Below the pieces are notes generated by a model. That model saw only the letters and a list, made by a program, of their open reading frames with translations. It searched no databases and was not told the DNA's origin. A stretch of 64,000 nt of DNA from an uncultured bacterium (GTDB taxonomy: Bacteria > Acidobacteriota > Thermoanaerobaculia > Multivoradales > JAHZIX01): the NCBI GenBank assembly GCA_965368975.1, contig CBDUPA010000004.1:32001-96000 (forward strand), in the 5' to 3' direction. Made by a program: the position numbers and the translations under genes. The number at the start of each line of letters is the position of its first letter. Position 1 is the first letter of the stretch. Shown here piece after piece: positions 1 to 64,000 of this stretch.

Positions 1-293
1 ATCCGGAGCTGCCGCTGCGCGAGCAAGTCGCCGCCTACGGCAAGATCGCGCGGGCACGCTTCGACGTCGAGCGTTTCGAGGAGTTCAGCGCCGAACACCT
101 GGGACACCTGGGCGAGGTGGTCGACGACTTCTTCAGCTCCGACGTGGCGCGGCAAGCCGTGCAGGCCAAGGTGGCAGCGCTCTATCCGGAGCACGAGGTC
201 GAGCCGTTCACCGACCTCTTCTGGCAGCGCATCCAGGACTGGCGGTGCGAGGAAGGGCATTCCGCGGCAATCTCGAGCTCAGGAGACGAGTGA
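1..293 (+). CDS. 3' end of a gene entering the window; hypothetical, possibly the C-terminus of an ATP-grasp-fold protein
   Basis: Frame +3 is open from the window edge: PELPLREQVAAYGKIARARFDVERFEEF...KVAALYPEHEVEPFTDLFWQRIQDWR...SGDE*. TGA at 291-293 overlaps the next gene's GTG (GTGA). Family assignment is only a recollection of similar C-termini. Confidence 0.6.
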   Translation, partial: PELPLREQVAAYGKIARARFDVERFEEFSAEHLGHLGEVVDDFFSSDVARQAVQAKVAALYPEHEVEPFTDLFWQRIQDWRCEEGHSAAISSSGDE

Positions 294-1432
294 ACGGCGA
301 CGTCTACCTGTGTCTCCACTGCTGGCGGTCGATGGCGGTACGCGACGCCGGCTATCGGTGTCCGCGCTGCGCCAGCGAACCGGATCCCTGGTCGCTGGAA
401 GACGAAGCACGGCCGGTGCGCCACCTGCTCGACGACGGTCCTTGGGCACGTGTGCGTCGGGTCTTCGGGCGGCGAGTCTTCGGGAAGGCGGAGCAGGAGC
501 CCCACTGCCCGCGTCACCCGGACGCGGCGCTGCACTTCTACTGCGCTTGCGGCGAGCGCCTGCTGCCCAGTCTGCGCGTCGATGCCGGACAGCTGAAGGC
601 GGTCGGCCTCGCCGGGCCGCGGGCGAGCGGCAAGTCACACTTGCTGGTAGCGATGATCCACGCGCTGCAGCTGCGAGCCCGGGCGCGCGTCGCTCTCAAC
701 GGATTGGGCACCACCGAGCCGCGCTTCCGTGAGCTGTCGCGCCGTATCCTGGAAGCGGGTGAGCGTCTGCCGGCGACCTCCGAGGCTGCCGACCCGCACC
801 GGCACTTCGCCTGGGAAGTGCTCACCGAGCCAGGCGTGGACGTCAAGCGTCGCCGTGTGCTGGCGGTCTACGACCTGGCCGGCGAGTTCTGGGCGCGCCT
901 GCACGAGGAGCCACCGGAGACCCTACGCCGCTACCTGGCGTCGCTCGGCTCGGTGGCGCTGCTGGTCGATGGTGCCGTGGCCGCCAGCGATCTGCGCATC
1001 CCCGCCCACGACGCTTGGAATCAGCGCCCCGAGCCGGGCGACCACGGTGCCAACGATCGCTTCCTGCTGCGCCAGCTGATCGACGGTTTCGGCCGCGGCC
1101 AGGCGCGTCGCTCGCGTCTTGCCATTGTGCTCACCAAGTCGGATCTGTTCTGGGATCACGCCGACTTCCGCGCTCTGTCGCCCGCCGCTTCCGAACTCGA
1201 ACCCGCTGCTTACCAGAGCTTGATCCGTGGCTTGCTCGAACGCTCCGGCCGTCGGCCGCTGCTGATGAGCGCCGAGCGACACTTCGGGGAGGTGCGCCTG
1301 TTCGCCACCTCCAGCCTCGGCTTCCGCCCCAGCGGTGAGCACGTGGAGGGGGACCAGCTGCGCTACCACATCGAGCCCCACGGCGTCGTCGAGCTACTGC
1401 TGTGGTTGCTGGAGCTGGAGCACCTGGCCTGA
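290..1432 (+). CDS. Zinc-ribbon TRAFAC-class GTPase (double-GTPase system GTPase A)
   Basis: GTG start at 290 with AGGAG at 281-285. N-terminal CLHC..CPRC and CPRH..CAC metal-binding motifs. G1 GPRASGKS, G2 PAT, G3 DLAGE, G4 TKSD, G5-like SSLG. Confidence 0.8.
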   Translation: MNGDVYLCLHCWRSMAVRDAGYRCPRCASEPDPWSLEDEARPVRHLLDDGPWARVRRVFGRRVFGKAEQEPHCPRHPDAALHFYCACGERLLPSLRVDAGQLKAVGLAGPRASGKSHLLVAMIHALQLRARARVALNGLGTTEPRFRELSRRILEAGERLPATSEAADPHRHFAWEVLTEPGVDVKRRRVLAVYDLAGEFWARLHEEPPETLRRYLASLGSVALLVDGAVAASDLRIPAHDAWNQRPEPGDHGANDRFLLRQLIDGFGRGQARRSRLAIVLTKSDLFWDHADFRALSPAASELEPAAYQSLIRGLLERSGRRPLLMSAERHFGEVRLFATSSLGFRPSGEHVEGDQLRYHIEPHGVVELLLWLLELEHLA

Positions 1433-1471
1433 CGGGTCTGTCATCGAGGTGGCCAGGAAAGAGGCATCGAG

Positions 1472-2374
1472 ATGAGCGTCAAGCACTTGCTGTATGGCAA
1501 CCTACCGAGCGAGGATCTGCCGGGTGACGGTCCAGACGATGCGCGTGGTTTCCGCGTGCTGCTGCGCAAGGGGTGGGGTGATGACGGTGCCCCGCTGGAA
1601 GCTACCCGGCTCGAAGCTGCCGAGACGTGGCTACGCGAGCTGCAGCCCGCCACAACCACTGAAGCCAGCAACGCAGAAGCCAGTCCCCCCAAGATCGGCT
1701 ACGCGGCCGCCGGTCTGCGGCTGGATGGTCGGTTGCACAGCTGCCTGGTGCGCGTCGATGGCCGCTTCGGTCGCGATGCCTTCGGGCGTCCCGAGGGTCG
1801 TTTGGCGCACCTGTTGGCCTGTGAGGTCGACGAAGAGCGCGATGCCTGGCTGCACATCGCCTCGCTGGTCGCCTTGATGCAGGCCAGTGAGCAGCTCACT
1901 GGCGGCGAGGAGGCACTTTCCATCGCACAGGTCCGGGCCCAACTCGACCGCCTGCCGCGTGTCGAGTGGGCGTCGCCCAACCTGCAGGCCCTGCGCGTCC
2001 TGGGGCCGCGCCTGCTCGAGCCCTTCCTGACGGCCGCAGCTCGGGTTCTGGACGGTGCGCTCTCCGGTCCGGTCGAGCTGTGCCTGCCGGCCCCGCTGCC
2101 GCGGAGCGTTCCCGAGGTGCTGGCCGCGCTGACGGGAGCCCTGCCTCCACGCCTGCGACTGGCCTTGCGCTGGGGCTGGAACCTGCAGCCCTGCAAGAGC
2201 GTAAACTTGAGGGTGACGACTCATCCTCTCGGGAGCCCAACCGAAGTTCCCCCGGCCTACGCACGGGCCTTGCTGCACCGCTTGCAAGCCGGCGACGATG
2301 GTGCGGTGCGAGCGGTGGTCGAGAACTGGCAGGTCCGATCCTGGAATCAACTCTCAGCGCTGGCGGAGACCTAG
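1472..2374 (+). CDS. GAP1-N2-like GTPase-associated protein
   Basis: 300 aa, GAGG RBS. N-terminal HLLYG..GFRVL and GRDAFGRPEGRLAHLL resemble the G.D..GR.GN..AH signature of GAP1-N2 domains. Later LPPRLRLALRWG motif. Lies between two GTPase genes. Confidence 0.6.
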   Translation: MSVKHLLYGNLPSEDLPGDGPDDARGFRVLLRKGWGDDGAPLEATRLEAAETWLRELQPATTTEASNAEASPPKIGYAAAGLRLDGRLHSCLVRVDGRFGRDAFGRPEGRLAHLLACEVDEERDAWLHIASLVALMQASEQLTGGEEALSIAQVRAQLDRLPRVEWASPNLQALRVLGPRLLEPFLTAAARVLDGALSGPVELCLPAPLPRSVPEVLAALTGALPPRLRLALRWGWNLQPCKSVNLRVTTHPLGSPTEVPPAYARALLHRLQAGDDGAVRAVVENWQVRSWNQLSALAET

Positions 2375-2791
2375 ATGAGCACTACCAAAGCCCCAACTCC
2401 CGGAGAATTGAACCGCCAACAGCAGAGCATGGAGAAGGAGTTGCGCGCCTACGTCGATGCCCAGCTCGATGGCGTCATGGGCAGCGCGCGCGTCGACCAG
2501 CGCAGGTACAGAGCCATCGCCGCCAGGGGGCGAGCCCCCAAGAGCGGGGCCTGGCTGCTGGTGCTGTTGCTCGTCTCGCTGTTTGCCATGGTTGCCTGGC
2601 TGGGTTGGGGAATCAGCGTGCTCAGTGGCCAAGTCGAAGAGTTGGGTGGACGGGTCGAGAGTCTGACGCTCGAAGTCGAACGCCTGCGCGGAGCGGAGCC
2701 GGAAGCGGTCACGCCGCCCGAGGGGGACGAAGAACCGGCCGCGGTGATCGAAGAGCCCGCCGACCCGGCCGTGGAGACGCCCTCGTCGTGA
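2375..2791 (+). CDS. Small single-pass membrane protein with coiled coil and acidic/Pro-rich tail
   Basis: ATG immediately follows the upstream TAG. TM segment WLLVLLLVSLFAMVAWLGWGISVL, then heptad-like LSGQVEELGGRVESLTLEVERL. Stop overlaps the next GTG. Confidence 0.7.
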   Translation: MSTTKAPTPGELNRQQQSMEKELRAYVDAQLDGVMGSARVDQRRYRAIAARGRAPKSGAWLLVLLLVSLFAMVAWLGWGISVLSGQVEELGGRVESLTLEVERLRGAEPEAVTPPEGDEEPAAVIEEPADPAVETPSS

Positions 2792-5394
2792 CTCCCCCTG
2801 CCGGTGAGGGCGCGCCGCACGTCGTCGGTCAGGCTGTCGTCACGGATCCGGGCGGCGACTCGGCCGGTGGCTACGTCCTGGTGGCCGCGTCTCCGAGTGT
2901 TCGGGCCGATGAAGGGCACTTTCTCAAGCGCTGCTCGGGTATCAGCGAGCACTTGCACCGCAGCGAGCGTCCCGGACCGTACTTCACCTTCCTGCCGCTC
3001 CCCAAGAGTCCGGAGTCTAGGGCTGGCCGGGGCAACCACGCACTGATCCGCCGTTTCGTCGCCGGCCGGCGGCGCGGCGTGCACCGCGTCGTGGTGCACA
3101 TGCTGGTGGTGCCGGAACCTCTGCTCGACGCGCTGGACTGGGATGCCACCCTGCTCAGCACGCACTGTCGCTACTCGCCCGTCGGTGCCGCGGCCAGTGA
3201 CACGGGCAGTGACACGGGCAGTGACACGACTGGCGAAGCTGCTGGCGAACGGTTGTCCGACCTGGGCAAGGCCGCAGCGGCCGATCGTCTGCAAGAGTTG
3301 CCGGACTTGCGGTGCTCGCTGCCGGAGGCCGCGGCGGGCGCCGTTCCGGCAGCGCGCGTGGAAGCACAGCGTCAGCGAATCAGGTACCTACAGCGTGAGT
3401 GGGGTGAGCCCGCGCTCTTGGCCACCCTGGGCTGGACCTTCCACACGCTGCTCACCGGTCAGGGTGCGCTGTTGCCGCAGGCGCTGCCCTACCAGCAACT
3501 GCTCACCCTCGCCGCCGCCAGCTTGCCGCGCCGCGACCGTCGCCGGCTGGCCTGGAGCACGCACTTTGCCGCCGGTGTCCGTGCGGACTTCCGGCTGCTC
3601 AACGCGCCGCAACCCGAGGAGGCCCGACGCATGCAGGCGGAGCCGTCCAGCTGGCAGTGCCGTCCGCGCGAGCTCCCAGAAGTCGACGCCACGTCGACGA
3701 AGCTGGGACCGGCGCTCGCGTGGGTGGTGCTGCACGAGCCGGACCTGCTGGAGGCCTTCGAAGCGGGCTGGCGGGACTGGTCGCCGAGTCTGCTCTACGA
3801 CGCCGGTCGCGCACAGCGGTTTCTCGCCTGGCTGCGAGGGGATGCCCGCGGGGCGCGCGAGGGCTTCGCGTCGCTCGACGAGTTGGGAGCCTTCCTGCGT
3901 GCCTGCCGCGACGGCTGGGGCGGTACCGAAACGGAGCGCGACCCTTGGTTGAGTGGCACTGTCCTGCTGCGCGCCACCCTTCGCACTGCCTTGGTGCTCG
4001 CGGCCGGCACGGCACCACGCTGGGATGGATTGCTGCGCGGAACTCAGGAGCAAGTTGACGCTGCCGGCTGGGGTGACACGCTGACGCCGGTGTCAATCGC
4101 TGGTGCTTTGCTCGATACCTTCCAGCAAGCCGCGGATTCGGGTCGTTCGGCGGAGTTGATGGAGCAAGCCATCGTTCCGATGCTCGGGGCGGCACCGGAG
4201 AGGGTTCGGGAGCTGGCTAGTGTGCTCGCCTCTCTGCGCGGCGCAGCCATGTCGGCAACAGGTCGTGGGGAACTGTACCTGGTTGAGCTGTACCAGGAGC
4301 TGGCGGATTTGATCGTCTCGGTACTCGAACTGCAGCCGGAACAAGCCACGGCCGCGCTCGCGGCGCTGTTGCAAGCCGACGGTGTTCGTGTCCTGGACTG
4401 GCATAGCGAATTGGACGCATGGCTCCAGGTGCTGGCCCGTCTCGGCCGTCCCGAGCTGGCGTCGCGGTTGGCTGGTTGCGCGTGGCTGCGCTTGCGCGAA
4501 GAGGTGGGCTTGCGAGAAGAGGCGGGTTTGCCAGAGGAAGCTTGGGACTCCTTTCCCAAGGCCGCACTGCGCAGTCTCGACGTGCTGCAGGCGGAGTCCT
4601 TGCGCAGTGTCCTCGACGCCTGGCGTCCGCGCCTGGAACAGCTCGGCGGCAAGCCGGGCGAGGTGGCGCTCGTCAAGGCGTTGCGCGCGGCCGCGGGGCA
4701 GCTCGACCCCCGGATCGACGCCAAGGCGCAGTTCGATTTCGAGCTGGAGATCCAGCGCCTGCGCGTGGTGCGGGGCGAGCGCAGCACCGGCTCGGCGCTA
4801 CGCCGTCTCGACGACTTGGCCGCCGATCTGAGTGCTCGCCGCGGTCATGCCTTTGCCCTGCCGGGCGACGAGCTGCTATGTCTCTTTCCCCGCGCACCGG
4901 TCCCGTGCTGTGAGGCCCTGCTGCAGGCTTTACTCAGCGGCGCCACGCGCCCGTCCGTCAAGTGGAGCCTGCAGGGGCAGTGGCCGAAGGTGCTGGCACG
5001 CCTGGAGCGCGGGGTGCTCGAAGACGGCGCTGCGGCGCCGGACCTGGGCTGGCTGCCGGTGCCCGCCAAGCTGGCTGGGCGAGGTCGTGTCTTCCTGACC
5101 ACCAGCCGCTGGTTGGGGCGCAACTGGGACATCGATCCGGTCAAGGCCGCCGACTATCTTTCTTTCGCCCTCCAGCGTCGAGAGTTCGCCGCCGTCCAGG
5201 CCTTCCTGGACGCCAGTCGGCGTCACCTCCGCGACGGCAGTGTCGACGATGGTTGGCTGCGCCACCTGGTCGAAGTCGAGCCCAACCAGCTGCCGCAGCA
5301 GCTGCAGATCGTGGTCGGCCAGCACGGAGCCGCAGCCCTGCGCTTCGGCCGTCACGTGGACCGCTTGATCGAGCTGGGTAATACTGGCGCCTGA
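2788..5394 (+). CDS. Large GAP1-like protein (N-terminal GAP1-type domain plus long alpha-helical region)
   Basis: True start is likely the GTG at 2788 (GTGA overlap), giving about 868 aa. N-terminal GQAVVTD..GGYVLVAASPSV..YFTFLPL..VVVHMLVV, internal LPRRDRRRLAWST and FRLL motifs, then Leu/Ala-rich helical sequence. Confidence 0.6.
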   Translation: MTPPAGEGAPHVVGQAVVTDPGGDSAGGYVLVAASPSVRADEGHFLKRCSGISEHLHRSERPGPYFTFLPLPKSPESRAGRGNHALIRRFVAGRRRGVHRVVVHMLVVPEPLLDALDWDATLLSTHCRYSPVGAAASDTGSDTGSDTTGEAAGERLSDLGKAAAADRLQELPDLRCSLPEAAAGAVPAARVEAQRQRIRYLQREWGEPALLATLGWTFHTLLTGQGALLPQALPYQQLLTLAAASLPRRDRRRLAWSTHFAAGVRADFRLLNAPQPEEARRMQAEPSSWQCRPRELPEVDATSTKLGPALAWVVLHEPDLLEAFEAGWRDWSPSLLYDAGRAQRFLAWLRGDARGAREGFASLDELGAFLRACRDGWGGTETERDPWLSGTVLLRATLRTALVLAAGTAPRWDGLLRGTQEQVDAAGWGDTLTPVSIAGALLDTFQQAADSGRSAELMEQAIVPMLGAAPERVRELASVLASLRGAAMSATGRGELYLVELYQELADLIVSVLELQPEQATAALAALLQADGVRVLDWHSELDAWLQVLARLGRPELASRLAGCAWLRLREEVGLREEAGLPEEAWDSFPKAALRSLDVLQAESLRSVLDAWRPRLEQLGGKPGEVALVKALRAAAGQLDPRIDAKAQFDFELEIQRLRVVRGERSTGSALRRLDDLAADLSARRGHAFALPGDELLCLFPRAPVPCCEALLQALLSGATRPSVKWSLQGQWPKVLARLERGVLEDGAAAPDLGWLPVPAKLAGRGRVFLTTSRWLGRNWDIDPVKAADYLSFALQRREFAAVQAFLDASRRHLRDGSVDDGWLRHLVEVEPNQLPQQLQIVVGQHGAAALRFGRHVDRLIELGNTGA

Positions 5395-5425
5395 CGATGA
5401 GCAACCTCGTATTGAGCTACTCCGC

Positions 5426-6748
5426 ATGAGTTACCGCTGCCCCTCCTGCCAGAGCGTGCTCGATGACGCCTTCTGCCCTGACTGCAGTGTGTTGGCGGAC
5501 GAGATTCGCGAAGAGTCTGCCGCGCCGGCATCCGTCGCCCTGCCGCCTTTGCCCGAGCCACCATCGCCCCAATCGCTCCCCGGCTCGCCTTCCGAGCCGC
5601 CCCCCGTCGCCGCCACCAAGTCCGAAGGCACGGTCAGGCTGCCGGATTGGGGCGACGAAGTCGAGTCGCTCGGGCCCCGCCGGCCGTCCACTCGGCACGA
5701 GGCGGAGGTCAGCGTCGACGAGCTGGTGCAGCGTAGCCAGACCCAGGAGACGCCGACCCCGCGCCAGCGCCGCGCCGAACTGGAGCGTCTACAACTCGAC
5801 GGTCGCGACCTGGTCGAGCAAGACCTGGCCGATGGCTTCGAGCTGTTCCTGATCGCCGGCGTCGGCGGCAGCGGCAAGACCGAGTTGCTGGCAGCGCTGA
5901 GCAAGCTCGACGCCGGTTTCCTGCAGGACTTCGACCGCGACGAGCTGGGCCGGGTCACGCGCACCACCGTGCGATCCATCCATAGCCGTCACGTACGCGC
6001 GCCCGGCCGCAAGCTCAGTTTTATTGATGCCCCGGGTGAGCTCTTCGTCGACCTCTATCCCCTGCGCGACGCGGACGGCTATGGCGACAGCTACGGCGGG
6101 GGGCAGATCGAGCTGTGGCCGCAGCTGATCGCGCAGCGCTTCCGCGGCATGATCCTGGTCATCGACCTGGAGAAGCTGTGGTCGCTCGACGGACCGGCCG
6201 AGTGGCGCCAGCAGATCGAGATCGCTGCCTGGGTGCTGGAGGTCATGCGCTGGCTGCAGCACGATGGTCACTATCCGAGCGGCAGCTCGCACCAGCTGCA
6301 CCAGTACATCGATCGCCAGGTGCGCGGCATGAAGAAGAAGCTCAGCGTGCCGGTGCAGGTCGTGTTCACCAAGGCGGATGTGGTCAAGGGCACGCCGATC
6401 CCCAACTACCAGCGGCGGCTGTATCCCGTGGGTGAAGACCCCGTGCTCTTCGCCTTCCACTGCCTGCCCAAGCTGCACGACGCGCTGGTCGAACACGTGG
6501 CGCACTTTCGCTACGACTTCACTCACGCCATCGTCACCGACGGCACTACCGGCGCCGCGACCCAGCGTCCACCCTGCGGCGTGCGCTTGTCCATGGACTG
6601 GTTGCTCGATGCTGCCTGGGCACGCCAGCACTGGTGGCAGGTCACCACGGGTGGCTGGCTGCGCTGGCAGCGGCTTGTCGATCTCCTGACCGGCAAGAGG
6701 GAGCGCTGGAAGCGATTGCCGGACCCGGAACCTTTGGACTCGCCCTGA
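5426..6748 (+). CDS. Zinc-ribbon TRAFAC-class GTPase (double-GTPase system GTPase B)
   Basis: N-terminal CPSC..CPDC, Pro-rich linker, G1 GVGGSGKT, G2 RTT, G3 DAPGE, G4 TKAD. Trp-rich amphipathic C-terminus. Confidence 0.8.
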   Translation: MSYRCPSCQSVLDDAFCPDCSVLADEIREESAAPASVALPPLPEPPSPQSLPGSPSEPPPVAATKSEGTVRLPDWGDEVESLGPRRPSTRHEAEVSVDELVQRSQTQETPTPRQRRAELERLQLDGRDLVEQDLADGFELFLIAGVGGSGKTELLAALSKLDAGFLQDFDRDELGRVTRTTVRSIHSRHVRAPGRKLSFIDAPGELFVDLYPLRDADGYGDSYGGGQIELWPQLIAQRFRGMILVIDLEKLWSLDGPAEWRQQIEIAAWVLEVMRWLQHDGHYPSGSSHQLHQYIDRQVRGMKKKLSVPVQVVFTKADVVKGTPIPNYQRRLYPVGEDPVLFAFHCLPKLHDALVEHVAHFRYDFTHAIVTDGTTGAATQRPPCGVRLSMDWLLDAAWARQHWWQVTTGGWLRWQRLVDLLTGKRERWKRLPDPEPLDSP

Positions 6749-6778
6749 GACGACCTTGCTCTGAGAACTGGATCGAGC

Positions 6779-8527
6779 ATGCGCATCCAAATCAAACGCC
6801 CCGACGTCCCCGTAGCTCGTCTGTTGGCCTTCGTGCTACCCCTGGTGGCTGGGCTGATGGTGTTGTACGCCATGCTGCGGGTCCTGCCACATGCCGGCGA
6901 TCCCGCCGCTCTGCTGCGAGGTGCCCGTCTGCTGGCAGAGCGCACGCCGGTCGTCGAGGTGGGTTGGATCGAGGAAGCTTTCCCGCCGCGCTACCTCACC
7001 TCGCCGCCCGGGGCTCTGCCGTGCGCCAGCCGCACCAACGCACCCCGCCGCACGCGTGCCGCCGTCGAGACAGCATTGGTCGAGGCGCGTCGAGGCGAGA
7101 CGCAAGTCGCCATGGACCGCTTGCAGCGTCTGGGAGACCGTCACTGGCTGCCGCCGCTGGTCCTCGGTCTACTGCTGCTGGACTCGCAGACTGAGGCTGC
7201 TCAGGCTGAGTTCGCTCAGACAGAGAACGTCTCGCGTAGTCAGCTGGTGCTGGTGCGCGCCGTCGAACGTCAGGGTATCCGGCCGAGCGACAACGAGCAG
7301 ACCTTGCGCGCACAGATCTACCTGATGCAGGCCACCGCCTTCCTGCAGATCGAGCACGACCGAGCGGACGACAACCTGTTCACCTATGTCAAGAACCCGA
7401 TCGGTTTCACCAAGCTGCTGGTGCAGCGGGGCCGCTTGGCCGACGTCCAGTCGATGCCCACCTGGAGCCAGCTGGAGATTGCACCGCCCGGCTGTCCGCC
7501 GGGAACCCGGGGAGCGCTGTCAACCTACGATCTCTACAACAACCTGCTGGTGGCCTATCTGAAGTCGCCCGACTATGAAGAGACACAGAGCGAGCGAGAC
7601 GACGAGTTCAAGCGCACCTATCGAGACTCGCCGGTGTCCAACCCGCTGCTGATGGTGCTGCGCGAGGTGCAGCAAGATCTGACCGGCGGCGAGAACTGGG
7701 TGTGGGCGATCTCCAACGCCGAACGCATTCTGCGCTGGAATCCGGCGTCACCCAACGACGCCCGCCTGAGCTACAACCTGGCTGCGTTGCTCGATTCCGC
7801 CCTGCCTCACACCCCGGATGCCGCCCGCGCGTCCCTGCTACAGCGGCGCGACGATTTGCACCAGGCGGCGTTGGACTTGCGGGATCAACTCCAGGCTGGC
7901 GAACGTGCCGAACTCGTGGTCGGCCTGCTGCGACTCGACCTGCTGCGCGCCGCTCGTCAAAGTCGCCAGCCGGATGCTCTTTTGCTCGACGCCGCGACGC
8001 TCACGTCGGCCCAGCAGCGGACCGCTGACCAACTCCTGGCCGCACTGGCACGGCGCATCCATCCCGAGCAGCTGGCCTCGACCTTCACGCAGGCAGGTCG
8101 CACCGATGCCAGCCACACGCAAGTCGGCGTGGAGCTCGGCGAGCGCGCCACCGACTGGTTGGCCGCCCTCCGCTGGGACACGGCATCGACCCTCGGCCAG
8201 ATCGGCCTCGACCGGCGCGAAGAACTCGACTCGGCGCAGCTCTTGACCTACGCCCAGACCGGCTATGCCCTGCTCGATGGTCAGACCGCGCCGCCCGCAC
8301 TGGCCGAGCTGCGCGGCCTGGTCGACGATTGGCGTCGCTGGCTTCTGCCCGACTCCGTCCGCCTCGCCTGGCAGATTCTCGCCACCGTGCTGGCGCTGGC
8401 CGTCTTCCTGCTGCTGTGGCGCGAACTGCACTGGATCGCAGTGCTGCTGCGTCGCCGCAAGGCGCTGCTGACGTCCTTCTACCGCCTGGAAGCGGACGCT
8501 CAGCGGCGAGCGGCGGGACGCGGCTAG
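6779..8527 (+). CDS. Membrane-anchored hypothetical protein with N- and C-terminal TM helices
   Basis: 582 aa, 30 bp after GTPase B. TM LLAFVLPLVAGLMVLYAML near the N-terminus, TM LAWQILATVLALAVFLLLW near the C-terminus, helical middle region. Confidence 0.7.
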   Translation: MRIQIKRPDVPVARLLAFVLPLVAGLMVLYAMLRVLPHAGDPAALLRGARLLAERTPVVEVGWIEEAFPPRYLTSPPGALPCASRTNAPRRTRAAVETALVEARRGETQVAMDRLQRLGDRHWLPPLVLGLLLLDSQTEAAQAEFAQTENVSRSQLVLVRAVERQGIRPSDNEQTLRAQIYLMQATAFLQIEHDRADDNLFTYVKNPIGFTKLLVQRGRLADVQSMPTWSQLEIAPPGCPPGTRGALSTYDLYNNLLVAYLKSPDYEETQSERDDEFKRTYRDSPVSNPLLMVLREVQQDLTGGENWVWAISNAERILRWNPASPNDARLSYNLAALLDSALPHTPDAARASLLQRRDDLHQAALDLRDQLQAGERAELVVGLLRLDLLRAARQSRQPDALLLDAATLTSAQQRTADQLLAALARRIHPEQLASTFTQAGRTDASHTQVGVELGERATDWLAALRWDTASTLGQIGLDRREELDSAQLLTYAQTGYALLDGQTAPPALAELRGLVDDWRRWLLPDSVRLAWQILATVLALAVFLLLWRELHWIAVLLRRRKALLTSFYRLEADAQRRAAGRG

Positions 8528-9834
8528 GTTCGCAGCAACGACATCCCCTGTCCCGCCCAGCCCGGAAAGACGACGGAATCCTCCGCGACGCCGAGGTGGT
8601 GGGTCGCGCCGCTGAAGACCGCTCTGAAGTCCGTGGTTACTGGTAGGTCTCGCCCTTCGTAAAGGGCGCTCTCGTCGAGTCCGGGGAAATGACCGTGGAC
8701 CTTGCCGCCGTCGACCTGGTTGCCGAGCACGAAGAGGCAGGAGCCGTGGCCGTGGTCGGTGCCGCCGGAGCCGTTCTCGCGCACGGTGCGGCCGAACTCG
8801 GTCATGGTCAGCACCAGCACGTCATCCTGGTGCGTACCGAGGTCGGTCCAGAAGGCGGCCACGGAGTCGGCGAGATCGCGGGCACGGCGGGCGAAGGAGC
8901 CGGTGGAGGTGCCTTGCTGCACATGGGTGTCCCAGCCGCCGGATTCGGCGAAGGCGATCTCGAGGCCGAGGTCGGCCTTGATCAGCATGGCGATCTGGCG
9001 CAGGGAGTTGCCCAGTGGACTGCGCGGATAGCGCGCGCCGTGGGCCGGCCGGTAGCTACGCAGGTTGGCCTGTTCGAGCGCACCGACGGCGTCGAAGGTG
9101 TCGTCGGCGGTGTCGCGTAGCAGGTCCTGGGAGGTCTGCTGGTAGAGAGCTTCGAAGCCCTGGCCGGCTGCCTGGGTGGCACGCCGTGCACCCGGCAAGT
9201 CGACGCGGAAGTCGGCCAGATTGGTGACCGCGATGGCGGGCTCGGCGCCGTAGAGGGAGCGTGGCAGCGCGGAGGTCATGGCGACCGAACGGAAGGGCGT
9301 GGCGTCGTGACCGAGCAGGCCGCTGACGCGGTTGAGCCAGCCGCTGGGGGTGCCCTTGCGACCGGGGGTGGCGGTTTCCATGTAGTCCTGGGCGTCGAAG
9401 TGGGAGCGCGTGGTGTCCGGCGAGCCGACGGCATGGATGATGCCCAGACGTTCGTCCTGCCACAGCGGCAGCAGAGGCTCGAAGGCGGGGTGCAAACCGA
9501 AGTCGACACCGAGGTCGAGGAGAGCCTCTTCACCAGCACCGCGGCCGGCGTTCATGGCCAGGCGTGGACGGTAGCGCTGCAGAGCGCTCAGCTCGGTCAG
9601 CGGCGGTACGGCCATCAGGCCATCCATGGCGCCACGTTGGAAGATGGTGACCAGGACCTTGCGACGTTTGTAGGCGCCTGGCTCGGGGGCGGCGAGGGCG
9701 GTGCGATGCAGGAACGAGGGCCCGAGGCCGAGGCTGCAGAGCGCGAGGCCTCCGGCTTTGAGGAAGATGCGGCGGTCGAGGTGCGTCTCCCGGGATCGAG
9801 TTGGGGATGACGTCTTGCCGTGGTGGTCACACAT
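8524..9834 (-). CDS. DUF1501 family protein, Tat-exported
   Basis: ATG 9834 with AAGGAG RBS. Twin-arginine RRIFLK. Motifs FQRGAMDGL, RSHFDAQ, GGWDTH, TEFGRT..ENGSGGTDHG. Confidence 0.85.
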   Translation of the reverse strand: MCDHHGKTSSPTRSRETHLDRRIFLKAGGLALCSLGLGPSFLHRTALAAPEPGAYKRRKVLVTIFQRGAMDGLMAVPPLTELSALQRYRPRLAMNAGRGAGEEALLDLGVDFGLHPAFEPLLPLWQDERLGIIHAVGSPDTTRSHFDAQDYMETATPGRKGTPSGWLNRVSGLLGHDATPFRSVAMTSALPRSLYGAEPAIAVTNLADFRVDLPGARRATQAAGQGFEALYQQTSQDLLRDTADDTFDAVGALEQANLRSYRPAHGARYPRSPLGNSLRQIAMLIKADLGLEIAFAESGGWDTHVQQGTSTGSFARRARDLADSVAAFWTDLGTHQDDVLVLTMTEFGRTVRENGSGGTDHGHGSCLFVLGNQVDGGKVHGHFPGLDESALYEGRDLPVTTDFRAVFSGATHHLGVAEDSVVFPGWAGQGMSLLRT

Positions 9835-9859
9835 GTGGGGGCTCCTTCGGAGGAAGATG

Positions 9860-11911
9860 TTACCGTCTTTGAAACTCGGGGGATCCCAGGATGACGCCGA
9901 TGACTTGTTCCAGAGGGGTGGGGGGAGCGTAGCTCTGGGAGGCAAGGCGACCCGAGGAACCGAAGAGAAGGTTGTCGAGTTCCGGGTCGACGGCGTAAGG
10001 ATCGTCCGTGCTCGGCTCGGGTGCGGCTCCGCTCACTTTGTCGGCGAGGGCCGGATCCTGGACCACCGGCGTCAGCAGTGCGATGGTCCCCTCAGCGTCG
10101 CGCTCGGGCATCAACAGCGGCACATAGGTCTCGAGCGCGGCCTGCATCGACTCGGGCTCTCGGTGCTCGCCAGCCGGGGACGCGGCCAGGGCTGACAGGT
10201 CTAGACGCACGCCGTCGACGCGACCAGCGGCCAACTGCAGGCCGAAGTTCATGCGATTGAGCAGCGAGCCGGTGTTGACCCAGGCGTCGGCGGTGTCTGG
10301 GTAGCCGGTGGGGGCCTGGTAGGCATAGAGCGGTTGGCCCATGCGTGACACCCATTCGAGGGTGCCTTGCGGGTGCGACACATCGGCGTCGAGAGCGCGC
10401 AGCGTCGAGGCGGCGAGCTCGAGCGGTGACTTGATCTTGCTGCCGCGGGCCTGCCAGAACTCGGGAGACCGGACCAGCGTGCGCAGGACGGTCGGTAGGT
10501 CGCCGCGGGAGCGCTCGAAGGTCGAGGCAAGGCGTTCGACCAATGACGGGGAGGGCTGATCCGTGACGAAGCGGACGGCGAGCTTGTGCGCCAGGTGACG
10601 GCCGGTAGAGGCATGATCGGCCAGCAGGTCGAGCACGTCTTCGCCGTCTTCGATACCGCGCCCGGCCGGCAGGGTGGTGCCCAGGACGCGCTTGGCGGCG
10701 GCGTCGTGGGCGTCGGCGCGGAAGAGGAACAGGCCGTCGACATGGAAGCCGGCGCGCGCCGCCCTGTGTGGATTCTCGCTCAGGCGCTCCAGGGCACGCT
10801 GCTGGCTGCCATCGCGGCCGATGCGGGGTGGCAGCACGCTCCAGCCGGTAAAGGCCCGAGCTACCTCGATCACATCGTCCTGGCTGTAGCCGCCGTCGAC
10901 GCCGAGGGTGTGCAGTTCGAGCAGCTCGCGTGCATAGTTTTCGTTCAAGCCATCGCTGCGTCGGCGTTGCCGCGCTTCGTCGTCGCCCTCGCGTGAGCCG
11001 CGTCGCGGGGCTTGGCTGCCACCAAAGCTCCCCGGTCGCTGTCCACCGAAGCCGCGCTGCCCGCCGAAGCTACCTCCGCGTCCGCCCCGGCCTCGACGCA
11101 TCTGGCGCGGGTCGAAGGTCGTCGGACGACCCTCTTCAGCGGTCGAGCGAGCGTTGTCCAGGTAGACCAGCATTGCCGGGTGGCGAGCGGTGGCGCCGAG
11201 CAGGTCGCGGAAAGTGCCGAGCACGTGCGGGCGAATGGCGTCACGCTCGTAACTCAACACCAGCGGTCGAGCGAGATTGTTGGTGATCGAAACGTTGAAA
11301 TGGTTGAACCAAAAGTCCGTCAGCACCTCGCGTAGCTGATTCTCCGCGTAGACGGCACGTCCGAGCTTCTGTGCCATCGTCTCGGCCAGCAGTTCACGCT
11401 GCGGCCGGATGCCCTGCTGCTCGGCCCAGCGTCGCACCTGCTCGAACATCGCCCGTCGATTCCGGTCGCTGCCGTTACTGTCACCTGGTTGAAGATCGGC
11501 GTCGATGACGCCCTCGCGGCGCGCACGGTTCAGGACCAGACCCGGATTCGGATAGGTCTCGACAATCTTTTCCAGCGGTAGGTCCAGTGTGCCGAGTGGC
11601 TCGAGCTTCTCGCGCAAGCGCGGCTCCGGCAGACGTGCGGTCAGCTGCGTTTCGAACCAGGTCTCGAGGCCCAGTTCGAGCACGCGGTCGACATCCCCTG
11701 GCCTGGGTCCATAGGTCCAGCGGTCGAGCAGGTGAGCGGCGGCCTGGCGTTCGCTGAGACCAGCGTCGCGCCAGGGGAAAGCGCCTGAATCCGTGCGTTC
11801 TTGCCGAGCCGTGTTCGTGTCGGTGGCCGCAGATTCGATCGGCGTGCTGAGCACCGCCAAGACGCTGACCAGGAGGGTCGAGAGAGCGAGCAGAGTTTTC
11901 AGTCGGGGCAT
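9860..11911 (-). CDS. DUF1800 family secreted protein
   Basis: ATG 11911 with GGAGG RBS and signal peptide. Motifs FWFNHFNV, HPAMLVYLDN, NENYARELLELHTLG, ARAFTGW, C-terminal SPEFQRR. Paired with DUF1501. Confidence 0.85.
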   Translation of the reverse strand: MPRLKTLLALSTLLVSVLAVLSTPIESAATDTNTARQERTDSGAFPWRDAGLSERQAAAHLLDRWTYGPRPGDVDRVLELGLETWFETQLTARLPEPRLREKLEPLGTLDLPLEKIVETYPNPGLVLNRARREGVIDADLQPGDSNGSDRNRRAMFEQVRRWAEQQGIRPQRELLAETMAQKLGRAVYAENQLREVLTDFWFNHFNVSITNNLARPLVLSYERDAIRPHVLGTFRDLLGATARHPAMLVYLDNARSTAEEGRPTTFDPRQMRRGRGGRGGSFGGQRGFGGQRPGSFGGSQAPRRGSREGDDEARQRRRSDGLNENYARELLELHTLGVDGGYSQDDVIEVARAFTGWSVLPPRIGRDGSQQRALERLSENPHRAARAGFHVDGLFLFRADAHDAAAKRVLGTTLPAGRGIEDGEDVLDLLADHASTGRHLAHKLAVRFVTDQPSPSLVERLASTFERSRGDLPTVLRTLVRSPEFWQARGSKIKSPLELAASTLRALDADVSHPQGTLEWVSRMGQPLYAYQAPTGYPDTADAWVNTGSLLNRMNFGLQLAAGRVDGVRLDLSALAASPAGEHREPESMQAALETYVPLLMPERDAEGTIALLTPVVQDPALADKVSGAAPEPSTDDPYAVDPELDNLLFGSSGRLASQSYAPPTPLEQVIGVILGSPEFQRR

Positions 11912-12151
11912 GGGGTTCCTCCAGGTCGGTTCGTGGCACATGCAGGGAGTAACCCGCGAGGACATCGGATCCTGCGCTCGCTGTGAGCAAGTGAGTTGAT
12001 CCCAGACAAGAAGAAGCTCTTCTGCTATACTAGAATTCTATCTATTAAGCTGAGGCCGATTCTCTGTGAGATTTGGCGCCGGTTCCCTTGAGTTGAGGCT
12101 GAGTCACTGCGAACAGCTTGCTCCGACAGCGCGAGAGGAGAACGAAGGGTC

Positions 12152-13735
12152 ATGGCGAGAACATCGCGAGTCTGGACCAGGTGGGTCTGGTTCCCATCAT
12201 TGATCTGTGCGGTACTGCTCACTGGTTGCCCGCCCGCTGGCGGTCCGGTAGAGGAGCCGCAGAACGGTGACAACGGGTCGGCGAGAGAACCCGAGCCGAA
12301 CCACGAGGTGGAACCGGGACCAGAACCGGAAGGTGTCCACATTCGGCGTGACATCTACGACCTGGATCAGAACGACCCCGAGATGGTCGCGGCGCTGGAA
12401 ACGGCGATCGCCGCCATGCAGGCTTTGCCCGCCAGCAACCAGACGAGCTGGATCTACCAGGCCAACATCCACGGCATCCCCGAACAGGGCAACATGAGCG
12501 GGCAGATCTGCCAGGTGACCACCGGCGTCTCAGACCCGGTGTCCTGGGAGACTTGCCAGCATGGCCAGTACTTCTTCCTCTCCTGGCACCGCATGTACCT
12601 CTACTACTTCGAACGTATCCTGCGTCACTACTCGGGGCGTGACGACTTCGCCTTGCCGTACTGGGACTACGAGAAGCCGGGTCAGCTCGCGTTGCCGCCG
12701 CCCTTCCGCAATCCGGACAGCCCGCTCTTCGTGGCACAGCGTGCGCCGGGCATCAACCAGGGCACGACGCAGCTGTCCAGCACCGACGTCGATCCCACAC
12801 AGGCCTTGATGCGCATTCCGTTCATTGGCACCATGAGCGCCTCGACGCTGAGCTTCGGCGGTGCCGAGGTGCCGGCCCCGGACCACAGCGGTGGTTGGCC
12901 GGGACAGCTCGAAGTGCGACCGCACAATGTGGTGCACACCTCGCTCGGCGGCAACGTTGGTTGGATGTCCTGGCCGCAGTGCGCGGCGCGCGATCCGATC
13001 TTCTGGTTGCACCACGCCAACATCGACCGCCTGTGGCAGGTGTGGCTGAACGTCGGCGGCGGCCGGGCCAATCCGGTGGGCGACAGCGAATGGCTGAACA
13101 CCGTCTTCACCTTCTTCGACATCGAAACCGATGGCACGCCCAAGGAAGTGACGATGACGGCCGTGGACATCCTGAACACTGTTTCGCAGCTGGACTACAA
13201 GTACGCCGGTGTGCCAGCGCAAGAGGCGGTCACGCCAGAGGCGGCTCCGCCTGAGGTAGCCCCACCGGCTTCTCCGGAAGCGGCCGAGGAGGCCCCCGAA
13301 ATGCTGGCCAGCCACGAGAAGGTCGAAGAGCTGACCGACGAACGCGCGCGCGTCGCACTGACCTTGCCGGAGGCGGAGACCGAACTGCTGCGCGACGACA
13401 AACGGCTGATCGTGGTGGTCAAGAATGTGCGCCAGGTACGCGTGGGCGCCTACTACCGGGTGTTCCTGAACCTGCCGGCAGACGCCGAAGCGGATCCAGA
13501 AGGTCCGTACTATGTGGGCGTGATTTCTCTCTTCGGCACCGGCCATGGAGTTCACAGCCCGCACGCCAGCAACTTCGCCTTCGACATCACGGCCAATGTG
13601 CGCCAGCTCCAGGAGCAGAATCTGTGGACTGGCGATGTCTCCCTGAGTTTCGAACGCGCCAATCCGCAGCCCTCGCCGCAGGGTGAGGATGGTCCGTTCA
13701 TGACCTTCGACGCGGTGGTGCTGCAGCGGCAGTAG
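12152..13735 (+). CDS. Tyrosinase / polyphenol oxidase (type-3 copper), predicted lipoprotein
   Basis: Lipobox LLTGC. CuA ligands in NIHG, CQH and WHR. LPYWD. CuB HNVVH and ARDPIFWLHHANIDRLW. C-terminal domain with YYRVFLN. Confidence 0.85.
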   Translation: MARTSRVWTRWVWFPSLICAVLLTGCPPAGGPVEEPQNGDNGSAREPEPNHEVEPGPEPEGVHIRRDIYDLDQNDPEMVAALETAIAAMQALPASNQTSWIYQANIHGIPEQGNMSGQICQVTTGVSDPVSWETCQHGQYFFLSWHRMYLYYFERILRHYSGRDDFALPYWDYEKPGQLALPPPFRNPDSPLFVAQRAPGINQGTTQLSSTDVDPTQALMRIPFIGTMSASTLSFGGAEVPAPDHSGGWPGQLEVRPHNVVHTSLGGNVGWMSWPQCAARDPIFWLHHANIDRLWQVWLNVGGGRANPVGDSEWLNTVFTFFDIETDGTPKEVTMTAVDILNTVSQLDYKYAGVPAQEAVTPEAAPPEVAPPASPEAAEEAPEMLASHEKVEELTDERARVALTLPEAETELLRDDKRLIVVVKNVRQVRVGAYYRVFLNLPADAEADPEGPYYVGVISLFGTGHGVHSPHASNFAFDITANVRQLQEQNLWTGDVSLSFERANPQPSPQGEDGPFMTFDAVVLQRQ

Positions 13736-13762
13736 CCTCCGGTCCACAGTGCCCTCCCGCCG

Positions 13763-13810
13763 AGCGCCACGCCCCACCGGAGTCATTCGGCCCGGGGCGT
13801 GGCGCTTTTC
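13763..13810 (+). terminator. Probable intrinsic terminator after the tyrosinase
   Basis: Inverted repeat AGCGCCACGCCCC / GGGGCGTGGCGCT followed by TTTC. Confidence 0.55.
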
Positions 13811-13945
13811 CATGAACAAACTAACGCCTTTTCGCGCTTGCAGCTACGGTGAATCCGTCACGGTATTGCCATCCCAACTCACTATGCTTAGTGACGGACG
13901 GTTAGGACCGCAGATGAGTCCGGCCACACGAATGGAGGAGTTTCC

Positions 13946-14635
13946 ATGTTTTTCCTGAGTTCTGAGAAGCTGCAACAGAAGATGCAGATGCCCCGACCTG
14001 AAGAAGCGCTGCCCGGACGAGCCGAACGTATGTCGGTTCCGGAGATGCACCATGTGCTCGGCACACCGCTGAGTGGTCCCTTCCCCGAGGGACTGCAGCT
14101 GGCGATGTTCGGCATGGGGTGCTTCTGGGGAGCTGAGCGCAAGTTCTGGCAGGCCGATGGCGTGTACTCCACCTCGGTGGGGTATGCGGCTGGCTATACC
14201 CAGAACCCGACCTACGAAGAAGTGTGCTCCGGGCGTACCGGGCACAACGAGGTCGTCCTTGTCGTCTTCGACCCAAGGCAGACTTCCTACGAACAGATGC
14301 TGAAGGTTTTCTGGGAGAACCACGATCCAACCCAGGGCATGCGCCAGGGTAACGACGTGGGTACCCAATACCGCTCCGGTATCTACACCTACGGTCCAGA
14401 CCAGCGGGCAGCAGCCAATGCTTCGCGCGAGGCCTACCAGGCCCGGCTACGTGACGCTGGCTACGGTGACGTCACCACCGAGATCCAAGACGCGCCCGAC
14501 TTCTTCTACGCCGAGCACTACCACCAGCAGTACCTGAGCAAGAATCCCGGTGGCTACTGCGGCCTGGGTGGTACGGGTATCGGCTGTCCGGTGGGGCTCG
14601 AAATGGAGAGCGTGGTCACCGCCGGCGCGGCCTAG
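13946..14635 (+). CDS. msrA: Peptide methionine sulfoxide reductase A
   Basis: [51 protein letters not shown]. Confidence 0.95.
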
Positions 14636-14697
14636 GTCCCAGCGGCTCCGCGTCTACCGGTTCCCGGATCGAGTGACCCCTGGCCCTGAGGCGAGGC

Positions 14698-15732
14698 TCA
14701 GGGGCGAGGGGTGCTCCGTGGAGAGGTAGTTCCTGAAGAGGCCGTTCCTGAAGAGAGGGTTCCCGGTTCCACCAGCTGCAGATCGATTTGTGGCTGCTGG
14801 CCGGGTGCTAGTAGGAAGATTTGCGTCTCGGGCAGGACGCGCTCCATCGTCTGGTTGTATAGCTCGATGCGGGTCTGCCGTGGCGAGATGCGGTGGCGGG
14901 CGAGCAGGGACTCGAAGCGATCGGCGGCGCCTTCGGCGGCCTGCCGCCGCGAATCTGCGTCGGCGCGCGCGGTCTCGGTCAGCGTCTCGGCCTCGCCGCG
15001 CGCCAGCCGCAGGTCACGGGCTCGGCGTCCCTCGGCCTCGCTGATCACCTGTGACGCTTCCGCACGCGCGTCCGATACGTCGCGGAAGGCGCCGCTCGCT
15101 TCGCGTGGTGGATCGACCGCCTGGAGATTGACCGCCACCAGGTCGATACCGGCGTCGAAGTCTTCCAGCCGCTGCTGAGCTTCCCGGCGTACGTGCAACT
15201 GCAGGCGTGCCTTGGCCGAGGTCAGCAGGTCGTCGACGGTGGTGGCGGCGAACTCTTCGAGCAGGCAGGCACGCACCACTTGTTGGATCAGGCCTTCTGG
15301 ATCCTCCGTCGCCCACAGGAACTTGCCCGGCCGGCGAATGCGGTACTGCACCACGACGCGCGCCTCGATCAGGTTGAGGTCTCCTGAGACCAGCGACAGC
15401 GTTGGCGACAGATCCGAGGTTACCTCGACGCGCGACACCTCACCGGTTTCCAGAATGTGCACGCGGTCCAGGCCTGGCGGCAGGGCCCAGTGCAGGCCGG
15501 GCTCTACGGCATCGTCGACCAGAGCGCCGAAGCGCTGCACCGCCGCCGTCTGGCCGCTGTCGATAGTGTAGATCCCGCGTCCCAGCCACACGGCCAGCGC
15601 GAGCAGCGAGCCGCCAACCAGCAGGGGCCGCCAGTAACGGTGCAGCAGGCGTCGGGCACGCCGGATCAGCGGCACGGAGCGCGACCGGTGCCGGACCGAG
15701 GGGGGCGTGTGAGCGTCGACCTCAGGGAGCAC
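14698..15732 (-). CDS. hflK: HflK-like SPFH (band 7) membrane protein
   Basis: N-terminal TM, VQRFG..PGLHW, VDPPREASGAFRDVSDARAE, helical repeats ARGEAE. Confidence 0.75.
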   Translation of the reverse strand: MLPEVDAHTPPSVRHRSRSVPLIRRARRLLHRYWRPLLVGGSLLALAVWLGRGIYTIDSGQTAAVQRFGALVDDAVEPGLHWALPPGLDRVHILETGEVSRVEVTSDLSPTLSLVSGDLNLIEARVVVQYRIRRPGKFLWATEDPEGLIQQVVRACLLEEFAATTVDDLLTSAKARLQLHVRREAQQRLEDFDAGIDLVAVNLQAVDPPREASGAFRDVSDARAEASQVISEAEGRRARDLRLARGEAETLTETARADADSRRQAAEGAADRFESLLARHRISPRQTRIELYNQTMERVLPETQIFLLAPGQQPQIDLQLVEPGTLSSGTASSGTTSPRSTPRP

Positions 15733-16615
15733 GGAAGGTCTCCATCAGCTCGGACTCGCCGTCCAGGAAGATGGTCGTCTGCGTGCCGAAGATCTTCTCG
15801 TAGGCTTCTAGCGAGCGTAGGAACTCGTAGAACTGCGGATCCTGGCCGTAAGCCGCCGCCAGCAGGCGCAGCGCCTCGGCGTCGCCCGCACCGCGGTGCT
15901 TCTCGGCTTCGGAACGCGCCTCGGCCAGGATCTTCTCGGCCTCGGTGCGCGACTGCGCCTCGATCTTCAGCGCCTCTTCCTCGCCCTCACTGCGGTAGGC
16001 GGTGGCGATCCGCGAGCGCTCGGCACGCATGCGCTCGATGACGCTGCGCCGGTTCTGGCGCGGCAGGTTGAAGCCGTTGATCTCCAGGTCCACCACCTCG
16101 ACGCCGAAGTTCTGGCGCGCCACCTGGTCGACCGCCTCGCCGGCACGGTTGGCGACCTCGCTCAGCAGTACCTTCTCGGGGTCCAGGTTGATGAAGTGCT
16201 CCATCGGTTCGCTGCCCACCTCGGCGCCCAGCGTCGCGGTCGCCAGGTCGAGCAGCCGCGCTTCCGCCTCCAGCCGTGTCTTGACCGTCTGGGCGAAGCG
16301 CAGTGGATCGCTGATACGCCAGCACAGGAAGCTGTCGACCAGCACGTTCTTTTTGTCCAGCGTCAGCATCTCGACCGGCTCATTGTCGAACACGAGCAAG
16401 CGGTCGTCGAGCCGGATCACGCCGTCCACCGGCCACGGCAACTTGAAGTGCAGGCCCGGCTGCGCCACCTCCTCCACCGTGGTGGCGAGCGGCCTTCCAA
16501 AGCGCGTCACCACCGCCACCTCGCCCTCGGGCACGGTGAACATGGTGGTGGGCAGCAGGCCGATGGCTACGAGTAGCAGCAGGATCCACAGGACAGTACG
16601 GGTTCTCATGGTCAT
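15722..16615 (-). CDS. hflC: HflC-like SPFH protein
   Basis: TM, VVTRFG..PGLHFKLP, TLDKKNVLVD, RMRAER.RIA..YRSEGEE, DPQFYEFLRSLEAY. These are canonical HflC motifs. Confidence 0.85.
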   Translation of the reverse strand: MTMRTRTVLWILLLLVAIGLLPTTMFTVPEGEVAVVTRFGRPLATTVEEVAQPGLHFKLPWPVDGVIRLDDRLLVFDNEPVEMLTLDKKNVLVDSFLCWRISDPLRFAQTVKTRLEAEARLLDLATATLGAEVGSEPMEHFINLDPEKVLLSEVANRAGEAVDQVARQNFGVEVVDLEINGFNLPRQNRRSVIERMRAERSRIATAYRSEGEEEALKIEAQSRTEAEKILAEARSEAEKHRGAGDAEALRLLAAAYGQDPQFYEFLRSLEAYEKIFGTQTTIFLDGESELMETFRAP

Positions 16616-16671
16616 TCCTCAGCAGTCGCGTCGTGTTCAGCGGCCGGCAGCCTCGCAGGTCTGGAGAGTTC

Positions 16672-19014
16672 TCAGGGGCGTTCGATCGGGGGTTCCGCCT
16701 GGCGCTGGATGGGTGGCGGTGAGGCATGTGGCGTACTGGGCGCTATCGGTTGCCAGAGCGACAGGCCACCGCTCGACCCTGGTGGCAGAATGTACAGGCG
16801 CTTGCCGTCGAGCACGGCTTCGGTCGTCTCCAGCCACAGCAGGTGCTCCAGGACCCGCCGCTGCTGTGCCACGGCACCCGCGCGCGCCCGGAAACTCTCG
16901 GCTCGACCATCCGCTTCGGCCACCGCGCCGTCGGCCGTGGCTCTGCTCTCTGCCACCACTACCGCCGCCTCGCCGCGTGCTCGCGGCAGCTGGCTGGCGC
17001 TCGCCTGGTGGGCCTGGTGGATCGTGGTTTCTTTGTCTTCCTTGGCTGACGACACGTCGCGGAACCAGTAGACGCTGTCGCCCGGTGGATGGATGTCGAC
17101 GATGCGTACCGCCGTCACCTCGACCCCTACGTCCAGCGCGTCGAGCTTTGTCTGCAGCGCGGCCGCCACCTCGCGTTCCACTTCCGGCCGCGCCACGGTC
17201 AGCAAGTCGTCGATGGTACCCGACGCCAGGTACCGCCGCGCCGCCGCTTCCGCGTACAGCTCCACGAAGTCCTGGCGATGGTCGACGTCGAAGAAGAACT
17301 TGCGCGGCTCGTCCAGCCGGTAGTGCACCGTGAAGCTCATCTCGACCAGGTTCTCGTCGGCGGTGAAGAAGGTCACCTGTTCCGGGTCCGGATTCATCGC
17401 CGCCACGGGGCTGTGCCATTGCTTCGGGTCGCGGAAGCGTGTCAGTTCCTCGCGCCGCTGCAACAGGTCGAGATCCGTTTGAAAACCGACATCTGCCTTG
17501 CGCGGATAGTGCGCCTGTCGGATTTCCAGGCGTGCAAGCGGAGCTGGTGGTACCCAGTGCAGTCCTGGACCGTAGTGTGCCTCCGTCAGCCTGCCGAAGC
17601 GCAGCAAGAAGCCTTCGCCGTCCACAGGCACCATCACGAAACCGCTGGCCAGCCAGGCGGCCAGAACGAGACCGGCCAAGCCGAGCAGTAGCACGCGCCG
17701 CGACGGCCCTCGCACGCCCAGAGTGTCTCGGGCGCCCGAGAAGCCAGCCCGCATCTCGTGCCAGCCCGCGCGCAGCGCTCCGCGCCAGGCACTGGCCAGG
17801 AGCAGCAGCACCATCAGCACGAAACACACCGTTCCGAACACCGTCCAGCCGCCGTCCTCTCCCGCGAGCATCGGCAGTGCGATCTGCCAGCCGAATGCCG
17901 CGATCAGTGCGTCCAGAGCGAGGCCGGACAGGAGCGATCCGAGCACCACCGCGACCAGGTATACCTGGATGAAACGGCGTCCGAAGGTGCGCGTCAAGAG
18001 CACCACGGATGCCGCATTGGTCGCCGGGCCGGCGAGCAAGAACACCAGCGCTGCCCCCGGGCTCAAGCCCTTGGCCATCAACGCCGCCGCAATCGGCGTG
18101 CTGGCCGACGCACACATGTACAGCGGCACTCCGACTACCACCATCAGCAGCATGGGAGCCAGTCCCGATCCGAGCCCACGCTCCGCCAGGTCGGATGGCA
18201 AGACTGCGCTGAGCACGCCGGCGAGCCCGACGCCGATCACGAGCCAAAATGCGAGGTCGTCGAGCAGTTCGCGGAAGCCGTAGCCCAACGCCGGCTTGAT
18301 CACCGGTTTCCACAGCTCAGCCGGAGCCCGTGATGCTGGCTCCTGTTCTGGGGAGGATGCGGGCTCGGTTCCGGAACCGTCTTCGTCCTGCTTGCGCTTG
18401 CGGCGCGGCAGCCAGCGCCACAGTGACGCGAACCACGCTCGCAACGACGCCAGCGCCTCGTCCGAGCGGGAGTAAGCGATGCCGTGGCTGTGATCCTCGC
18501 CGTCGTGGGAGTGGCCGTCCTCGGCGTGCCCGTCGTGCGAGTGGTCACACCCACAGTCGACTTCGTCCGCCGAGGGCGCGCTGCGGGGCGTGCGTCCGCG
18601 GACCGGCAGGTACGCGATCGCCAGGATGCCCCCGATCACAGCCGTGAAGAACGCCGCAATCGGTCGCACGATCGCCATCACCGGCCCCATCAGGCTCCAG
18701 GTGAAGAGGATCGAGTCGACCCCGGACTCCGGTGTCGTGGTGAGGAACGAAAGACTCGCCGCGTCCGAAGCCTTCTTGCGCTTCAACTCCACCGCGATCG
18801 GTACCACGCCGCAGCTGCACACCGGCAACGGCACCCCGATCAACCCCGCCCACACCACGCCGGACATCCCCGGCCGCCCCATCCACCGCTCGATGAAGCG
18901 CGCCGGCAGCAGCACATGGATGAAGCCAGCCATGATCAACCCGAGCAGCAGGAACGGTGCTGCCAGGTACAGCATGTTGACGGCTTCGACCAGGATGGAG
19001 ATGAGTAGCTGCAT
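16672..19014 (-). CDS. SO_0444/ArsP-like (DUF318) metal permease fused to an HflK-type SPFH domain
   Basis: N-terminal permease motifs LPVCSCGVVP, TTPESGVDS, PLYMCASASTP, GPATN with a His-rich loop CGCDHSHDGHAEDGHSHDGEDHSHG. C-terminal LRFG..GPGLHW, TADEN, DIHPP..FRDVSSAKED, PRARGEA. One continuous ORF. Confidence 0.8.
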   Translation of the reverse strand: MQLLISILVEAVNMLYLAAPFLLLGLIMAGFIHVLLPARFIERWMGRPGMSGVVWAGLIGVPLPVCSCGVVPIAVELKRKKASDAASLSFLTTTPESGVDSILFTWSLMGPVMAIVRPIAAFFTAVIGGILAIAYLPVRGRTPRSAPSADEVDCGCDHSHDGHAEDGHSHDGEDHSHGIAYSRSDEALASLRAWFASLWRWLPRRKRKQDEDGSGTEPASSPEQEPASRAPAELWKPVIKPALGYGFRELLDDLAFWLVIGVGLAGVLSAVLPSDLAERGLGSGLAPMLLMVVVGVPLYMCASASTPIAAALMAKGLSPGAALVFLLAGPATNAASVVLLTRTFGRRFIQVYLVAVVLGSLLSGLALDALIAAFGWQIALPMLAGEDGGWTVFGTVCFVLMVLLLLASAWRGALRAGWHEMRAGFSGARDTLGVRGPSRRVLLLGLAGLVLAAWLASGFVMVPVDGEGFLLRFGRLTEAHYGPGLHWVPPAPLARLEIRQAHYPRKADVGFQTDLDLLQRREELTRFRDPKQWHSPVAAMNPDPEQVTFFTADENLVEMSFTVHYRLDEPRKFFFDVDHRQDFVELYAEAAARRYLASGTIDDLLTVARPEVEREVAAALQTKLDALDVGVEVTAVRIVDIHPPGDSVYWFRDVSSAKEDKETTIHQAHQASASQLPRARGEAAVVVAESRATADGAVAEADGRAESFRARAGAVAQQRRVLEHLLWLETTEAVLDGKRLYILPPGSSGGLSLWQPIAPSTPHASPPPIQRQAEPPIERP

Positions 19015-19083
19015 GGCTCGCGTCCGCAAGGGCGGATAGCGACGTTATCATGGGGCTTGGAGAGCGTTACCTGCTGGAGACAG

Positions 19084-20544
19084 CTATCCGCCCAGCTCCC
19101 CCGTCACCTCGACCGTCTCCCCAGCTACCACCTCGACGTCCAGCTCTCGCTCCGGAGCCCCATCCCGGCGGATCGCCTTGATCGTGACGCGATAACGTCC
19201 CGGTGTCAGCGTGAAGGTCTTCGGGTTGCTGTTGGCGCTGGTGTAGGTTCGGCCTTGCGCGACGGGCTTTCCGGACGCGGCGTCCAGGACGTGGACGGCT
19301 GCGTCGACGAGTTCGGCGCCTACTGTGGCCCCGACCTTCAGCGTGCCGCTGGCGAATCGATGCTCCAGCTCGACGCGCTCGCCGGCCACGGAGACGCCTT
19401 CGAAGCGGTACGTCGGTTTGCCGGAGATCGACACAGAGGCGACCTCGATGTCGTAGGTGCCGGCTTCGAGTCGGAAGACGCGCGGGTTCGTGTTGCTGGC
19501 GGTGTAGGTGCGGCCGGCGGCCACTTGCTTGGTCGTGCCGGCTTGCAGCACGCGGACGGTGGCGTCGCCGAGGTCGCTGTTCTGGTGGACCAACACGGAC
19601 AGTTCGCCGGTGCTGAAGTCGAGTACCTTCTCGACTGTCTCGCCGTCGGCCACGGTGATCTTGAACTCGCGCTGAGGACCGCCGTTGATGCTAACGGCTC
19701 TGGCGACCACGTTGTAGGTGCCCGCGGGCAGCGGCAGGATGCGGGGGTTCGTCTCGGCGTGAGTGTAGGTGCGGCCGCCGGCGATGTCTTCGCCGGTGTC
19801 GGCGTGGGTGACATGGACGCTGACGTCGACGAGTTCGCCGTCCGCGATCGCCTTGAGGGAGAGGGCGCTGGTGGCGGCTTCGTCCTGGACTTCGACGGCT
19901 CGATCGAGGGCGGCGCTCAGCTCTTCGGCGTTGCCGGCGTCGAGGTAGAGACCGCCACCGGCTTGGGCGGCACACTCCAGGGACGATACGTCCTCGCCCT
20001 GGACGTCGAAGCCGACGACGTGCAGCACGATCTCGACGCCAGCCGCGCGCGCGTCGCGCACCAGCTTGCAGGGATCACCGCCGCAGGTCTCGAGGCCGTC
20101 GCTGACCAGGATGAGCGTGGCTCCCTCCGAGGTGCCCGAGCGGACGAGATCGATGCCCTGCTGCAGGGAAGCGGTGATCGGAGTCTTGCCCTTGGGGTTG
20201 AGGCCTTCGACTTGCGCGGTCAACGCCGCCCGATCCAGCGGACCGGGGGCAGTCAGGGTCTCGACGTCGGCGCAGTCCCCCTCGCGGCGGTGACCGTAGG
20301 CGATCAGTCCGACTTGGGTGTCGTCGGGCAGTTCGCTGATCAATTCACCAAGCACTTGCCGCGCGATGACGATCTTGTTGACGCCGTCGATCTGGCCCCA
20401 CATGGAGCCGGAGGCGTCGAGGATCAGGACCAGGTCGTCGCTGTGTGGTGTGCCGGCTTGGGCCTCGGCCCGTGGAGCCAGGAGGGTGGCGAAGACGAGC
20501 AGGCCGAGAATCAGTCTGCTCCGGAAGAGCGAGTTATGGATCAT
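19084..20544 (-). CDS. Secreted von Willebrand factor A domain protein with three C-terminal beta-sandwich repeats
   Basis: Signal peptide, MIDAS DASGSM, TP, SDGLETCGGDPC. Three repeats of GRTYT..NP..F.L..G.Y. Confidence 0.8.
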   Translation of the reverse strand: MIHNSLFRSRLILGLLVFATLLAPRAEAQAGTPHSDDLVLILDASGSMWGQIDGVNKIVIARQVLGELISELPDDTQVGLIAYGHRREGDCADVETLTAPGPLDRAALTAQVEGLNPKGKTPITASLQQGIDLVRSGTSEGATLILVSDGLETCGGDPCKLVRDARAAGVEIVLHVVGFDVQGEDVSSLECAAQAGGGLYLDAGNAEELSAALDRAVEVQDEAATSALSLKAIADGELVDVSVHVTHADTGEDIAGGRTYTHAETNPRILPLPAGTYNVVARAVSINGGPQREFKITVADGETVEKVLDFSTGELSVLVHQNSDLGDATVRVLQAGTTKQVAAGRTYTASNTNPRVFRLEAGTYDIEVASVSISGKPTYRFEGVSVAGERVELEHRFASGTLKVGATVGAELVDAAVHVLDAASGKPVAQGRTYTSANSNPKTFTLTPGRYRVTIKAIRRDGAPERELDVEVVAGETVEVTGELGG

Positions 20545-20620
20545 CGAGAACCTCCCTACGAAAATCATGGATTTGGTAGGTTGATTCTACCCAAGGTCCG
20601 CGACTCCGACATCCTGCCCT

Positions 20621-20655
20621 GAAAACAGAAACGACCCGGACAGTGCCGGGTCGTT
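20621..20655 (-). terminator. Intrinsic terminator downstream of rpsN
   Basis: Perfect stem AACGACCCGG / CCGGGTCGTT followed on the minus strand by TCTGTTTTC. Confidence 0.7.
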
Positions 20656-20693
20656 GGTGTCAGCCGCGTGGGCAGCGCAGGGGAGCTGAGAAC

Positions 20694-20999
20694 TTACCAG
20701 CTGGCCTTGATGATGCCGGGCAGGTAGCCCTCGAGTGCCAGCTCGCGCAGCGCGATACGGGAGAGGCCGAACTTGCGGTAGAAGGCGCGCGGGCGGCCGG
20801 TCACGGCGCAACGGTTGCGCACGCGGGTGGCGCTGGAGTTGCGCGGCATCTTCTGCAATCGGACCATGGCGCCTTCGCGCTCTTCCTCGGTGCGGTTCGG
20901 GTCGGAAATGACCTGCTTGAGCTCCTGGCGGAGGTCCCAGTTGCGCTTCGCGAGCCGCTTGCGCTTGTTGTTCTGTGCGATCTTGGCTTTGGTCGCCAT
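20694..20999 (-). CDS. rpsN: 30S ribosomal protein S14, long zinc-free (C-) type
   Basis: 101 aa, [40 protein letters not shown]. Lacks the CxxC..CxxC zinc finger. Confidence 0.95.
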
Positions 21000-21023
21000 G
21001 TGAATCTTGCTCCTTGGTTCTTC

Positions 21024-21098
21024 TCGCCGCCGCGATACTGACGTAGTGGGTATCGCCTCCGCGATCCTGACTTACTGGGTATCGCCTCCGCGATACTT
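21024..21098. repeat. 29-bp tandem repeat (about 2.6 copies) duplicating the 3' end of rpmE2
   Basis: TCGCCGCCGCGATACTGACGTAGTGGGTA / TCGCCTCCGCGATCCTGACTTACTGGGTA / TCGCCTCCGCGATACT starting at 21024, 21053 and 21082. Confidence 0.8.
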
Positions 21099-21323
21099 GC
21101 GCTTGAACTTCTCGATTCGACCCGCGGTGTCCACGAAGCGTTGCTGGCCCGTGAAGAAGGGGTGCGAGGCCGAAGAGATTTCGAGCCGGATCACGTAGTG
21201 GTCGACGCCGTCGATGTTGCGCACTTCCTCGCTGGTCATCGTCGAACGGCTGGCGAACTCGAAGTCGACACTGTGGTCGACGAAGAGAACCGGGTGGTAG
21301 TCCGGGTGAATTTCTGGCTTCAT
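21072..21323 (-). CDS. rpmE2: 50S ribosomal protein L31 type B (zinc-free)
   Basis: [45 protein letters not shown], no cysteines. ATG at 21323. Confidence 0.92.
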
Positions 21324-21404
21324 CGTGGGTTCCTGCTCTTCTTGGTTGGTGGCTCTTACGGGCGGGAGAGCCACGAGAGGGCGAACTCCGGCCGCAGACT
21401 GCGC

Positions 21405-21433
21405 ACATTAACCCAGGGGTGGAGTGCTGTCAA
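21405..21433 (-). promoter_or_regulatory. Sigma70-type promoter for rpmE2-rpsN
   Basis: Minus strand TTGACA-N17-TAATGT. Confidence 0.65.
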
Positions 21434-21490
21434 GGGTGCACCGGGCTGTCCTGCGCGCTTCATGGTGAGCGCAGGATACAATCTTGAACC

Positions 21491-21850
21491 ATGCTCACGA
21501 TACCCCCCGGCTCGATCGTCATTCTGCACCTGGTCAACCCGACCGAGAAGGTCTGGGGCCTGCTCGGAGAGTTGGGACTGCACGGCGTGACGATCCGCGG
21601 GATCAGCGTCAACAGCTTCGACGATTGGGTGGCGCAGGCGGTGCGAGAGGACGAGCCGCGGACGCTCGACCTGGTGACGGTGTTCTTGCCGTTGTTCCGG
21701 CTCGAGAAGATGTACTTGGATGAGCCGGTGGGGGTGGTGGAGAGCTACCAGGAGCGCTTCGAGAAGAGAGTCGGTGTGTCGGTGACGGAGTTTCTGGGAT
21801 TGGAGAGGGTGCTCTCGGTGTCCGATGCGGACTCGCAGTTACCGTCCTGA
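21491..21850 (+). CDS. Conserved hypothetical protein (small, possibly Sm/LSm-like beta fold)
   Basis: 119 aa clean ORF, IVILHLVNPTEKVWGLL..VFLPLFRLEKMYLDE. Fold guess is low confidence. Confidence 0.65.
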   Translation: MLTIPPGSIVILHLVNPTEKVWGLLGELGLHGVTIRGISVNSFDDWVAQAVREDEPRTLDLVTVFLPLFRLEKMYLDEPVGVVESYQERFEKRVGVSVTEFLGLERVLSVSDADSQLPS

Positions 21851-21885
21851 AGTAAGAGAGTCGGCCTGAACCCAGGACGAAGAAG

Positions 21886-21927
21886 CCCCATTCCGCATGC
21901 CCGGGAGGGGAGGTCAGCGGAATGGGG
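21886..21927. terminator. Hairpin between convergent genes
   Basis: CCCCATTCCGC ... GCGGAATGGGG inverted repeat between the hypothetical gene and hsp20. Confidence 0.5.
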
Positions 21928-21972
21928 GTGGTGTCGGGAGCGGGTGGCTCCCGCGGACGTCAGAAGCAGGCT

Positions 21973-22434
21973 TCAGGCGATCTCGACCTTGCGCGGCTTG
22001 GCCTCGGCGGCCTTCGGTAGGGCGACGGTGAGGACGCCGTTCTGGAACGAAGCTTGGATGGCGCCGGCGTCGATCTGGTTGGGCAGCTGGAAGGAGCGAG
22101 TGAACTTGCCGTACAGCCGCTCGATGCGCCGGAAACCTTTGTTGGTGCCGGCGTCGGCGAACTTTCGCTCGCCGCTCAGGGTGAGCACGTTGTCCTCGAA
22201 GGTGAGATCGATGTCCTTCTTGGTCATGCCGGGCAGGTCAGCGTGCAGTTCGAAGCCGTCCTCGGTCTCGCGGAAGTCGACCGGGGGTGCCCAGGAACGC
22301 TCGTTGGCGGTAGCGAGGTTGCGCGGTTCGAGGCCGGCGTTGTTGAAGCCGGCGTTGTTGAGAAAGGTGTCGGCGAACATTTCGAACGGTTCGAATTCGC
22401 GACGGAGTGGGGTCCACTGGATCAGGCTGGCCAT
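21973..22434 (-). CDS. Hsp20/alpha-crystallin small heat shock protein
   Basis: PPVD..ET...ADLPG..DI..NVLTLSGER..RRIERLYGKFTRSF.LP..A.F.NGVLTV.LPK. Confidence 0.92.
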   Translation of the reverse strand: MASLIQWTPLRREFEPFEMFADTFLNNAGFNNAGLEPRNLATANERSWAPPVDFRETEDGFELHADLPGMTKKDIDLTFEDNVLTLSGERKFADAGTNKGFRRIERLYGKFTRSFQLPNQIDAGAIQASFQNGVLTVALPKAAEAKPRKVEIA

Positions 22435-22552
22435 ATCTCGATTCCTCCTGGTGGGTGCTTTGTAGCGGGTGTCGTCTCTCGAGTCGTTGGGAGCCTGGCC
22501 GCAGCAGCCAGGGTTGGCTGCTGCGGGTGGCTCTGCTCGCGGGCTGATCTGT

Positions 22553-23011
22553 TCAGCTGATGCTCAGCTTTCGCGGTTGGGCCTCAGCCGATTTCGGCAG
22601 GGTGACGGTGAGGACGCCGTCTTTGAAGCTGGCCTTGATGCCATCGGCATCAATGTGGGTCGGCACGCGGAAGGAACGGGTGAACTTGCCGTACGAGCGC
22701 TCGATGCGCCGGAAGCCCTTGTCCTCGGTCTTCTCTTCGACGCGGCGCTCACCGTTGAGGGTGAGGACGTTGTCCTCGAAGGTCAGCTCGACATCCTTCT
22801 TGGTCATGCCGGGCAGGTCGGCGTGCAGTTCGAAGGCGGAATCGGTCTCCCGGATGTCGGTGCTGGGGACCCAGCTGCCGCTGTCGGTAGCCAGTGCCGG
22901 TGAGCCTTCGAGGAAGCGGTTGAAGAACCGGTCTGCAAAGGAGCCGAACAGCTGGTCAACCGGGGAGAACGACGGGGTCTGGGTGGTTTGACGGGTCAAT
23001 GCGGTGGACAT
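22553..23011 (-). CDS. Hsp20/alpha-crystallin small heat shock protein (tandem paralogue)
   Basis: ATG 23011 with AAGGAG RBS. Alpha-crystallin motifs are highly similar to the downstream copy. Confidence 0.92.
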   Translation of the reverse strand: MSTALTRQTTQTPSFSPVDQLFGSFADRFFNRFLEGSPALATDSGSWVPSTDIRETDSAFELHADLPGMTKKDVELTFEDNVLTLNGERRVEEKTEDKGFRRIERSYGKFTRSFRVPTHIDADGIKASFKDGVLTVTLPKSAEAQPRKLSIS

Positions 23012-23168
23012 GGTGTTTCTCCTTCTTGGCTTGCGTTCCGATGCCGTCCCGCCGGTTGGCCCTTTCTGGTTGGCCTCTTCTGGTTGGCGGGCCCGGCTCG
23101 GACGAATTGACATTCAAAGCGCCAGGACCTGAGTAATTCTCGCTAAGCAGTTCGTCCTGGCAAGAGAG

Positions 23169-23196
23169 ATCTTAGCATCCACCTCTTAGATGTCAA
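23169..23196 (-). promoter_or_regulatory. Sigma70 promoter of the hsp20 pair, overlapped by a CIRCE-like inverted repeat
   Basis: Minus strand TTGACA-N16-TAAGAT with extended TGn. On the plus strand, TTAGCATC-N9-GATGTCAA at 23172-23196 is an imperfect match to CIRCE (TTAGCACTC-N9-GAGTGCTAA). Confidence 0.55.
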
Positions 23197-23283
23197 CCCC
23201 TCCTTGTTAGATTCTCGTATATCTGAGTGTTGGGTGTGTAGATTTCTGGCTCGACACTTCCAGCTCGTTGGATTTCGGGCACG

Positions 23284-23308
23284 AAAAAGGCGCCCTTGCG
23301 GGCGCCTT
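23284..23308 (-). terminator. Intrinsic terminator after the aldehyde dehydrogenase
   Basis: AAGGCGCCC-TTGC-GGGCGCCTT stem with a T-run on the minus strand. Confidence 0.75.
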
Positions 23309-23335
23309 GAAGCGAAGCGGGGGATAGGTGCGGTG

Positions 23336-24865
23336 TCAGACGTCGAAGGAGACGCCTTGCGCCAGAGGCAGGTCAGCGCCCCAATTGATGGTGTTGGTCT
23401 GGCGGCGCATGTAGGCCTTCCAGCTGTCGGAGCCGGCTTCGCGGCCGCCGCCGGTGTCCTTCTCGCCGCCGAAGGCGCCGCCGATCTCGGCGCCGGAGGT
23501 GCCGATGTTGACGTTGGCAATGCCGCAGTCGCTGCCGGTGGCTGCCAGGAAGCGTTCGGCGGTGCGCAGGTTGAGGGTGAAGATGGCCGACGATAGACCC
23601 TGCGGTACGGCGTTGTGCATCGCCATGACGTCTTCGAACTCGTCGAACTCGAAGATGTAGAGGATCGGCGCGAAGGTCTCGTCGCAGGTGATCGGCAGTA
23701 CTTGGTCGACCTCGACAATGGTCGGCTCGACGTAGAAGCCGGCGCGGTCGAGAACCTTGCCGCCACACAGCACGCGGCCACCCTGCTCCTGGGCCGTGGC
23801 GATGGCCGCCTGCATGCTGTCCACTGCGCGCTGGTTGATCAGCGGCCCCATGAGGGTCGAGGGATCGAGCGGGTCACCAACGCGGATCGAGCCGTAGGCC
23901 TTGACCAGCTTCTGCTTCAGTTCGGCGGCGATGCCGCGCTGCAGGAACAGGCGTCGGGTGCTGGTGCAGCGCTGGCCGGCGGTGCCGGCGGCGCCGAACA
24001 GGATGCCGCGCAGTGCCAGGTCGAGATCGGCGTCGTCCATGACGATCAGGCCGTTGTTGCCGCCCAATTCGAGCAGGGTACGGCCCAGGCGCTGGGCGAC
24101 GGCGGCGCCGACTTCGCGTCCCATGCGTACCGAACCGGTGGCGGAGATCAGCGGCAAGCGGCGGTCGTCGACCAAGGTCTTGCCGACCTCGTCGGCGCCG
24201 GCCACCAGTAGGTTGAAGATAGCTGGTGCCTTGGCCTCCTCGAGGACCTTCTGGGCGATGCGTGTCACGGCCAGCGAGGTCAGTGGTGCCTCGGGCGACG
24301 GCTTCCAGATCATCGAGTCACCGCAGACGGCGGCGATGCAGGAGTTCCAGGCCCACACGGCGACCGGGAAGTTGAAGGCCGAGATGATGCCGATCGGGCC
24401 CAGTGGGTGCCATTGCTCGTACATGCGGTGCTGCGGCCGCTCGGAATGCATGGTCTTGCCGAAGAGCTGGCGCGACAGGCCGACAGCGAGGTCGGCGATG
24501 TCGATCATCTCCTGCACTTCGCCCATGCCCTCGGACAGGATCTTGCCGACTTCCAGGGTCACCAGGCGGCCGAGTGGGTCCTTGTACTCGCGCAGCGCTT
24601 CACCCAGCTTGCGGATCACTTCGCCGCGCGCTGGCGCTGGCCAGGTGCGCCACTCCTCGAAGGCGCAGATACTGCTCTGGACGACCTGCTCGTAGGTGTC
24701 CATGGTGGCCAGGCGGACGCTGGCGATGACGTCGCCGGTGCTCGGGTCGACAGAGTCGATGCGCTCGCCGGTGGTTTCGATCCAGCTGCCGTCGAAGGCG
24801 CCGGGGTTGTCGGCTTTCAGGTCGAAGGTCTCGAGTAGGCCTCGGATGTCACGGCTGTCACTCAT
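23336..24865 (-). CDS. Aldehyde dehydrogenase, ALDH7/piperideine-6-carboxylate (alpha-aminoadipate semialdehyde) dehydrogenase type
   Basis: EGMGEVQEMID, SERPQHRMYEQWHPLG, AFNFPVAVW, LELGGNN, GTAGQRCT, GAEIGGAFGGEK.TGGGRE.GSD.WK.Y, LPLAQG. Confidence 0.9.
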   Translation of the reverse strand: MSDSRDIRGLLETFDLKADNPGAFDGSWIETTGERIDSVDPSTGDVIASVRLATMDTYEQVVQSSICAFEEWRTWPAPARGEVIRKLGEALREYKDPLGRLVTLEVGKILSEGMGEVQEMIDIADLAVGLSRQLFGKTMHSERPQHRMYEQWHPLGPIGIISAFNFPVAVWAWNSCIAAVCGDSMIWKPSPEAPLTSLAVTRIAQKVLEEAKAPAIFNLLVAGADEVGKTLVDDRRLPLISATGSVRMGREVGAAVAQRLGRTLLELGGNNGLIVMDDADLDLALRGILFGAAGTAGQRCTSTRRLFLQRGIAAELKQKLVKAYGSIRVGDPLDPSTLMGPLINQRAVDSMQAAIATAQEQGGRVLCGGKVLDRAGFYVEPTIVEVDQVLPITCDETFAPILYIFEFDEFEDVMAMHNAVPQGLSSAIFTLNLRTAERFLAATGSDCGIANVNIGTSGAEIGGAFGGEKDTGGGREAGSDSWKAYMRRQTNTINWGADLPLAQGVSFDV

Positions 24866-25015
24866 GGCGTTCTCCTCGCGGCGCGAGTCTGCGGGGTCCG
24901 ACTCGGGCTGCTATGCATCTGGTTCCTGTGGAACATCGTTGGGTAAGCGTCGCAAACGCGGCGTGCGGGCCGCGGGACGGGGTTTGGTCGGGGCGGGTTG
25001 GTGACGCAGCCGTGT

Positions 25016-26242
25016 TCAGCGGCCGCTGGGGGCCGTGTGGCTGCGTCGCTGGATTGCCGATTCGCCAGCGACCGCGGTGCGGTCTCGGCCGTTTTCCTTG
25101 GCCACGTACATGGCGGCGTCCGCCAGGCGCAGAAGGGTGCTCTTGCAGGTCTCGATCGACGGGGTGCCGCCGCTCTTGGTGACGTGGCTGTGTAGGGTCG
25201 CGACGCCGATCGAGCAGGTCAGGCCGGTGAGGTTCAGGGGTTCCAGCTGGATCTCTCCGGGGCGTTCGCTGAAGGTGGTTGACGGCATCGTCTCGCGGAT
25301 CGTTTCGGCGAGTTCGACGGCTTCGTCGAGGTCCGTCTCTGGCAGCACCAGTACGAACTCGTCGCCGCCATAGCGCGCCGCCATGTCCTTGGAGTTGCGC
25401 AGGCAGCGCTTGAGCAGCTGGCCGAACTCGCGCAAGACCTGGCTGCCGGCGAGGTGGCCGTGGGTATCGTTGACGTTCTTGAAGCGGTCGAGATCGAGAA
25501 ATACGACGGCGAGATCTTGGTTCTTTTGCAGACCGACTTCGATCGAGTGGGTCAGCGCGATGTGCAGGTAGCGATCGTTGTACAGACCGGTGAGGTTGTC
25601 GCGCTTGGCGATCTCCTGTGCCTGGCGGCCATCGAGCACGTTCTGGATCGAGATGGCGATGTAGCCGGCGAAGATCTCGAGCAGGTTGCGGTCGACTTCG
25701 CTGTAGCCGCTGGCGTGTTGGCGGTTGATCAACTCCAGGACGCCACACACCGACTTCTCGATGCGCACCGGGATGGCGATCAGCGACTCGGTGGTGTACT
25801 CGATGTCGGCGTCGACTTCCGGATAGAAGAAGCGGTCTGAGCGCACGTCGTGGCTGCAGTACGTCGTGCCTGTCAGGTAGACGTGTCCGGCGATGCCTTC
25901 GGACGCTGGGATGACCTTGCCGACCAGTTCGTTGGAGCGGTCACCGAAGGCGGCGATGAAGGTCAGCGATCCTTTGAGTCGGTCTTCCCACTTGGTCGCC
26001 GGATTGTCGAGCAGGATCGATCCAGCCGCTGAAGGCACGAACTCATTGGCGCGACGCAGAACCTCTGTGAGGTTCTCTGCCAGGCTGAGTTCCAGCGGAA
26101 AGTTGGGCTTGGCTCGCCGGCGGTCGAGGAAACGCTCCAGCTCCAGCGGATCGAGGCAGTTGTATTCGGGCACGTGAAACCTGCGCTTCAGGTCTGCTCG
26201 GTCATGTCGAACCTGCAGGATCGAACTTTGGGATTGGCTCAA
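25016..26242 (-). CDS. GAF-sensor diguanylate cyclase
   Basis: GAF region (GIAGHV..SLIAIPV..GVLELIN), then D.LTGLYN, DLDRFKNVNDTHGH..G and ARYGGDEF. Start uncertain. Confidence 0.88.
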   Translation of the reverse strand: MSQSQSSILQVRHDRADLKRRFHVPEYNCLDPLELERFLDRRRAKPNFPLELSLAENLTEVLRRANEFVPSAAGSILLDNPATKWEDRLKGSLTFIAAFGDRSNELVGKVIPASEGIAGHVYLTGTTYCSHDVRSDRFFYPEVDADIEYTTESLIAIPVRIEKSVCGVLELINRQHASGYSEVDRNLLEIFAGYIAISIQNVLDGRQAQEIAKRDNLTGLYNDRYLHIALTHSIEVGLQKNQDLAVVFLDLDRFKNVNDTHGHLAGSQVLREFGQLLKRCLRNSKDMAARYGGDEFVLVLPETDLDEAVELAETIRETMPSTTFSERPGEIQLEPLNLTGLTCSIGVATLHSHVTKSGGTPSIETCKSTLLRLADAAMYVAKENGRDRTAVAGESAIQRRSHTAPSGR

Positions 26243-26367
26243 GAGTCAGGTGTTCTGCTACTGCCGCAGCAGGCAGAGGAGCAGCATACCAGATCCCCAG
26301 CCACGGTAGCGTGTGCCGCGGCTGTGCTGGTTGGGCGGGGTGAATCATGGCAGAATCCGTGGCAGCG

Positions 26368-27132
26368 ATGATTCCTCTGCGTGACACTCTGCCGAGCGAG
26401 CGTACCCCGGTCGTGACCTGGACGCTGATTGCTTTCAACGTGCTGGTCTTCGTGTATCAGGTCGGCCTGAGTCCGGAGGAGCTGCGCACGCTCTTCTACA
26501 CCTATGGCCTGGTGCCGGCGGCCTACACACACAGTGGCTGGGCGGAACAGGCCGGCTTACAGGTGAGCCTGGTGCCGCTGTTCAGCAATGCCTTTCTACA
26601 CGGTGGCTTCCTGCACCTGCTGGGCAATATGTGGATGCTGTGGATCTTCGGTGACAATGTCGAGGATCGCATGGGGCGCTGGCGTTTCCTCGTCTTTTAT
26701 GTCGCCTGCGGCATGGCCGCGACCCTGCTGCACGTGCTGGCCAACCAAGACTCGCAGATCCCGGTGCTGGGAGCGTCCGGCGCCATCGCGGGCGTCCTGG
26801 GGGCGTACTTCGTGTTCTACCCGGGCGCCCGGGTCCTCGCTTTCCTGCCCATCCTCTTCTATCCGCTGTTCTTTCGTCTGCCGGCACCAGTCTTCATTGG
26901 ACTGTGGCTGCTGACGCAGGTGGTCAGCGGTACACTGGAATGGGTCGGTAACGTGGCTTCCGGCATTGCTTGGTGGGCGCACATCGGTGGCTTTCTGGCG
27001 GGCGTGGCACTGCATCGGTTGTTCATGCAGCCGCAGCGGCGCTATCGGCGAGTGGTCTATCCTTGGGGGCCGCAGGGTCCTGCTGCTGTTGAGTACCGAG
27101 CGCGACGCGACGATTTGACGTCGACGTGGTGA
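26368..27132 (+). CDS. Rhomboid family intramembrane serine protease
   Basis: MIPLRD start, FLHGGFLHLLGNM, FGDNVED, GASGAI, WWAHIGGF. Confidence 0.9.
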   Translation: MIPLRDTLPSERTPVVTWTLIAFNVLVFVYQVGLSPEELRTLFYTYGLVPAAYTHSGWAEQAGLQVSLVPLFSNAFLHGGFLHLLGNMWMLWIFGDNVEDRMGRWRFLVFYVACGMAATLLHVLANQDSQIPVLGASGAIAGVLGAYFVFYPGARVLAFLPILFYPLFFRLPAPVFIGLWLLTQVVSGTLEWVGNVASGIAWWAHIGGFLAGVALHRLFMQPQRRYRRVVYPWGPQGPAAVEYRARRDDLTSTW

Positions 27133-27187
27133 TCGATTCCTGCGGACTACCTGATCTGTCGAGTTGACTTGTCGATGAGGAGCTAGA

Positions 27188-27601
27188 GTGCCGATGATCC
27201 GCGAGCTGAGCGTCCGAACCGGAGGTCAAGACCTCTACGAGATCACTGCCGACGTGGCACGGGTGGTGGCCGACAGTGGGCAGGAGGAGGGCCTCTGCAC
27301 GGTCTTCATCTGCCATACTTCGGCCAGCCTGACGATTCAGGAAAACGCGGATCCGGCTGTGCGCCGCGATTTGCGGGAATGGTTGCGCCGCCTGGTGCCC
27401 GAGAACGATGCGCTCTACACCCACACGGAGGAAGGGCCCGACGACATGCCGTCGCACATCAAGGGGGCGCTGACCGACGTGTCGCTGTCGATTCCCATCC
27501 TTGGCGGTCGCTTGGTGTTGGGTACTTGGCAAGGCATTTTCGTGTGGGAGCATCGGGACCACCGCAGTGATCGCCGCGTGGTCGTCCATGTCGGTCCCTG
27601 A
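27188..27601 (+). CDS. yjbQ: YjbQ/UPF0047 family protein
   Basis: HTSASLTIQENADP, HTEEGPDDMPSHIK, LGTWQGIF..EH. Confidence 0.88.
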   Translation: MPMIRELSVRTGGQDLYEITADVARVVADSGQEEGLCTVFICHTSASLTIQENADPAVRRDLREWLRRLVPENDALYTHTEEGPDDMPSHIKGALTDVSLSIPILGGRLVLGTWQGIFVWEHRDHRSDRRVVVHVGP

Positions 27602-27633
27602 AGGGCCACTGGACTTCTGAGGGAGCTATTTCG

Positions 27634-28374
27634 ATGATCTGTCTCAGCGTCAACGTCAACAAGATTGCCACTCTGCGCAACGCCCGTGGCGGCCAGCGGC
27701 CGTCGGTGACAGCGTTCGCGCGCGCCGCCATCGAAGCGGGAGCCCACGGCATCACCGTCCACCCGCGTCCGGACGAACGGCACATTCGCTATCAAGATGC
27801 CCTCGATCTGGTCGAGGTGGTGGCGGAAGGTGGCGTGGAGTACAACATCGAGGGGTACCCGGATCGCCGCTACCTCGACCTCGTGCACCGCGTGCGACCG
27901 ACACAGGCGACGCTGGTGCCGGATCCGCCAGACGTGCTGACCAGCAATGCTGGTTGGGACGCGGCCGCGCACCAGGAGTTCCTGCGTGACGTGGTCGCCG
28001 AACTGCACGAGAGTGGTGCTCGGGTCTCGCTTTTCCTGGAAACCGAGCTGCCGAAGGTCGACGCCGCGGCAGCTACCGGTGCCGATCGTATCGAACTCTA
28101 CACCGGTCCCTATGCCGAGGCGCACGCTGCCGGAGATGCTGAGGCCGCGTATGCTGAGTACGCGCGCGCGGCGCGGCATGCCCTCGACTGTGGCCTCGGT
28201 CTCAATGCTGGTCACGACCTGGATCTCGACAATCTGATTCGTTTCCGCGACCTGCCCGGTCTGCAGGAAGTATCGATCGGTCACGCCCTGACCTGCGACG
28301 CCCTCGAGCGAGGCTGGCGCGCTACCGTCGAGGCCTATTTGCGGGTGCTGCGGGCCGCCATGGCGGAGGATTGA
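27634..28374 (+). CDS. pdxJ: Pyridoxine 5'-phosphate synthase
   Basis: LSVNVNKIATLRNAR, ITVHPRPDERHI, TLVP, IELYTG, NAGHDL, EVSIGH. Confidence 0.93.
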   Translation: MICLSVNVNKIATLRNARGGQRPSVTAFARAAIEAGAHGITVHPRPDERHIRYQDALDLVEVVAEGGVEYNIEGYPDRRYLDLVHRVRPTQATLVPDPPDVLTSNAGWDAAAHQEFLRDVVAELHESGARVSLFLETELPKVDAAAATGADRIELYTGPYAEAHAAGDAEAAYAEYARAARHALDCGLGLNAGHDLDLDNLIRFRDLPGLQEVSIGHALTCDALERGWRATVEAYLRVLRAAMAED

Positions 28375-28727
28375 AATGCACCGCGTCCTGTGGTCAAAAC
28401 GAAATTCTCTAAAAAAGACGTCCCGCTGTGGAGGTCGAGCCTCACTAGAACAGGGTGAGGGGAGTTTCTCCCTTTGTACTAAGGCACTGCAGATGTCACT
28501 GAAGAATCCGGGGGTTGAAGGACGGCCTGTCGGACCTGATACTCGAAGTGACGACCGTCCTGGATGCTATTTCGATAAGCTTCGGCTTGTCGGGGCTGCG
28601 AGGAGACGAGTTGAGTTCGGATACATCGACGACGGCGAGTGGGCAAATCCAGCTACCGGAGCAATTCCTCGGTGGCCTGCTTGGGGTCTCGCTTACATCC
28701 TTGGCGGGTGGGGAAAAGGAGTTCGGA

Positions 28728-29171
28728 ATGTCTGACGGTCCACCGATCACGATCCTCTTGGTGGAGGACGATCCCGGGCATGCCCGCCTGATCGAGAAGA
28801 ACCTCCGCCGAGCGACGGTGACCAACGAGATCGTGCAGGTCAGCGACGGCCAGGCTGCCGTCGACTTCCTGTTCAGCGAAGGTGATTACCACGGCAGCGA
28901 GCGCCCGACACGCTTGTTGGTGCTGCTGGATCTGAACCTGCCCGGTCTGGATGGCTACCAGGTGCTGCGGCGCGTCAAGGAAGATCCGGTGACGCAGCGC
29001 ATTCCCGTCGTCGTGCTGACGACGACCGAGGATAGCCGTGAGGTCGACAGGTGCTACGAACTCGGATGTAGCATCTTCGTCACCAAGCCCGTGAACTATG
29101 AGCAGTTCGCTGATACCATGAGGCGTCTGGGCCAGATCTTGTCGATTGTTCAGATCCCGAACGGCGAATAG
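28728..29171 (+). CDS. Single-domain response regulator (Rcp1-like)
   Basis: ATG 28728 with AAGGAG RBS. ILLVEDD, LLDLNLP, IPVVVLTT, TKPV. Confidence 0.88.
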   Translation: MSDGPPITILLVEDDPGHARLIEKNLRRATVTNEIVQVSDGQAAVDFLFSEGDYHGSERPTRLLVLLDLNLPGLDGYQVLRRVKEDPVTQRIPVVVLTTTEDSREVDRCYELGCSIFVTKPVNYEQFADTMRRLGQILSIVQIPNGE

Positions 29172-29235
29172 GCGAAGAAGTCGCCATGAACCCTGGAGCC
29201 GCCATTCGAGGAACAGTGAGCCTGAGAGCCAGCGC

Positions 29236-29300
29236 GAGCCGAGACGCCACCACGAGCCGAGACGCCACGACGATTCGAGAAGTCACGACGAGCCGAGAGA
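29236..29300. repeat. 18-bp tandem repeat (about 3.5 copies) between the response regulator and the hybrid kinase
   Basis: GAGCCGAGACGCCACCAC / GAGCCGAGACGCCACGAC / GATTCGAGAAGTCACGAC / GAGCCGAGAG. Confidence 0.75.
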
Positions 29301-29304
29301 GATA

Positions 29305-31425
29305 ATGTCGAGTAGTCAGCCGCAGCAGCGAGTCCGTCTGCCAGGCCTGGAGAGTCTTCGGCAGAGCGCAGGGGAGAGGTCGAGCGAGGCGGACCGTCCA
29401 GCGGGTACCGCCAACCAGCCTGGAGGTACGGATTCTCCGGCCGGTTCCCGGCCGCGCGGCGGGTCTGATGAAGCGGTGCGCATCCTCTACATGGAGGACG
29501 ACGCGGGTCTGGCACGCCTGTTCCAGAAGCGCTTGCAGCGCTTGGGCTACGAGATCGACCTTGCCGCCGATGGTCAGGAAGGTCTGGAGTGTTTCGACCG
29601 TCAGAAGTACGACATCCTGGCCATCGACTACAAGATGCCGGTGTGTGATGGTCTCGAAGTGATCAGCCTGCTCGCCTCGCGCGGCCGTGTGCCTCCCACC
29701 ATCATGCTGACCGCCAACGGCGACGAGGCGGTGGCGGTCGAGGCGCTGAAACTGGGGGCTAGCGACTACATTGTCAAGGACGCTGCTGGTGGCTATATCC
29801 GCTTGTTGCCGTCTGTGATCGAGCGGTTGCTCGAGAAGCGGCGCCTGGAAGAGACGCGCCACAATGCCCTCGACGCCCTGCGGCAGAGCGAAGAGCGCTT
29901 GCGTGCGGTGACGCAGTCGGCCAGTGACGCGATCATCAGCTTCGATGGACAGGGTCGCATCATCCTGTGGAACCGCCACGCCGAGTCGCTGTTCGGGTAC
30001 ACCCTGGAAGAGGCGCAGCAGCTCTCGATCTCGCGCATCCTGCCCGAGCGCTTCCAGGCGCTGGTCAACCAGCAGCTGGAGAGCCTGGCGGGCGGCACCG
30101 GCGCGATTCCTGTGCCTACCGCGGTTTCCGGCCACTCAGGGCAAGGCCAGCCTAGCCAAGCGGTCGAGATGGCGGCACTTCGGAAAGACGGCCGAGAGGT
30201 ACCGGTGGAGGCTGCATTCTCGAGCTGGCGTAGCGGGCAAGAGACGTTCTACACCGCTATCCTGCGCGACATCACGGATCGTCAGCGCACTCAGGAAGCT
30301 CTACAGGAAGCGGCTCGTCTGGATGCCACGGCGACGCTCGCCGGCGGCATTGCCAACCAGTTCAACAACCTGCTGTTCGGCGTGCTCGGCAATACCGAGC
30401 TCTTGCAGATGCGCCTGGCCGATCGGCCCGACGTGACCGGCCGCCTGGAGATGATCTCGCAGCAGGCTCAGCGTGCCAGCGAGTTGGTGCAGCAGATGCT
30501 CGCCTTCGCGCGCCGCGGTCAGTACCAGCCTGTGGTGGTCAACCTCAACGACACCGTGCGCAAGACGGTGCAGTCCACTCAGGTGCGGGACGGCATCGAG
30601 GTCAACTTCGAGACCGACACGAGCCTTTGGCGGATCTCCGCGGACCCGACGCAACTGGCGCAGCTGATGGCCAACCTGCTGGCGAACGCTGCCGAGGCCC
30701 TCGATCAGCGTGCTGATGGTCGCGTGGCCATCTCGACGCGCAACGTTGTGATCGACGAGCGGCGCACCGACGTACCGGAACTCGAGTCGGGGCCCTACGT
30801 CTGCCTGGCGGTGACCGACAACGGCAGTGGCATGAGTCCCGACGTGCTGGCCAAGATTTACGCGCCCTTCTTCACCACCAAGTTCCAGGGCCGCGGCCTC
30901 GGTATGGCGGCGGTGTGGGGCATCGTGCGGCACCATGGTGGCCACATCGACATCGAGAGCGAGGTTGGCCAGGGCACGAAGATTCATGTCTACCTGCCGG
31001 CGATCGACTCCGAGATGCGCTTGAGCAGCACGCCGGAGCGTCGCATGCCGGTGCCGGGGGGCAACGAGACCGTGCTGGTCGTCGACGAAGAAGAGGTCTT
31101 CATCTCGGTCACGCGCGAGTTCCTCGAGATGCTGGGCTACCGCGTGCTGGAAGCCACCACGGGTGGCGAAGCCGTGGAGCTGGCCGAGCAACATGGCGGC
31201 AGCATCGACCTGGCGCTGCTGGACACCAACTTGACCTCGATGAATCCCGTCAGCACCTATGCTCAGCTGGTCGCCGCGCGCCCGGAGATCCGTATCATCC
31301 TGTGCTCCAGCGATGCCGATCAGACCGCGAATTCCCTGCTCGAAGCCGGTGCCAGCGCCTTCTTGCGCAAGCCGTTCGGCCTCGACCTCATGGGGCTGGA
31401 GATTCGCCGAGCCCTCGACGGCTGA
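29305..31425 (+). CDS. Hybrid sensor kinase-like protein REC-PAS-HisKA-HATPase-REC lacking the H-box histidine
   Basis: N-terminal REC (MEDD, IDYKMP), PAS (DAIISFD..WN..AE.LFGY), H-box LAGGIANQFNNLL, N box NLLANA, DNGSGM, FFTTK, GRGLG, C-terminal REC. Start uncertain. Confidence 0.85.
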   Translation: MSSSQPQQRVRLPGLESLRQSAGERSSEADRPAGTANQPGGTDSPAGSRPRGGSDEAVRILYMEDDAGLARLFQKRLQRLGYEIDLAADGQEGLECFDRQKYDILAIDYKMPVCDGLEVISLLASRGRVPPTIMLTANGDEAVAVEALKLGASDYIVKDAAGGYIRLLPSVIERLLEKRRLEETRHNALDALRQSEERLRAVTQSASDAIISFDGQGRIILWNRHAESLFGYTLEEAQQLSISRILPERFQALVNQQLESLAGGTGAIPVPTAVSGHSGQGQPSQAVEMAALRKDGREVPVEAAFSSWRSGQETFYTAILRDITDRQRTQEALQEAARLDATATLAGGIANQFNNLLFGVLGNTELLQMRLADRPDVTGRLEMISQQAQRASELVQQMLAFARRGQYQPVVVNLNDTVRKTVQSTQVRDGIEVNFETDTSLWRISADPTQLAQLMANLLANAAEALDQRADGRVAISTRNVVIDERRTDVPELESGPYVCLAVTDNGSGMSPDVLAKIYAPFFTTKFQGRGLGMAAVWGIVRHHGGHIDIESEVGQGTKIHVYLPAIDSEMRLSSTPERRMPVPGGNETVLVVDEEEVFISVTREFLEMLGYRVLEATTGGEAVELAEQHGGSIDLALLDTNLTSMNPVSTYAQLVAARPEIRIILCSSDADQTANSLLEAGASAFLRKPFGLDLMGLEIRRALDG

Positions 31426-31522
31426 CCCGAAGGGCGGTGGGTCGAGGTTGGCGGGCCAGCCCTGACAGGATGACCAGTACGGTCGCGCCGTCGCTGGTGC
31501 GGCACGACCAAGGAGACCCGAC

Positions 31523-32170
31523 ATGAAACGCTTGTCCGCTGCCGTGTCCGCCCTCGTTCTTCTTGCGTCCTTGCTGTCGCTGAGCGTCTTCAGCAGTACT
31601 CCGTTGAGAGCCCAAGGCGGTGAAGATGCCGCTGGTGCAGCCCAGCGGATCGTGCCCGCCAAGCACATGATCCTGCTCTTTCACGATCGTCGCACCTTCA
31701 ACGAGAGCGCGGCCAATGCACAGGGCTTGCTGGTCCGGCAGGGGCAGGAGCTGCGGCAGATGCTGGCGACCCTCCAGGACGACCAGTACGCGGCGGTGAT
31801 CAGCTGCGGCGGCACCGAGATGCGTGTGCTGCAGGACTTCACGCAGAATTTCGAGGATCTGGCCCAGGCCATCGACGCCGCTCTGCGCGGCAAGGGGAAC
31901 GAGTCCCTACCGGGGCAGGGCGCGGTCTCGCTCCTGGACCACCTGCCGGCTGCCACTAACGATGCCGGCAGCTTCTATGCGGCCCTCTCCGCCTTGGCAG
32001 AGGGGTTGACGGCGGTCCAGGAACCGGTCTTTCTTACCATCATCGGTGAGATCCCGCGCCTGGGCGATCGCGCGGACGACCTCGAAGGCGATCTGATGCG
32101 CAAGAACGAGCTGGAAGAAAAGCTGCGCGCCGCCAACGTCCACCTGGTGGTGATTCCGATGAGCGGCTGA
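31523..32170 (+). CDS. Secreted hypothetical protein with a degenerate vWA-like fold
   Basis: Signal peptide ending LRA-Q. HMILLFHD, VLQDFT and terminal LRAANVHLVVI resemble Acidobacterial vWA-related domains, without MIDAS. Confidence 0.6.
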   Translation: MKRLSAAVSALVLLASLLSLSVFSSTPLRAQGGEDAAGAAQRIVPAKHMILLFHDRRTFNESAANAQGLLVRQGQELRQMLATLQDDQYAAVISCGGTEMRVLQDFTQNFEDLAQAIDAALRGKGNESLPGQGAVSLLDHLPAATNDAGSFYAALSALAEGLTAVQEPVFLTIIGEIPRLGDRADDLEGDLMRKNELEEKLRAANVHLVVIPMSG

Positions 32171-32199
32171 GGTCTCTGCAGCATCTCCAGAAGGGTGAG

Positions 32200-33450
32200 C
32201 TACCGGTTCAACTCGTCGACGGCGGCCTGTATCCCGCGTAGCGTCAGGTCTTCCATCGGGAAGACATCGGCGATGCGTTGCAGGGTGTGCCGCCCGTAGG
32301 TGCCGGCCCAGGCGTCCTTCGGAATCGGGTTGAGCCAGACACTGTGGCGGAAGCGCTCGCGCAAGCGTTCGAGCCAGACGATGCTGGGTTCTTCGTCGTC
32401 GGCATCCCAGGACAGCGCGCCGCGCTGCGATATCAGTTCCGAAGGGGCCATGCAGGCGTCACCAACGACCAGCAGGCGGGTCTCGCGTGAACCTTGCAGC
32501 AGCTTGGCCACCGGCAACGGCTTGCTGCGCCGAGGGTCGCTGTAGACGGTGCCGTAGATGGTGTTGTGGAAGTAGCCGATCTGCAGGTCTTGGAAGCGGT
32601 CGCGCAGCTTGGTGAACAGCAGGCGGGTGAGGTGGACCCAGGGCAGCATCGACGTGCCGCCGTTGTCGAGCAGCAGCAAGACGCGGATCTTGTCGCGCAG
32701 CTGCTGGCGGAAGACCAGGTCGATCTCGCCGCCGTTGCGGGCGCTGACGTAGACGGTCTCGTCGATGTCCAGCTCGTTGCGCGGTCCACCTGGCTTCATG
32801 TGTCGGAGCATGCCCAGAGCCTGGCGGATGTTGTGCCCTTGCAGCGTGGTGGCATCCGAGTAGTCGACGTAGCGTCGCTCGCCGATCACCTTGAGAGCCG
32901 AGCGATTGCGGCTCTCGCCGTGCACCCGCACACCACCCTTGGAAAAGCCCGAGTGCCCGAACGGCGACGTGCCGCCGGTACCGACCCACCGTTTCCCGCC
33001 GTGATGCTCCTCCATCTGCTCGCGCACCGTGTCCCAGAAGCGCCGCATCAGCTCCTCGGGTGGCATCTGCCACAGTGCGTAGGGCGGCACCTCGGCGCGC
33101 TGGATCGCCTGCTGCAGCCAGCCCAGGAACTCGGGAGTTTGCAACAGCTCGGGGTCGCCCTCGGCCACGCGCGGTAGCTCTAGGTCGTAGAAGTAGAGGG
33201 CGAAGGCGCGCTCGAAGGTGTCGAGCTGTTCGGGGCGCTTGACGAACACCAGCCGCGCCAGCACGAAGAGACTCTCCAGATTCTGCCCCATGCCGCGCTC
33301 GAGCGCCTGGTAGAAGTCGAGGATCTCCTGCAAGCCGATCGCGATGCCGTTCTCGCGCAGCAGGAAAAAGAAGCCCTGGTAGGGGCCACCCGGGGGTGGC
33401 GCACTGTCGGTGGGGTCGAGCTGGGCGTCAGGGGTCGGAGTGTCGCTCAT
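32200..33450 (-). CDS. vWA/CoxE-family protein (MoxR partner)
   Basis: HHGGKRWVGTGGTSPFGHSG, ELDIDET, LLLLDNGGTSM, YFHN, VGDACMAP.EL, VWLNP. Confidence 0.85.
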   Translation of the reverse strand: MSDTPTPDAQLDPTDSAPPPGGPYQGFFFLLRENGIAIGLQEILDFYQALERGMGQNLESLFVLARLVFVKRPEQLDTFERAFALYFYDLELPRVAEGDPELLQTPEFLGWLQQAIQRAEVPPYALWQMPPEELMRRFWDTVREQMEEHHGGKRWVGTGGTSPFGHSGFSKGGVRVHGESRNRSALKVIGERRYVDYSDATTLQGHNIRQALGMLRHMKPGGPRNELDIDETVYVSARNGGEIDLVFRQQLRDKIRVLLLLDNGGTSMLPWVHLTRLLFTKLRDRFQDLQIGYFHNTIYGTVYSDPRRSKPLPVAKLLQGSRETRLLVVGDACMAPSELISQRGALSWDADDEEPSIVWLERLRERFRHSVWLNPIPKDAWAGTYGRHTLQRIADVFPMEDLTLRGIQAAVDELNR

Positions 33451-33469
33451 GGAGGAGTTACCGGGTGCG

Positions 33470-34354
33470 TCAGTTCCAGGGAGACTTCTTCTTGCCGGCG
33501 CGTTCGTCGAGGCGGTGCTTGTTCTGCCGGTAGTCGAGAATGTCACCGGTGCGCTTGAGCAGGGTGCCGAGGAAGGGTACGTCGCGATTGTCCTTCAGTC
33601 CCCCAGCCTGCAGGTCCGTGCCGCTGGCCTGCAGGGCGCCCAGCCAGTCCAGGAGTTCACTCGTCGCCGGTGCCTTCTCGAACTCCTGCGCGCGTAGCTG
33701 GTAGAAGATCTCCAGCGCCGGCTCGAGCAGGGACGCAGCGACCTTCGGGAAGTGCAGGTCCACGATCTCGCGCATCTCTTCTGGGTTGGGGAATGGGATG
33801 TGGTGGCAGAAGCAGCGGCGCAGGAAGGGGTCGGAGAGCTCTCGCTTGGCATTGGAAGTGAGCAGGATCAGCGGTCGCTGCCTGGCCTTGATCACCTGGT
33901 TCACCTCGCGGATGGTGAACTCGCATTCTTCGAGCACGTCGAGCAGGTTGTCCTGTACGTCGCTCTCGGTCTTGTCGATCTCGTCGAGCAAGAGCACCAC
34001 GCGTTCGTCACTGCGGAAGGCGCGGCCGATCGGGCCCCAGATCACGTAGTCGAAGAACTTGTCGACGTTGCGGCCGGTCTCGCCGGGACCGAAGCGGGCG
34101 TCGTTGAGGCGCAGCACGGTGTCTTGCACGTAACAGACTTCCTCGCCCTTGATCGTCGACTTGGCGCGCAGCACCTCGATCGGCATCTCCAGTGATCGAC
34201 TGATCTCGAACGCCAGCTGCGTCTTGCCGGTGCCGGCCTCGCCGGTCAGCAGCAGGGGTTTCTCCATCGCTATGGCGATGTTGACGATCGCCTGCAGCTC
34301 GGGATTGATGTAGTACTTGTCGGTGCCAGTGAATCTAGTGCCGGCGAACTTCAT
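33470..34354 (-). CDS. MoxR-family AAA+ ATPase
   Basis: PLLLTGEAGTGKT, LLDEIDK, TSNAKRELSDPFLRRC, PATSELLDW. Confidence 0.9.
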   Translation of the reverse strand: MKFAGTRFTGTDKYYINPELQAIVNIAIAMEKPLLLTGEAGTGKTQLAFEISRSLEMPIEVLRAKSTIKGEEVCYVQDTVLRLNDARFGPGETGRNVDKFFDYVIWGPIGRAFRSDERVVLLLDEIDKTESDVQDNLLDVLEECEFTIREVNQVIKARQRPLILLTSNAKRELSDPFLRRCFCHHIPFPNPEEMREIVDLHFPKVAASLLEPALEIFYQLRAQEFEKAPATSELLDWLGALQASGTDLQAGGLKDNRDVPFLGTLLKRTGDILDYRQNKHRLDERAGKKKSPWN

Positions 34355-34449
34355 GTGGGGCTGTTCTCCTGAGGCGGGATCGTTCTCGGCCTGGAATCGG
34401 CCGTCGAGATCGTGCAGCCTATCAAACAGCCCTGCTACCATCTGCCGCC

Positions 34450-35442
34450 ATGGGACGCTTGTTTTCAGCTGTCACTGGCTCCGCTCTCGCCGCACTCTTG
34501 TTGGCCTTGTGCTGTTCGGCTTGCGGCCGGCCGGGTGGGCTGTCCTCGGAGGGGGGCGACCCTCCAGACGTCGAAAGCACCGTTGCAGCTGAGTTCGCAC
34601 GGCTCGTCGTGCTCGCCCCTGGCGCCGCTGAGATGCTGGGACGGCTGGGGCTGAGCGAGCAGGTGGTCGGTGTCGGCGATTTCGTGCACTGGCCGCCGGA
34701 GCTGACGTCGAAGCCGCGTGTCGGTGCCTATGACGCACCCAATGCCGAGGTGATCCTGTCCCTCGATGCCGACCTACTCATCACCACCCGCAGCCAGGCG
34801 GCGCGCTCGGGACTGCGCCGGCTGGAGGAGCTGGGTGTCGAGGTGCTGGAGCTCGACACCGAGAGCTTCGACGAGATCGTCGAGGCGTACCGGATTCTGG
34901 GTGCCCGCTTGCACAAGGAAGCGGAAGCGGCGGCCTTGGTCGCCGAGCTGCAGCGACGGCAGGCGTTGGTGCGGGAGCGAGTGGTGGGAGTGCCGAAGCG
35001 TCGTGTGTTGGTGGTGGTGGGGCGCGATCCGCTGTTCGTCGCGGGACCGGGCTCGCACCTCGACCGCATGATCCAGGATGCCGGCGGCACCAATGTCGCC
35101 GCGGACGTCGGTGCGGCCTACCGGCAGATGTCGCGCGAGGCGATGCTGGAGCGCTCGCCGGAGGTGATCGTCGACACGTCGGACAACCGGCCCGGCGCGC
35201 CGCGTGGACGCGAAGTCGGCACCTGGGCACAGTGGGATTTTCTGCCGGCCGTCGAGCAGGAGCGTGTTTACCATGTGCATCCGGACCGCCTGGTGATTCC
35301 GGGGCCGCGCCTACCCGAGATGACGGAGTTGATGGCCAAGCTGATCCATCCGGAGCTGTTCGGCGAGGCGACGCTGCCGGAGTTCGGGCCGCTGGACCCG
35401 GCCGTTCATCTGGGCCCGATCGATGAGGAGGCCGGCCCGTGA
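34450..35442 (+). CDS. Helical-backbone ABC substrate-binding lipoprotein (cobalamin/iron-chelate, BtuF-like)
   Basis: Lipobox-like CSAC, LVVLAPG..E.L, PNAEVILSL.ADL, GGTNV, PGPRL. Confidence 0.8.
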   Translation: MGRLFSAVTGSALAALLLALCCSACGRPGGLSSEGGDPPDVESTVAAEFARLVVLAPGAAEMLGRLGLSEQVVGVGDFVHWPPELTSKPRVGAYDAPNAEVILSLDADLLITTRSQAARSGLRRLEELGVEVLELDTESFDEIVEAYRILGARLHKEAEAAALVAELQRRQALVRERVVGVPKRRVLVVVGRDPLFVAGPGSHLDRMIQDAGGTNVAADVGAAYRQMSREAMLERSPEVIVDTSDNRPGAPRGREVGTWAQWDFLPAVEQERVYHVHPDRLVIPGPRLPEMTELMAKLIHPELFGEATLPEFGPLDPAVHLGPIDEEAGP

Positions 35443-36506
35443 CGCTGACGCGCCGTCGCTTGCTGACGTGGTGCCTGGGGCTGTCGCTGCTGCTGGCTGT
35501 CTGCCTGACGCTAGGGGCGTCGTTGGGGGCCGGCGGTGTGTCGCTGGCACGCCTGCTCGATGCCGTGCTGGGCGGCGAGCCGCTGAGCCGAGCTGAAGCG
35601 TCGATCTTCTTCCAGGTGCGGCTGCCGCGCGTGCTGCTGGCGGCGGTGCTCGGCGGTTGCCTGACGCTGGCTGGCGTCGTCTTCCAGGCGCTGCTGCGCA
35701 ATCCGCTCGCCGATCCGTACGTGCTCGGCGTCTCCGGCGGCGCCAGCATCGGCGGTGTCGTCGCGCTGATGCTCGGTGCCGGGGCACTGAGTGTGCCGGT
35801 TCTGGGTCTTTCCTTGGGGAGCCTTGCAGTGCCCGCTTTCGCCTTTGCCGGGGCGCTGGGAGCCCTGTTCTTGATCCAGCGCGTAGCCACCGTCGACGGC
35901 CGGTTGACAGTGTTCACCATGCTGCTGACCGGCGTCGTGTTCAACGCCTTCAGTGGCGCGCTGATCTACTTCCTGCAGAGCCTGGCCTCGCTGCAGGAGC
36001 TGCATGCCATCGTCTTCTACCTGATGGGATCGATCCCGTCCCTGGGCTATCCGGCGGTACTGACGCTGAGTGTCGTGGCGCTGTTGGCGGTCGGTTACCT
36101 GTTCACCCTGGCGCGCGACTACAACACGCTCAGCTTGGGCGAGGACGGCGCGGCGCAGCTGGGGGTGGACGTCGAGACGCTGAAGGTGCGGACCTTCGTC
36201 GTCGGCTGTCTGCTGACCGGCCTGTGCGTCGCGGTGGCGGGATTGATCGGCTTCGTCGGCCTGGTGGTGCCGCACTTGCTGCGTCTTCTACTCGGGCCGG
36301 ACCATCGCTTGCTGTTGCCGGCGGGCTTCCTCGGCGGGGCTGCCTTCCTTGTGTTGGCCGACTTGCTGGCGCGCTTGCTGCTCGCACCGACGGAGATTCC
36401 GGTCGGCGTCGTGACGGCGCTGATCGGTGGCCCGTTCTTCCTGCACTTGATGCGACGCGGTTCTGTCGCTGGGACGCGCGCCAGCAGCGCTCACGCGCGG
36501 GCCTGA
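35439..36506 (+). CDS. FecCD/BtuC-family ABC permease
   Basis: RLPR, QALLRNPLADPYVLGVSGGA, GLIGFVGLVVPH, EIPVGVVTALIGGPFF. Confidence 0.9.
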   Translation: MTLTRRRLLTWCLGLSLLLAVCLTLGASLGAGGVSLARLLDAVLGGEPLSRAEASIFFQVRLPRVLLAAVLGGCLTLAGVVFQALLRNPLADPYVLGVSGGASIGGVVALMLGAGALSVPVLGLSLGSLAVPAFAFAGALGALFLIQRVATVDGRLTVFTMLLTGVVFNAFSGALIYFLQSLASLQELHAIVFYLMGSIPSLGYPAVLTLSVVALLAVGYLFTLARDYNTLSLGEDGAAQLGVDVETLKVRTFVVGCLLTGLCVAVAGLIGFVGLVVPHLLRLLLGPDHRLLLPAGFLGGAAFLVLADLLARLLLAPTEIPVGVVTALIGGPFFLHLMRRGSVAGTRASSAHARA

Positions 36507-36507
36507 C

Positions 36508-37344
36508 ATGCGGCTGGAGATCAATAACCTGAGCTTTGCCTATGACCGCACCTCGGTGCTGGAGGACTTCGACCTGCGTGTCGAGCCCGGCGAGGTCGTG
36601 GGCTTGTTGGGACCGAACGGTTCGGGTAAGAGCACGGTGGTCAAGTTGGTCTCCGGTGTACTGGGTGGTTATGACGGCAGCATTCACCTGGACGGCATCG
36701 AGCGTGCGTCGATCGCGCCGCGCGAGCTGGCGCAACGGCTGGCCGTGGTGCCGCAGGAGCCGCGCTTCGGCTTTCCCTTCAGCGCTTTGGAGGTGGTGCT
36801 GATGGGACGCCACCCGCACCTCGGCCGACTGGCCTTCGAGGGCGAAGAGGATGTGCGGCTGGCGCGCGCGGCGCTCGAACGGTGCGGCGCACTGGTGCTG
36901 GCCGAGCGCTCGATCCAGCAGCTGTCGTCCGGCGAGCGGCAACGGGTCGTGTTTGCCCGCGCCCTGGCGCAGCAGCCGCGGTTGCTGCTGCTCGACGAGC
37001 CCACGAGTTTCCTCGACATCCGCCACCAGGTAGAGCTCTACGACCTGGTGCGGGATCTGGCGGAGCGCGAGAACGTCGGCGTGTTGACGGTGCTGCACGA
37101 CCTCAACTTGGCTGCCGAGTACTGCGATCGCATCTACCTGCTGCGCTCCGGCCGCTTGCACGCTGCCGGCAGTGTGGAGGAGGTGTTCACCTACGCCAAC
37201 CTCACCGAGGTCTACGGCACGGATCTCTACGTCGACGTCAACGACCTGACCGGCCGCTTGCTGGTCGTACCCCTGTCGCGCCGTGCTCGGGAGGTTGTGG
37301 CGAAGCGCCAGATCCAGGATGTGCAGTCCGACGCCGTGCGCTAA
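36508..37344 (+). CDS. Iron-chelate/cobalamin ABC transporter ATPase
   Basis: GPNGSGKST, LSSGERQR, LLDEPT, VLHDLNLA. Confidence 0.9.
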   Translation: MRLEINNLSFAYDRTSVLEDFDLRVEPGEVVGLLGPNGSGKSTVVKLVSGVLGGYDGSIHLDGIERASIAPRELAQRLAVVPQEPRFGFPFSALEVVLMGRHPHLGRLAFEGEEDVRLARAALERCGALVLAERSIQQLSSGERQRVVFARALAQQPRLLLLDEPTSFLDIRHQVELYDLVRDLAERENVGVLTVLHDLNLAAEYCDRIYLLRSGRLHAAGSVEEVFTYANLTEVYGTDLYVDVNDLTGRLLVVPLSRRAREVVAKRQIQDVQSDAVR

Positions 37345-37419
37345 ACTAGCTTCAGTGGTTCGGCCGTCTCATCTGCCCACTCAGGCCATCTTTCCGCCGC
37401 CAAGGAGTTCGAACTCGAT

Positions 37420-38340
37420 ATGGGTCTATTGCATGGCTCCGTCAGCCTCACGCGCTTCAATGTTGTCGACTGCCCCGAGGAGGTCGACTTCGAGGCGCTG
37501 CGCTTCGAGGAGATTCCCACCAACTCGGAAATCAAAGAGCAGCTGGGTTTCGTGCCGTTCGAACTCGATGCGCCCTACCAGGTCGGGCAGCGACGCTGGG
37601 TGTTCCGGGTTCGCATCGATCAGCGCAAGCCCGACACGACGGCGGTACGCGAGCGACTGCGGCAGTTGATCCACACGGAAATGGAGCTGACCGGCGTCGA
37701 GTTCGTTGGCGCCAAGAAGCGCAAGCAGCTGCGCCAGCTGGCCGAAGAGGAGTTGCTGTACCAGACGACCCCGCGCTCCAAGATCATCGAAGGCTGCATC
37801 GACAACAAGGTGGCCTACCTGGCAACTACGGCGAAGAACTACCTCGGGCTGATCGTCCTGCTGCTGCGCAAGGTGGGCGTCGTGCTCGACTTCAAGACGC
37901 CGTGGTTGGACGTCGGCGAAGCGTATGTCGACAGTGAGGTCGTGCGCACCGACGAGCCCGGGCAATCGGTGCTCGGCTGCCGCTTCCTGCGCGAGCTGAT
38001 CGGTGATCGAGACGTGGCCTTGGAGCCGGAGAGTGGCAGCGTGCGGCTGCAGACCGAGGAGCTACGCGTCAGCTTGTCGGGAGCGGTGCTCAAGGATCTG
38101 CGTCGCTATATCGAGCAGGGTGCCGAGGTGCTGTCCGCCAAGCTCAAGACGCGAGACGCGTCGTTCCGCTTCGACGCCTTGAGCTATCGCCTCAACAGCC
38201 TGCAGATCGAAGTCGAGAGTGAAGAGCACTGGACGGAGCGGCTGGATGCTCGCCTGGAACGCATCGCCGAACTCTGGCAGTTGCTGGATGACAAGTACGA
38301 GACCCTGATGAATCGCGCCAGCCGGCCCGCGGAGTCCTAG
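37420..38340 (+). CDS. RdgC-like recombination-associated protein
   Basis: AAGGAG RBS. MGLLHGSVSLTRF..GFVPF..FRVRIDQRK..KKRKQLR..EEELL pattern resembles RdgC-family N-termini. Confidence 0.6.
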   Translation: MGLLHGSVSLTRFNVVDCPEEVDFEALRFEEIPTNSEIKEQLGFVPFELDAPYQVGQRRWVFRVRIDQRKPDTTAVRERLRQLIHTEMELTGVEFVGAKKRKQLRQLAEEELLYQTTPRSKIIEGCIDNKVAYLATTAKNYLGLIVLLLRKVGVVLDFKTPWLDVGEAYVDSEVVRTDEPGQSVLGCRFLRELIGDRDVALEPESGSVRLQTEELRVSLSGAVLKDLRRYIEQGAEVLSAKLKTRDASFRFDALSYRLNSLQIEVESEEHWTERLDARLERIAELWQLLDDKYETLMNRASRPAES

Positions 38341-38373
38341 CGGGACAGCTCCGGCGCCGTCGGAGATCCGACC

Positions 38374-39465
38374 ATGAAGAATCTCTCCTCGCTGGAACGT
38401 GCAAGCCTCGACGAGCAGTGGAACGATGCCGATTCGCTGGCAACCTGGCTGGCCCATGACGAGAGCCTGGCACAGCTCGGGGACGCCCTGGATCTTCAGC
38501 TGATCCTGCGGGACACGGACGTACTGGCTACCGAGCCGCATCGAGTGCCCCTGCTGTGTGAGGACCTGCATCAAGAGGGTCGCTCTGTGGTCGTGCAACC
38601 CCAAGTCGAGGCCGCGGTGCCTGGACAGTTGGGCTCGTTGCTGCTGCAAGCGGCCGCGCTGGACGCCACCGCTGTCGTGTGGGTGGCGGCGTCGTTCCCG
38701 CCGTCGCTGCGTGCCACGCTCGAATGGCTCAATCGCAAGACCTACCACCAGTGTGCCTTCTACGTTGTCGAGTTGCAGCTCTGGCGCATCGGTACATCGT
38801 CACCAGCGCCGCGCTTCGAGGTGGTCGTGCGGCCGAGCGAAGGCAAGGAGGCGGTCGATGCCGCGCTCGCCTACCGGCGGGCCACCAGTTCCTTCGGGGC
38901 GCGTCCACGACATCCTGTCGACCTGCACGTCGACGATCACTTGCGTGCTGAGGATTGGCTGCATCACTGGCAGGAGTTTGTCGATTATGCTGCCGGGGCT
39001 TCGGGAGCCGGCAGCGAGAGCAATGAGCCTGCTGCCGTGCCGCTGCCGCAGCCGGCAGCGCGCAGCTGGATCGAGATTCCGTTTGACTTTCCCGGGATTC
39101 GCGTGACCTTGGCGCACTCGGCACGCGTGGCGGAAACCAGTATCTTTGTGCTGGCGCGCCGTCAGCCGACACCCAATCTGCACCGCGCTCTAGAGCGCCA
39201 CCAAGCCCAGATCGAGGCTGCGCTGGGGACGGGCGTGCAGTGGCACCTGTCGCCCGAGGAGGGGGACTACATCGGCTTTGCCGAGCGTTTGCCGCAGTCG
39301 TCGTGTTCGCTGCCGTCCGCGATCCGAACTCAGCGTGAGGAGCATTTCGCTCGGCTGCTGGAAATCCTCTCGCGGCTGCGCGCCGTCTTGGAGGATGTCG
39401 TCAAAGCCGCCCACAATGGGGAGGCGTCCGAAGCGCAAGCTTCCGCCGGCGAATCTCCCACCTGA
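38374..39465 (+). CDS. DUF4268-domain protein with a degenerate endonuclease-like N-terminal domain
   Basis: WLA..ESLAQLGDALDL, AAALDA..VVWVA..F....RATLEWLN, VELQLWRIG.S.PAPRFEVVVRP, then W..F..Y and ..QIEAALG..VQW. Confidence 0.7.
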   Translation: MKNLSSLERASLDEQWNDADSLATWLAHDESLAQLGDALDLQLILRDTDVLATEPHRVPLLCEDLHQEGRSVVVQPQVEAAVPGQLGSLLLQAAALDATAVVWVAASFPPSLRATLEWLNRKTYHQCAFYVVELQLWRIGTSSPAPRFEVVVRPSEGKEAVDAALAYRRATSSFGARPRHPVDLHVDDHLRAEDWLHHWQEFVDYAAGASGAGSESNEPAAVPLPQPAARSWIEIPFDFPGIRVTLAHSARVAETSIFVLARRQPTPNLHRALERHQAQIEAALGTGVQWHLSPEEGDYIGFAERLPQSSCSLPSAIRTQREEHFARLLEILSRLRAVLEDVVKAAHNGEASEAQASAGESPT

Positions 39466-39486
39466 TCGCTGATCTCAGGAGACCTC

Positions 39487-41025
39487 ATGCGCTACGCTGC
39501 CCTCGAAGCCTCCATCCCGCGGCCTCTCGGGCAGTCAGCAGCGGCTGATACCGACAGCTGCACGTCCAACAAGAGCTGGTTCCGGGCTCTCTTCGAGAGT
39601 CTCTTCAGACGCGGCGTCGAGAGCTGGTTGTGGCCGATCCCGCGTCCGCAGCAGAGGCTCAACGCCGAGCGGCGGGCAGCCCTGCCGGAGTCTGTGCGCA
39701 GCTTGCCCCAGCAGACGCTGACCGCCAGTCACCACTCGTGCGGGGCGACGCACAGCTTGATGGAGCGCTGCAACTTCGCGTGCACCAGCTGCTATCTCAG
39801 CACCGAGGCCAACGCGGCGGCGCCGCTGCCGTGGCCGCAGGTCAAGGCACAGCTCGATCAGCTGCGTGCCTTCTTGGGGGAAGAGGGCAAGGCGCAGCTG
39901 ACCTCCGGGGAGGTGACGCTGCTACCCGTCGACGTCCTGGGTTCCTACGTCGAGTATGCCCGCCAGATCGGCCTCGATCCGATGGTGATGACACACGGCG
40001 AGCGGCTGCTCGAGGAGCCCGCCTATCTGCGCACCCTCGTCCAGCGCTATGGCCTGCGCAAGCTCTCCGTGCACGTGGATGTGACGCAGCGGGGGCGTCA
40101 AGGTTGGCGTTCCGGGCTGCAGGAGCACGAGCTGCACGGGCTTCGCGATCAGTATGCACAGCTGTTGCGCCAGGTGCGTCGCGAGACGGGAGCCCGTGTC
40201 AAAGCCGGGCACACCGTGACGCTGAACCACGACAATCTGGACGGCGTTCCGGATATCGTGCGCTGGGTGCGGGACAACGCAGATGCCTTCCGCATTGTCA
40301 GCTTCCAGCCAGCGGCGCCGGTCGGTCGCACCCAGGATGCGCCGCTTCAAGTCAGCCTCGACGAGGTGTGGCGGCGAGTCTGTGACGGCTTGGGGCGCGA
40401 TCTCAATCGGCACGCGGTCTACTTCGGTCATCCCGAATGCTCGATCGTTGCGCCGTTGACCATCGTCCGCAGTGGTGAGCAGGCGCTGGTGATCGAGATG
40501 GCACGCGCCGACCGCCGCTGGGACGCTGGCTTCGTGCGTCGTATGCTCGCTGGGTCCGCGGCCTGGGCGCCGGAGGCCCTCGGCAAGTTCTTCGGCCTCC
40601 TGGGCTTCGGTTTGGGAGACGACTCGCTGCTCGGGCTGTCGCGCCGCCGGTGGAATCCGCTCGCTTGGCTGACGCTGGCAGCGCGCAACCTGCCCCTGCT
40701 CGTCGAGCTGCCGTTCTATGGTCTCTACCGCCTGTGGGGAGAACGCCGGGCATTGCTGAGGCTTACTGCGCAGATCCTGCGTGGCCGCGGCCTCTCCGTG
40801 CGCGCCATGGCGGTGGTGGTGCACAAATTCATGAGCGCCGAGGAATTGGCGACACCGCTGGGTCAGGAGCGATTGCAGGCCTGTGCCTTCCACCTGCCGG
40901 TCGACGGCCGCATGGTGCCGATGTGCGAAGTCAACGCTACCGACCTGCGCCAGAGGCTCAACCGGCAGTTGCGCCGCCGCCCGGCCCAGAAACAAGTAGA
41001 GTCCCAGGCGTTCGAAGACACCTGA
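39487..41025 (+). CDS. Radical SAM enzyme (Tes/MJ0619-like motifs)
   Basis: CNFACTSC, SGE, SFQP..VGR, HPEC, HKFM...ERLQACAFH..DGRMVPMCEVN. Confidence 0.85.
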   Translation: MRYAALEASIPRPLGQSAAADTDSCTSNKSWFRALFESLFRRGVESWLWPIPRPQQRLNAERRAALPESVRSLPQQTLTASHHSCGATHSLMERCNFACTSCYLSTEANAAAPLPWPQVKAQLDQLRAFLGEEGKAQLTSGEVTLLPVDVLGSYVEYARQIGLDPMVMTHGERLLEEPAYLRTLVQRYGLRKLSVHVDVTQRGRQGWRSGLQEHELHGLRDQYAQLLRQVRRETGARVKAGHTVTLNHDNLDGVPDIVRWVRDNADAFRIVSFQPAAPVGRTQDAPLQVSLDEVWRRVCDGLGRDLNRHAVYFGHPECSIVAPLTIVRSGEQALVIEMARADRRWDAGFVRRMLAGSAAWAPEALGKFFGLLGFGLGDDSLLGLSRRRWNPLAWLTLAARNLPLLVELPFYGLYRLWGERRALLRLTAQILRGRGLSVRAMAVVVHKFMSAEELATPLGQERLQACAFHLPVDGRMVPMCEVNATDLRQRLNRQLRRRPAQKQVESQAFEDT

Positions 41026-41041
41026 GGAGTTGTGACGCCAT

Positions 41042-42913
41042 TCAGGCGTCGGCGCGCAGCATCTCCAGTTCCTGGATCACCGGCCACAATGCAGCGGCCG
41101 GCTGAGGGACCGAGAACAAGAAACCCTGGGCCGAGTCGCAGCCGATGCGGTGCAGGAAGTCGCGTTGCCAGGCGGTCTCGACGCCCTCGGCAATGACGTG
41201 CAGGCTCAGGCTTTGCGCCAGGCGCACGACACCCTCGATCAGGGCTCCGGCACCGCTGCGGCCCTGCGCGTCGTCGGCATCGTCCGGCGCTGTGCCCTCG
41301 GGACCGGGACGCAGTTCGCGCACGAAGGCACGGTCGATCTTGAGGCCGTCCAACTGCAAGCGCTGGAGGTAGGCGAGTGAGGAGTAGCCGGTGCCGAAGT
41401 CGTCGACGGTTACCTGCACGCCGTGCACTTGCAACTGCCGCAGGTGCCGGGAGGCCGTGTCGAGATCGCGCATCAGCATGCTCTCGGTGATCTCGAGGCC
41501 CAGCGCTGCGGCCGGCAGACTGCTTTCCCGCAGAATGTCGGCGACCGTGTCGACGAAATCCGGGGCGGTGAACTGCAACGCCGAGACGTTGACCCAGATG
41601 CGCAGCGGTCGCTGTGCGCTTTCTTGCCAGGCCACGGCCTGGCGGCACGCTTCGCGCAGCGCCCAGCCGCCCAGATCCTCGATCAGGCCGCACTGCTCAG
41701 CTAGCGAGATGAACTTCTCGGGCAGCAGCAAGCCCCGGTCCGGGTGTTGCCAGCGCATCAGGGCCTCGATCCCGATCACCGCCGAGTTGACCAGGTCGAC
41801 CTGCGGCTGGAAGTAGAGTTGCAGTTCGTCGCGCTCCAAGGCTCCGCGTAGCTGGTGTTCCAGTTCGAAGCGCTCCAGTGCCTGCTCGGTCATCTCCGGT
41901 GAGAAGCACTGGATCGGTCCGTGGTGACCTTGGGCCTTGGCGCGGTAGAGGGCGCTGTCGGCGCTTTGCAAGAGAGTCGTCGGATTCTCGGCATCCTGCG
42001 GGTAGAGGCTGATGCCGGCGCTGGCGTTGAGGAAGATCTCGCGCTGGCCGACGCGGAATGGTGTTCCCAAGATCGCGAGCAGCTTGCGTGCCACCATCAC
42101 CGCCGCCGCCGTCTCGTGCAGGCCGTTGAGCACTACGAGGAACTCGTCGCCTCCCATGCGTACCAGCGTATCCGTTTGTCGCGTGCAGGTGCGGAAGCGC
42201 TCGGCCACCTGGCGTAGTAGTTGGTCGCCCACGGGGTGTCCGAGGCTTTCGTTGACTTCCTTGAAGCGATCAAGGTCGATCAACAGCACGGCCACCAGTG
42301 TCTTGCGTCGATGCGCCAGGAAGAGTGCCTGCTGGAGACGGTCGTTGAGCAGGTAGCGGTTGGGTAGGTCGGTCAGGGGGTCGTGCTGCGCCTGGTAGAT
42401 GAGGCTCTGGCTCAGTTGACCATGGCCGATGGCCAGGGCGGCCATCCTGGTCATCATCTCGAGCACATCTTGCTCCCAGTCCTCGGGTTCGCGCGCCGGC
42501 GGGCCAAAGACTTCCAGCTCGCCGAGTCGCTCTCCGGGCCGGCCCTGGATGAACATCTTCCAGGTGGCCGATTGTCCCGTCTCGGCCCGTGGCTTGGCAG
42601 GTTGCAGCAATTCCGCCGAACTCGTGGCTTGCGCGACCTTGGGTTCCAGGCAGATCTGGCCCCAAGTGCCAGGGATCAGCTCACTCAGCATGGCGAGCAA
42701 CTGTTGCAAAGTGTCGCGCAAGGACTGCTCTTGCGACACCATGCGCACCGCCAAGGTGCTGGCCTTGAGCAAGCCGGCGAGTAGCCTGCGGTCGTGATGG
42801 AGCTCGGTTTCGAGTGTGGACAGCTGCTGCTCGAGGGTGCGCAGCTGGGCCTTCAGTGCGGCGTTGGCGACGTTCTGGAACGAGCCCTGAATCGTGTCGG
42901 AAAAACTTGCCAT
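41042..42913 (-). CDS. GGDEF-EAL diguanylate cyclase/phosphodiesterase with an N-terminal GAF-like region
   Basis: HDPLTDLPNR, DLDRFKEVN..GH, MGGDEF, FQPQV, EALMRW, DDFGTGYSSL, AEGVET. Confidence 0.9.
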   Translation of the reverse strand: MASFSDTIQGSFQNVANAALKAQLRTLEQQLSTLETELHHDRRLLAGLLKASTLAVRMVSQEQSLRDTLQQLLAMLSELIPGTWGQICLEPKVAQATSSAELLQPAKPRAETGQSATWKMFIQGRPGERLGELEVFGPPAREPEDWEQDVLEMMTRMAALAIGHGQLSQSLIYQAQHDPLTDLPNRYLLNDRLQQALFLAHRRKTLVAVLLIDLDRFKEVNESLGHPVGDQLLRQVAERFRTCTRQTDTLVRMGGDEFLVVLNGLHETAAAVMVARKLLAILGTPFRVGQREIFLNASAGISLYPQDAENPTTLLQSADSALYRAKAQGHHGPIQCFSPEMTEQALERFELEHQLRGALERDELQLYFQPQVDLVNSAVIGIEALMRWQHPDRGLLLPEKFISLAEQCGLIEDLGGWALREACRQAVAWQESAQRPLRIWVNVSALQFTAPDFVDTVADILRESSLPAAALGLEITESMLMRDLDTASRHLRQLQVHGVQVTVDDFGTGYSSLAYLQRLQLDGLKIDRAFVRELRPGPEGTAPDDADDAQGRSGAGALIEGVVRLAQSLSLHVIAEGVETAWQRDFLHRIGCDSAQGFLFSVPQPAAALWPVIQELEMLRADA

Positions 42914-43173
42914 GTGCGGTGGATCCCTGTCCTGGAAAGAAGGTGTCTTTGCGGAAGACCAGGCACCAAGAGGCATTCGAAATTCAAGAGGAACTCAGTA
43001 ACCGTTAATCATAGTCCTCGACACGGCAAAGAACAAGGACACGATTCGGGAGACAGGAAACTGCCGACTTGGATTCCCGGCCGCCAAACGGCAATCGCCC
43101 GATGCGCGATCCCGCGGAGAGCGGGGGTGGCACCGGGCGAATGTGCGGGGCAGCGCGAGTTTCTAGCTGCGTC

Positions 43174-43569
43174 TCAGCGCGAAGGAGGACCGGGGGGCAC
43201 GGACTTCAGTCGTGCTACAGCTTGCAGGTAGACATCTGCTGTCATCAGGTCCTGCTTCCAGCACTGGCGCAGAACGCCTCGCAGAGCTGTCAAGTAGCGG
43301 TTGATGGTCGCGGACGTTGTGCTGGCTGTGCTGCCGTTGCGCGGGATCCACTCGCCGCTGGTGAGGTGCTCGTGCACGTCGGCCACTTCCGAGCCTGTCA
43401 GCTGCCACCAGGGCGCTTCGAGGCCATCGAAGCCATTCTTACGGCTCTTGGCGTGGCTCCATTCGATGCGCTCTGCGAGCAGGTTCAAAGCCTCACGGGC
43501 GGTGCGCTCATTGCGGGACGACAAGCCGCTCAGGTACGTCTCAACAGGATTTGGATCAGGTTGCTTCAT
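43174..43569 (-). pseudogene. N-terminal (core-binding) domain of a tyrosine recombinase, with no catalytic domain
   Basis: NPVETYLSGL..RT.REAL..A..PWWQL..ATINRYLTALRGVLRQCWK.DLM..Y..A..LK.V, then a stop. I see no R-H-R-Y catalytic region downstream. Flanks are AT-richer than the surroundings. Confidence 0.6.
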
Positions 43570-43862
43570 CTGCCCTTTTACCTCCTTGGGGTCACGAGTG
43601 CAGGCATTCCAAACGCTCAGCCTCAGTCGATGCCCCTTGCTGCTCATGTCACCTTCCAGCAGGACTCAGGGCGCTGATGGCTCCCCCTCCACGGTTGAGC
43701 TCGATGATACAACAAAAAAGGGTTGTGTCCATAGAGTCCTGCAATTTTTCTTCGGCGACCTCAAAAAAACACGCGATCAACGACCGTCGCGAAGGCTCCA
43801 GCTATGGGGTCGGAGGTGCCGCTAGGCTGGAAGGGTGGTGGGTGCGGGCTCGTTGGTCGCAG

Positions 43863-45944
43863 TTACCAGGCCACGACGGTGCGCGCCGCTTCCAGGACCG
43901 CGTCCGCGCCGGGTAGCAGGACTTTCTCGAGGTTCTTGGCGAAGGGAACCGGACGGTCCGGGTAGGTGACGCGGCGGATCGGAGCGTCGAGCCAGGGGAA
44001 GGCGGAGTCCGCCAGCTGGGCGGCGACTTCGGCGCCGAAGCCGGCGGTCATTTGGGCCTCGTGGGTGACCACGGCGCGCGCTGTCTTGCGCACCGAGGCG
44101 ACGACGGTGTCGATGTCGAGTGGCACGAGGGTGCGCAGATCGATGACTTCGGCCTCGATCCCTTCGGCGGCCAGCGCCTCGGCCGCGTCGAGGCACCACC
44201 AGGTCGAAGCGCCGTAGCCGATCAACGTGACGTCCTTGCCTACGCGGCGCACGGCGGCCTGGCCCAGTTCGGCGGTCAGGTCGCCCTCGGGCAAGGCATC
44301 CTTGATGCGCCGGTAGAGGAACTTGTGCTCGCAGAAGATCACCGGGTTGGGGTCGCGGATCGCCGCCTTGAGCAGGCCGATGGCGTCGCGAGTGGTGGCT
44401 GGGCAGACGACCTTGAGGCCGGCCACGTGGCTGAACCAGGCTTCCGGATTCTGCGAGTGGAACGGACCGGCACCGACGCCCCCTCCTGCAGGTAGGCGCA
44501 CCACCAGCGGGCAGGGCATTTGCCAGCGGTAGTAGAGCTTGGCCGCGACATTGACCAGCTGGTTGAAGCCGCAGGAGATGAAGTCGGCGAACTGCATCTC
44601 GATCACGGGTCGGTAGCCGAGCAGCGCGGCACCGGCGGCAATGCCCAGCGTGCCACTCTCGGCGATGGGCGTGTCGAGTACTCGCGTTGGCCAGCGCTCG
44701 TGCAGACCACGGGTGATGCGGAAGGCGCCTTCGAAGACGCCGATGTCCTGCCCCATCAGCACGACCGCCTCGTCGCGCTCCATCTCTTCCTGTAGGGCTC
44801 GGTGCACGGCCTCGACGTAGGTCATCGTCGGTCCCGCCTCCGCGCCTGCCGGTTCCGTCACCGTCTTTGTCACGGTCTCTGCCGGTGCCGCTGCCGGCGC
44901 CTCCGCCAGCGCAAACGCAGGCCGCTCGGCGATCTCGTCAGCCGGCGGTGCACAATCGAGGGCGCCTTGGATCGCCTCCTCCACCAGTTCGCCGATGCGT
45001 CGGTCCAAGCGTTCGCGGGTCGTCGCGTCGAGCACGCCATCGTCGACCAGCTTCTGGGCGTAGGTAGGCACCGGGTCGGCGGCCATGTAAGTAGCGAGTT
45101 CGTCCTGCGGTACGACCTTGAGCGAGTCGTCACCCTCGCTGTGGCCGCGCATGCGACCCAGTCGGGCCTCCACCAGGGTCGGCCCTTCGCCAGCGCGCGC
45201 GCGGTCGATCGCTGTGCGCATCACTTCGGCGACGGCATCCGGATCGTTGCCGTCCACCGATACGCCCGGGATGCCGTAGCCGGCGCCGCGATCGGCCAGG
45301 CTCTCGCAGGCGAACTGGTTCGCCACCGGCGTTGAAAAGGCGTATTGGTTGTTCTCGACCACCAAGACCAGCGGTAGCTTCCACACGGCGGCCATGTTCA
45401 GGCCTTCGTGGAAGTCACCGGTCGAGGTGCCACCGTCGCCGATGAAGTTGATCGCCACGCGATCGCTGCCGCGCTGCTTGAGCGCGAAGGCACAGCCAGC
45501 GGCAACGGGGATCATGGCGCCCAGGTGGCTGATCATGCCGATGTGGTGGATGCCGGCTTCGGCGTCGACGTGCGCGTAGTGGAAGGAGCGCTCGATGCCC
45601 TGTGAGAAACCGTCGGCCTTGCCCAGCAGCTGGCAGGCCAAGCGGTAGAGCAGGTGCTGCGGCTCGGGTCGTCGGCCGTCTGGTTCCCCGAAGCCGAAGT
45701 CCGGGAAGGCGCGCGCCGGATCCAGGTAGACGGCCAGGATGGCCCCGAGGTCACGGTGCAGACTGCACAGCACGTCGTTGGCCTCCAGGGCCAGGCCAGC
45801 GGGCACCGTCGTGGCCTCGTTGCCCACCTCGCTGTACCACTTGGAGATGCGGCCGGTGAGCAGCAGGTTCTCGAAACGCAGATCGAGGTCCCGGGCCAAT
45901 TTCATGTATGCGTAGCGGCACAGACGGCGAGTTTGGGCGTCCAA
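43863..45944 (-). CDS. 2-oxoacid dehydrogenase E1 alpha/beta fusion
   Basis: TTG 45944 with GAGGA RBS. TPP motif GDGGTSTGDFHEGLN..ENNQYA, RMRGHSEGD. Beta part DTPIAE, EMQFADF, GPFHSQ, DLRTL.PLD. Confidence 0.9.
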   Translation of the reverse strand: MDAQTRRLCRYAYMKLARDLDLRFENLLLTGRISKWYSEVGNEATTVPAGLALEANDVLCSLHRDLGAILAVYLDPARAFPDFGFGEPDGRRPEPQHLLYRLACQLLGKADGFSQGIERSFHYAHVDAEAGIHHIGMISHLGAMIPVAAGCAFALKQRGSDRVAINFIGDGGTSTGDFHEGLNMAAVWKLPLVLVVENNQYAFSTPVANQFACESLADRGAGYGIPGVSVDGNDPDAVAEVMRTAIDRARAGEGPTLVEARLGRMRGHSEGDDSLKVVPQDELATYMAADPVPTYAQKLVDDGVLDATTRERLDRRIGELVEEAIQGALDCAPPADEIAERPAFALAEAPAAAPAETVTKTVTEPAGAEAGPTMTYVEAVHRALQEEMERDEAVVLMGQDIGVFEGAFRITRGLHERWPTRVLDTPIAESGTLGIAAGAALLGYRPVIEMQFADFISCGFNQLVNVAAKLYYRWQMPCPLVVRLPAGGGVGAGPFHSQNPEAWFSHVAGLKVVCPATTRDAIGLLKAAIRDPNPVIFCEHKFLYRRIKDALPEGDLTAELGQAAVRRVGKDVTLIGYGASTWWCLDAAEALAAEGIEAEVIDLRTLVPLDIDTVVASVRKTARAVVTHEAQMTAGFGAEVAAQLADSAFPWLDAPIRRVTYPDRPVPFAKNLEKVLLPGADAVLEAARTVVAW

Positions 45945-46036
45945 AACGGGTGTCCTCTGAGTCAGAGTGTCGGGATGAGTGGTTGGGGTGCGGTTCGGCG
46001 GCAGGCATGGTCGCCGGGATCGGGCCATGCGGGCCG

Positions 46037-48151
46037 TCAGCGCAGGGCTTGGATCTTACTCTGCAATTGTGCCCAGCGGGGATCCTGCGGCGCCATTTGT
46101 ACCAGGATGCGCAGCGCCAGCGTGGCGCCGTCCGCGTCACCCGCGGCGATCGACGCCTCGATCTGGCGCACCCCCTGGTCGAGTGAGCTCTGGCGCTGGC
46201 TGTTGCGCTGCAAGCGATCCACTTCCGCGAACATCTCGGCCGCGCGTCGGCTGTTGGGCAAGGTGTCGTTCAGGCCCCGAGCGGCGTCGCGGGCACCTTC
46301 CCAGTCGCCGGCTTCGCAGCAGCGCTGGAAGCGTTCGTCATAGGGGCCGGAGACCGACGACTCCTTTTCCCGTGCGCGTGCCTCTTCCAGTCGATTCGAG
46401 TAGAGGGAGAGTGTGAGCTTGGGGATACCCAGATCTGCGATGCTGCGCAGTGCTGCTTCGGCGTCGTCGAGCTGGGCAGCCTCGAGCGCGGCTTCGAAGC
46501 GCTTCTTGCGCTCTTCGAACTCCTCGGTCTCGGTCAACTCCTGCTGTGCCTCTTCCAGCTCTTGCATGAACGGCTCGACAAGGCGTCCCGAGGGGTCGAA
46601 GCGGGCGGCCGTCTCCATCTGCTTGCGCGCGGTCTTGAAGTCACCGCGCTCGATCGCCTCGCGGCCGATGTTCAGTGCCTCCTCGGCGCGCTCCTTCTGT
46701 GTTTCTTCTTCACCCAGAATCTCGACCCAGTTCTCGAAGTCTTCGCGCCGCGGGTGGGTGGGGTGCATCTCGAGCAGCGTCTCGAGGGCCATGTCGGCTA
46801 GGGTCTTGTGTCCTTGCTTGAGGTACTTGTCGACCAGGCCCTCGGCTTCCTTGACCTGCTCGCGGATCTGCTCCTGGTCACGCTTGCGCTGTAGCCGATT
46901 GCGCAACGCCTCGAGCCCCGGGGCTCCCGGTTGGGCTTCTTCGAGCCGTGCGACGACCTTGTCGACCTCGTCGAGGTTGCCGAGCTTCAGGGCTTCTTCT
47001 GCCAGGTCGATGAGACGTGACGTCTCCTTGACTCGCTCGGCTGCTTCGTCGATCTGATTGATCGAGCTGGTGGGTTTCGATGCATCGCTGCTACCGCCGC
47101 CCGGGGCTTGCGCGGGGGCGTCCGCTGGTGTTCCCGCTGGAGTCTCCCTGGGGGTTGCGGGTGCCGGAGACGTTGGTGCCGGAGACGCTGGTGCTGTGGG
47201 AGCCTTCGCGGCAGCCGTTGCCGATGGCTTGACTGTCGGGCTGCTGCCGCTACGTACCAGCTGCGTGGCTGCCTGGCGCAGACTCTCTTCGATCGGAGCC
47301 AGCGCCCGGATCAACTCCCCGGCGTCGGCATGGCGCTGCCCGCGGTCACGGCTCAACAGGCGGGACATCACCCCCTCCAGTTCCGCCGGTACCTGCACCG
47401 CGGGGTTGCGACCGGCCAACGGCAGAGGGTCTTCACTCAGACGCTTGAAGATGACGTCCTGCGGCGAGGCGCCGACGAAGGGCGGCATGCCGGTGATCAT
47501 TTCGTAGAGCACCAGGCCGAAGGAATAGAGGTCCGTGCGGTGGTCCAGGTTCTCGACTTTGCCCAGACCTGCCTGTTCTGGTGAGCAGTACTGCAGCTTG
47601 CCCATGAACATGCCCGCCTGCGTGACGTCGAAGCGCGGATCTGGCTCCAGGCTCTTGGCCAGCCCGAGATCGATGATCTTGACCACGTACTGGCTGCGTG
47701 AGCCGCGCGTGATCATTAGGTTGTCGGGGCTGATGTCGCGATGAATGATGCCACTGGCGTGGATCTCACCGAGGCCGCGCAGGGCCTGGATCGACAGTTG
47801 TAGCGCCGCCTGCAACGGAAACGGCCCGTACTGGCGCAGCCAGTGTCCGACGTCGTTGCCTTCGATGTGTTCCCACACCATGTAGAAGCTGTCGTCCGGC
47901 AGCTGAGCGAAGTCGTAGAGAATCGCGACGTTGGTGTGCTTGATCTCGGTGGCCAGCCGCGCTTCGCGCTGGAACCGCTTGAGCGCCGACTCGCTGGAGG
48001 CCAGTTCCTGGCGCAGGATCTTGATCACCCGCTTCTGATCCAGGTGCAAGTGCCGAACCAGGTGGATGTCCCCCATGCCGCCGCTGGCCAGCGGTTCGAG
48101 CACTTCGTACTTGTCGTCGATGATGGATCCGGGCTGCCGAGCTTCGCTCAC
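46037..48151 (-). CDS. Hanks-type Ser/Thr protein kinase with Pro/Ala linker and TPR-like helical C-terminus
   Basis: GGMG, VIK, RFQRE, HRDISPDN, IDLGLAK, YCSPEQ, DLYSFG. Confidence 0.9.
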   Translation of the reverse strand: MSEARQPGSIIDDKYEVLEPLASGGMGDIHLVRHLHLDQKRVIKILRQELASSESALKRFQREARLATEIKHTNVAILYDFAQLPDDSFYMVWEHIEGNDVGHWLRQYGPFPLQAALQLSIQALRGLGEIHASGIIHRDISPDNLMITRGSRSQYVVKIIDLGLAKSLEPDPRFDVTQAGMFMGKLQYCSPEQAGLGKVENLDHRTDLYSFGLVLYEMITGMPPFVGASPQDVIFKRLSEDPLPLAGRNPAVQVPAELEGVMSRLLSRDRGQRHADAGELIRALAPIEESLRQAATQLVRSGSSPTVKPSATAAAKAPTAPASPAPTSPAPATPRETPAGTPADAPAQAPGGGSSDASKPTSSINQIDEAAERVKETSRLIDLAEEALKLGNLDEVDKVVARLEEAQPGAPGLEALRNRLQRKRDQEQIREQVKEAEGLVDKYLKQGHKTLADMALETLLEMHPTHPRREDFENWVEILGEEETQKERAEEALNIGREAIERGDFKTARKQMETAARFDPSGRLVEPFMQELEEAQQELTETEEFEERKKRFEAALEAAQLDDAEAALRSIADLGIPKLTLSLYSNRLEEARAREKESSVSGPYDERFQRCCEAGDWEGARDAARGLNDTLPNSRRAAEMFAEVDRLQRNSQRQSSLDQGVRQIEASIAAGDADGATLALRILVQMAPQDPRWAQLQSKIQALR

Positions 48152-48248
48152 CGGTGTGTCTCCCTCCGAGCCAATGAAGATGTCATGATGGGCGTCTCAT
48201 CTGTGCTTTGTCATAGATGGAGCGCCAGCATTCTAGCAGGTGTTGGGC

Positions 48249-49748
48249 TCAGAAGCCCTTGCGCAGCAAGGTGCGACGGTCGATACCCAAGATCCGCGCG
48301 GCGGCACTCTTGTTGCCGTCCGTCATGCGCAGGACGCGCGTGATGTGCCGGTGCTCCACCTCCGACAACTCCAGCGCTTCGCCTCGTTCCTGCGCCCCTG
48401 AGCCCAGCAACGATTCGATCAGCGCGCGATCGACATCGTGGTCGGTCAGCGACACCGCACCTTCGACGATATTCTGGAGTTCCCGGATGTTGCCCGGGTA
48501 GTCGTGGGCCAGGAGAAGCGCCGTCGCCTCGGTGCTGAAGTGCGGTACCGGGATGCCCTCGCGGCGGCAGAACTGCTCGGCGAAGTGGCGCACCAAGTGC
48601 GGAATGTCCTGACGTCGGTCGCGCAGCGGTGGCAGCTCGATCTCGACGCCCTTGAGCCGGTAGTAGAGGTCTTCCCGGAACTCTCGCTGCTGCACCAGCG
48701 CCGTGATCTCGCGGTGCGTTGCTGCCACCAGTCGGACGTCGAAAGGAATCGATCGATGCCCTCCCACGCGCACCACCTCGCGTTCCTGCAGCGCCCGCAG
48801 CAGCTTGGCTTGGATCGGCGTCTGCATGTCGCCGATCTCGTCGAGAAAGAGTGTGCCGCCGTCGGCCAGTTCGAACTTGCCGGCTCGTGCCTGCACGCCC
48901 GTCGCCACTCCACCCTCGATACCGAACAGCTCACTCTCCAGCAGTGTCTCCGGAATCGCCGCACAGTTGACCGCGATCAAAGGACCGTTGCGACCCGAGG
49001 AGAAGTGCAGGAGCTTGGCGATCAGCTCCTTGCCGGTGCCACTCTCACCGCGCACCAACACGTTGACGCTCCGCGGCGCGATGCGTTCCACCAGCCCCAG
49101 AATGTGCCGCATCGCCGGCGACTGCGCCACGATCCGTTGCCCCCCCGTCACCTCGACGCCCACCCGCTCACGCAGTGCCTTGTTCTCCTCCGCTAGGCGC
49201 TCGCGCTGCGTCGCCAGCTGTTCCAGCTCGCGCGCGTTGTCGAGCGCGATGCCGGAGAGCACGGCGACCGATTCGAGAAAGCGCCGGTCGTCGCCACTGA
49301 AGTCCGGCTCTTCGTCCCCGCGTACCTCCTTGTCCAGTACCGCGAGGTAGCCGAGGTACGTTTCGCGATAGGCCAGCGGCACGGCCAGCAGGTGGCGGAA
49401 GCGCCGGGACAGGAATTCTCCGCCGTGTTGCGAGAGCGGCTCGCCGGCATTGAGCAGCTTGTGCCACAACGCATCCGTGAGCATCGCTGTACCTGCCGGC
49501 GGCGACGTCCAGCCGACGCTGGCGGCAGCACGTGAACCGCCGTACGCGTCGAGGGTCACGGCGACGGCGGCCGCGGGGTCGAGGACGGAGCAAACCAGCT
49601 GTAGCAGTTCGTCGACCAGCTCCTGCTCCGGCCGCCGAGCGGTGAGAGCGAGCGCCAGGTCGTACAACGCTTCCAGCTGCAGAATGCGGCGCTTCTCGGC
49701 CAGCGGGCCGTGGTGGAGGCGTCCGGTAGGGCGCTTCGCGGCGGTCAT
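48249..49748 (-). CDS. Sigma54-dependent transcriptional activator (GAF-AAA-HTH)
   Basis: GESGTGKE, ESELFG, GVATGV in place of GAFTGA, LFLDEIG, FREDLYYRL, PGNIRELQN, Fis-type HTH. Confidence 0.9.
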   Translation of the reverse strand: MTAAKRPTGRLHHGPLAEKRRILQLEALYDLALALTARRPEQELVDELLQLVCSVLDPAAAVAVTLDAYGGSRAAASVGWTSPPAGTAMLTDALWHKLLNAGEPLSQHGGEFLSRRFRHLLAVPLAYRETYLGYLAVLDKEVRGDEEPDFSGDDRRFLESVAVLSGIALDNARELEQLATQRERLAEENKALRERVGVEVTGGQRIVAQSPAMRHILGLVERIAPRSVNVLVRGESGTGKELIAKLLHFSSGRNGPLIAVNCAAIPETLLESELFGIEGGVATGVQARAGKFELADGGTLFLDEIGDMQTPIQAKLLRALQEREVVRVGGHRSIPFDVRLVAATHREITALVQQREFREDLYYRLKGVEIELPPLRDRRQDIPHLVRHFAEQFCRREGIPVPHFSTEATALLLAHDYPGNIRELQNIVEGAVSLTDHDVDRALIESLLGSGAQERGEALELSEVEHRHITRVLRMTDGNKSAAARILGIDRRTLLRKGF

Positions 49749-49855
49749 GGAGGAATGCTAGCACTGGCGGCTGGGATCGGAAGCCCTCGCCAGGTGTCCC
49801 CGATGGAGCTGAGGCAGCAAGGCTTAGCCTACCGGTGAAGCGGCCTCCAAGCCCA

Positions 49856-50518
49856 TCAAGGATCTCGGTGCTTCCGTCGACGCTGTTCTACGACCAACGT
49901 GACGATGGGGAACAGCGCGATGAGCGGCAGAACGTAGAACGCCGGTTCACCGAAATCCGCGCCCTTGGGTCGATAGATACCGCCATAGAGCAGGCAGGTG
50001 AGACCGTAGACGACCAGAATGCCAGTTCCGCACAGGCGCCACAGGCTCGAGTCGATCAAGGCGGTCTCCGTCTCGGGCGGTCCTGCGATGGCACTAGTGC
50101 TGGGACGCAGGATCGGCAGCCAGCGGTCGAGGTCCCACAGCACCAGCGTGACGGTGCCCCCGAGCATCAAGGTGGTGACGATGGCCGTGGGGATGACACC
50201 TGTGCTCCAGCAGAACACCATGATGCAGGTCATGACCGGCAGCGTCATCAGCGCTCCCAGGGTGGCGAAGGTCTGCGTCATCAAGAGCACGGCGATGAGC
50301 AATTGGACGCCGCCGACGAACTGGTAGAAGAAACCGGTGGCGTAGAAGGCGTGGAGGAACTCGTGGAAGGCGCCGGTGTTCGCGGGGTCCGTGAAGGGTT
50401 GGTACAGCACCTTTTTGAGTCCCGCGGGCAGGAACGCGAAGCCCAGTAGGATGCGCAGGTTGGCGATGAGTAGATGAGCCCACCGGTGCGTGCGGATAGT
50501 GTCGACAATGTGGTTCAA
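49856..50518 (-). CDS. DoxX-family membrane protein
   Basis: Several TM helices, RILLGFAFLPAGLKK, TGFFYQFVG..Q. Start (TTG 50518) uncertain. Confidence 0.7.
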   Translation of the reverse strand: MNHIVDTIRTHRWAHLLIANLRILLGFAFLPAGLKKVLYQPFTDPANTGAFHEFLHAFYATGFFYQFVGGVQLLIAVLLMTQTFATLGALMTLPVMTCIMVFCWSTGVIPTAIVTTLMLGGTVTLVLWDLDRWLPILRPSTSAIAGPPETETALIDSSLWRLCGTGILVVYGLTCLLYGGIYRPKGADFGEPAFYVLPLIALFPIVTLVVEQRRRKHRDP

Positions 50519-50624
50519 GAGGCTGTGTCTCGTGGTCGGTGACGATCGAATCGGTCCAGTGTTTGGCCATTCTACGAGATCATCACGCCTCGCCGAAAAC
50601 CAACGGTGGTATCCTCTCCGGCCC

Positions 50625-52556
<1,932 letters not shown>

Positions 52557-52593
52557 TTACAACCCCCGACGCCCGGGGTCCGGCCGAATCCGG

Positions 52594-52701
52594 TTCTGGG
52601 TAGGGGCGACCCCATGTGGTCGCCCTGGGGTGGTGGGGGGCAGGGAGATCCGGATGCGGCTAGGCCGCAGGGCAGGCACACGGGCCTGCCCCTACCCAGA
52701 A
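52594..52701. repeat. REP doublet (REPIN-like) of the GTAG family between convergent genes
   Basis: GTAGGGGCGACCCCATGTGGTCGCCC (52600-52625) and inverted GGGCAGGCACACGGGCCTGCCCCTAC (52670-52695). Outer arms TTCTGGGTAGGGGC / GCCCCTACCCAGAA are complementary. Confidence 0.75.
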
Positions 52702-52717
52702 ATTCCCCGAGGCCTGC

Positions 52718-53728
52718 CTACAATTCCAACATCTCCTCCACCGTCTTCAACACGTCCTCCTCCTCGATCCCCACCAGCTGCAACGATCGCCCCAGCTTGA
52801 GCAGCGAGAATCCACGCTTGCCACGCAGGATGGTGTGACCATCGCCGGGCGGAGGCTCGGGACGGGCGCCTTCCCGGGGTCCAAGCAGTGCCAGGCAGGG
52901 GACGCCGAGGGCGGCAGCGAGCTGGAGGTAGCCGCTCTCGACACCGACGACCAGATCGGCCAGGGCCAGCACGGACGCCAGCTGCGCCAAGTTGAGATCC
53001 GGGCCGATCAGGGGGACGAAGCGTGCCGTCTCTTCGTGGATCCGCACGGCGGGCCACAGGTAGTCGCGCGCGCCCGCGACGAGGAACTGCCGCACGCGGG
53101 GGTTGCGCCGACGCAGCGTGCGAGCAAGCCCGGCGAAACTCTGCCAGGGCCAGACAGGGGCCGTGGGGCTGTCCGAGATGGGGGCCAGAGCAACCAAGGG
53201 GCCGCCGGTGTCGGCGATGTGGGCCCGGTCGAGCAGGTTCTTGCCCTCGCTCAAGTGGTCCTCGTTCGGGATCAGGCGTGGCGGCTGGTCTGCCGGCAAG
53301 CACAGGCCGAGGGCGCTGAGCAGGTTGGCCGGACGGTACCAGGCGGGTTGCAGGGGCAGGTCACGCGGTCGCGGCACGGACGGCTTGAGGAAGAAGCGGC
53401 GTAGGCCGCCACGGTAGCCCCAGCGCGGCTCCAGGCCGGCGCTGAGCACCAGCCATGGACCGTCGAGTGAGCTGTCGAGCAAGAGCCCGTCGGTGCATTC
53501 TTGGCGCCGAATGTCCGACACCGTGCGATCCTCGGACTCGACGAGCTCGACTGTCGCCTCGACGGCCGGCACCAGTTTGAACAGGGCTTGCACATCGCCT
53601 GGAGTCAGGACGATGGTGCGGTGGCCTTCACGGGCCAAGACGTGGATCGTCGGTAGCGCCGCGATCGCGCCGGTCAAGTTCGGGTTCGGGACGACGAGTG
53701 TGCGCGGTGTGGGGTCGCCCGGGCTCAT
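52718..53728 (-). CDS. Glycosyltransferase family 9 (LPS heptosyltransferase-like)
   Basis: LVVPNPNLTGAIAALP, RWGY, WPWQSF..LA, L.LAQLASVL..ADLVVG.ESG..QLAAALGVP..AL.GP. Located in the LPS cluster. Confidence 0.75.
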   Translation of the reverse strand: MSPGDPTPRTLVVPNPNLTGAIAALPTIHVLAREGHRTIVLTPGDVQALFKLVPAVEATVELVESEDRTVSDIRRQECTDGLLLDSSLDGPWLVLSAGLEPRWGYRGGLRRFFLKPSVPRPRDLPLQPAWYRPANLLSALGLCLPADQPPRLIPNEDHLSEGKNLLDRAHIADTGGPLVALAPISDSPTAPVWPWQSFAGLARTLRRRNPRVRQFLVAGARDYLWPAVRIHEETARFVPLIGPDLNLAQLASVLALADLVVGVESGYLQLAAALGVPCLALLGPREGARPEPPPGDGHTILRGKRGFSLLKLGRSLQLVGIEEEDVLKTVEEMLEL

Positions 53729-54270
53729 GGCGTGGCTTTTCGCAAGATCAACGTGTAGTCGCGGCCGTGCTGCTCCACCTGTGCCGCCAGCAAGGCGGCG
53801 CGGCCGAGGTCGGCGAGACGGGCGGCGGTGGTCCAGGAAGTCTGCTGCTTGCCGACATCCAACAGCAGGCCAACCGTGCCGGCGCTCTGCAGGTGACGGA
53901 CCAGGACTCGGGGCGAGCCGAAGACCGGGGGCTCTGGGCGCAGCCGTGGCAGGTGGAGGCGCAGCCGCCGTAGCAACGTCGCGTTGATGCCGCAGCGGCC
54001 GAAGGAGTGTGTGTCAAGAAAGCCCAGGGGACCTGCATAGAGGTGAGCGGCCAGGGCGGCGGCCGTCCACGCGGGGTGGGGTTGCAGGGTCAGCACGACG
54101 CCGCGCGGTGTCCCCTCGGCATCCTGGCGTGCCGCGTGGAGGTGGTCCCATCCTTCGAGATGTAAATGCCGGCACAGGCGCACGGGCGACAGGCGCAGGG
54201 GCCGCAGGCCGTGGTGTAGGTGCGGTGAGGAGATCACGCGCGCAGCTCCAGCTTTCCCTGTCGCATCCAA
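53725..54270 (-). CDS. Degenerate, shortened lipid A acyltransferase (LpxL/HtrB)-like protein
   Basis: LEGWDHLHAAR...RGVVL...H..W and ..HL..AGTVGLLLD resemble LpxL segments. Only about 180 aa, lying between lpxK and GT9. Confidence 0.45.
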   Translation of the reverse strand: MDATGKAGAARVISSPHLHHGLRPLRLSPVRLCRHLHLEGWDHLHAARQDAEGTPRGVVLTLQPHPAWTAAALAAHLYAGPLGFLDTHSFGRCGINATLLRRLRLHLPRLRPEPPVFGSPRVLVRHLQSAGTVGLLLDVGKQQTSWTTAARLADLGRAALLAAQVEQHGRDYTLILRKATP

Positions 54271-55382
54271 GCTTCCAGTCGGTGGCCCAACCAGTCCCAG
54301 AAGGCAGCTTCCGGTCGGGCGCGCACGGGTAGTTCGGCCAGTGGCAGGTCGTCCAGGCGACCGAGCAACTTGACGCGGTCCTTGGTGGTTACCAGGACGG
54401 CTTCGGCGCCGCAGCGGCCGAAGGTCTCGCGGATGCGTTCGAGGCTGGTGTCCGGGTAGGCGTGGTGGTCGCCGAAGTGCAGTTCCTCCGTGATCTCGAA
54501 GCCTCGGTCGATGGCGCTAGAACGGAAGTTCTGCGGGCGGGCGATGGCGGAGACGAGCAGCACACGCGTGCCGGGCCCCGGCGCCTCGCTGCCGCCGCCA
54601 CGCACCCAGCGCGCCGGCGCGGTCTCGAGATAGCAAGTGAAGCCGGGGCCCGTGAAGCCATGGGGACGCAGCGCTTCAGCCAACTCGCGCCCGCGCGTGG
54701 CCGTGGCGGGATCGGTCGGGTCACAGCCCGTCAGCAGCACCGCGCTGGCACGGCGAGCGCTGGCCAGGGGCTCGCGCAGGCGGCCGGCCGGGGCCAGGCG
54801 GCCACCGGCGAAGGGGTCGCTGGCCGGGAAGGCGAGCAAGTCGAGATCGCGAGCCAGGCGCAGATGGGAGAAGCCGTCGTCGAGCAGGAAAAGGTTGGGC
54901 GGTGGTTCCAGGCGTTCCAGGGCGGCGCGCCCGGCGTCGCCGCGACGTGGCGCTACCACGACCGCGACGCCGGGTAGCTCACCAGCCAGCAGCACGGGCT
55001 CGTCACCGGCCAGCGACGGGGGCAACATCGGCCCGTCGCCAGTGCTGACGATGCGGGTGTCGGTGTCCTTGCGGCCGTAGCCGCGCGACAGGACCGCCAC
55101 GCACCAGCTGTCTGTGCCGGTCTGCTGGCGCCCCCAGTCGCGCAGCCAGGTGCCGAGGGCGGCGGTCAGAGGAGTCTTGCCACCACCGCCCCAGCAGAGG
55201 TTACCGATGCTGATCACCGGTCGGGGCAGACGTTCGGCACGACTCCGGTACCAGCTGGATCGCCAGCGGTGGACGGCGCCATAGAAGAGCTGCCACGGTG
55301 AGCGCGGCACGGTTGGCGGCGTCCAGGGTGGCGTCGTCAGGGGGGAGGTCTTCGGGGACACAGTCGTGGCGGACAGCGTCAT
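54234..55382 (-). CDS. lpxK: Tetraacyldisaccharide 4'-kinase
   Basis: PVISIGNL..GGGGKTP, LSRGYG, GDEP.LL, LLDDGFSH..LARD, LREP, F.DHH.Y, TTKD.VK. Confidence 0.92.
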   Translation of the reverse strand: MTLSATTVSPKTSPLTTPPWTPPTVPRSPWQLFYGAVHRWRSSWYRSRAERLPRPVISIGNLCWGGGGKTPLTAALGTWLRDWGRQQTGTDSWCVAVLSRGYGRKDTDTRIVSTGDGPMLPPSLAGDEPVLLAGELPGVAVVVAPRRGDAGRAALERLEPPPNLFLLDDGFSHLRLARDLDLLAFPASDPFAGGRLAPAGRLREPLASARRASAVLLTGCDPTDPATATRGRELAEALRPHGFTGPGFTCYLETAPARWVRGGGSEAPGPGTRVLLVSAIARPQNFRSSAIDRGFEITEELHFGDHHAYPDTSLERIRETFGRCGAEAVLVTTKDRVKLLGRLDDLPLAELPVRARPEAAFWDWLGHRLEAWMRQGKLELRA

Positions 55383-56767
55383 GCCTGCCCCTCCGCTACG
55401 TCTTTCCTGGCCACAGATCGACGCAGCACCGTGTCGAGCACCGGCTGCAGCAAGCCTAGCGTTGCCGCGACGGCACCACGGTTGGCATCGATCAGCGAAC
55501 GGCCGCGGGCACCGAGCGCGGCGGCAGCCTCGGCGTCCTGCAGCCAGCGGTCCCACACGGCCGCCAGGCTGGAGGCATCCTCGACGCGCGCCCAAGCCTC
55601 GGCTTCGTCGAAGTGCCCGGCGATCTCGCGGAAGTTGTGCATCGATGGCCCTACCACCACGGGTACCCTGACACAGGCGGCTTCCAGCGGATTGTGACCG
55701 CCGGTGTCGACCAACGTACCGCCGATGAAGGCGCCGCGCGCCAGGCGGTAGAGGGCGGCGAGTTCGCCCAGGCTGTCGAGCAGGACGACATCAGGCGGGG
55801 CCGTTCCCTGTTCGCCGCCTGTGCCCCTCGCGGCCATTTGACTGCGTCGCCGGCACTGCAGTCCCCGTCGTTCGACCAACTGCGCGACCTCGTCCCAGCG
55901 TTCGGGATGCCGAGGCACGAGCACGAGGAGGGCCCGCGCACCGCTACCCAGTTGCGCAAAGGCGTCGAGCACGATCTCATCCTCTCCGGACATCGTCGAG
56001 CCAGCGATCAACAGCGGTCGTTCTCCGGTCAGTCCTTCTCTGGCCAGCCGGCGCAGCCAGGCCTCGACTTCGGGTTTCGACGGCGGCGGCGGCGTCTCGT
56101 ACTTGAGATTACCGGTCACCAGGACGCTGTCCGCCGCGACGCCCAGCTGCAGCAGCCGTTCGCGATCCTGCTCGGTCTGGACGCCGAAGTGAGCGACGGC
56201 GCCGAAGCGCAGGTCGTGCAGCCACGCACCGCGTTTGTGGAGTCGCCGGAAGCCTCGGTCACTCAGGCGGCCGTTGACGACCGCGACGGGCAGGTCTCGC
56301 CGGCGCGCGCGGTCAAGCAGCAGCGGCCAGTAGTCCCCCTCCACCATCACCAGTGCGGCGGGCCGGTGGCGCTCCAGGAAGCGGTCCACGGGCGCGCCGA
56401 AGTCGAACGGCAAGTAGTCGACGGCGGCAGTGCCGGCTTCGAGGCGCGACGCCAGAGCGGCGCGGGCACGCTCCTGACCGGTGGGTGTGACGGTGGTGAC
56501 GAGCAGGGGCAGCTCAGGAGGCAGTGACCGGATCAGCGTCATGGCGACGCCGACCTCGCCCACCGACACGGCGTGCAGCCACAGGGCTCCGGCGGGCGCT
56601 GCCACGCTGGCCTGGCGTAGTCCCAGGCGTGGCGCCAGCGTCGGGCCGTAGTGGCCGCCCTTGCGGGCCAGCAGGAACGGTGCCGCCAGCGCCAATAGTC
56701 CCGCCTGTGCCGCTTGATACCCCCACCAGCCGAGGCGTCTCAGCCAGCTGCCCTTCGATTGCCTCAT
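55379..56767 (-). CDS. waaA: 3-deoxy-D-manno-octulosonic acid (Kdo) transferase
   Basis: WLHAVSVGE, TTVTPTG, YLPFD, NGRLS, GNLKY, LVPRHPER, LDSLGEL..LY, GGHNPLE. Confidence 0.92.
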   Translation of the reverse strand: MRQSKGSWLRRLGWWGYQAAQAGLLALAAPFLLARKGGHYGPTLAPRLGLRQASVAAPAGALWLHAVSVGEVGVAMTLIRSLPPELPLLVTTVTPTGQERARAALASRLEAGTAAVDYLPFDFGAPVDRFLERHRPAALVMVEGDYWPLLLDRARRRDLPVAVVNGRLSDRGFRRLHKRGAWLHDLRFGAVAHFGVQTEQDRERLLQLGVAADSVLVTGNLKYETPPPPSKPEVEAWLRRLAREGLTGERPLLIAGSTMSGEDEIVLDAFAQLGSGARALLVLVPRHPERWDEVAQLVERRGLQCRRRSQMAARGTGGEQGTAPPDVVLLDSLGELAALYRLARGAFIGGTLVDTGGHNPLEAACVRVPVVVGPSMHNFREIAGHFDEAEAWARVEDASSLAAVWDRWLQDAEAAAALGARGRSLIDANRGAVAATLGLLQPVLDTVLRRSVARKDVAEGQA

Positions 56768-56917
56768 GGTGGAGGCCAGTATAGTCTGTCCGTGTGGCCT
56801 TCGCCGCCTTAGACGGGGAGCGGCTGTGTGCCGTACAAGGTGATGACTGTGGACAAAGACATCGAAGCTGCCAACCGGCATGGCCCTGAAGCGTCCAAGA
56901 CCAAGATGTCGCAAACT

Positions 56918-56977
56918 CAGACGCCACAGATCCAGACTCCAGAGACCCAGACTCCAGAGATCCAGACGCCAAAGACC
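56918..56977. repeat. 15-bp tandem repeat x4 upstream of, or at the start of, the ECF sigma gene
   Basis: CAGACGCCACAGATC / CAGACTCCAGAGACC / CAGACTCCAGAGATC / CAGACGCCAAAGACC, read in frame as QTPQI QTPET QTPEI QTPKT. Confidence 0.8.
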
Positions 56978-57031
56978 TGTACGCGATCCAGACTCCGAGA
57001 TTCAGAACCCGACACCCAGGACACCTGCGAT

Positions 57032-57682
57032 ATGGCCACACCACAGCTCGTCTACTCCGCCCACCGCCAGCGCCGGCAACTTGCCGAGGCGACCGATCTG
57101 GAGCTGCTGCAGACGCTGCAGGCAGGCGACGACAGTGCCCTGGACGAGTTGATCGAGCGCAAGACGCAGCCGCTCATCCAGTCGGTCTACCGCATCTTGG
57201 GTGACCTGGAAGAGGCACGCGACATCGTGCAAGTGACTTTCTTGCGCGTCTGGGAGCACCGCGACCGCTTCGATGCTCGCTGGAGTCCCAACACCTGGAT
57301 CTTCCGCATCGCCAACAACTTGGCGATCGATCATCTACGCGCCCGCCGCACACGCCAACGCAGCACAGAGCCCGTGCGTGTGCACCTGCGGCAGGTCGGG
57401 TCCGGTGGTCGCCCCAACAACGCCTCGCGGCTCCAGGAGCGCGAGGTGATGGACATCTTCGAAGAGCTGGCCGGCGAACTGACCGAGAAGCAACGCGCGG
57501 TCTTTCTCCTGCGCGAGGTCGAAGAGCTGCCGTCGCAGGAGGTCGCCGAGATCGTTGGCTGCCGAGAGTCGACGGTGCGCAATCACCTGTTCAACGCGCG
57601 CAAGACGTTGCGTCGTGCGCTTTCCGAGCGCTACCCGGAATACGCAGGCCGCCACCGCGTGCGGCAGGAGGTGGCGGAATGA
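57032..57682 (+). CDS. ECF sigma-70 factor (sigma-24 type)
   Basis: Region 2 EEARDIVQVTFLRVW..TWIFRIANNLAIDHLR. Region 4 LTEKQRAVFLLRE..EVAEI.G...STVRNHLFNARK. Start may instead be 56906. Confidence 0.9.
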   Translation: MATPQLVYSAHRQRRQLAEATDLELLQTLQAGDDSALDELIERKTQPLIQSVYRILGDLEEARDIVQVTFLRVWEHRDRFDARWSPNTWIFRIANNLAIDHLRARRTRQRSTEPVRVHLRQVGSGGRPNNASRLQEREVMDIFEELAGELTEKQRAVFLLREVEELPSQEVAEIVGCRESTVRNHLFNARKTLRRALSERYPEYAGRHRVRQEVAE

Positions 57683-58356
57683 GTCGGCAGGAAGGCTCCC
57701 GTGGATGTCCCAGCGACTGGCTACCGCTGCTCGATCACCGCTTCGATCCCGAGGTCGCCGAGCCGGCCGACTGGCCGCGCCTGCGCGCTCACCTGGACGG
57801 CTGTGCACGTTGCCGCGAAGAAGCCTGCGCCATCGATCCGACGCTGGCCTTCGGGCGCTTGCCCGAGGTGTATGTCGACGCGGCCGATATCGCGTCCATG
57901 AAGCAGGCGGTAGCGACCTTGCGCCGTGGTCGTGAGCTGGAAACCGAGAGTGCGGCGGTCGAGAAGCAGTTGCCGCGCGGGCGCTTTGCGCTGAGCCGGC
58001 GGGTCATGGGATGGGCCGCGGCGGTCACCCTGGTCGTGGCCGGTGGCGGCCTGGCGGAGCGTGCGCTGCAGGACGGCCGGCAGGCTGTCGCGGAGCCGGA
58101 CTCGATGGTCGAGGAGGCTTCTGCGAGTGATCAGACCTTTGCCACCGAGCGCATCGAGATCGTCGCCGATCCGCGCTTGATCCTCGACGATCTGGCCGCG
58201 GATGTGCTGGCCAACGATATCGCCGATGGTCCCATCGTCGAGAGTATCGACCCTGGGTCGACCGTCTATACCCTGGCTTCACAGCCGAGTTCGACGCGCG
58301 CGGCAGTGGCTTGGGTGATCAACCCGTCGGTAGAGCTGCGGCCACCCGGCGTTTGA
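57679..58356 (+). CDS. Zinc-binding (ZAS) membrane anti-sigma factor
   Basis: ATGA overlap with the sigma gene. HLDGCARC (HxxxCxxC) motif, single TM WAAAVTLVVAGG. Confidence 0.8.
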   Translation: MSRQEGSRGCPSDWLPLLDHRFDPEVAEPADWPRLRAHLDGCARCREEACAIDPTLAFGRLPEVYVDAADIASMKQAVATLRRGRELETESAAVEKQLPRGRFALSRRVMGWAAAVTLVVAGGGLAERALQDGRQAVAEPDSMVEEASASDQTFATERIEIVADPRLILDDLAADVLANDIADGPIVESIDPGSTVYTLASQPSSTRAAVAWVINPSVELRPPGV

Positions 58357-58465
58357 CCCCTGTTCGGGCACTGGCTATCTCGAGTAACGATCGACGAACC
58401 ATCTATTGGATCAATTCCCTTCGACCGGTTTCCCTTCGAAGAGGCGTGACGAGGAAGTACCAAGC

Positions 58466-59314
58466 ATGATGCGAGCGCAGTTCGACTGCTCACGGCGCCG
58501 GCTCGTTTCGCCGGCGTTCTTGCTGATCCTGGCGCTGTGCCTGAGCGTTGCTGGAGCCGGTGTCTTGTGGGCGCAAGAGGGCGAGCCGACCGCTTCGACG
58601 CGCGCCTCCCGGCCCGGTACCTCGGCTCCGAGTACCGCTCCTGCTGCGGCGCCGTTGCAACTGCATGCCTATACGCTCGAACACCAGCCGGCCGTCGAGG
58701 TGCTGCCGCTGGTTTACCCACTGCTGTCCGAGCGGGGCACCATTGAGCTGAAGCCACAGGAGAACACACTGGTGGTGCGCGACGTACGTCAGCACATCCA
58801 CCGCATCCTGCCGGTGCTCTACGGCTTCGACCGCCCGAGCCAGGCGATCGACCTCGAGATCCAGCTGGTACGTGCGACGAGTCGCGCCTTCTCGCCGATT
58901 CCTGAAAACCAGGTGCCGGCGCCGCTGCTCGAGGGTCTCAAGGAAGTCATGCCCTACCATAGCTACCAATTGCTCGCCAGTACGCGGCTGAACAGTCGTG
59001 AAGGCGAACAAGTGCAGTACGTGCTGGGCGACGACTACCGCTTCCGCTTCCGTGTCGGCAAGGTGAGTCAGGGTCGCCGGCTGCGTCTGCACGGCCTTCG
59101 TGTCAGCCAACTCGACGTGCCAGAGACGCCTGACAAGAGCGTGCAGCTGACCGATCTGCCAGAGCGCAGCCTCCTCTACGTCAATCTCAATCTCTTTCTG
59201 GGGCAGCCCCTGTATCTCGGCCTCGCGGCCAGCGAGTCGAGTTCCGAGGCGTTGATCCTGGTGCTCACCGCTTACGGTCCGACCGCGCCGAATCCGGGCG
59301 CCGCGGAGCGTTGA
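58466..59314 (+). CDS. Secreted protein with a secretin N-domain (NolW-like) but no secretin barrel
   Basis: Signal/TM segment, then YTLEHQPA.EV.PL..PLLS..G.I......NTLVVRD....I..I......D.P...IDLEIQLV. Confidence 0.6.
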   Translation: MMRAQFDCSRRRLVSPAFLLILALCLSVAGAGVLWAQEGEPTASTRASRPGTSAPSTAPAAAPLQLHAYTLEHQPAVEVLPLVYPLLSERGTIELKPQENTLVVRDVRQHIHRILPVLYGFDRPSQAIDLEIQLVRATSRAFSPIPENQVPAPLLEGLKEVMPYHSYQLLASTRLNSREGEQVQYVLGDDYRFRFRVGKVSQGRRLRLHGLRVSQLDVPETPDKSVQLTDLPERSLLYVNLNLFLGQPLYLGLAASESSSEALILVLTAYGPTAPNPGAAER

Positions 59315-59377
59315 GGCCGGTGCCGTGGATCAGCAGCGTCGTAGATCCGCTGTCGCGCACGGGAGCATGAGTTGAGC

Positions 59378-60610
59378 ATGGAATTTGTTTGCCGTCTGGG
59401 CACGCCCGAAGGGCAAGTGGTCGAAGAGCAGCACCAGGGCCGCGACGAGAGCGCTCTGCGCAACGAGTTGGAGCGTCGCGGTTATCACGTCTTCGAACTG
59501 CGCCGGAAGGGGTTGGGCGGCAAACTGTCGCTCTCGAGGATGTTCAGCAAAGCGCTGGGAACCGGGCCGAAGAAGATCGGAACCGAAGATTTCCTCATCT
59601 TCAACCAGGAGATGGCGGCGCTGCTACGCGCGGGGCTGCCACTGCTCGAAGCGCTCAACTTGATGCTCGAGCGGATGAAGAATCCGGACTTCCGGCCAGT
59701 GCTCGAAGATATCCGTGATCGGGTCAAGACCGGGCAGGATCTGAGCGAGGCTTTCGGCTCCTACGGCGACATGTTTCCGCGCATCTATGCTTCCTCGCTC
59801 AAGGCGGGAGAGCGCAGCGGCGAGATGGAAGGCGTGATCCGACGCTTCATTCGCCACACGCGGCTTGTACTGGACGCGCGCAAGAAAGTCGTTTCGGCGC
59901 TGGTCTACCCGGCTGTGCTGATCGGCCTGTCCGTGGTCATGATCTCGGTGATGGCCATCTACGTGGTACCCAAGTTCAGCGATTTCTACAAGGATCTCGA
60001 CGCCGAGTTGCCGGCCCTGACGCAAGTGACACTGGGGATCGCCGACTTCGCGCGCAGCAACTGGATCTTGATCTTCGCCGCTGTCGTGATCGGCATCTGG
60101 TCGTTCAACCGCTGGCGTCGCACCGAGACCGGTCGGCTGCAATTCGATGCCCTGCGCTTGCGCGTACCGCTGATCGGCTCGATCCTGCACCGCTTCGGTC
60201 TGGCCGAGTTCTGTCGCTCGCTCTCCACCCTGCTCTCCGGCGGCATTCCGCTGGTGCCAGCGCTCGAGATCGCCGTCAGCTCGGTCAGCAACGCCTTTCT
60301 GCGTCACCGGCTACAGCCGGCCATCGATGCGGTGCGCGAAGGCAAGCCGTTTCACGACGCGCTGGAGCACAGCGGTATTTTCACCGACATGTCGATCGAT
60401 ATGGTCAAGGTGGGTGAGGCGACCGGTGCACTGGACGAGATGCTCGGTTCGGTCGCCGACTTCCTGGACGAGCAGGTCGAAGTGCGCATGCAGCGCCTGC
60501 TGTCGCTGGTGGAGCCGACTATGCTGGTGATCATGGGCCTGATCATCGGCCTCCTGCTGATCTCGATCTACCTGCCCTTGTTCAGCGTGATGACCCAGGT
60601 GCAAGGTTGA
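59378..60610 (+). CDS. pilC: Type II secretion/type IV pilus inner-membrane platform protein (PilC/GspF)
   Basis: FNQEMAALLRAGLPL, AGERSG, ALVYP, LSTLLSGGIPL, VGEATGALDEML, LVEP..YLPLF. Confidence 0.9.
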   Translation: MEFVCRLGTPEGQVVEEQHQGRDESALRNELERRGYHVFELRRKGLGGKLSLSRMFSKALGTGPKKIGTEDFLIFNQEMAALLRAGLPLLEALNLMLERMKNPDFRPVLEDIRDRVKTGQDLSEAFGSYGDMFPRIYASSLKAGERSGEMEGVIRRFIRHTRLVLDARKKVVSALVYPAVLIGLSVVMISVMAIYVVPKFSDFYKDLDAELPALTQVTLGIADFARSNWILIFAAVVIGIWSFNRWRRTETGRLQFDALRLRVPLIGSILHRFGLAEFCRSLSTLLSGGIPLVPALEIAVSSVSNAFLRHRLQPAIDAVREGKPFHDALEHSGIFTDMSIDMVKVGEATGALDEMLGSVADFLDEQVEVRMQRLLSLVEPTMLVIMGLIIGLLLISIYLPLFSVMTQVQG

Positions 60611-60721
60611 GCGCGGAATCAGCGACCCCCTAGACGCGACAACCCCCCCAGTCGTTAGATACACTGCCGGCCCCGCGTTCGGCAGACAAAGCCTTCGTGT
60701 CAGAACCATGGAAACGACCTC

Positions 60722-62440
60722 GTGAACGAGACCGCCATCGACAGCGCACCGCCAGAGATCGCTGCTCCTGAGCCAGCCGCACCGGCTGCCATGCAGGTGC
60801 GAGATGGTGCGCTGCCCGAACAGCTGCAGCCGGACATCGAGCTGTCGCCGGCGGCGCAGCGCGAGCAGGAGCGGCGACAGACCCTCGAACTGGCCGAGCG
60901 CTACGGCATCGAGTTTGCCGATGTCACCAGCCTGCGCATCGACAACGACATCTTTCGTCACATCCCCTTCGATCTGATGCTGCGGTACGGTTTCATCCCG
61001 GAGACGCAGCTCGACGGTCGCCTGTCGGTGATCATGGCCGACCCCTCGGACGTCACCAAGATCGATGAGCTGGAGCTGCTGCTCGGGCAGCCGGTGGAGG
61101 TGAAAGCGGGGCAGCCGTCGGCGATCCAGGAGATCCTGGAGAAGTCCGAGAGCGCCCAGCGGGTGCTCGACGAAGCGAGCGAAGACTTCCGCATTCAACT
61201 GGTGCAGGAGGACGAGCAGGGCGAGGAAGTCCTCTCGATCGACCGCATCAGTGCCGACACCAGCCCGATCATCAAGCTGGTCGACTCGACTCTGTTCAAC
61301 GCCATCCAGCGGCGTGCGAGCGATATCCACATCGAGACCCGGGACACCGAGGTCATTATCAAGTACCGCATCGACGGCGTCCTCTACCAGGCGATGGAGC
61401 CGATCGACAAGCGGCACCACCAGACCATCATCAGCCGCATCAAGGTGATGGCGGAGCTGGACATCGCCGAGAAGCGCATCCCGCAGGACGGCCGCTTCAA
61501 GCTGCGCATGGGCGGGCGCACCATCGACTTCCGTGTCTCGATCATGCCGTCGGTGCACGGTGAGGACGCGGTCATCCGTATCTTGGACAAAGAGTCGATG
61601 AACAAGGAGTTCAAGAACCTGCGCCTGGACATCCTGGGCATCGACGACGAGACGCTCAAGAAGCTGCGCAAGTTCATTCGTGAGCCCTACGGCATGGTGC
61701 TGGTCACCGGGCCGACCGGTTCCGGTAAGACGACGACCCTCTACGCCGGTCTGTCCGAGATCCAGAGTTCGGAAGACAAGATCATCACCATCGAGGATCC
61801 GGTCGAGTACCAGCTCAAGGGCATTACCCAGATTCCGGTCAACGAGAAGAAGGGCCTGACCTTCGCGCGCGGTCTGCGCTCGATCCTGCGTCACGACCCG
61901 GACAAGATCATGGTGGGTGAGATCCGCGACGAGGAAACCGCGCAGATCGCCATCCAGTCGGCCCTCACCGGTCACCTGGTGTTCACCACCGTGCACGCCA
62001 ACAACGTGGTCGATGTGCTGGGCCGTTTCCTGAACATGAAGGTCGACCTCTACAACTTCGTGTCGGCGCTCAACTGCGTGCTGGCGCAGCGGTTGGTGCG
62101 CAAGATTTGTGAGCACTGTCGGCGTCCGGCCAAGGTGTCCCGTGAGCTACTGGAAGATAGCAGCCTCGACCCGGAGGTCTACAGCGACTTCACCTTCTAT
62201 GAGGGGGGTGGCTGTATCGAGTGCAACGGCACCGGCTTCACCGGCCGTCTGGCGGTGGCCGAGCTGCTCGACCTGTCGGACAACATTCGTGAGCTGATCC
62301 TGGCGCGCCGGCCGGCGTCGGAGATCAAGCGTGCCGCCAAAGAAGAGGGCATGCGCTTCCTGCGCGAAGCGGCTCTGGACAAAGTCTTCGAGGGAGTGAC
62401 GACGCTCCGTGAGATCAATAAAGTTACCTTCGTGGATTGA
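60722..62440 (+). CDS. pilB: Type IV pilus/T2SS assembly ATPase (PilB/GspE)
   Basis: ASDIHIE, LDIAEKRIPQDGR, GPTGSGKTTT, TIEDPVEY, LRHDPD.IMVGEIRD, TGHLVFTT.H, CxxC..CxxC. Confidence 0.93.
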   Translation: MNETAIDSAPPEIAAPEPAAPAAMQVRDGALPEQLQPDIELSPAAQREQERRQTLELAERYGIEFADVTSLRIDNDIFRHIPFDLMLRYGFIPETQLDGRLSVIMADPSDVTKIDELELLLGQPVEVKAGQPSAIQEILEKSESAQRVLDEASEDFRIQLVQEDEQGEEVLSIDRISADTSPIIKLVDSTLFNAIQRRASDIHIETRDTEVIIKYRIDGVLYQAMEPIDKRHHQTIISRIKVMAELDIAEKRIPQDGRFKLRMGGRTIDFRVSIMPSVHGEDAVIRILDKESMNKEFKNLRLDILGIDDETLKKLRKFIREPYGMVLVTGPTGSGKTTTLYAGLSEIQSSEDKIITIEDPVEYQLKGITQIPVNEKKGLTFARGLRSILRHDPDKIMVGEIRDEETAQIAIQSALTGHLVFTTVHANNVVDVLGRFLNMKVDLYNFVSALNCVLAQRLVRKICEHCRRPAKVSRELLEDSSLDPEVYSDFTFYEGGGCIECNGTGFTGRLAVAELLDLSDNIRELILARRPASEIKRAAKEEGMRFLREAALDKVFEGVTTLREINKVTFVD

Positions 62441-63497
62441 ACGTCTGCTGGGCGTCGATCCGCGCCCGGTGCCGTCGCACGTCTTCGCGATCGAAGACGG
62501 TCGGATGACCTATGCGGACTTCGAGCGGCGTCAGGGACTGCGTTCCGGCAGCGCCTTGGTGCTGCGCCACCATGCCAGCATCGAGCTACCCGAAGATGTC
62601 TTCCAAAGCGGCCTGCTGGGCGGTCCGGTGAGCGACGAAGCCGTGTTCGAAGACGCGCTCGAGCAGCTCCTGGCCAGTGCCGACATGGCGACCGGTGGCG
62701 GGAGTGGCGGTAAAGGCGGGAGTGGCAAGAAAGGCGGTCGACCCATCGAAGCCTGCCTGGTGGTGCCGGATGCCTGGCTGCGCCTGGCCTTCAGCGAGAT
62801 CGGCGAGCTGCCACGCACTGCCGGCGAGCGCGAGCAGGTCCTACGCTGGAAGTTGAAGCGCCTGGTGCCCTTCCGCGTCGACGAGCTGCGCGTCCAGGGC
62901 GTCGAGGTGGTGCCGCTGAGCGGTCAGCCCGCTGGCGAGCCACGACGGTTGCTGCTCGGCTTCGCACTCGAACGGTTGATGAGCCAGCTCGAAGACCTGT
63001 TCGGTCGCGCGGGCGTGCGGCTGGGCTGGATCTCCAACCACAGTCTCAGCCTGCTGGCCGCGCTCGACCTCGCTGGCAGGTTCGATGGAGGCAGCGATGC
63101 TGCCTCCTCCGGTACCGAACTGGTAGCGGTGGCACGGGTGCGCGAGGACGGTTACTCTTTGCTCTTCACCCTCGGTGGTGATCCGGTGCTGCAGCGCTAC
63201 AAGGCCGCTGCCGGTGCGACGCCCGAGGACGCCGCCGCCCGCTTGGTGCGTCGCGACCTTCGGTTGACCCGCTCCTTCCTGGAAGAAAAGCTCCCCGGCC
63301 ACGTGCTCGACCACACCTTGTTCGTCGGGCCATCGCACCTCGAAGATGCCTGGACGCAGTGGCTCGAAGAGGGGCTCGGTGCGCCGGTGGCCCGAATCGA
63401 TGAACAGCGGGTCTTGGACGTCGACTTCGCCGTCGCCGCGCCGTCCTGGAGTCACCTGGCGCCGCTGGTCGGCGCCGTCCGCCAGGAGGTCGCATGA
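62409..63497 (+). CDS. PilM/GspL-like cytoplasmic pilus assembly protein
   Basis: Position between pilB and pilN. CLVVPD..R, ..RWKLKRLVPF, L.LT..F pattern of PilM-like proteins. Start uncertain. Confidence 0.65.
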   Translation: MRSIKLPSWIERLLGVDPRPVPSHVFAIEDGRMTYADFERRQGLRSGSALVLRHHASIELPEDVFQSGLLGGPVSDEAVFEDALEQLLASADMATGGGSGGKGGSGKKGGRPIEACLVVPDAWLRLAFSEIGELPRTAGEREQVLRWKLKRLVPFRVDELRVQGVEVVPLSGQPAGEPRRLLLGFALERLMSQLEDLFGRAGVRLGWISNHSLSLLAALDLAGRFDGGSDAASSGTELVAVARVREDGYSLLFTLGGDPVLQRYKAAAGATPEDAAARLVRRDLRLTRSFLEEKLPGHVLDHTLFVGPSHLEDAWTQWLEEGLGAPVARIDEQRVLDVDFAVAAPSWSHLAPLVGAVRQEVA

Positions 63498-64000
63498 GTC
63501 GCAGTCGTGTTGCCGAGCGCGATCGTCGCGGGGACGGGCTCAACCTGGCGCGCCAGCCGTTCCGCAACCTGCGTCCCATCGTGCGCTTGGCGGTCCTGCT
63601 GTGGCTGTTCGGTGGCGGCTTGCTGGTCGTCAACGCCGTGCAGTACTGGGGCTACTTCACTGGTTCGGAAGACCGCCGCGCCGAATTGGAGCAGCTACAA
63701 GGGCAGGTCGAAGAACACCGGCAGGACATCGAGGACCTGGAAGCCCGCTTCCGCAGCCTCGACCTGCGTCGCCAGAATGCCGAGGTTCGCTTCCTCAACC
63801 ACAAGATCGGCGAACGCGCCTTCTCTTGGAGCGGCCTGTTCGATCGCCTGGCCGACGTGCTGCCCAACGATGTGCGCCTGGTGTCGCTGTCGCCCGAGAC
63901 CGAGCGCAGGGAGAGCGGCAGGTCACGCCGCTCGGCAGGTGATGACGATCTTGCCGAAGGAGAGATTCGACTGGGTATCATCGGCGTCGCCCGTACACCG
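63494..64000 (+). CDS. PilN-like protein (runs off the window)
   Basis: ATGA overlap, GGAGG RBS. LNLARQPF, TM, coiled coil, FSWSGLFDRLADVLP.DVRLVSLSP. Confidence 0.75.
   Translation, partial: MSRSRVAERDRRGDGLNLARQPFRNLRPIVRLAVLLWLFGGGLLVVNAVQYWGYFTGSEDRRAELEQLQGQVEEHRQDIEDLEARFRSLDLRRQNAEVRFLNHKIGERAFSWSGLFDRLADVLPNDVRLVSLSPETERRESGRSRRSAGDDDLAEGEIRLGIIGVARTP

Follow-up and report, generated by a model that had tools for sequence, protein, structure and literature searches.

A DO-GTPase/GAP1 locus of an uncultured acidobacterium as a candidate switch portion of a sporadic eight-gene envelope cassette

DO-GTPase/GAP1 'GTPase-centric' systems were described as conflict systems by comparative genomics (Kaur, Burroughs, Iyer and Aravind, 2020, eLife 9:e52696; PMC7159879); in the literature searched this was the only paper to name them, and no experimental study of them was found. 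The main text of that paper gives a conserved Walker B Glu as a GTPase hallmark and places an FNIII-repeat component in GAP1-N2 systems. As set out there, GAP1-N2 systems share with the locus analyzed here TRAFAC-type GTPases with the Walker B Glu (DxxGE) and one or two Zn ribbons at the N-terminus, a pair of GTPases that in the present locus are probably paralogous, a GAP1 gene adjoining a GTPase gene, and transmembrane (TM) components; in some relatives of the present locus one GAP1 is apparently fused to a C-terminal TM part, a further likeness. Compared with the systems of that main text, the present locus differs in having two GAP1 paralogues, one with a ~500-aa ARM/HEAT-like extension, in a second GTPase without TM helices, and in the absence of any FNIII, tubulin, HSP70 or kinase theme (FNIII gave no Pfam match in the six proteins, and the models of proteins F and D were all-alpha outside the GAP1 module). 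The constant partners in its relatives are SEDS-like and PBP-like proteins, which are absent from the main text of PMC7159879. That main text names neither the phylum nor the six-gene arrangement, in line with the original prediction that the architecture may be undescribed. Judged from sequence, the cassette of which the locus is part belongs to a divergent, apparently undescribed branch of the DO-GTPase/GAP1-N2 GTPase-centric systems.

In the window (the whole stretch of 64,000 nucleotides that was analyzed), six co-oriented, tightly packed genes were delimited and designated A to F (Table 1). A and B are separated by a 39-nt gap, B and C abut, the GTG start of D overlaps the C stop by 4 nt, and gaps of 31 nt and 30 nt separate D from E and E from F, respectively. 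A also starts with GTG, with AGGAG 5 nt upstream. In scans of positions 1-9000, neither a sigma-70-like promoter nor a terminator-like site on the + strand came up. Orthologues of all six genes were found in identical order in other genomes, and the six were therefore taken to be real genes rather than frames open by chance in G+C-rich DNA. At the F stop there is an overlap with a convergent DUF1501 gene. Upstream lies a gene of 421 aa, its stop overlapping the A start. It had no Pfam match and was considered as a seventh member but dropped, since tblastn gave 0 matches in nine related loci. The predicted set of six co-oriented genes with tight junctions was borne out by ORF coordinates, junctions and same-order orthologues, and the two predicted membrane proteins by hydropathy (one hydrophobic segment in C, two in F). 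As had also been proposed, no nuclease, TIR, peptidase, vWA or tubulin effector domain was recognized by Pfam, PADLOC or NCBIfam; NCBIfam gave nothing useful for the six proteins.

Table 1. Features of the locus (positions are nucleotides of the window; residues are those of the encoded protein)
Feature	Residues	Position	Strand	Description
Locus A-F		290..8527	+	six genes, A-B-C-D-E-F
Gene A		290..1432	+	DO-GTPase, 380 aa; N-terminal CxxC...CxxC zinc ribbon and second C-x2-H...C-x-C knuckle
Gene B		1472..2374	+	small divergent GAP1 (N2+M-like, by profile), 300 aa, cytoplasmic
Gene C		2375..2791	+	bitopic membrane protein, 138 aa
C TM	58-76	2546..2602	+	TM segment
Gene D		2788..5394	+	giant GAP1 (by profile), 868 aa, GTG start
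D N-terminal module	~8-339	2809..3804	+	GAP1 N2+M / DENN-like alpha-beta module
D solenoid	~433-868	4084..5391	+	ARM/HEAT-like solenoid (model)
Gene E		5426..6748	+	second Zn-ribbon GTPase, 440 aa, probable DO-GTPase paralogue
Gene F		6779..8527	+	two-TM protein, 582 aa
F TM1	15-33	6821..6877	+	TM segment (hydropathy)
F solenoid	~87-430	7037..8068	+	periplasmic TPR-like solenoid (model)
F TM2	~529-555	8363..8443	+	TM segment (hydropathy)

Membership of the DO-GTPase families was defined as a score above the Pfam gathering cut-off (PF19993/PF19975). A scored 33.7 bits against DO-GTPase2 (cut-off 27), and E fell below this cut-off both in the window (13.5 bits) and in its L008 orthologue (18.1 bits). 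The motifs of A are CLHC(8)/CPRC(24), the P-loop GPRASGKS(109), DLAGE(195) and TKSD(282); those of E are CPSC(5)/CPDC(17), GVGGSGKT(145), DAPGE(201) and TKAD(315). Orthologues of A are 38-53% identical, and G109, G114 and K115 of the P-loop, E207, and K283 and D285 of TKSD are invariant in the alignment; the DLAGE columns are not, since one of the six homologues (P0007) is without that motif, and the second knuckle is kept in 5/6 aligned homologues. Among three aligned E sequences, G148-T152 of the P-loop, D201, G204 and E205 of DAPGE, and A317 and D318 of TKAD are invariant. G1, G3, an NKxD-type G4 and the Walker B Glu are thus present in both proteins, which agrees, for G1, G3 and G4, with their prediction as Zn-ribbon GTPases with intact G motifs. 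Alignment of E to the A family by hhalign was weak and consistent with paralogy (prob 55, E 1.2e-4, 220 columns), and E is a probable, weaker DO-GTPase paralogue that shares the motif types of A.

B gave no Pfam match and D reached 15.1 bits against GAP1-M (cut-off 24 bits); scores of orthologues were likewise below the Pfam cut-offs (14.6 bits for GAP1-N2, 14.2 bits for GAP1-M). The predicted memberships of the six proteins were hence recovered by Pfam in part: A as DO-GTPase2, with B and D below the GAP1 cut-offs and E below that of DO-GTPase2. GAP1-N2 scored above cut-off in 0/201 genomes of the phylum, carriers included, and the Pfam GAP1-N2 model misses the whole branch. Profile-profile alignment (hhalign) was used for the following comparisons. 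B aligned to canonical GAP1-N2/M proteins with prob 91 and E 1.1e-6 over 205 columns, and to the D family with prob 93.8 and E 1.7e-7 over 213 columns (an early comparison of B with D using shallow alignments was not significant; deeper alignments gave significance). D aligned to canonical GAP1 with prob 99.2 and E 8.4e-20. The ESM Atlas clusters nearest to B were GAP1-N2/GAP1-M (0.95), and a profile of the D N-terminus retrieved small proteins of which all those scanned (25/25) carry PF20013 above cut-off. A HMMER search of 1.84 billion representatives yielded 81 D-like or GAP1 matches at E <= 1e-10. By profile methods only, B and D are accordingly assigned to the GAP1 family (N2+M; PF20013/PF20014). 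B lies directly after A and D directly before E, likewise in relatives, so that the prediction of two GAP1-like proteins, each beside a GTPase, held at the level of profiles and gene order.

The model of D (pLDDT 85.3) was compared with known structures. Residues 8-339 were superposed on DENND1A (6ekk_A) with a middling Z of 7.9 (rmsd 5.4 A, 254 residues aligned), and Foldseek matched the model to the same chain with E 0.015 and prob 1.00. As in DENN Rab GEFs (DENND1A/B with Rab35; PDB 6ekk, 3tw8), of which the predicted fold covers nearly the whole DENND1A GEF domain, and as in the folliculin/FNIP DENN module, there is pairing, here genomic, with a small P-loop GTPase; GAP1 consists of three parts (N, M and C), and the DENN domain is a tripartite longin/cDENN/dDENN assembly. 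Unlike in DENN Rab GEFs, there is no sequence signal: identity is 8-12%, so the resemblance is one of fold only, and a GEF role for D would be by analogy only.

C has a basic N-terminus, a single TM segment, and then a coiled-coil-like, acidic Pro/Glu-rich tail. It is 138 aa long in the window compared with ~300-345 aa in L008 and L007, and is without the ~130-aa C-terminal domain common to the L007 and L008 orthologues; in G129 and G444, a single open frame includes both a C-like and a B-like part. F ends in a conserved, basic tail (...TSFYRxE), and PGC, YDLYNNL and WAxSNAE motifs are invariant in seven F orthologues. The F model (pLDDT 78.8) was all-alpha; its best 50 VIA-align rows were all TPR-type proteins (Z 10.3-14.2), and Foldseek gave no match at E <= 0.001.

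The gene order is shared with eight other genomes of the phylum. A-D-E-F-G-H was found collinear and on one strand in L019/L008 (G010), L009 (G045), L030 (G129), L031 (G099), L032 (G444), L033/L034 (G081) and L035 (G011), and L007 (G047) carries A-B-C-D up to the contig end. Conserved synteny of the six genes was thereby confirmed; six genes as the complete unit was not, as in the other carriers examined F is followed by two further genes, G and H, joined via 4-nt overlaps. H was found in 8/8 other carrier genomes and G in the 7 examined for G. The distribution of the cassette is sporadic (3/60 relatives, 5/400 genomes of the phylum, 0/5 of the same family), and its flanks differ between genomes and are metabolic or housekeeping. 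Word-based homologue searches returned only 4 homologues for A and 5 for B, and pattern scans 2 true loci in genome contigs and only a P-loop match in metagenome contigs; both kinds of search are limited by their patterns, and neither set of counts is a measure of rarity. A pattern scan of viral contigs found no relative. The closest relatives, P0005 and P0018, lie on one 34-kb contig.

G is a divergent, polytopic protein resembling SEDS proteins (RodA/FtsW), in which two N-terminal TMs precede a soluble ~390-aa insert. The PF01098 HMM (cut-off 26.4) scored G of G099 above cut-off (29.7 bits) and G of G129 below it (22.2 bits), with no match in 2/4 carrier genomes searched. Alignment of G to housekeeping SEDS by hhalign gave prob 87 and E 4.1e-6 over 193 columns, and a G profile gave no match among PDB sequences. 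Where SEDS proteins have the catalytic Asp (D262 of E. coli RodA), G has Pro or Thr, and E/D occurs two to three residues upstream of this column. Because of the acidic residue conserved near the column, a reading of G as a SEDS without catalytic activity was withdrawn. The SEDS-like assignment of G is accordingly weak. H is ~950-990 aa long; SxxK, SxN and KTG occur in that order, all three in two full-length sequences and in a third that is C-terminally truncated, and a fourth, partial sequence ends before the KTG position. An N-terminal TM anchor was seen in 3/4 H sequences. An H profile retrieved only class-B PBPs from the PDB (PBP3 and PBP2 chains, E 1.4e-5 to 9e-3), and scores against Pfam Transpeptidase (PF00905) were below the cut-off of 22.1 (17.2 and 16.2 bits). 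Motif order and the TM anchor suggest that H is a class-B PBP-like transpeptidase.

As in SEDS-bPBP pairs (RodA-PBP2, FtsW-FtsI), G and H of the relatives are neighbours with translational coupling, G can be aligned to SEDS, and H has a TM anchor and SxxK/SxN/KTG and matches PBP2/PBP3. The pair differs in that G has two extra N-terminal TMs and the ~390-aa insert, the RodA D262 column is unconserved in G, and H is much longer than typical class-B PBPs. With H in 8/8 and G in all 7 carriers examined for it, the likely output would be cell-wall synthesis, and the full cassette probably acts on the synthesis of peptidoglycan. The membrane-based output of the original prediction is thereby changed: an envelope link is kept, and in place of an unspecified membrane assembly G and H point to cell-wall synthesis.

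We lean slightly toward reading the locus as the GTP-switch and membrane-adaptor part of a sporadic, conserved eight-gene envelope cassette, which in its full form would gate or position a wall-synthase-like pair. If the analogy to DENN and Rab holds, B and D would each bind the neighbouring GTPase and set its nucleotide state, and the D solenoid may offer a docking surface. C, its N-terminus inside, and F, with its periplasmic TPR-like solenoid and short conserved cytoplasmic tail, would link the cytoplasmic switch to the envelope, and the full machine would most likely gate or position G-H as a dedicated third peptidoglycan polymerase/transpeptidase-like pair.

A doubtful alternative, one of the two options of the original prediction, is that the locus belongs to the conflict or defence systems as Kaur et al. 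(2020) understand them. The GTPase-GAP1 pairs would then set a threshold, with the periplasmic parts of C and F as sensors of an invader; G and H of the full cassette would be effectors taken over from a cellular subsystem, perhaps inactive or dominant-negative, and would stop wall growth (abortive infection). The copy in the window would have derived from such a system by loss of its effectors. The DO-GTPase2 membership of A and the GAP1 assignment of B and D fit such a system, in PMC7159879 these systems are counted among the conflict systems and some effectors are described as inactive versions of cellular enzymes, the cassette is sporadic with different flanks per genome, and the catalytic Asp column is unconserved in G. 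PADLOC, however, gave no significant match (only P-loop-level matches, E 0.015-0.09, PADLOC-DB 2.0), no defence gene was present in the examined flanks, which are not defence islands, the pattern scan of viral contigs gave no relative, and the FNIII component of the described GAP1-N2 systems is missing; G and H are constant across carriers rather than variable, and H keeps all three PBP motifs. The defence claim hence found no specific support here. The cassette may have such a role.

G and H were not found in the source genome (G000; 99.3% complete), nor remnants of them in the window, and together with the shorter C this identifies the window locus as a switch-only, truncated variant of the envelope cassette. 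On the envelope reading, this copy, from which G, H and the outer C domain are gone, would be either a switch now directed at the housekeeping pairs (RodA/FtsW-PBP) or a remnant orphaned only recently, with all six genes intact. What it does at present is the step with the least support, since the proposed output (G and H) is missing there. That the six genes are a decaying remnant without present function, left after deletion of G, H and part of C, is improbable. Neither G nor H was found here while H is present in every other carrier, C is less than half the length of its L008 and L007 counterparts, and the DUF1501 gene runs into the F stop, all of which would fit decay; yet the six frames are all open, the window proteins keep every invariant column of the family alignments, the G1/G3/G4 and Zn motifs are intact, and so are the translational-coupling junctions and the ribosome-binding site of A.

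A wider proposal, held tentatively and as something rather unlikely at present, is that DO-GTPase/GAP1 pairs are prokaryotic small-GTPase/DENN-like regulator modules, which in the present branch steer a dedicated third SEDS-bPBP wall synthase via a TPR-like periplasmic adaptor. If this is true, that synthase would work in addition to elongasome and divisome, at least some of the 'GTPase-centric conflict systems' would be envelope-morphogenesis or repair machines rather than immune systems, and the six-gene copy would show the switch persisting without its own synthase. The DENN-like fold predicted for GAP1 may point to Rab/GEF-style logic in bacteria. The branch would give DO-GTPase/GAP1 systems a concrete output, the constant SEDS-like and PBP-like partners indicating peptidoglycan synthesis and not a toxin, and the window copy would be a natural switch-only form, suited to the question of whether housekeeping synthases may be a target of the GTPase module.

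The frames of the six-gene operon (table below) were all open, and every column invariant in the family alignments was retained in the window proteins. Genes A and B were separated by 39 nt, B and C by 0 nt, D and E by 31 nt, and E and F by 30 nt; the GTG start of D at 2788 overlapped the TGA of C. Gene A began with GTG, preceded 5 nt upstream by AGGAG, and its start overlapped the stop codon of the preceding, unrelated gene, whose 421-aa product had no Pfam match. Genes for an esterase and an S51 peptidase lay before that gene, and those for an ATP-grasp protein, an M20 peptidase and a GAF histidine kinase were divergent. The 421-aa gene and its upstream neighbours were not conserved beside the cassette in other carriers. 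Downstream, the stop of F overlapped that of the DUF1501 gene in a convergent DUF1501 and DUF1800 pair. A scan of positions 1-9000 found neither a sigma-70-like promoter nor a + strand terminator-like site.

Coordinates of the operon genes and of neighbouring or related features
Feature	Location	Strand	Evidence
Gene A (GTPase)	window 290-1432	+	ORF
Gene B	window 1472-2374	+	ORF
Gene C	window 2375-2791	+	ORF
Gene D	window 2788-5394	+	ORF
Gene E (GTPase)	window 5426-6748	+	ORF
Gene F	window 6779-8527	+	ORF
Upstream region with 421-aa protein gene	window 1-293; L002 (upstream of window) 8848-12293	+	
DUF1501 and DUF1800 pair	window 8524-11965	-	
Tyrosinase with PPO1_DWL and DUF7868 domains	window 12152-13735	+	
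Second short D-like GAP1 ORF, carrier G081	L033:10512-11222	-	
BamD (YfiO) lipoprotein and TPR protein genes, carrier G099	L031:13166-14769	-	
Second DO-GTPase2 row, source genome, contig C46	L048:2253-15165	-	

GTPase A contained a CxxC...CxxC ribbon, a second C-x2-H...C-x-C knuckle (kept in 5/6 homologues) and the motifs GPRASGKS, DLAGE and TKSD, and matched Pfam DO-GTPase2 at 33.7 bits, above the cut-off of 27. GTPase E contained a single ribbon with GVGGSGKT, DAPGE and TKAD; it scored only 13.5 bits against DO-GTPase2 (18.1 bits for an orthologue) and was aligned to A by hhalign with prob 55 and E 1.2e-4 over 220 columns. A DxxGE Walker B and N-terminal ribbons are hallmarks of DO-GTPases (PMC7159879). 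The second DO-GTPase2 protein of the source genome (838 aa, 48.6 bits) was encoded on contig C46. Its co-oriented neighbours encode three unknown proteins, two CHAT (caspase-like) proteins, of which one bears TPRs, and a zf-HC2 protein; in appearance this row is closer to a classical conflict-type GTPase system.

B had no Pfam match, and D matched only GAP1-M, at 15 bits. A profile built from residues 1-400 of D together with three orthologues was searched against 1.84 billion representatives and retrieved 221 proteins at E <= 1e-3 (81 at E <= 1e-10), with large D-like proteins ranked first, followed by small proteins matching only the ~110 first residues. Thirty-seven of the 150 listed matches were scanned with Pfam: PF20013 (GAP1-N2) was above cut-off in 25/25 small proteins, and among the 12 large ones, one passed GAP1-M, three had sub-threshold GAP1-N only and eight had no match. 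Compared by hhalign with 17 canonical GAP1 proteins, the D N-terminus gave prob 99.2 and E 8.4e-20 over 251 columns that cover both N2 and M, and an alignment of B and five homologues gave prob 91 and E 1.1e-6 over 205 columns. B was aligned to the D family with prob 93.8 and E 1.7e-7 over 213 columns; a comparison with shallow alignments was not significant. The nearest ESM Atlas clusters to B were GAP1-N2/GAP1-M proteins of ~300 aa (score 0.95, 203/256 shared features), a lead that agrees with the profile result. Because the profile comparisons match the canonical set, B and D are, by sequence, GAP1 paralogues. The original prediction that both non-GTPase soluble proteins are GAP1-like was thus borne out by hhalign, Pfam alone being blind to it. 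PF20013 at E <= 1e-5 had no match in 201 genomes of the phylum, cassette carriers included; the curated model does not see this branch of GAP1. G081 had a further D-like ORF, a short one (320-aa open frame) that the D N-terminal profile matched at E 5e-60; it lay divergently, just upstream of GTPase A.

The D model (pLDDT 85.3, from a 56-sequence alignment) was matched over residues 8-339 to the DENND1A GEF domain (6ekk_A; Z 7.9, rmsd 5.4 A, 254 residues), spanning chain residues 8-366 of 375. Foldseek returned 6ekk_A at E 0.015 and prob 1.00, with DENND1B and the folliculin complex also among the weak matches. Residues 433-868 were modelled as an ARM/HEAT-like solenoid with Z 8-11, values ordinary for helical repeats. 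The F model (seven orthologues, pLDDT 78.8) was all-alpha and had no Foldseek match at E <= 0.001; by VIA-align over ~87-430, all 50 top rows were TPR-type proteins (Z 10.3-14.2). Because basic residues lie on the terminal side of both TMs of F, its solenoid should be periplasmic. C had a single TM, basic on the N-terminal side; at 138 aa in the window, it lacked the C-terminal domain common to its orthologues in G047 (L007) and G010 (L008).

Of 60 related genomes, a search with D identified three as carriers (0/5 in the same family); of 400 genomes from the phylum, five were identified with a profile. By tblastn, gene order and strand were the same in all carriers, and the cassette extended beyond F in each, by two genes, G and H, in its full form. 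In G010, A to H were linked by 4-nt overlaps. For B, tblastn gave matches only in the closer loci and G081; the B-like and C-like parts of G129 and G444 shared one open frame with a TM, recalling the GAP1-TM fusions described in PMC7159879. H was present in 8/8 other carriers (in G047 on another contig, because the first ends inside D), and G in all seven carriers examined for it. H comprised an N-terminal TM followed by GSAxKP, SCN and KTGS; the only PDB matches to its profile were class-B PBPs (8 chains, best E 1.4e-5), and Pfam Transpeptidase scored sub-threshold on H (17.2 and 16.2 bits). G comprised two N-terminal TMs, a ~390-aa soluble stretch and at least 10 hydrophobic segments. The SEDS HMM PF01098 scored 29.7 bits on G of G099 (over cut-off) and 22.2 bits on that of G129, with no match in G010 or G081; hhalign against eight housekeeping SEDS proteins gave prob 87 and E 4.1e-6 over 193 columns. 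These weak profile signals suggest that G is SEDS-like. The Asp of the HTDF motif corresponds to E. coli RodA D262, counted on the alignment, and D262A abolishes polymerase activity (PMC6207328); in G this column was Pro or Thr, with E or D 2-3 residues upstream in 5/5 sequences. Queries with G and H found neither in the source genome (7.1 Mb, 99.3% complete, ~68% G+C), whose only two SEDS genes were housekeeping, and no remnant of either was found in the window.

Flanks differed in every genome and were metabolic or housekeeping: peptidase S51, esterase, DUF1501/DUF1800 and tyrosinase in the window; BamD, Lon and an epimerase in G099; a YcaO cluster in G444; a TPR/C2 protein in G010. PADLOC gave no significant match on the window operon, and viral contigs yielded no relative; none of the flanks examined was a defence island. 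In G099, the BamD and TPR protein genes lay directly upstream of the cassette, an adjacency that may be coincidental. The constancy of G and H across carriers and the non-defence flanks lean towards a role in morphogenesis or repair; the sporadic distribution of the cassette leans towards infection-triggered wall arrest.

By its parts, the window locus belongs to the DO-GTPase/GAP1-N2 class; in the full-text library searched, PMC7159879 was the only description found of GAP1-N1/N2, DO-GTPase1/2 or double-GTPase systems. Unlike the systems in the main text of that paper, the locus encodes two GAP1 paralogues, of which one is giant, lacks the FNIII component and has a second GTPase without TM embedding, and its relatives carry a constant SEDS-like/PBP-like pair on which that text is silent; nor does it mention DENN or longin. 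The full cassette is read as a GTP-gated switch coupled to a wall-synthase-like pair. Its core would be the two GTPases, each paired with a DENN-like partner; C and F would couple this switch to the dedicated pair, and the copy in the window would derive from the full cassette by truncation, as a switch alone.
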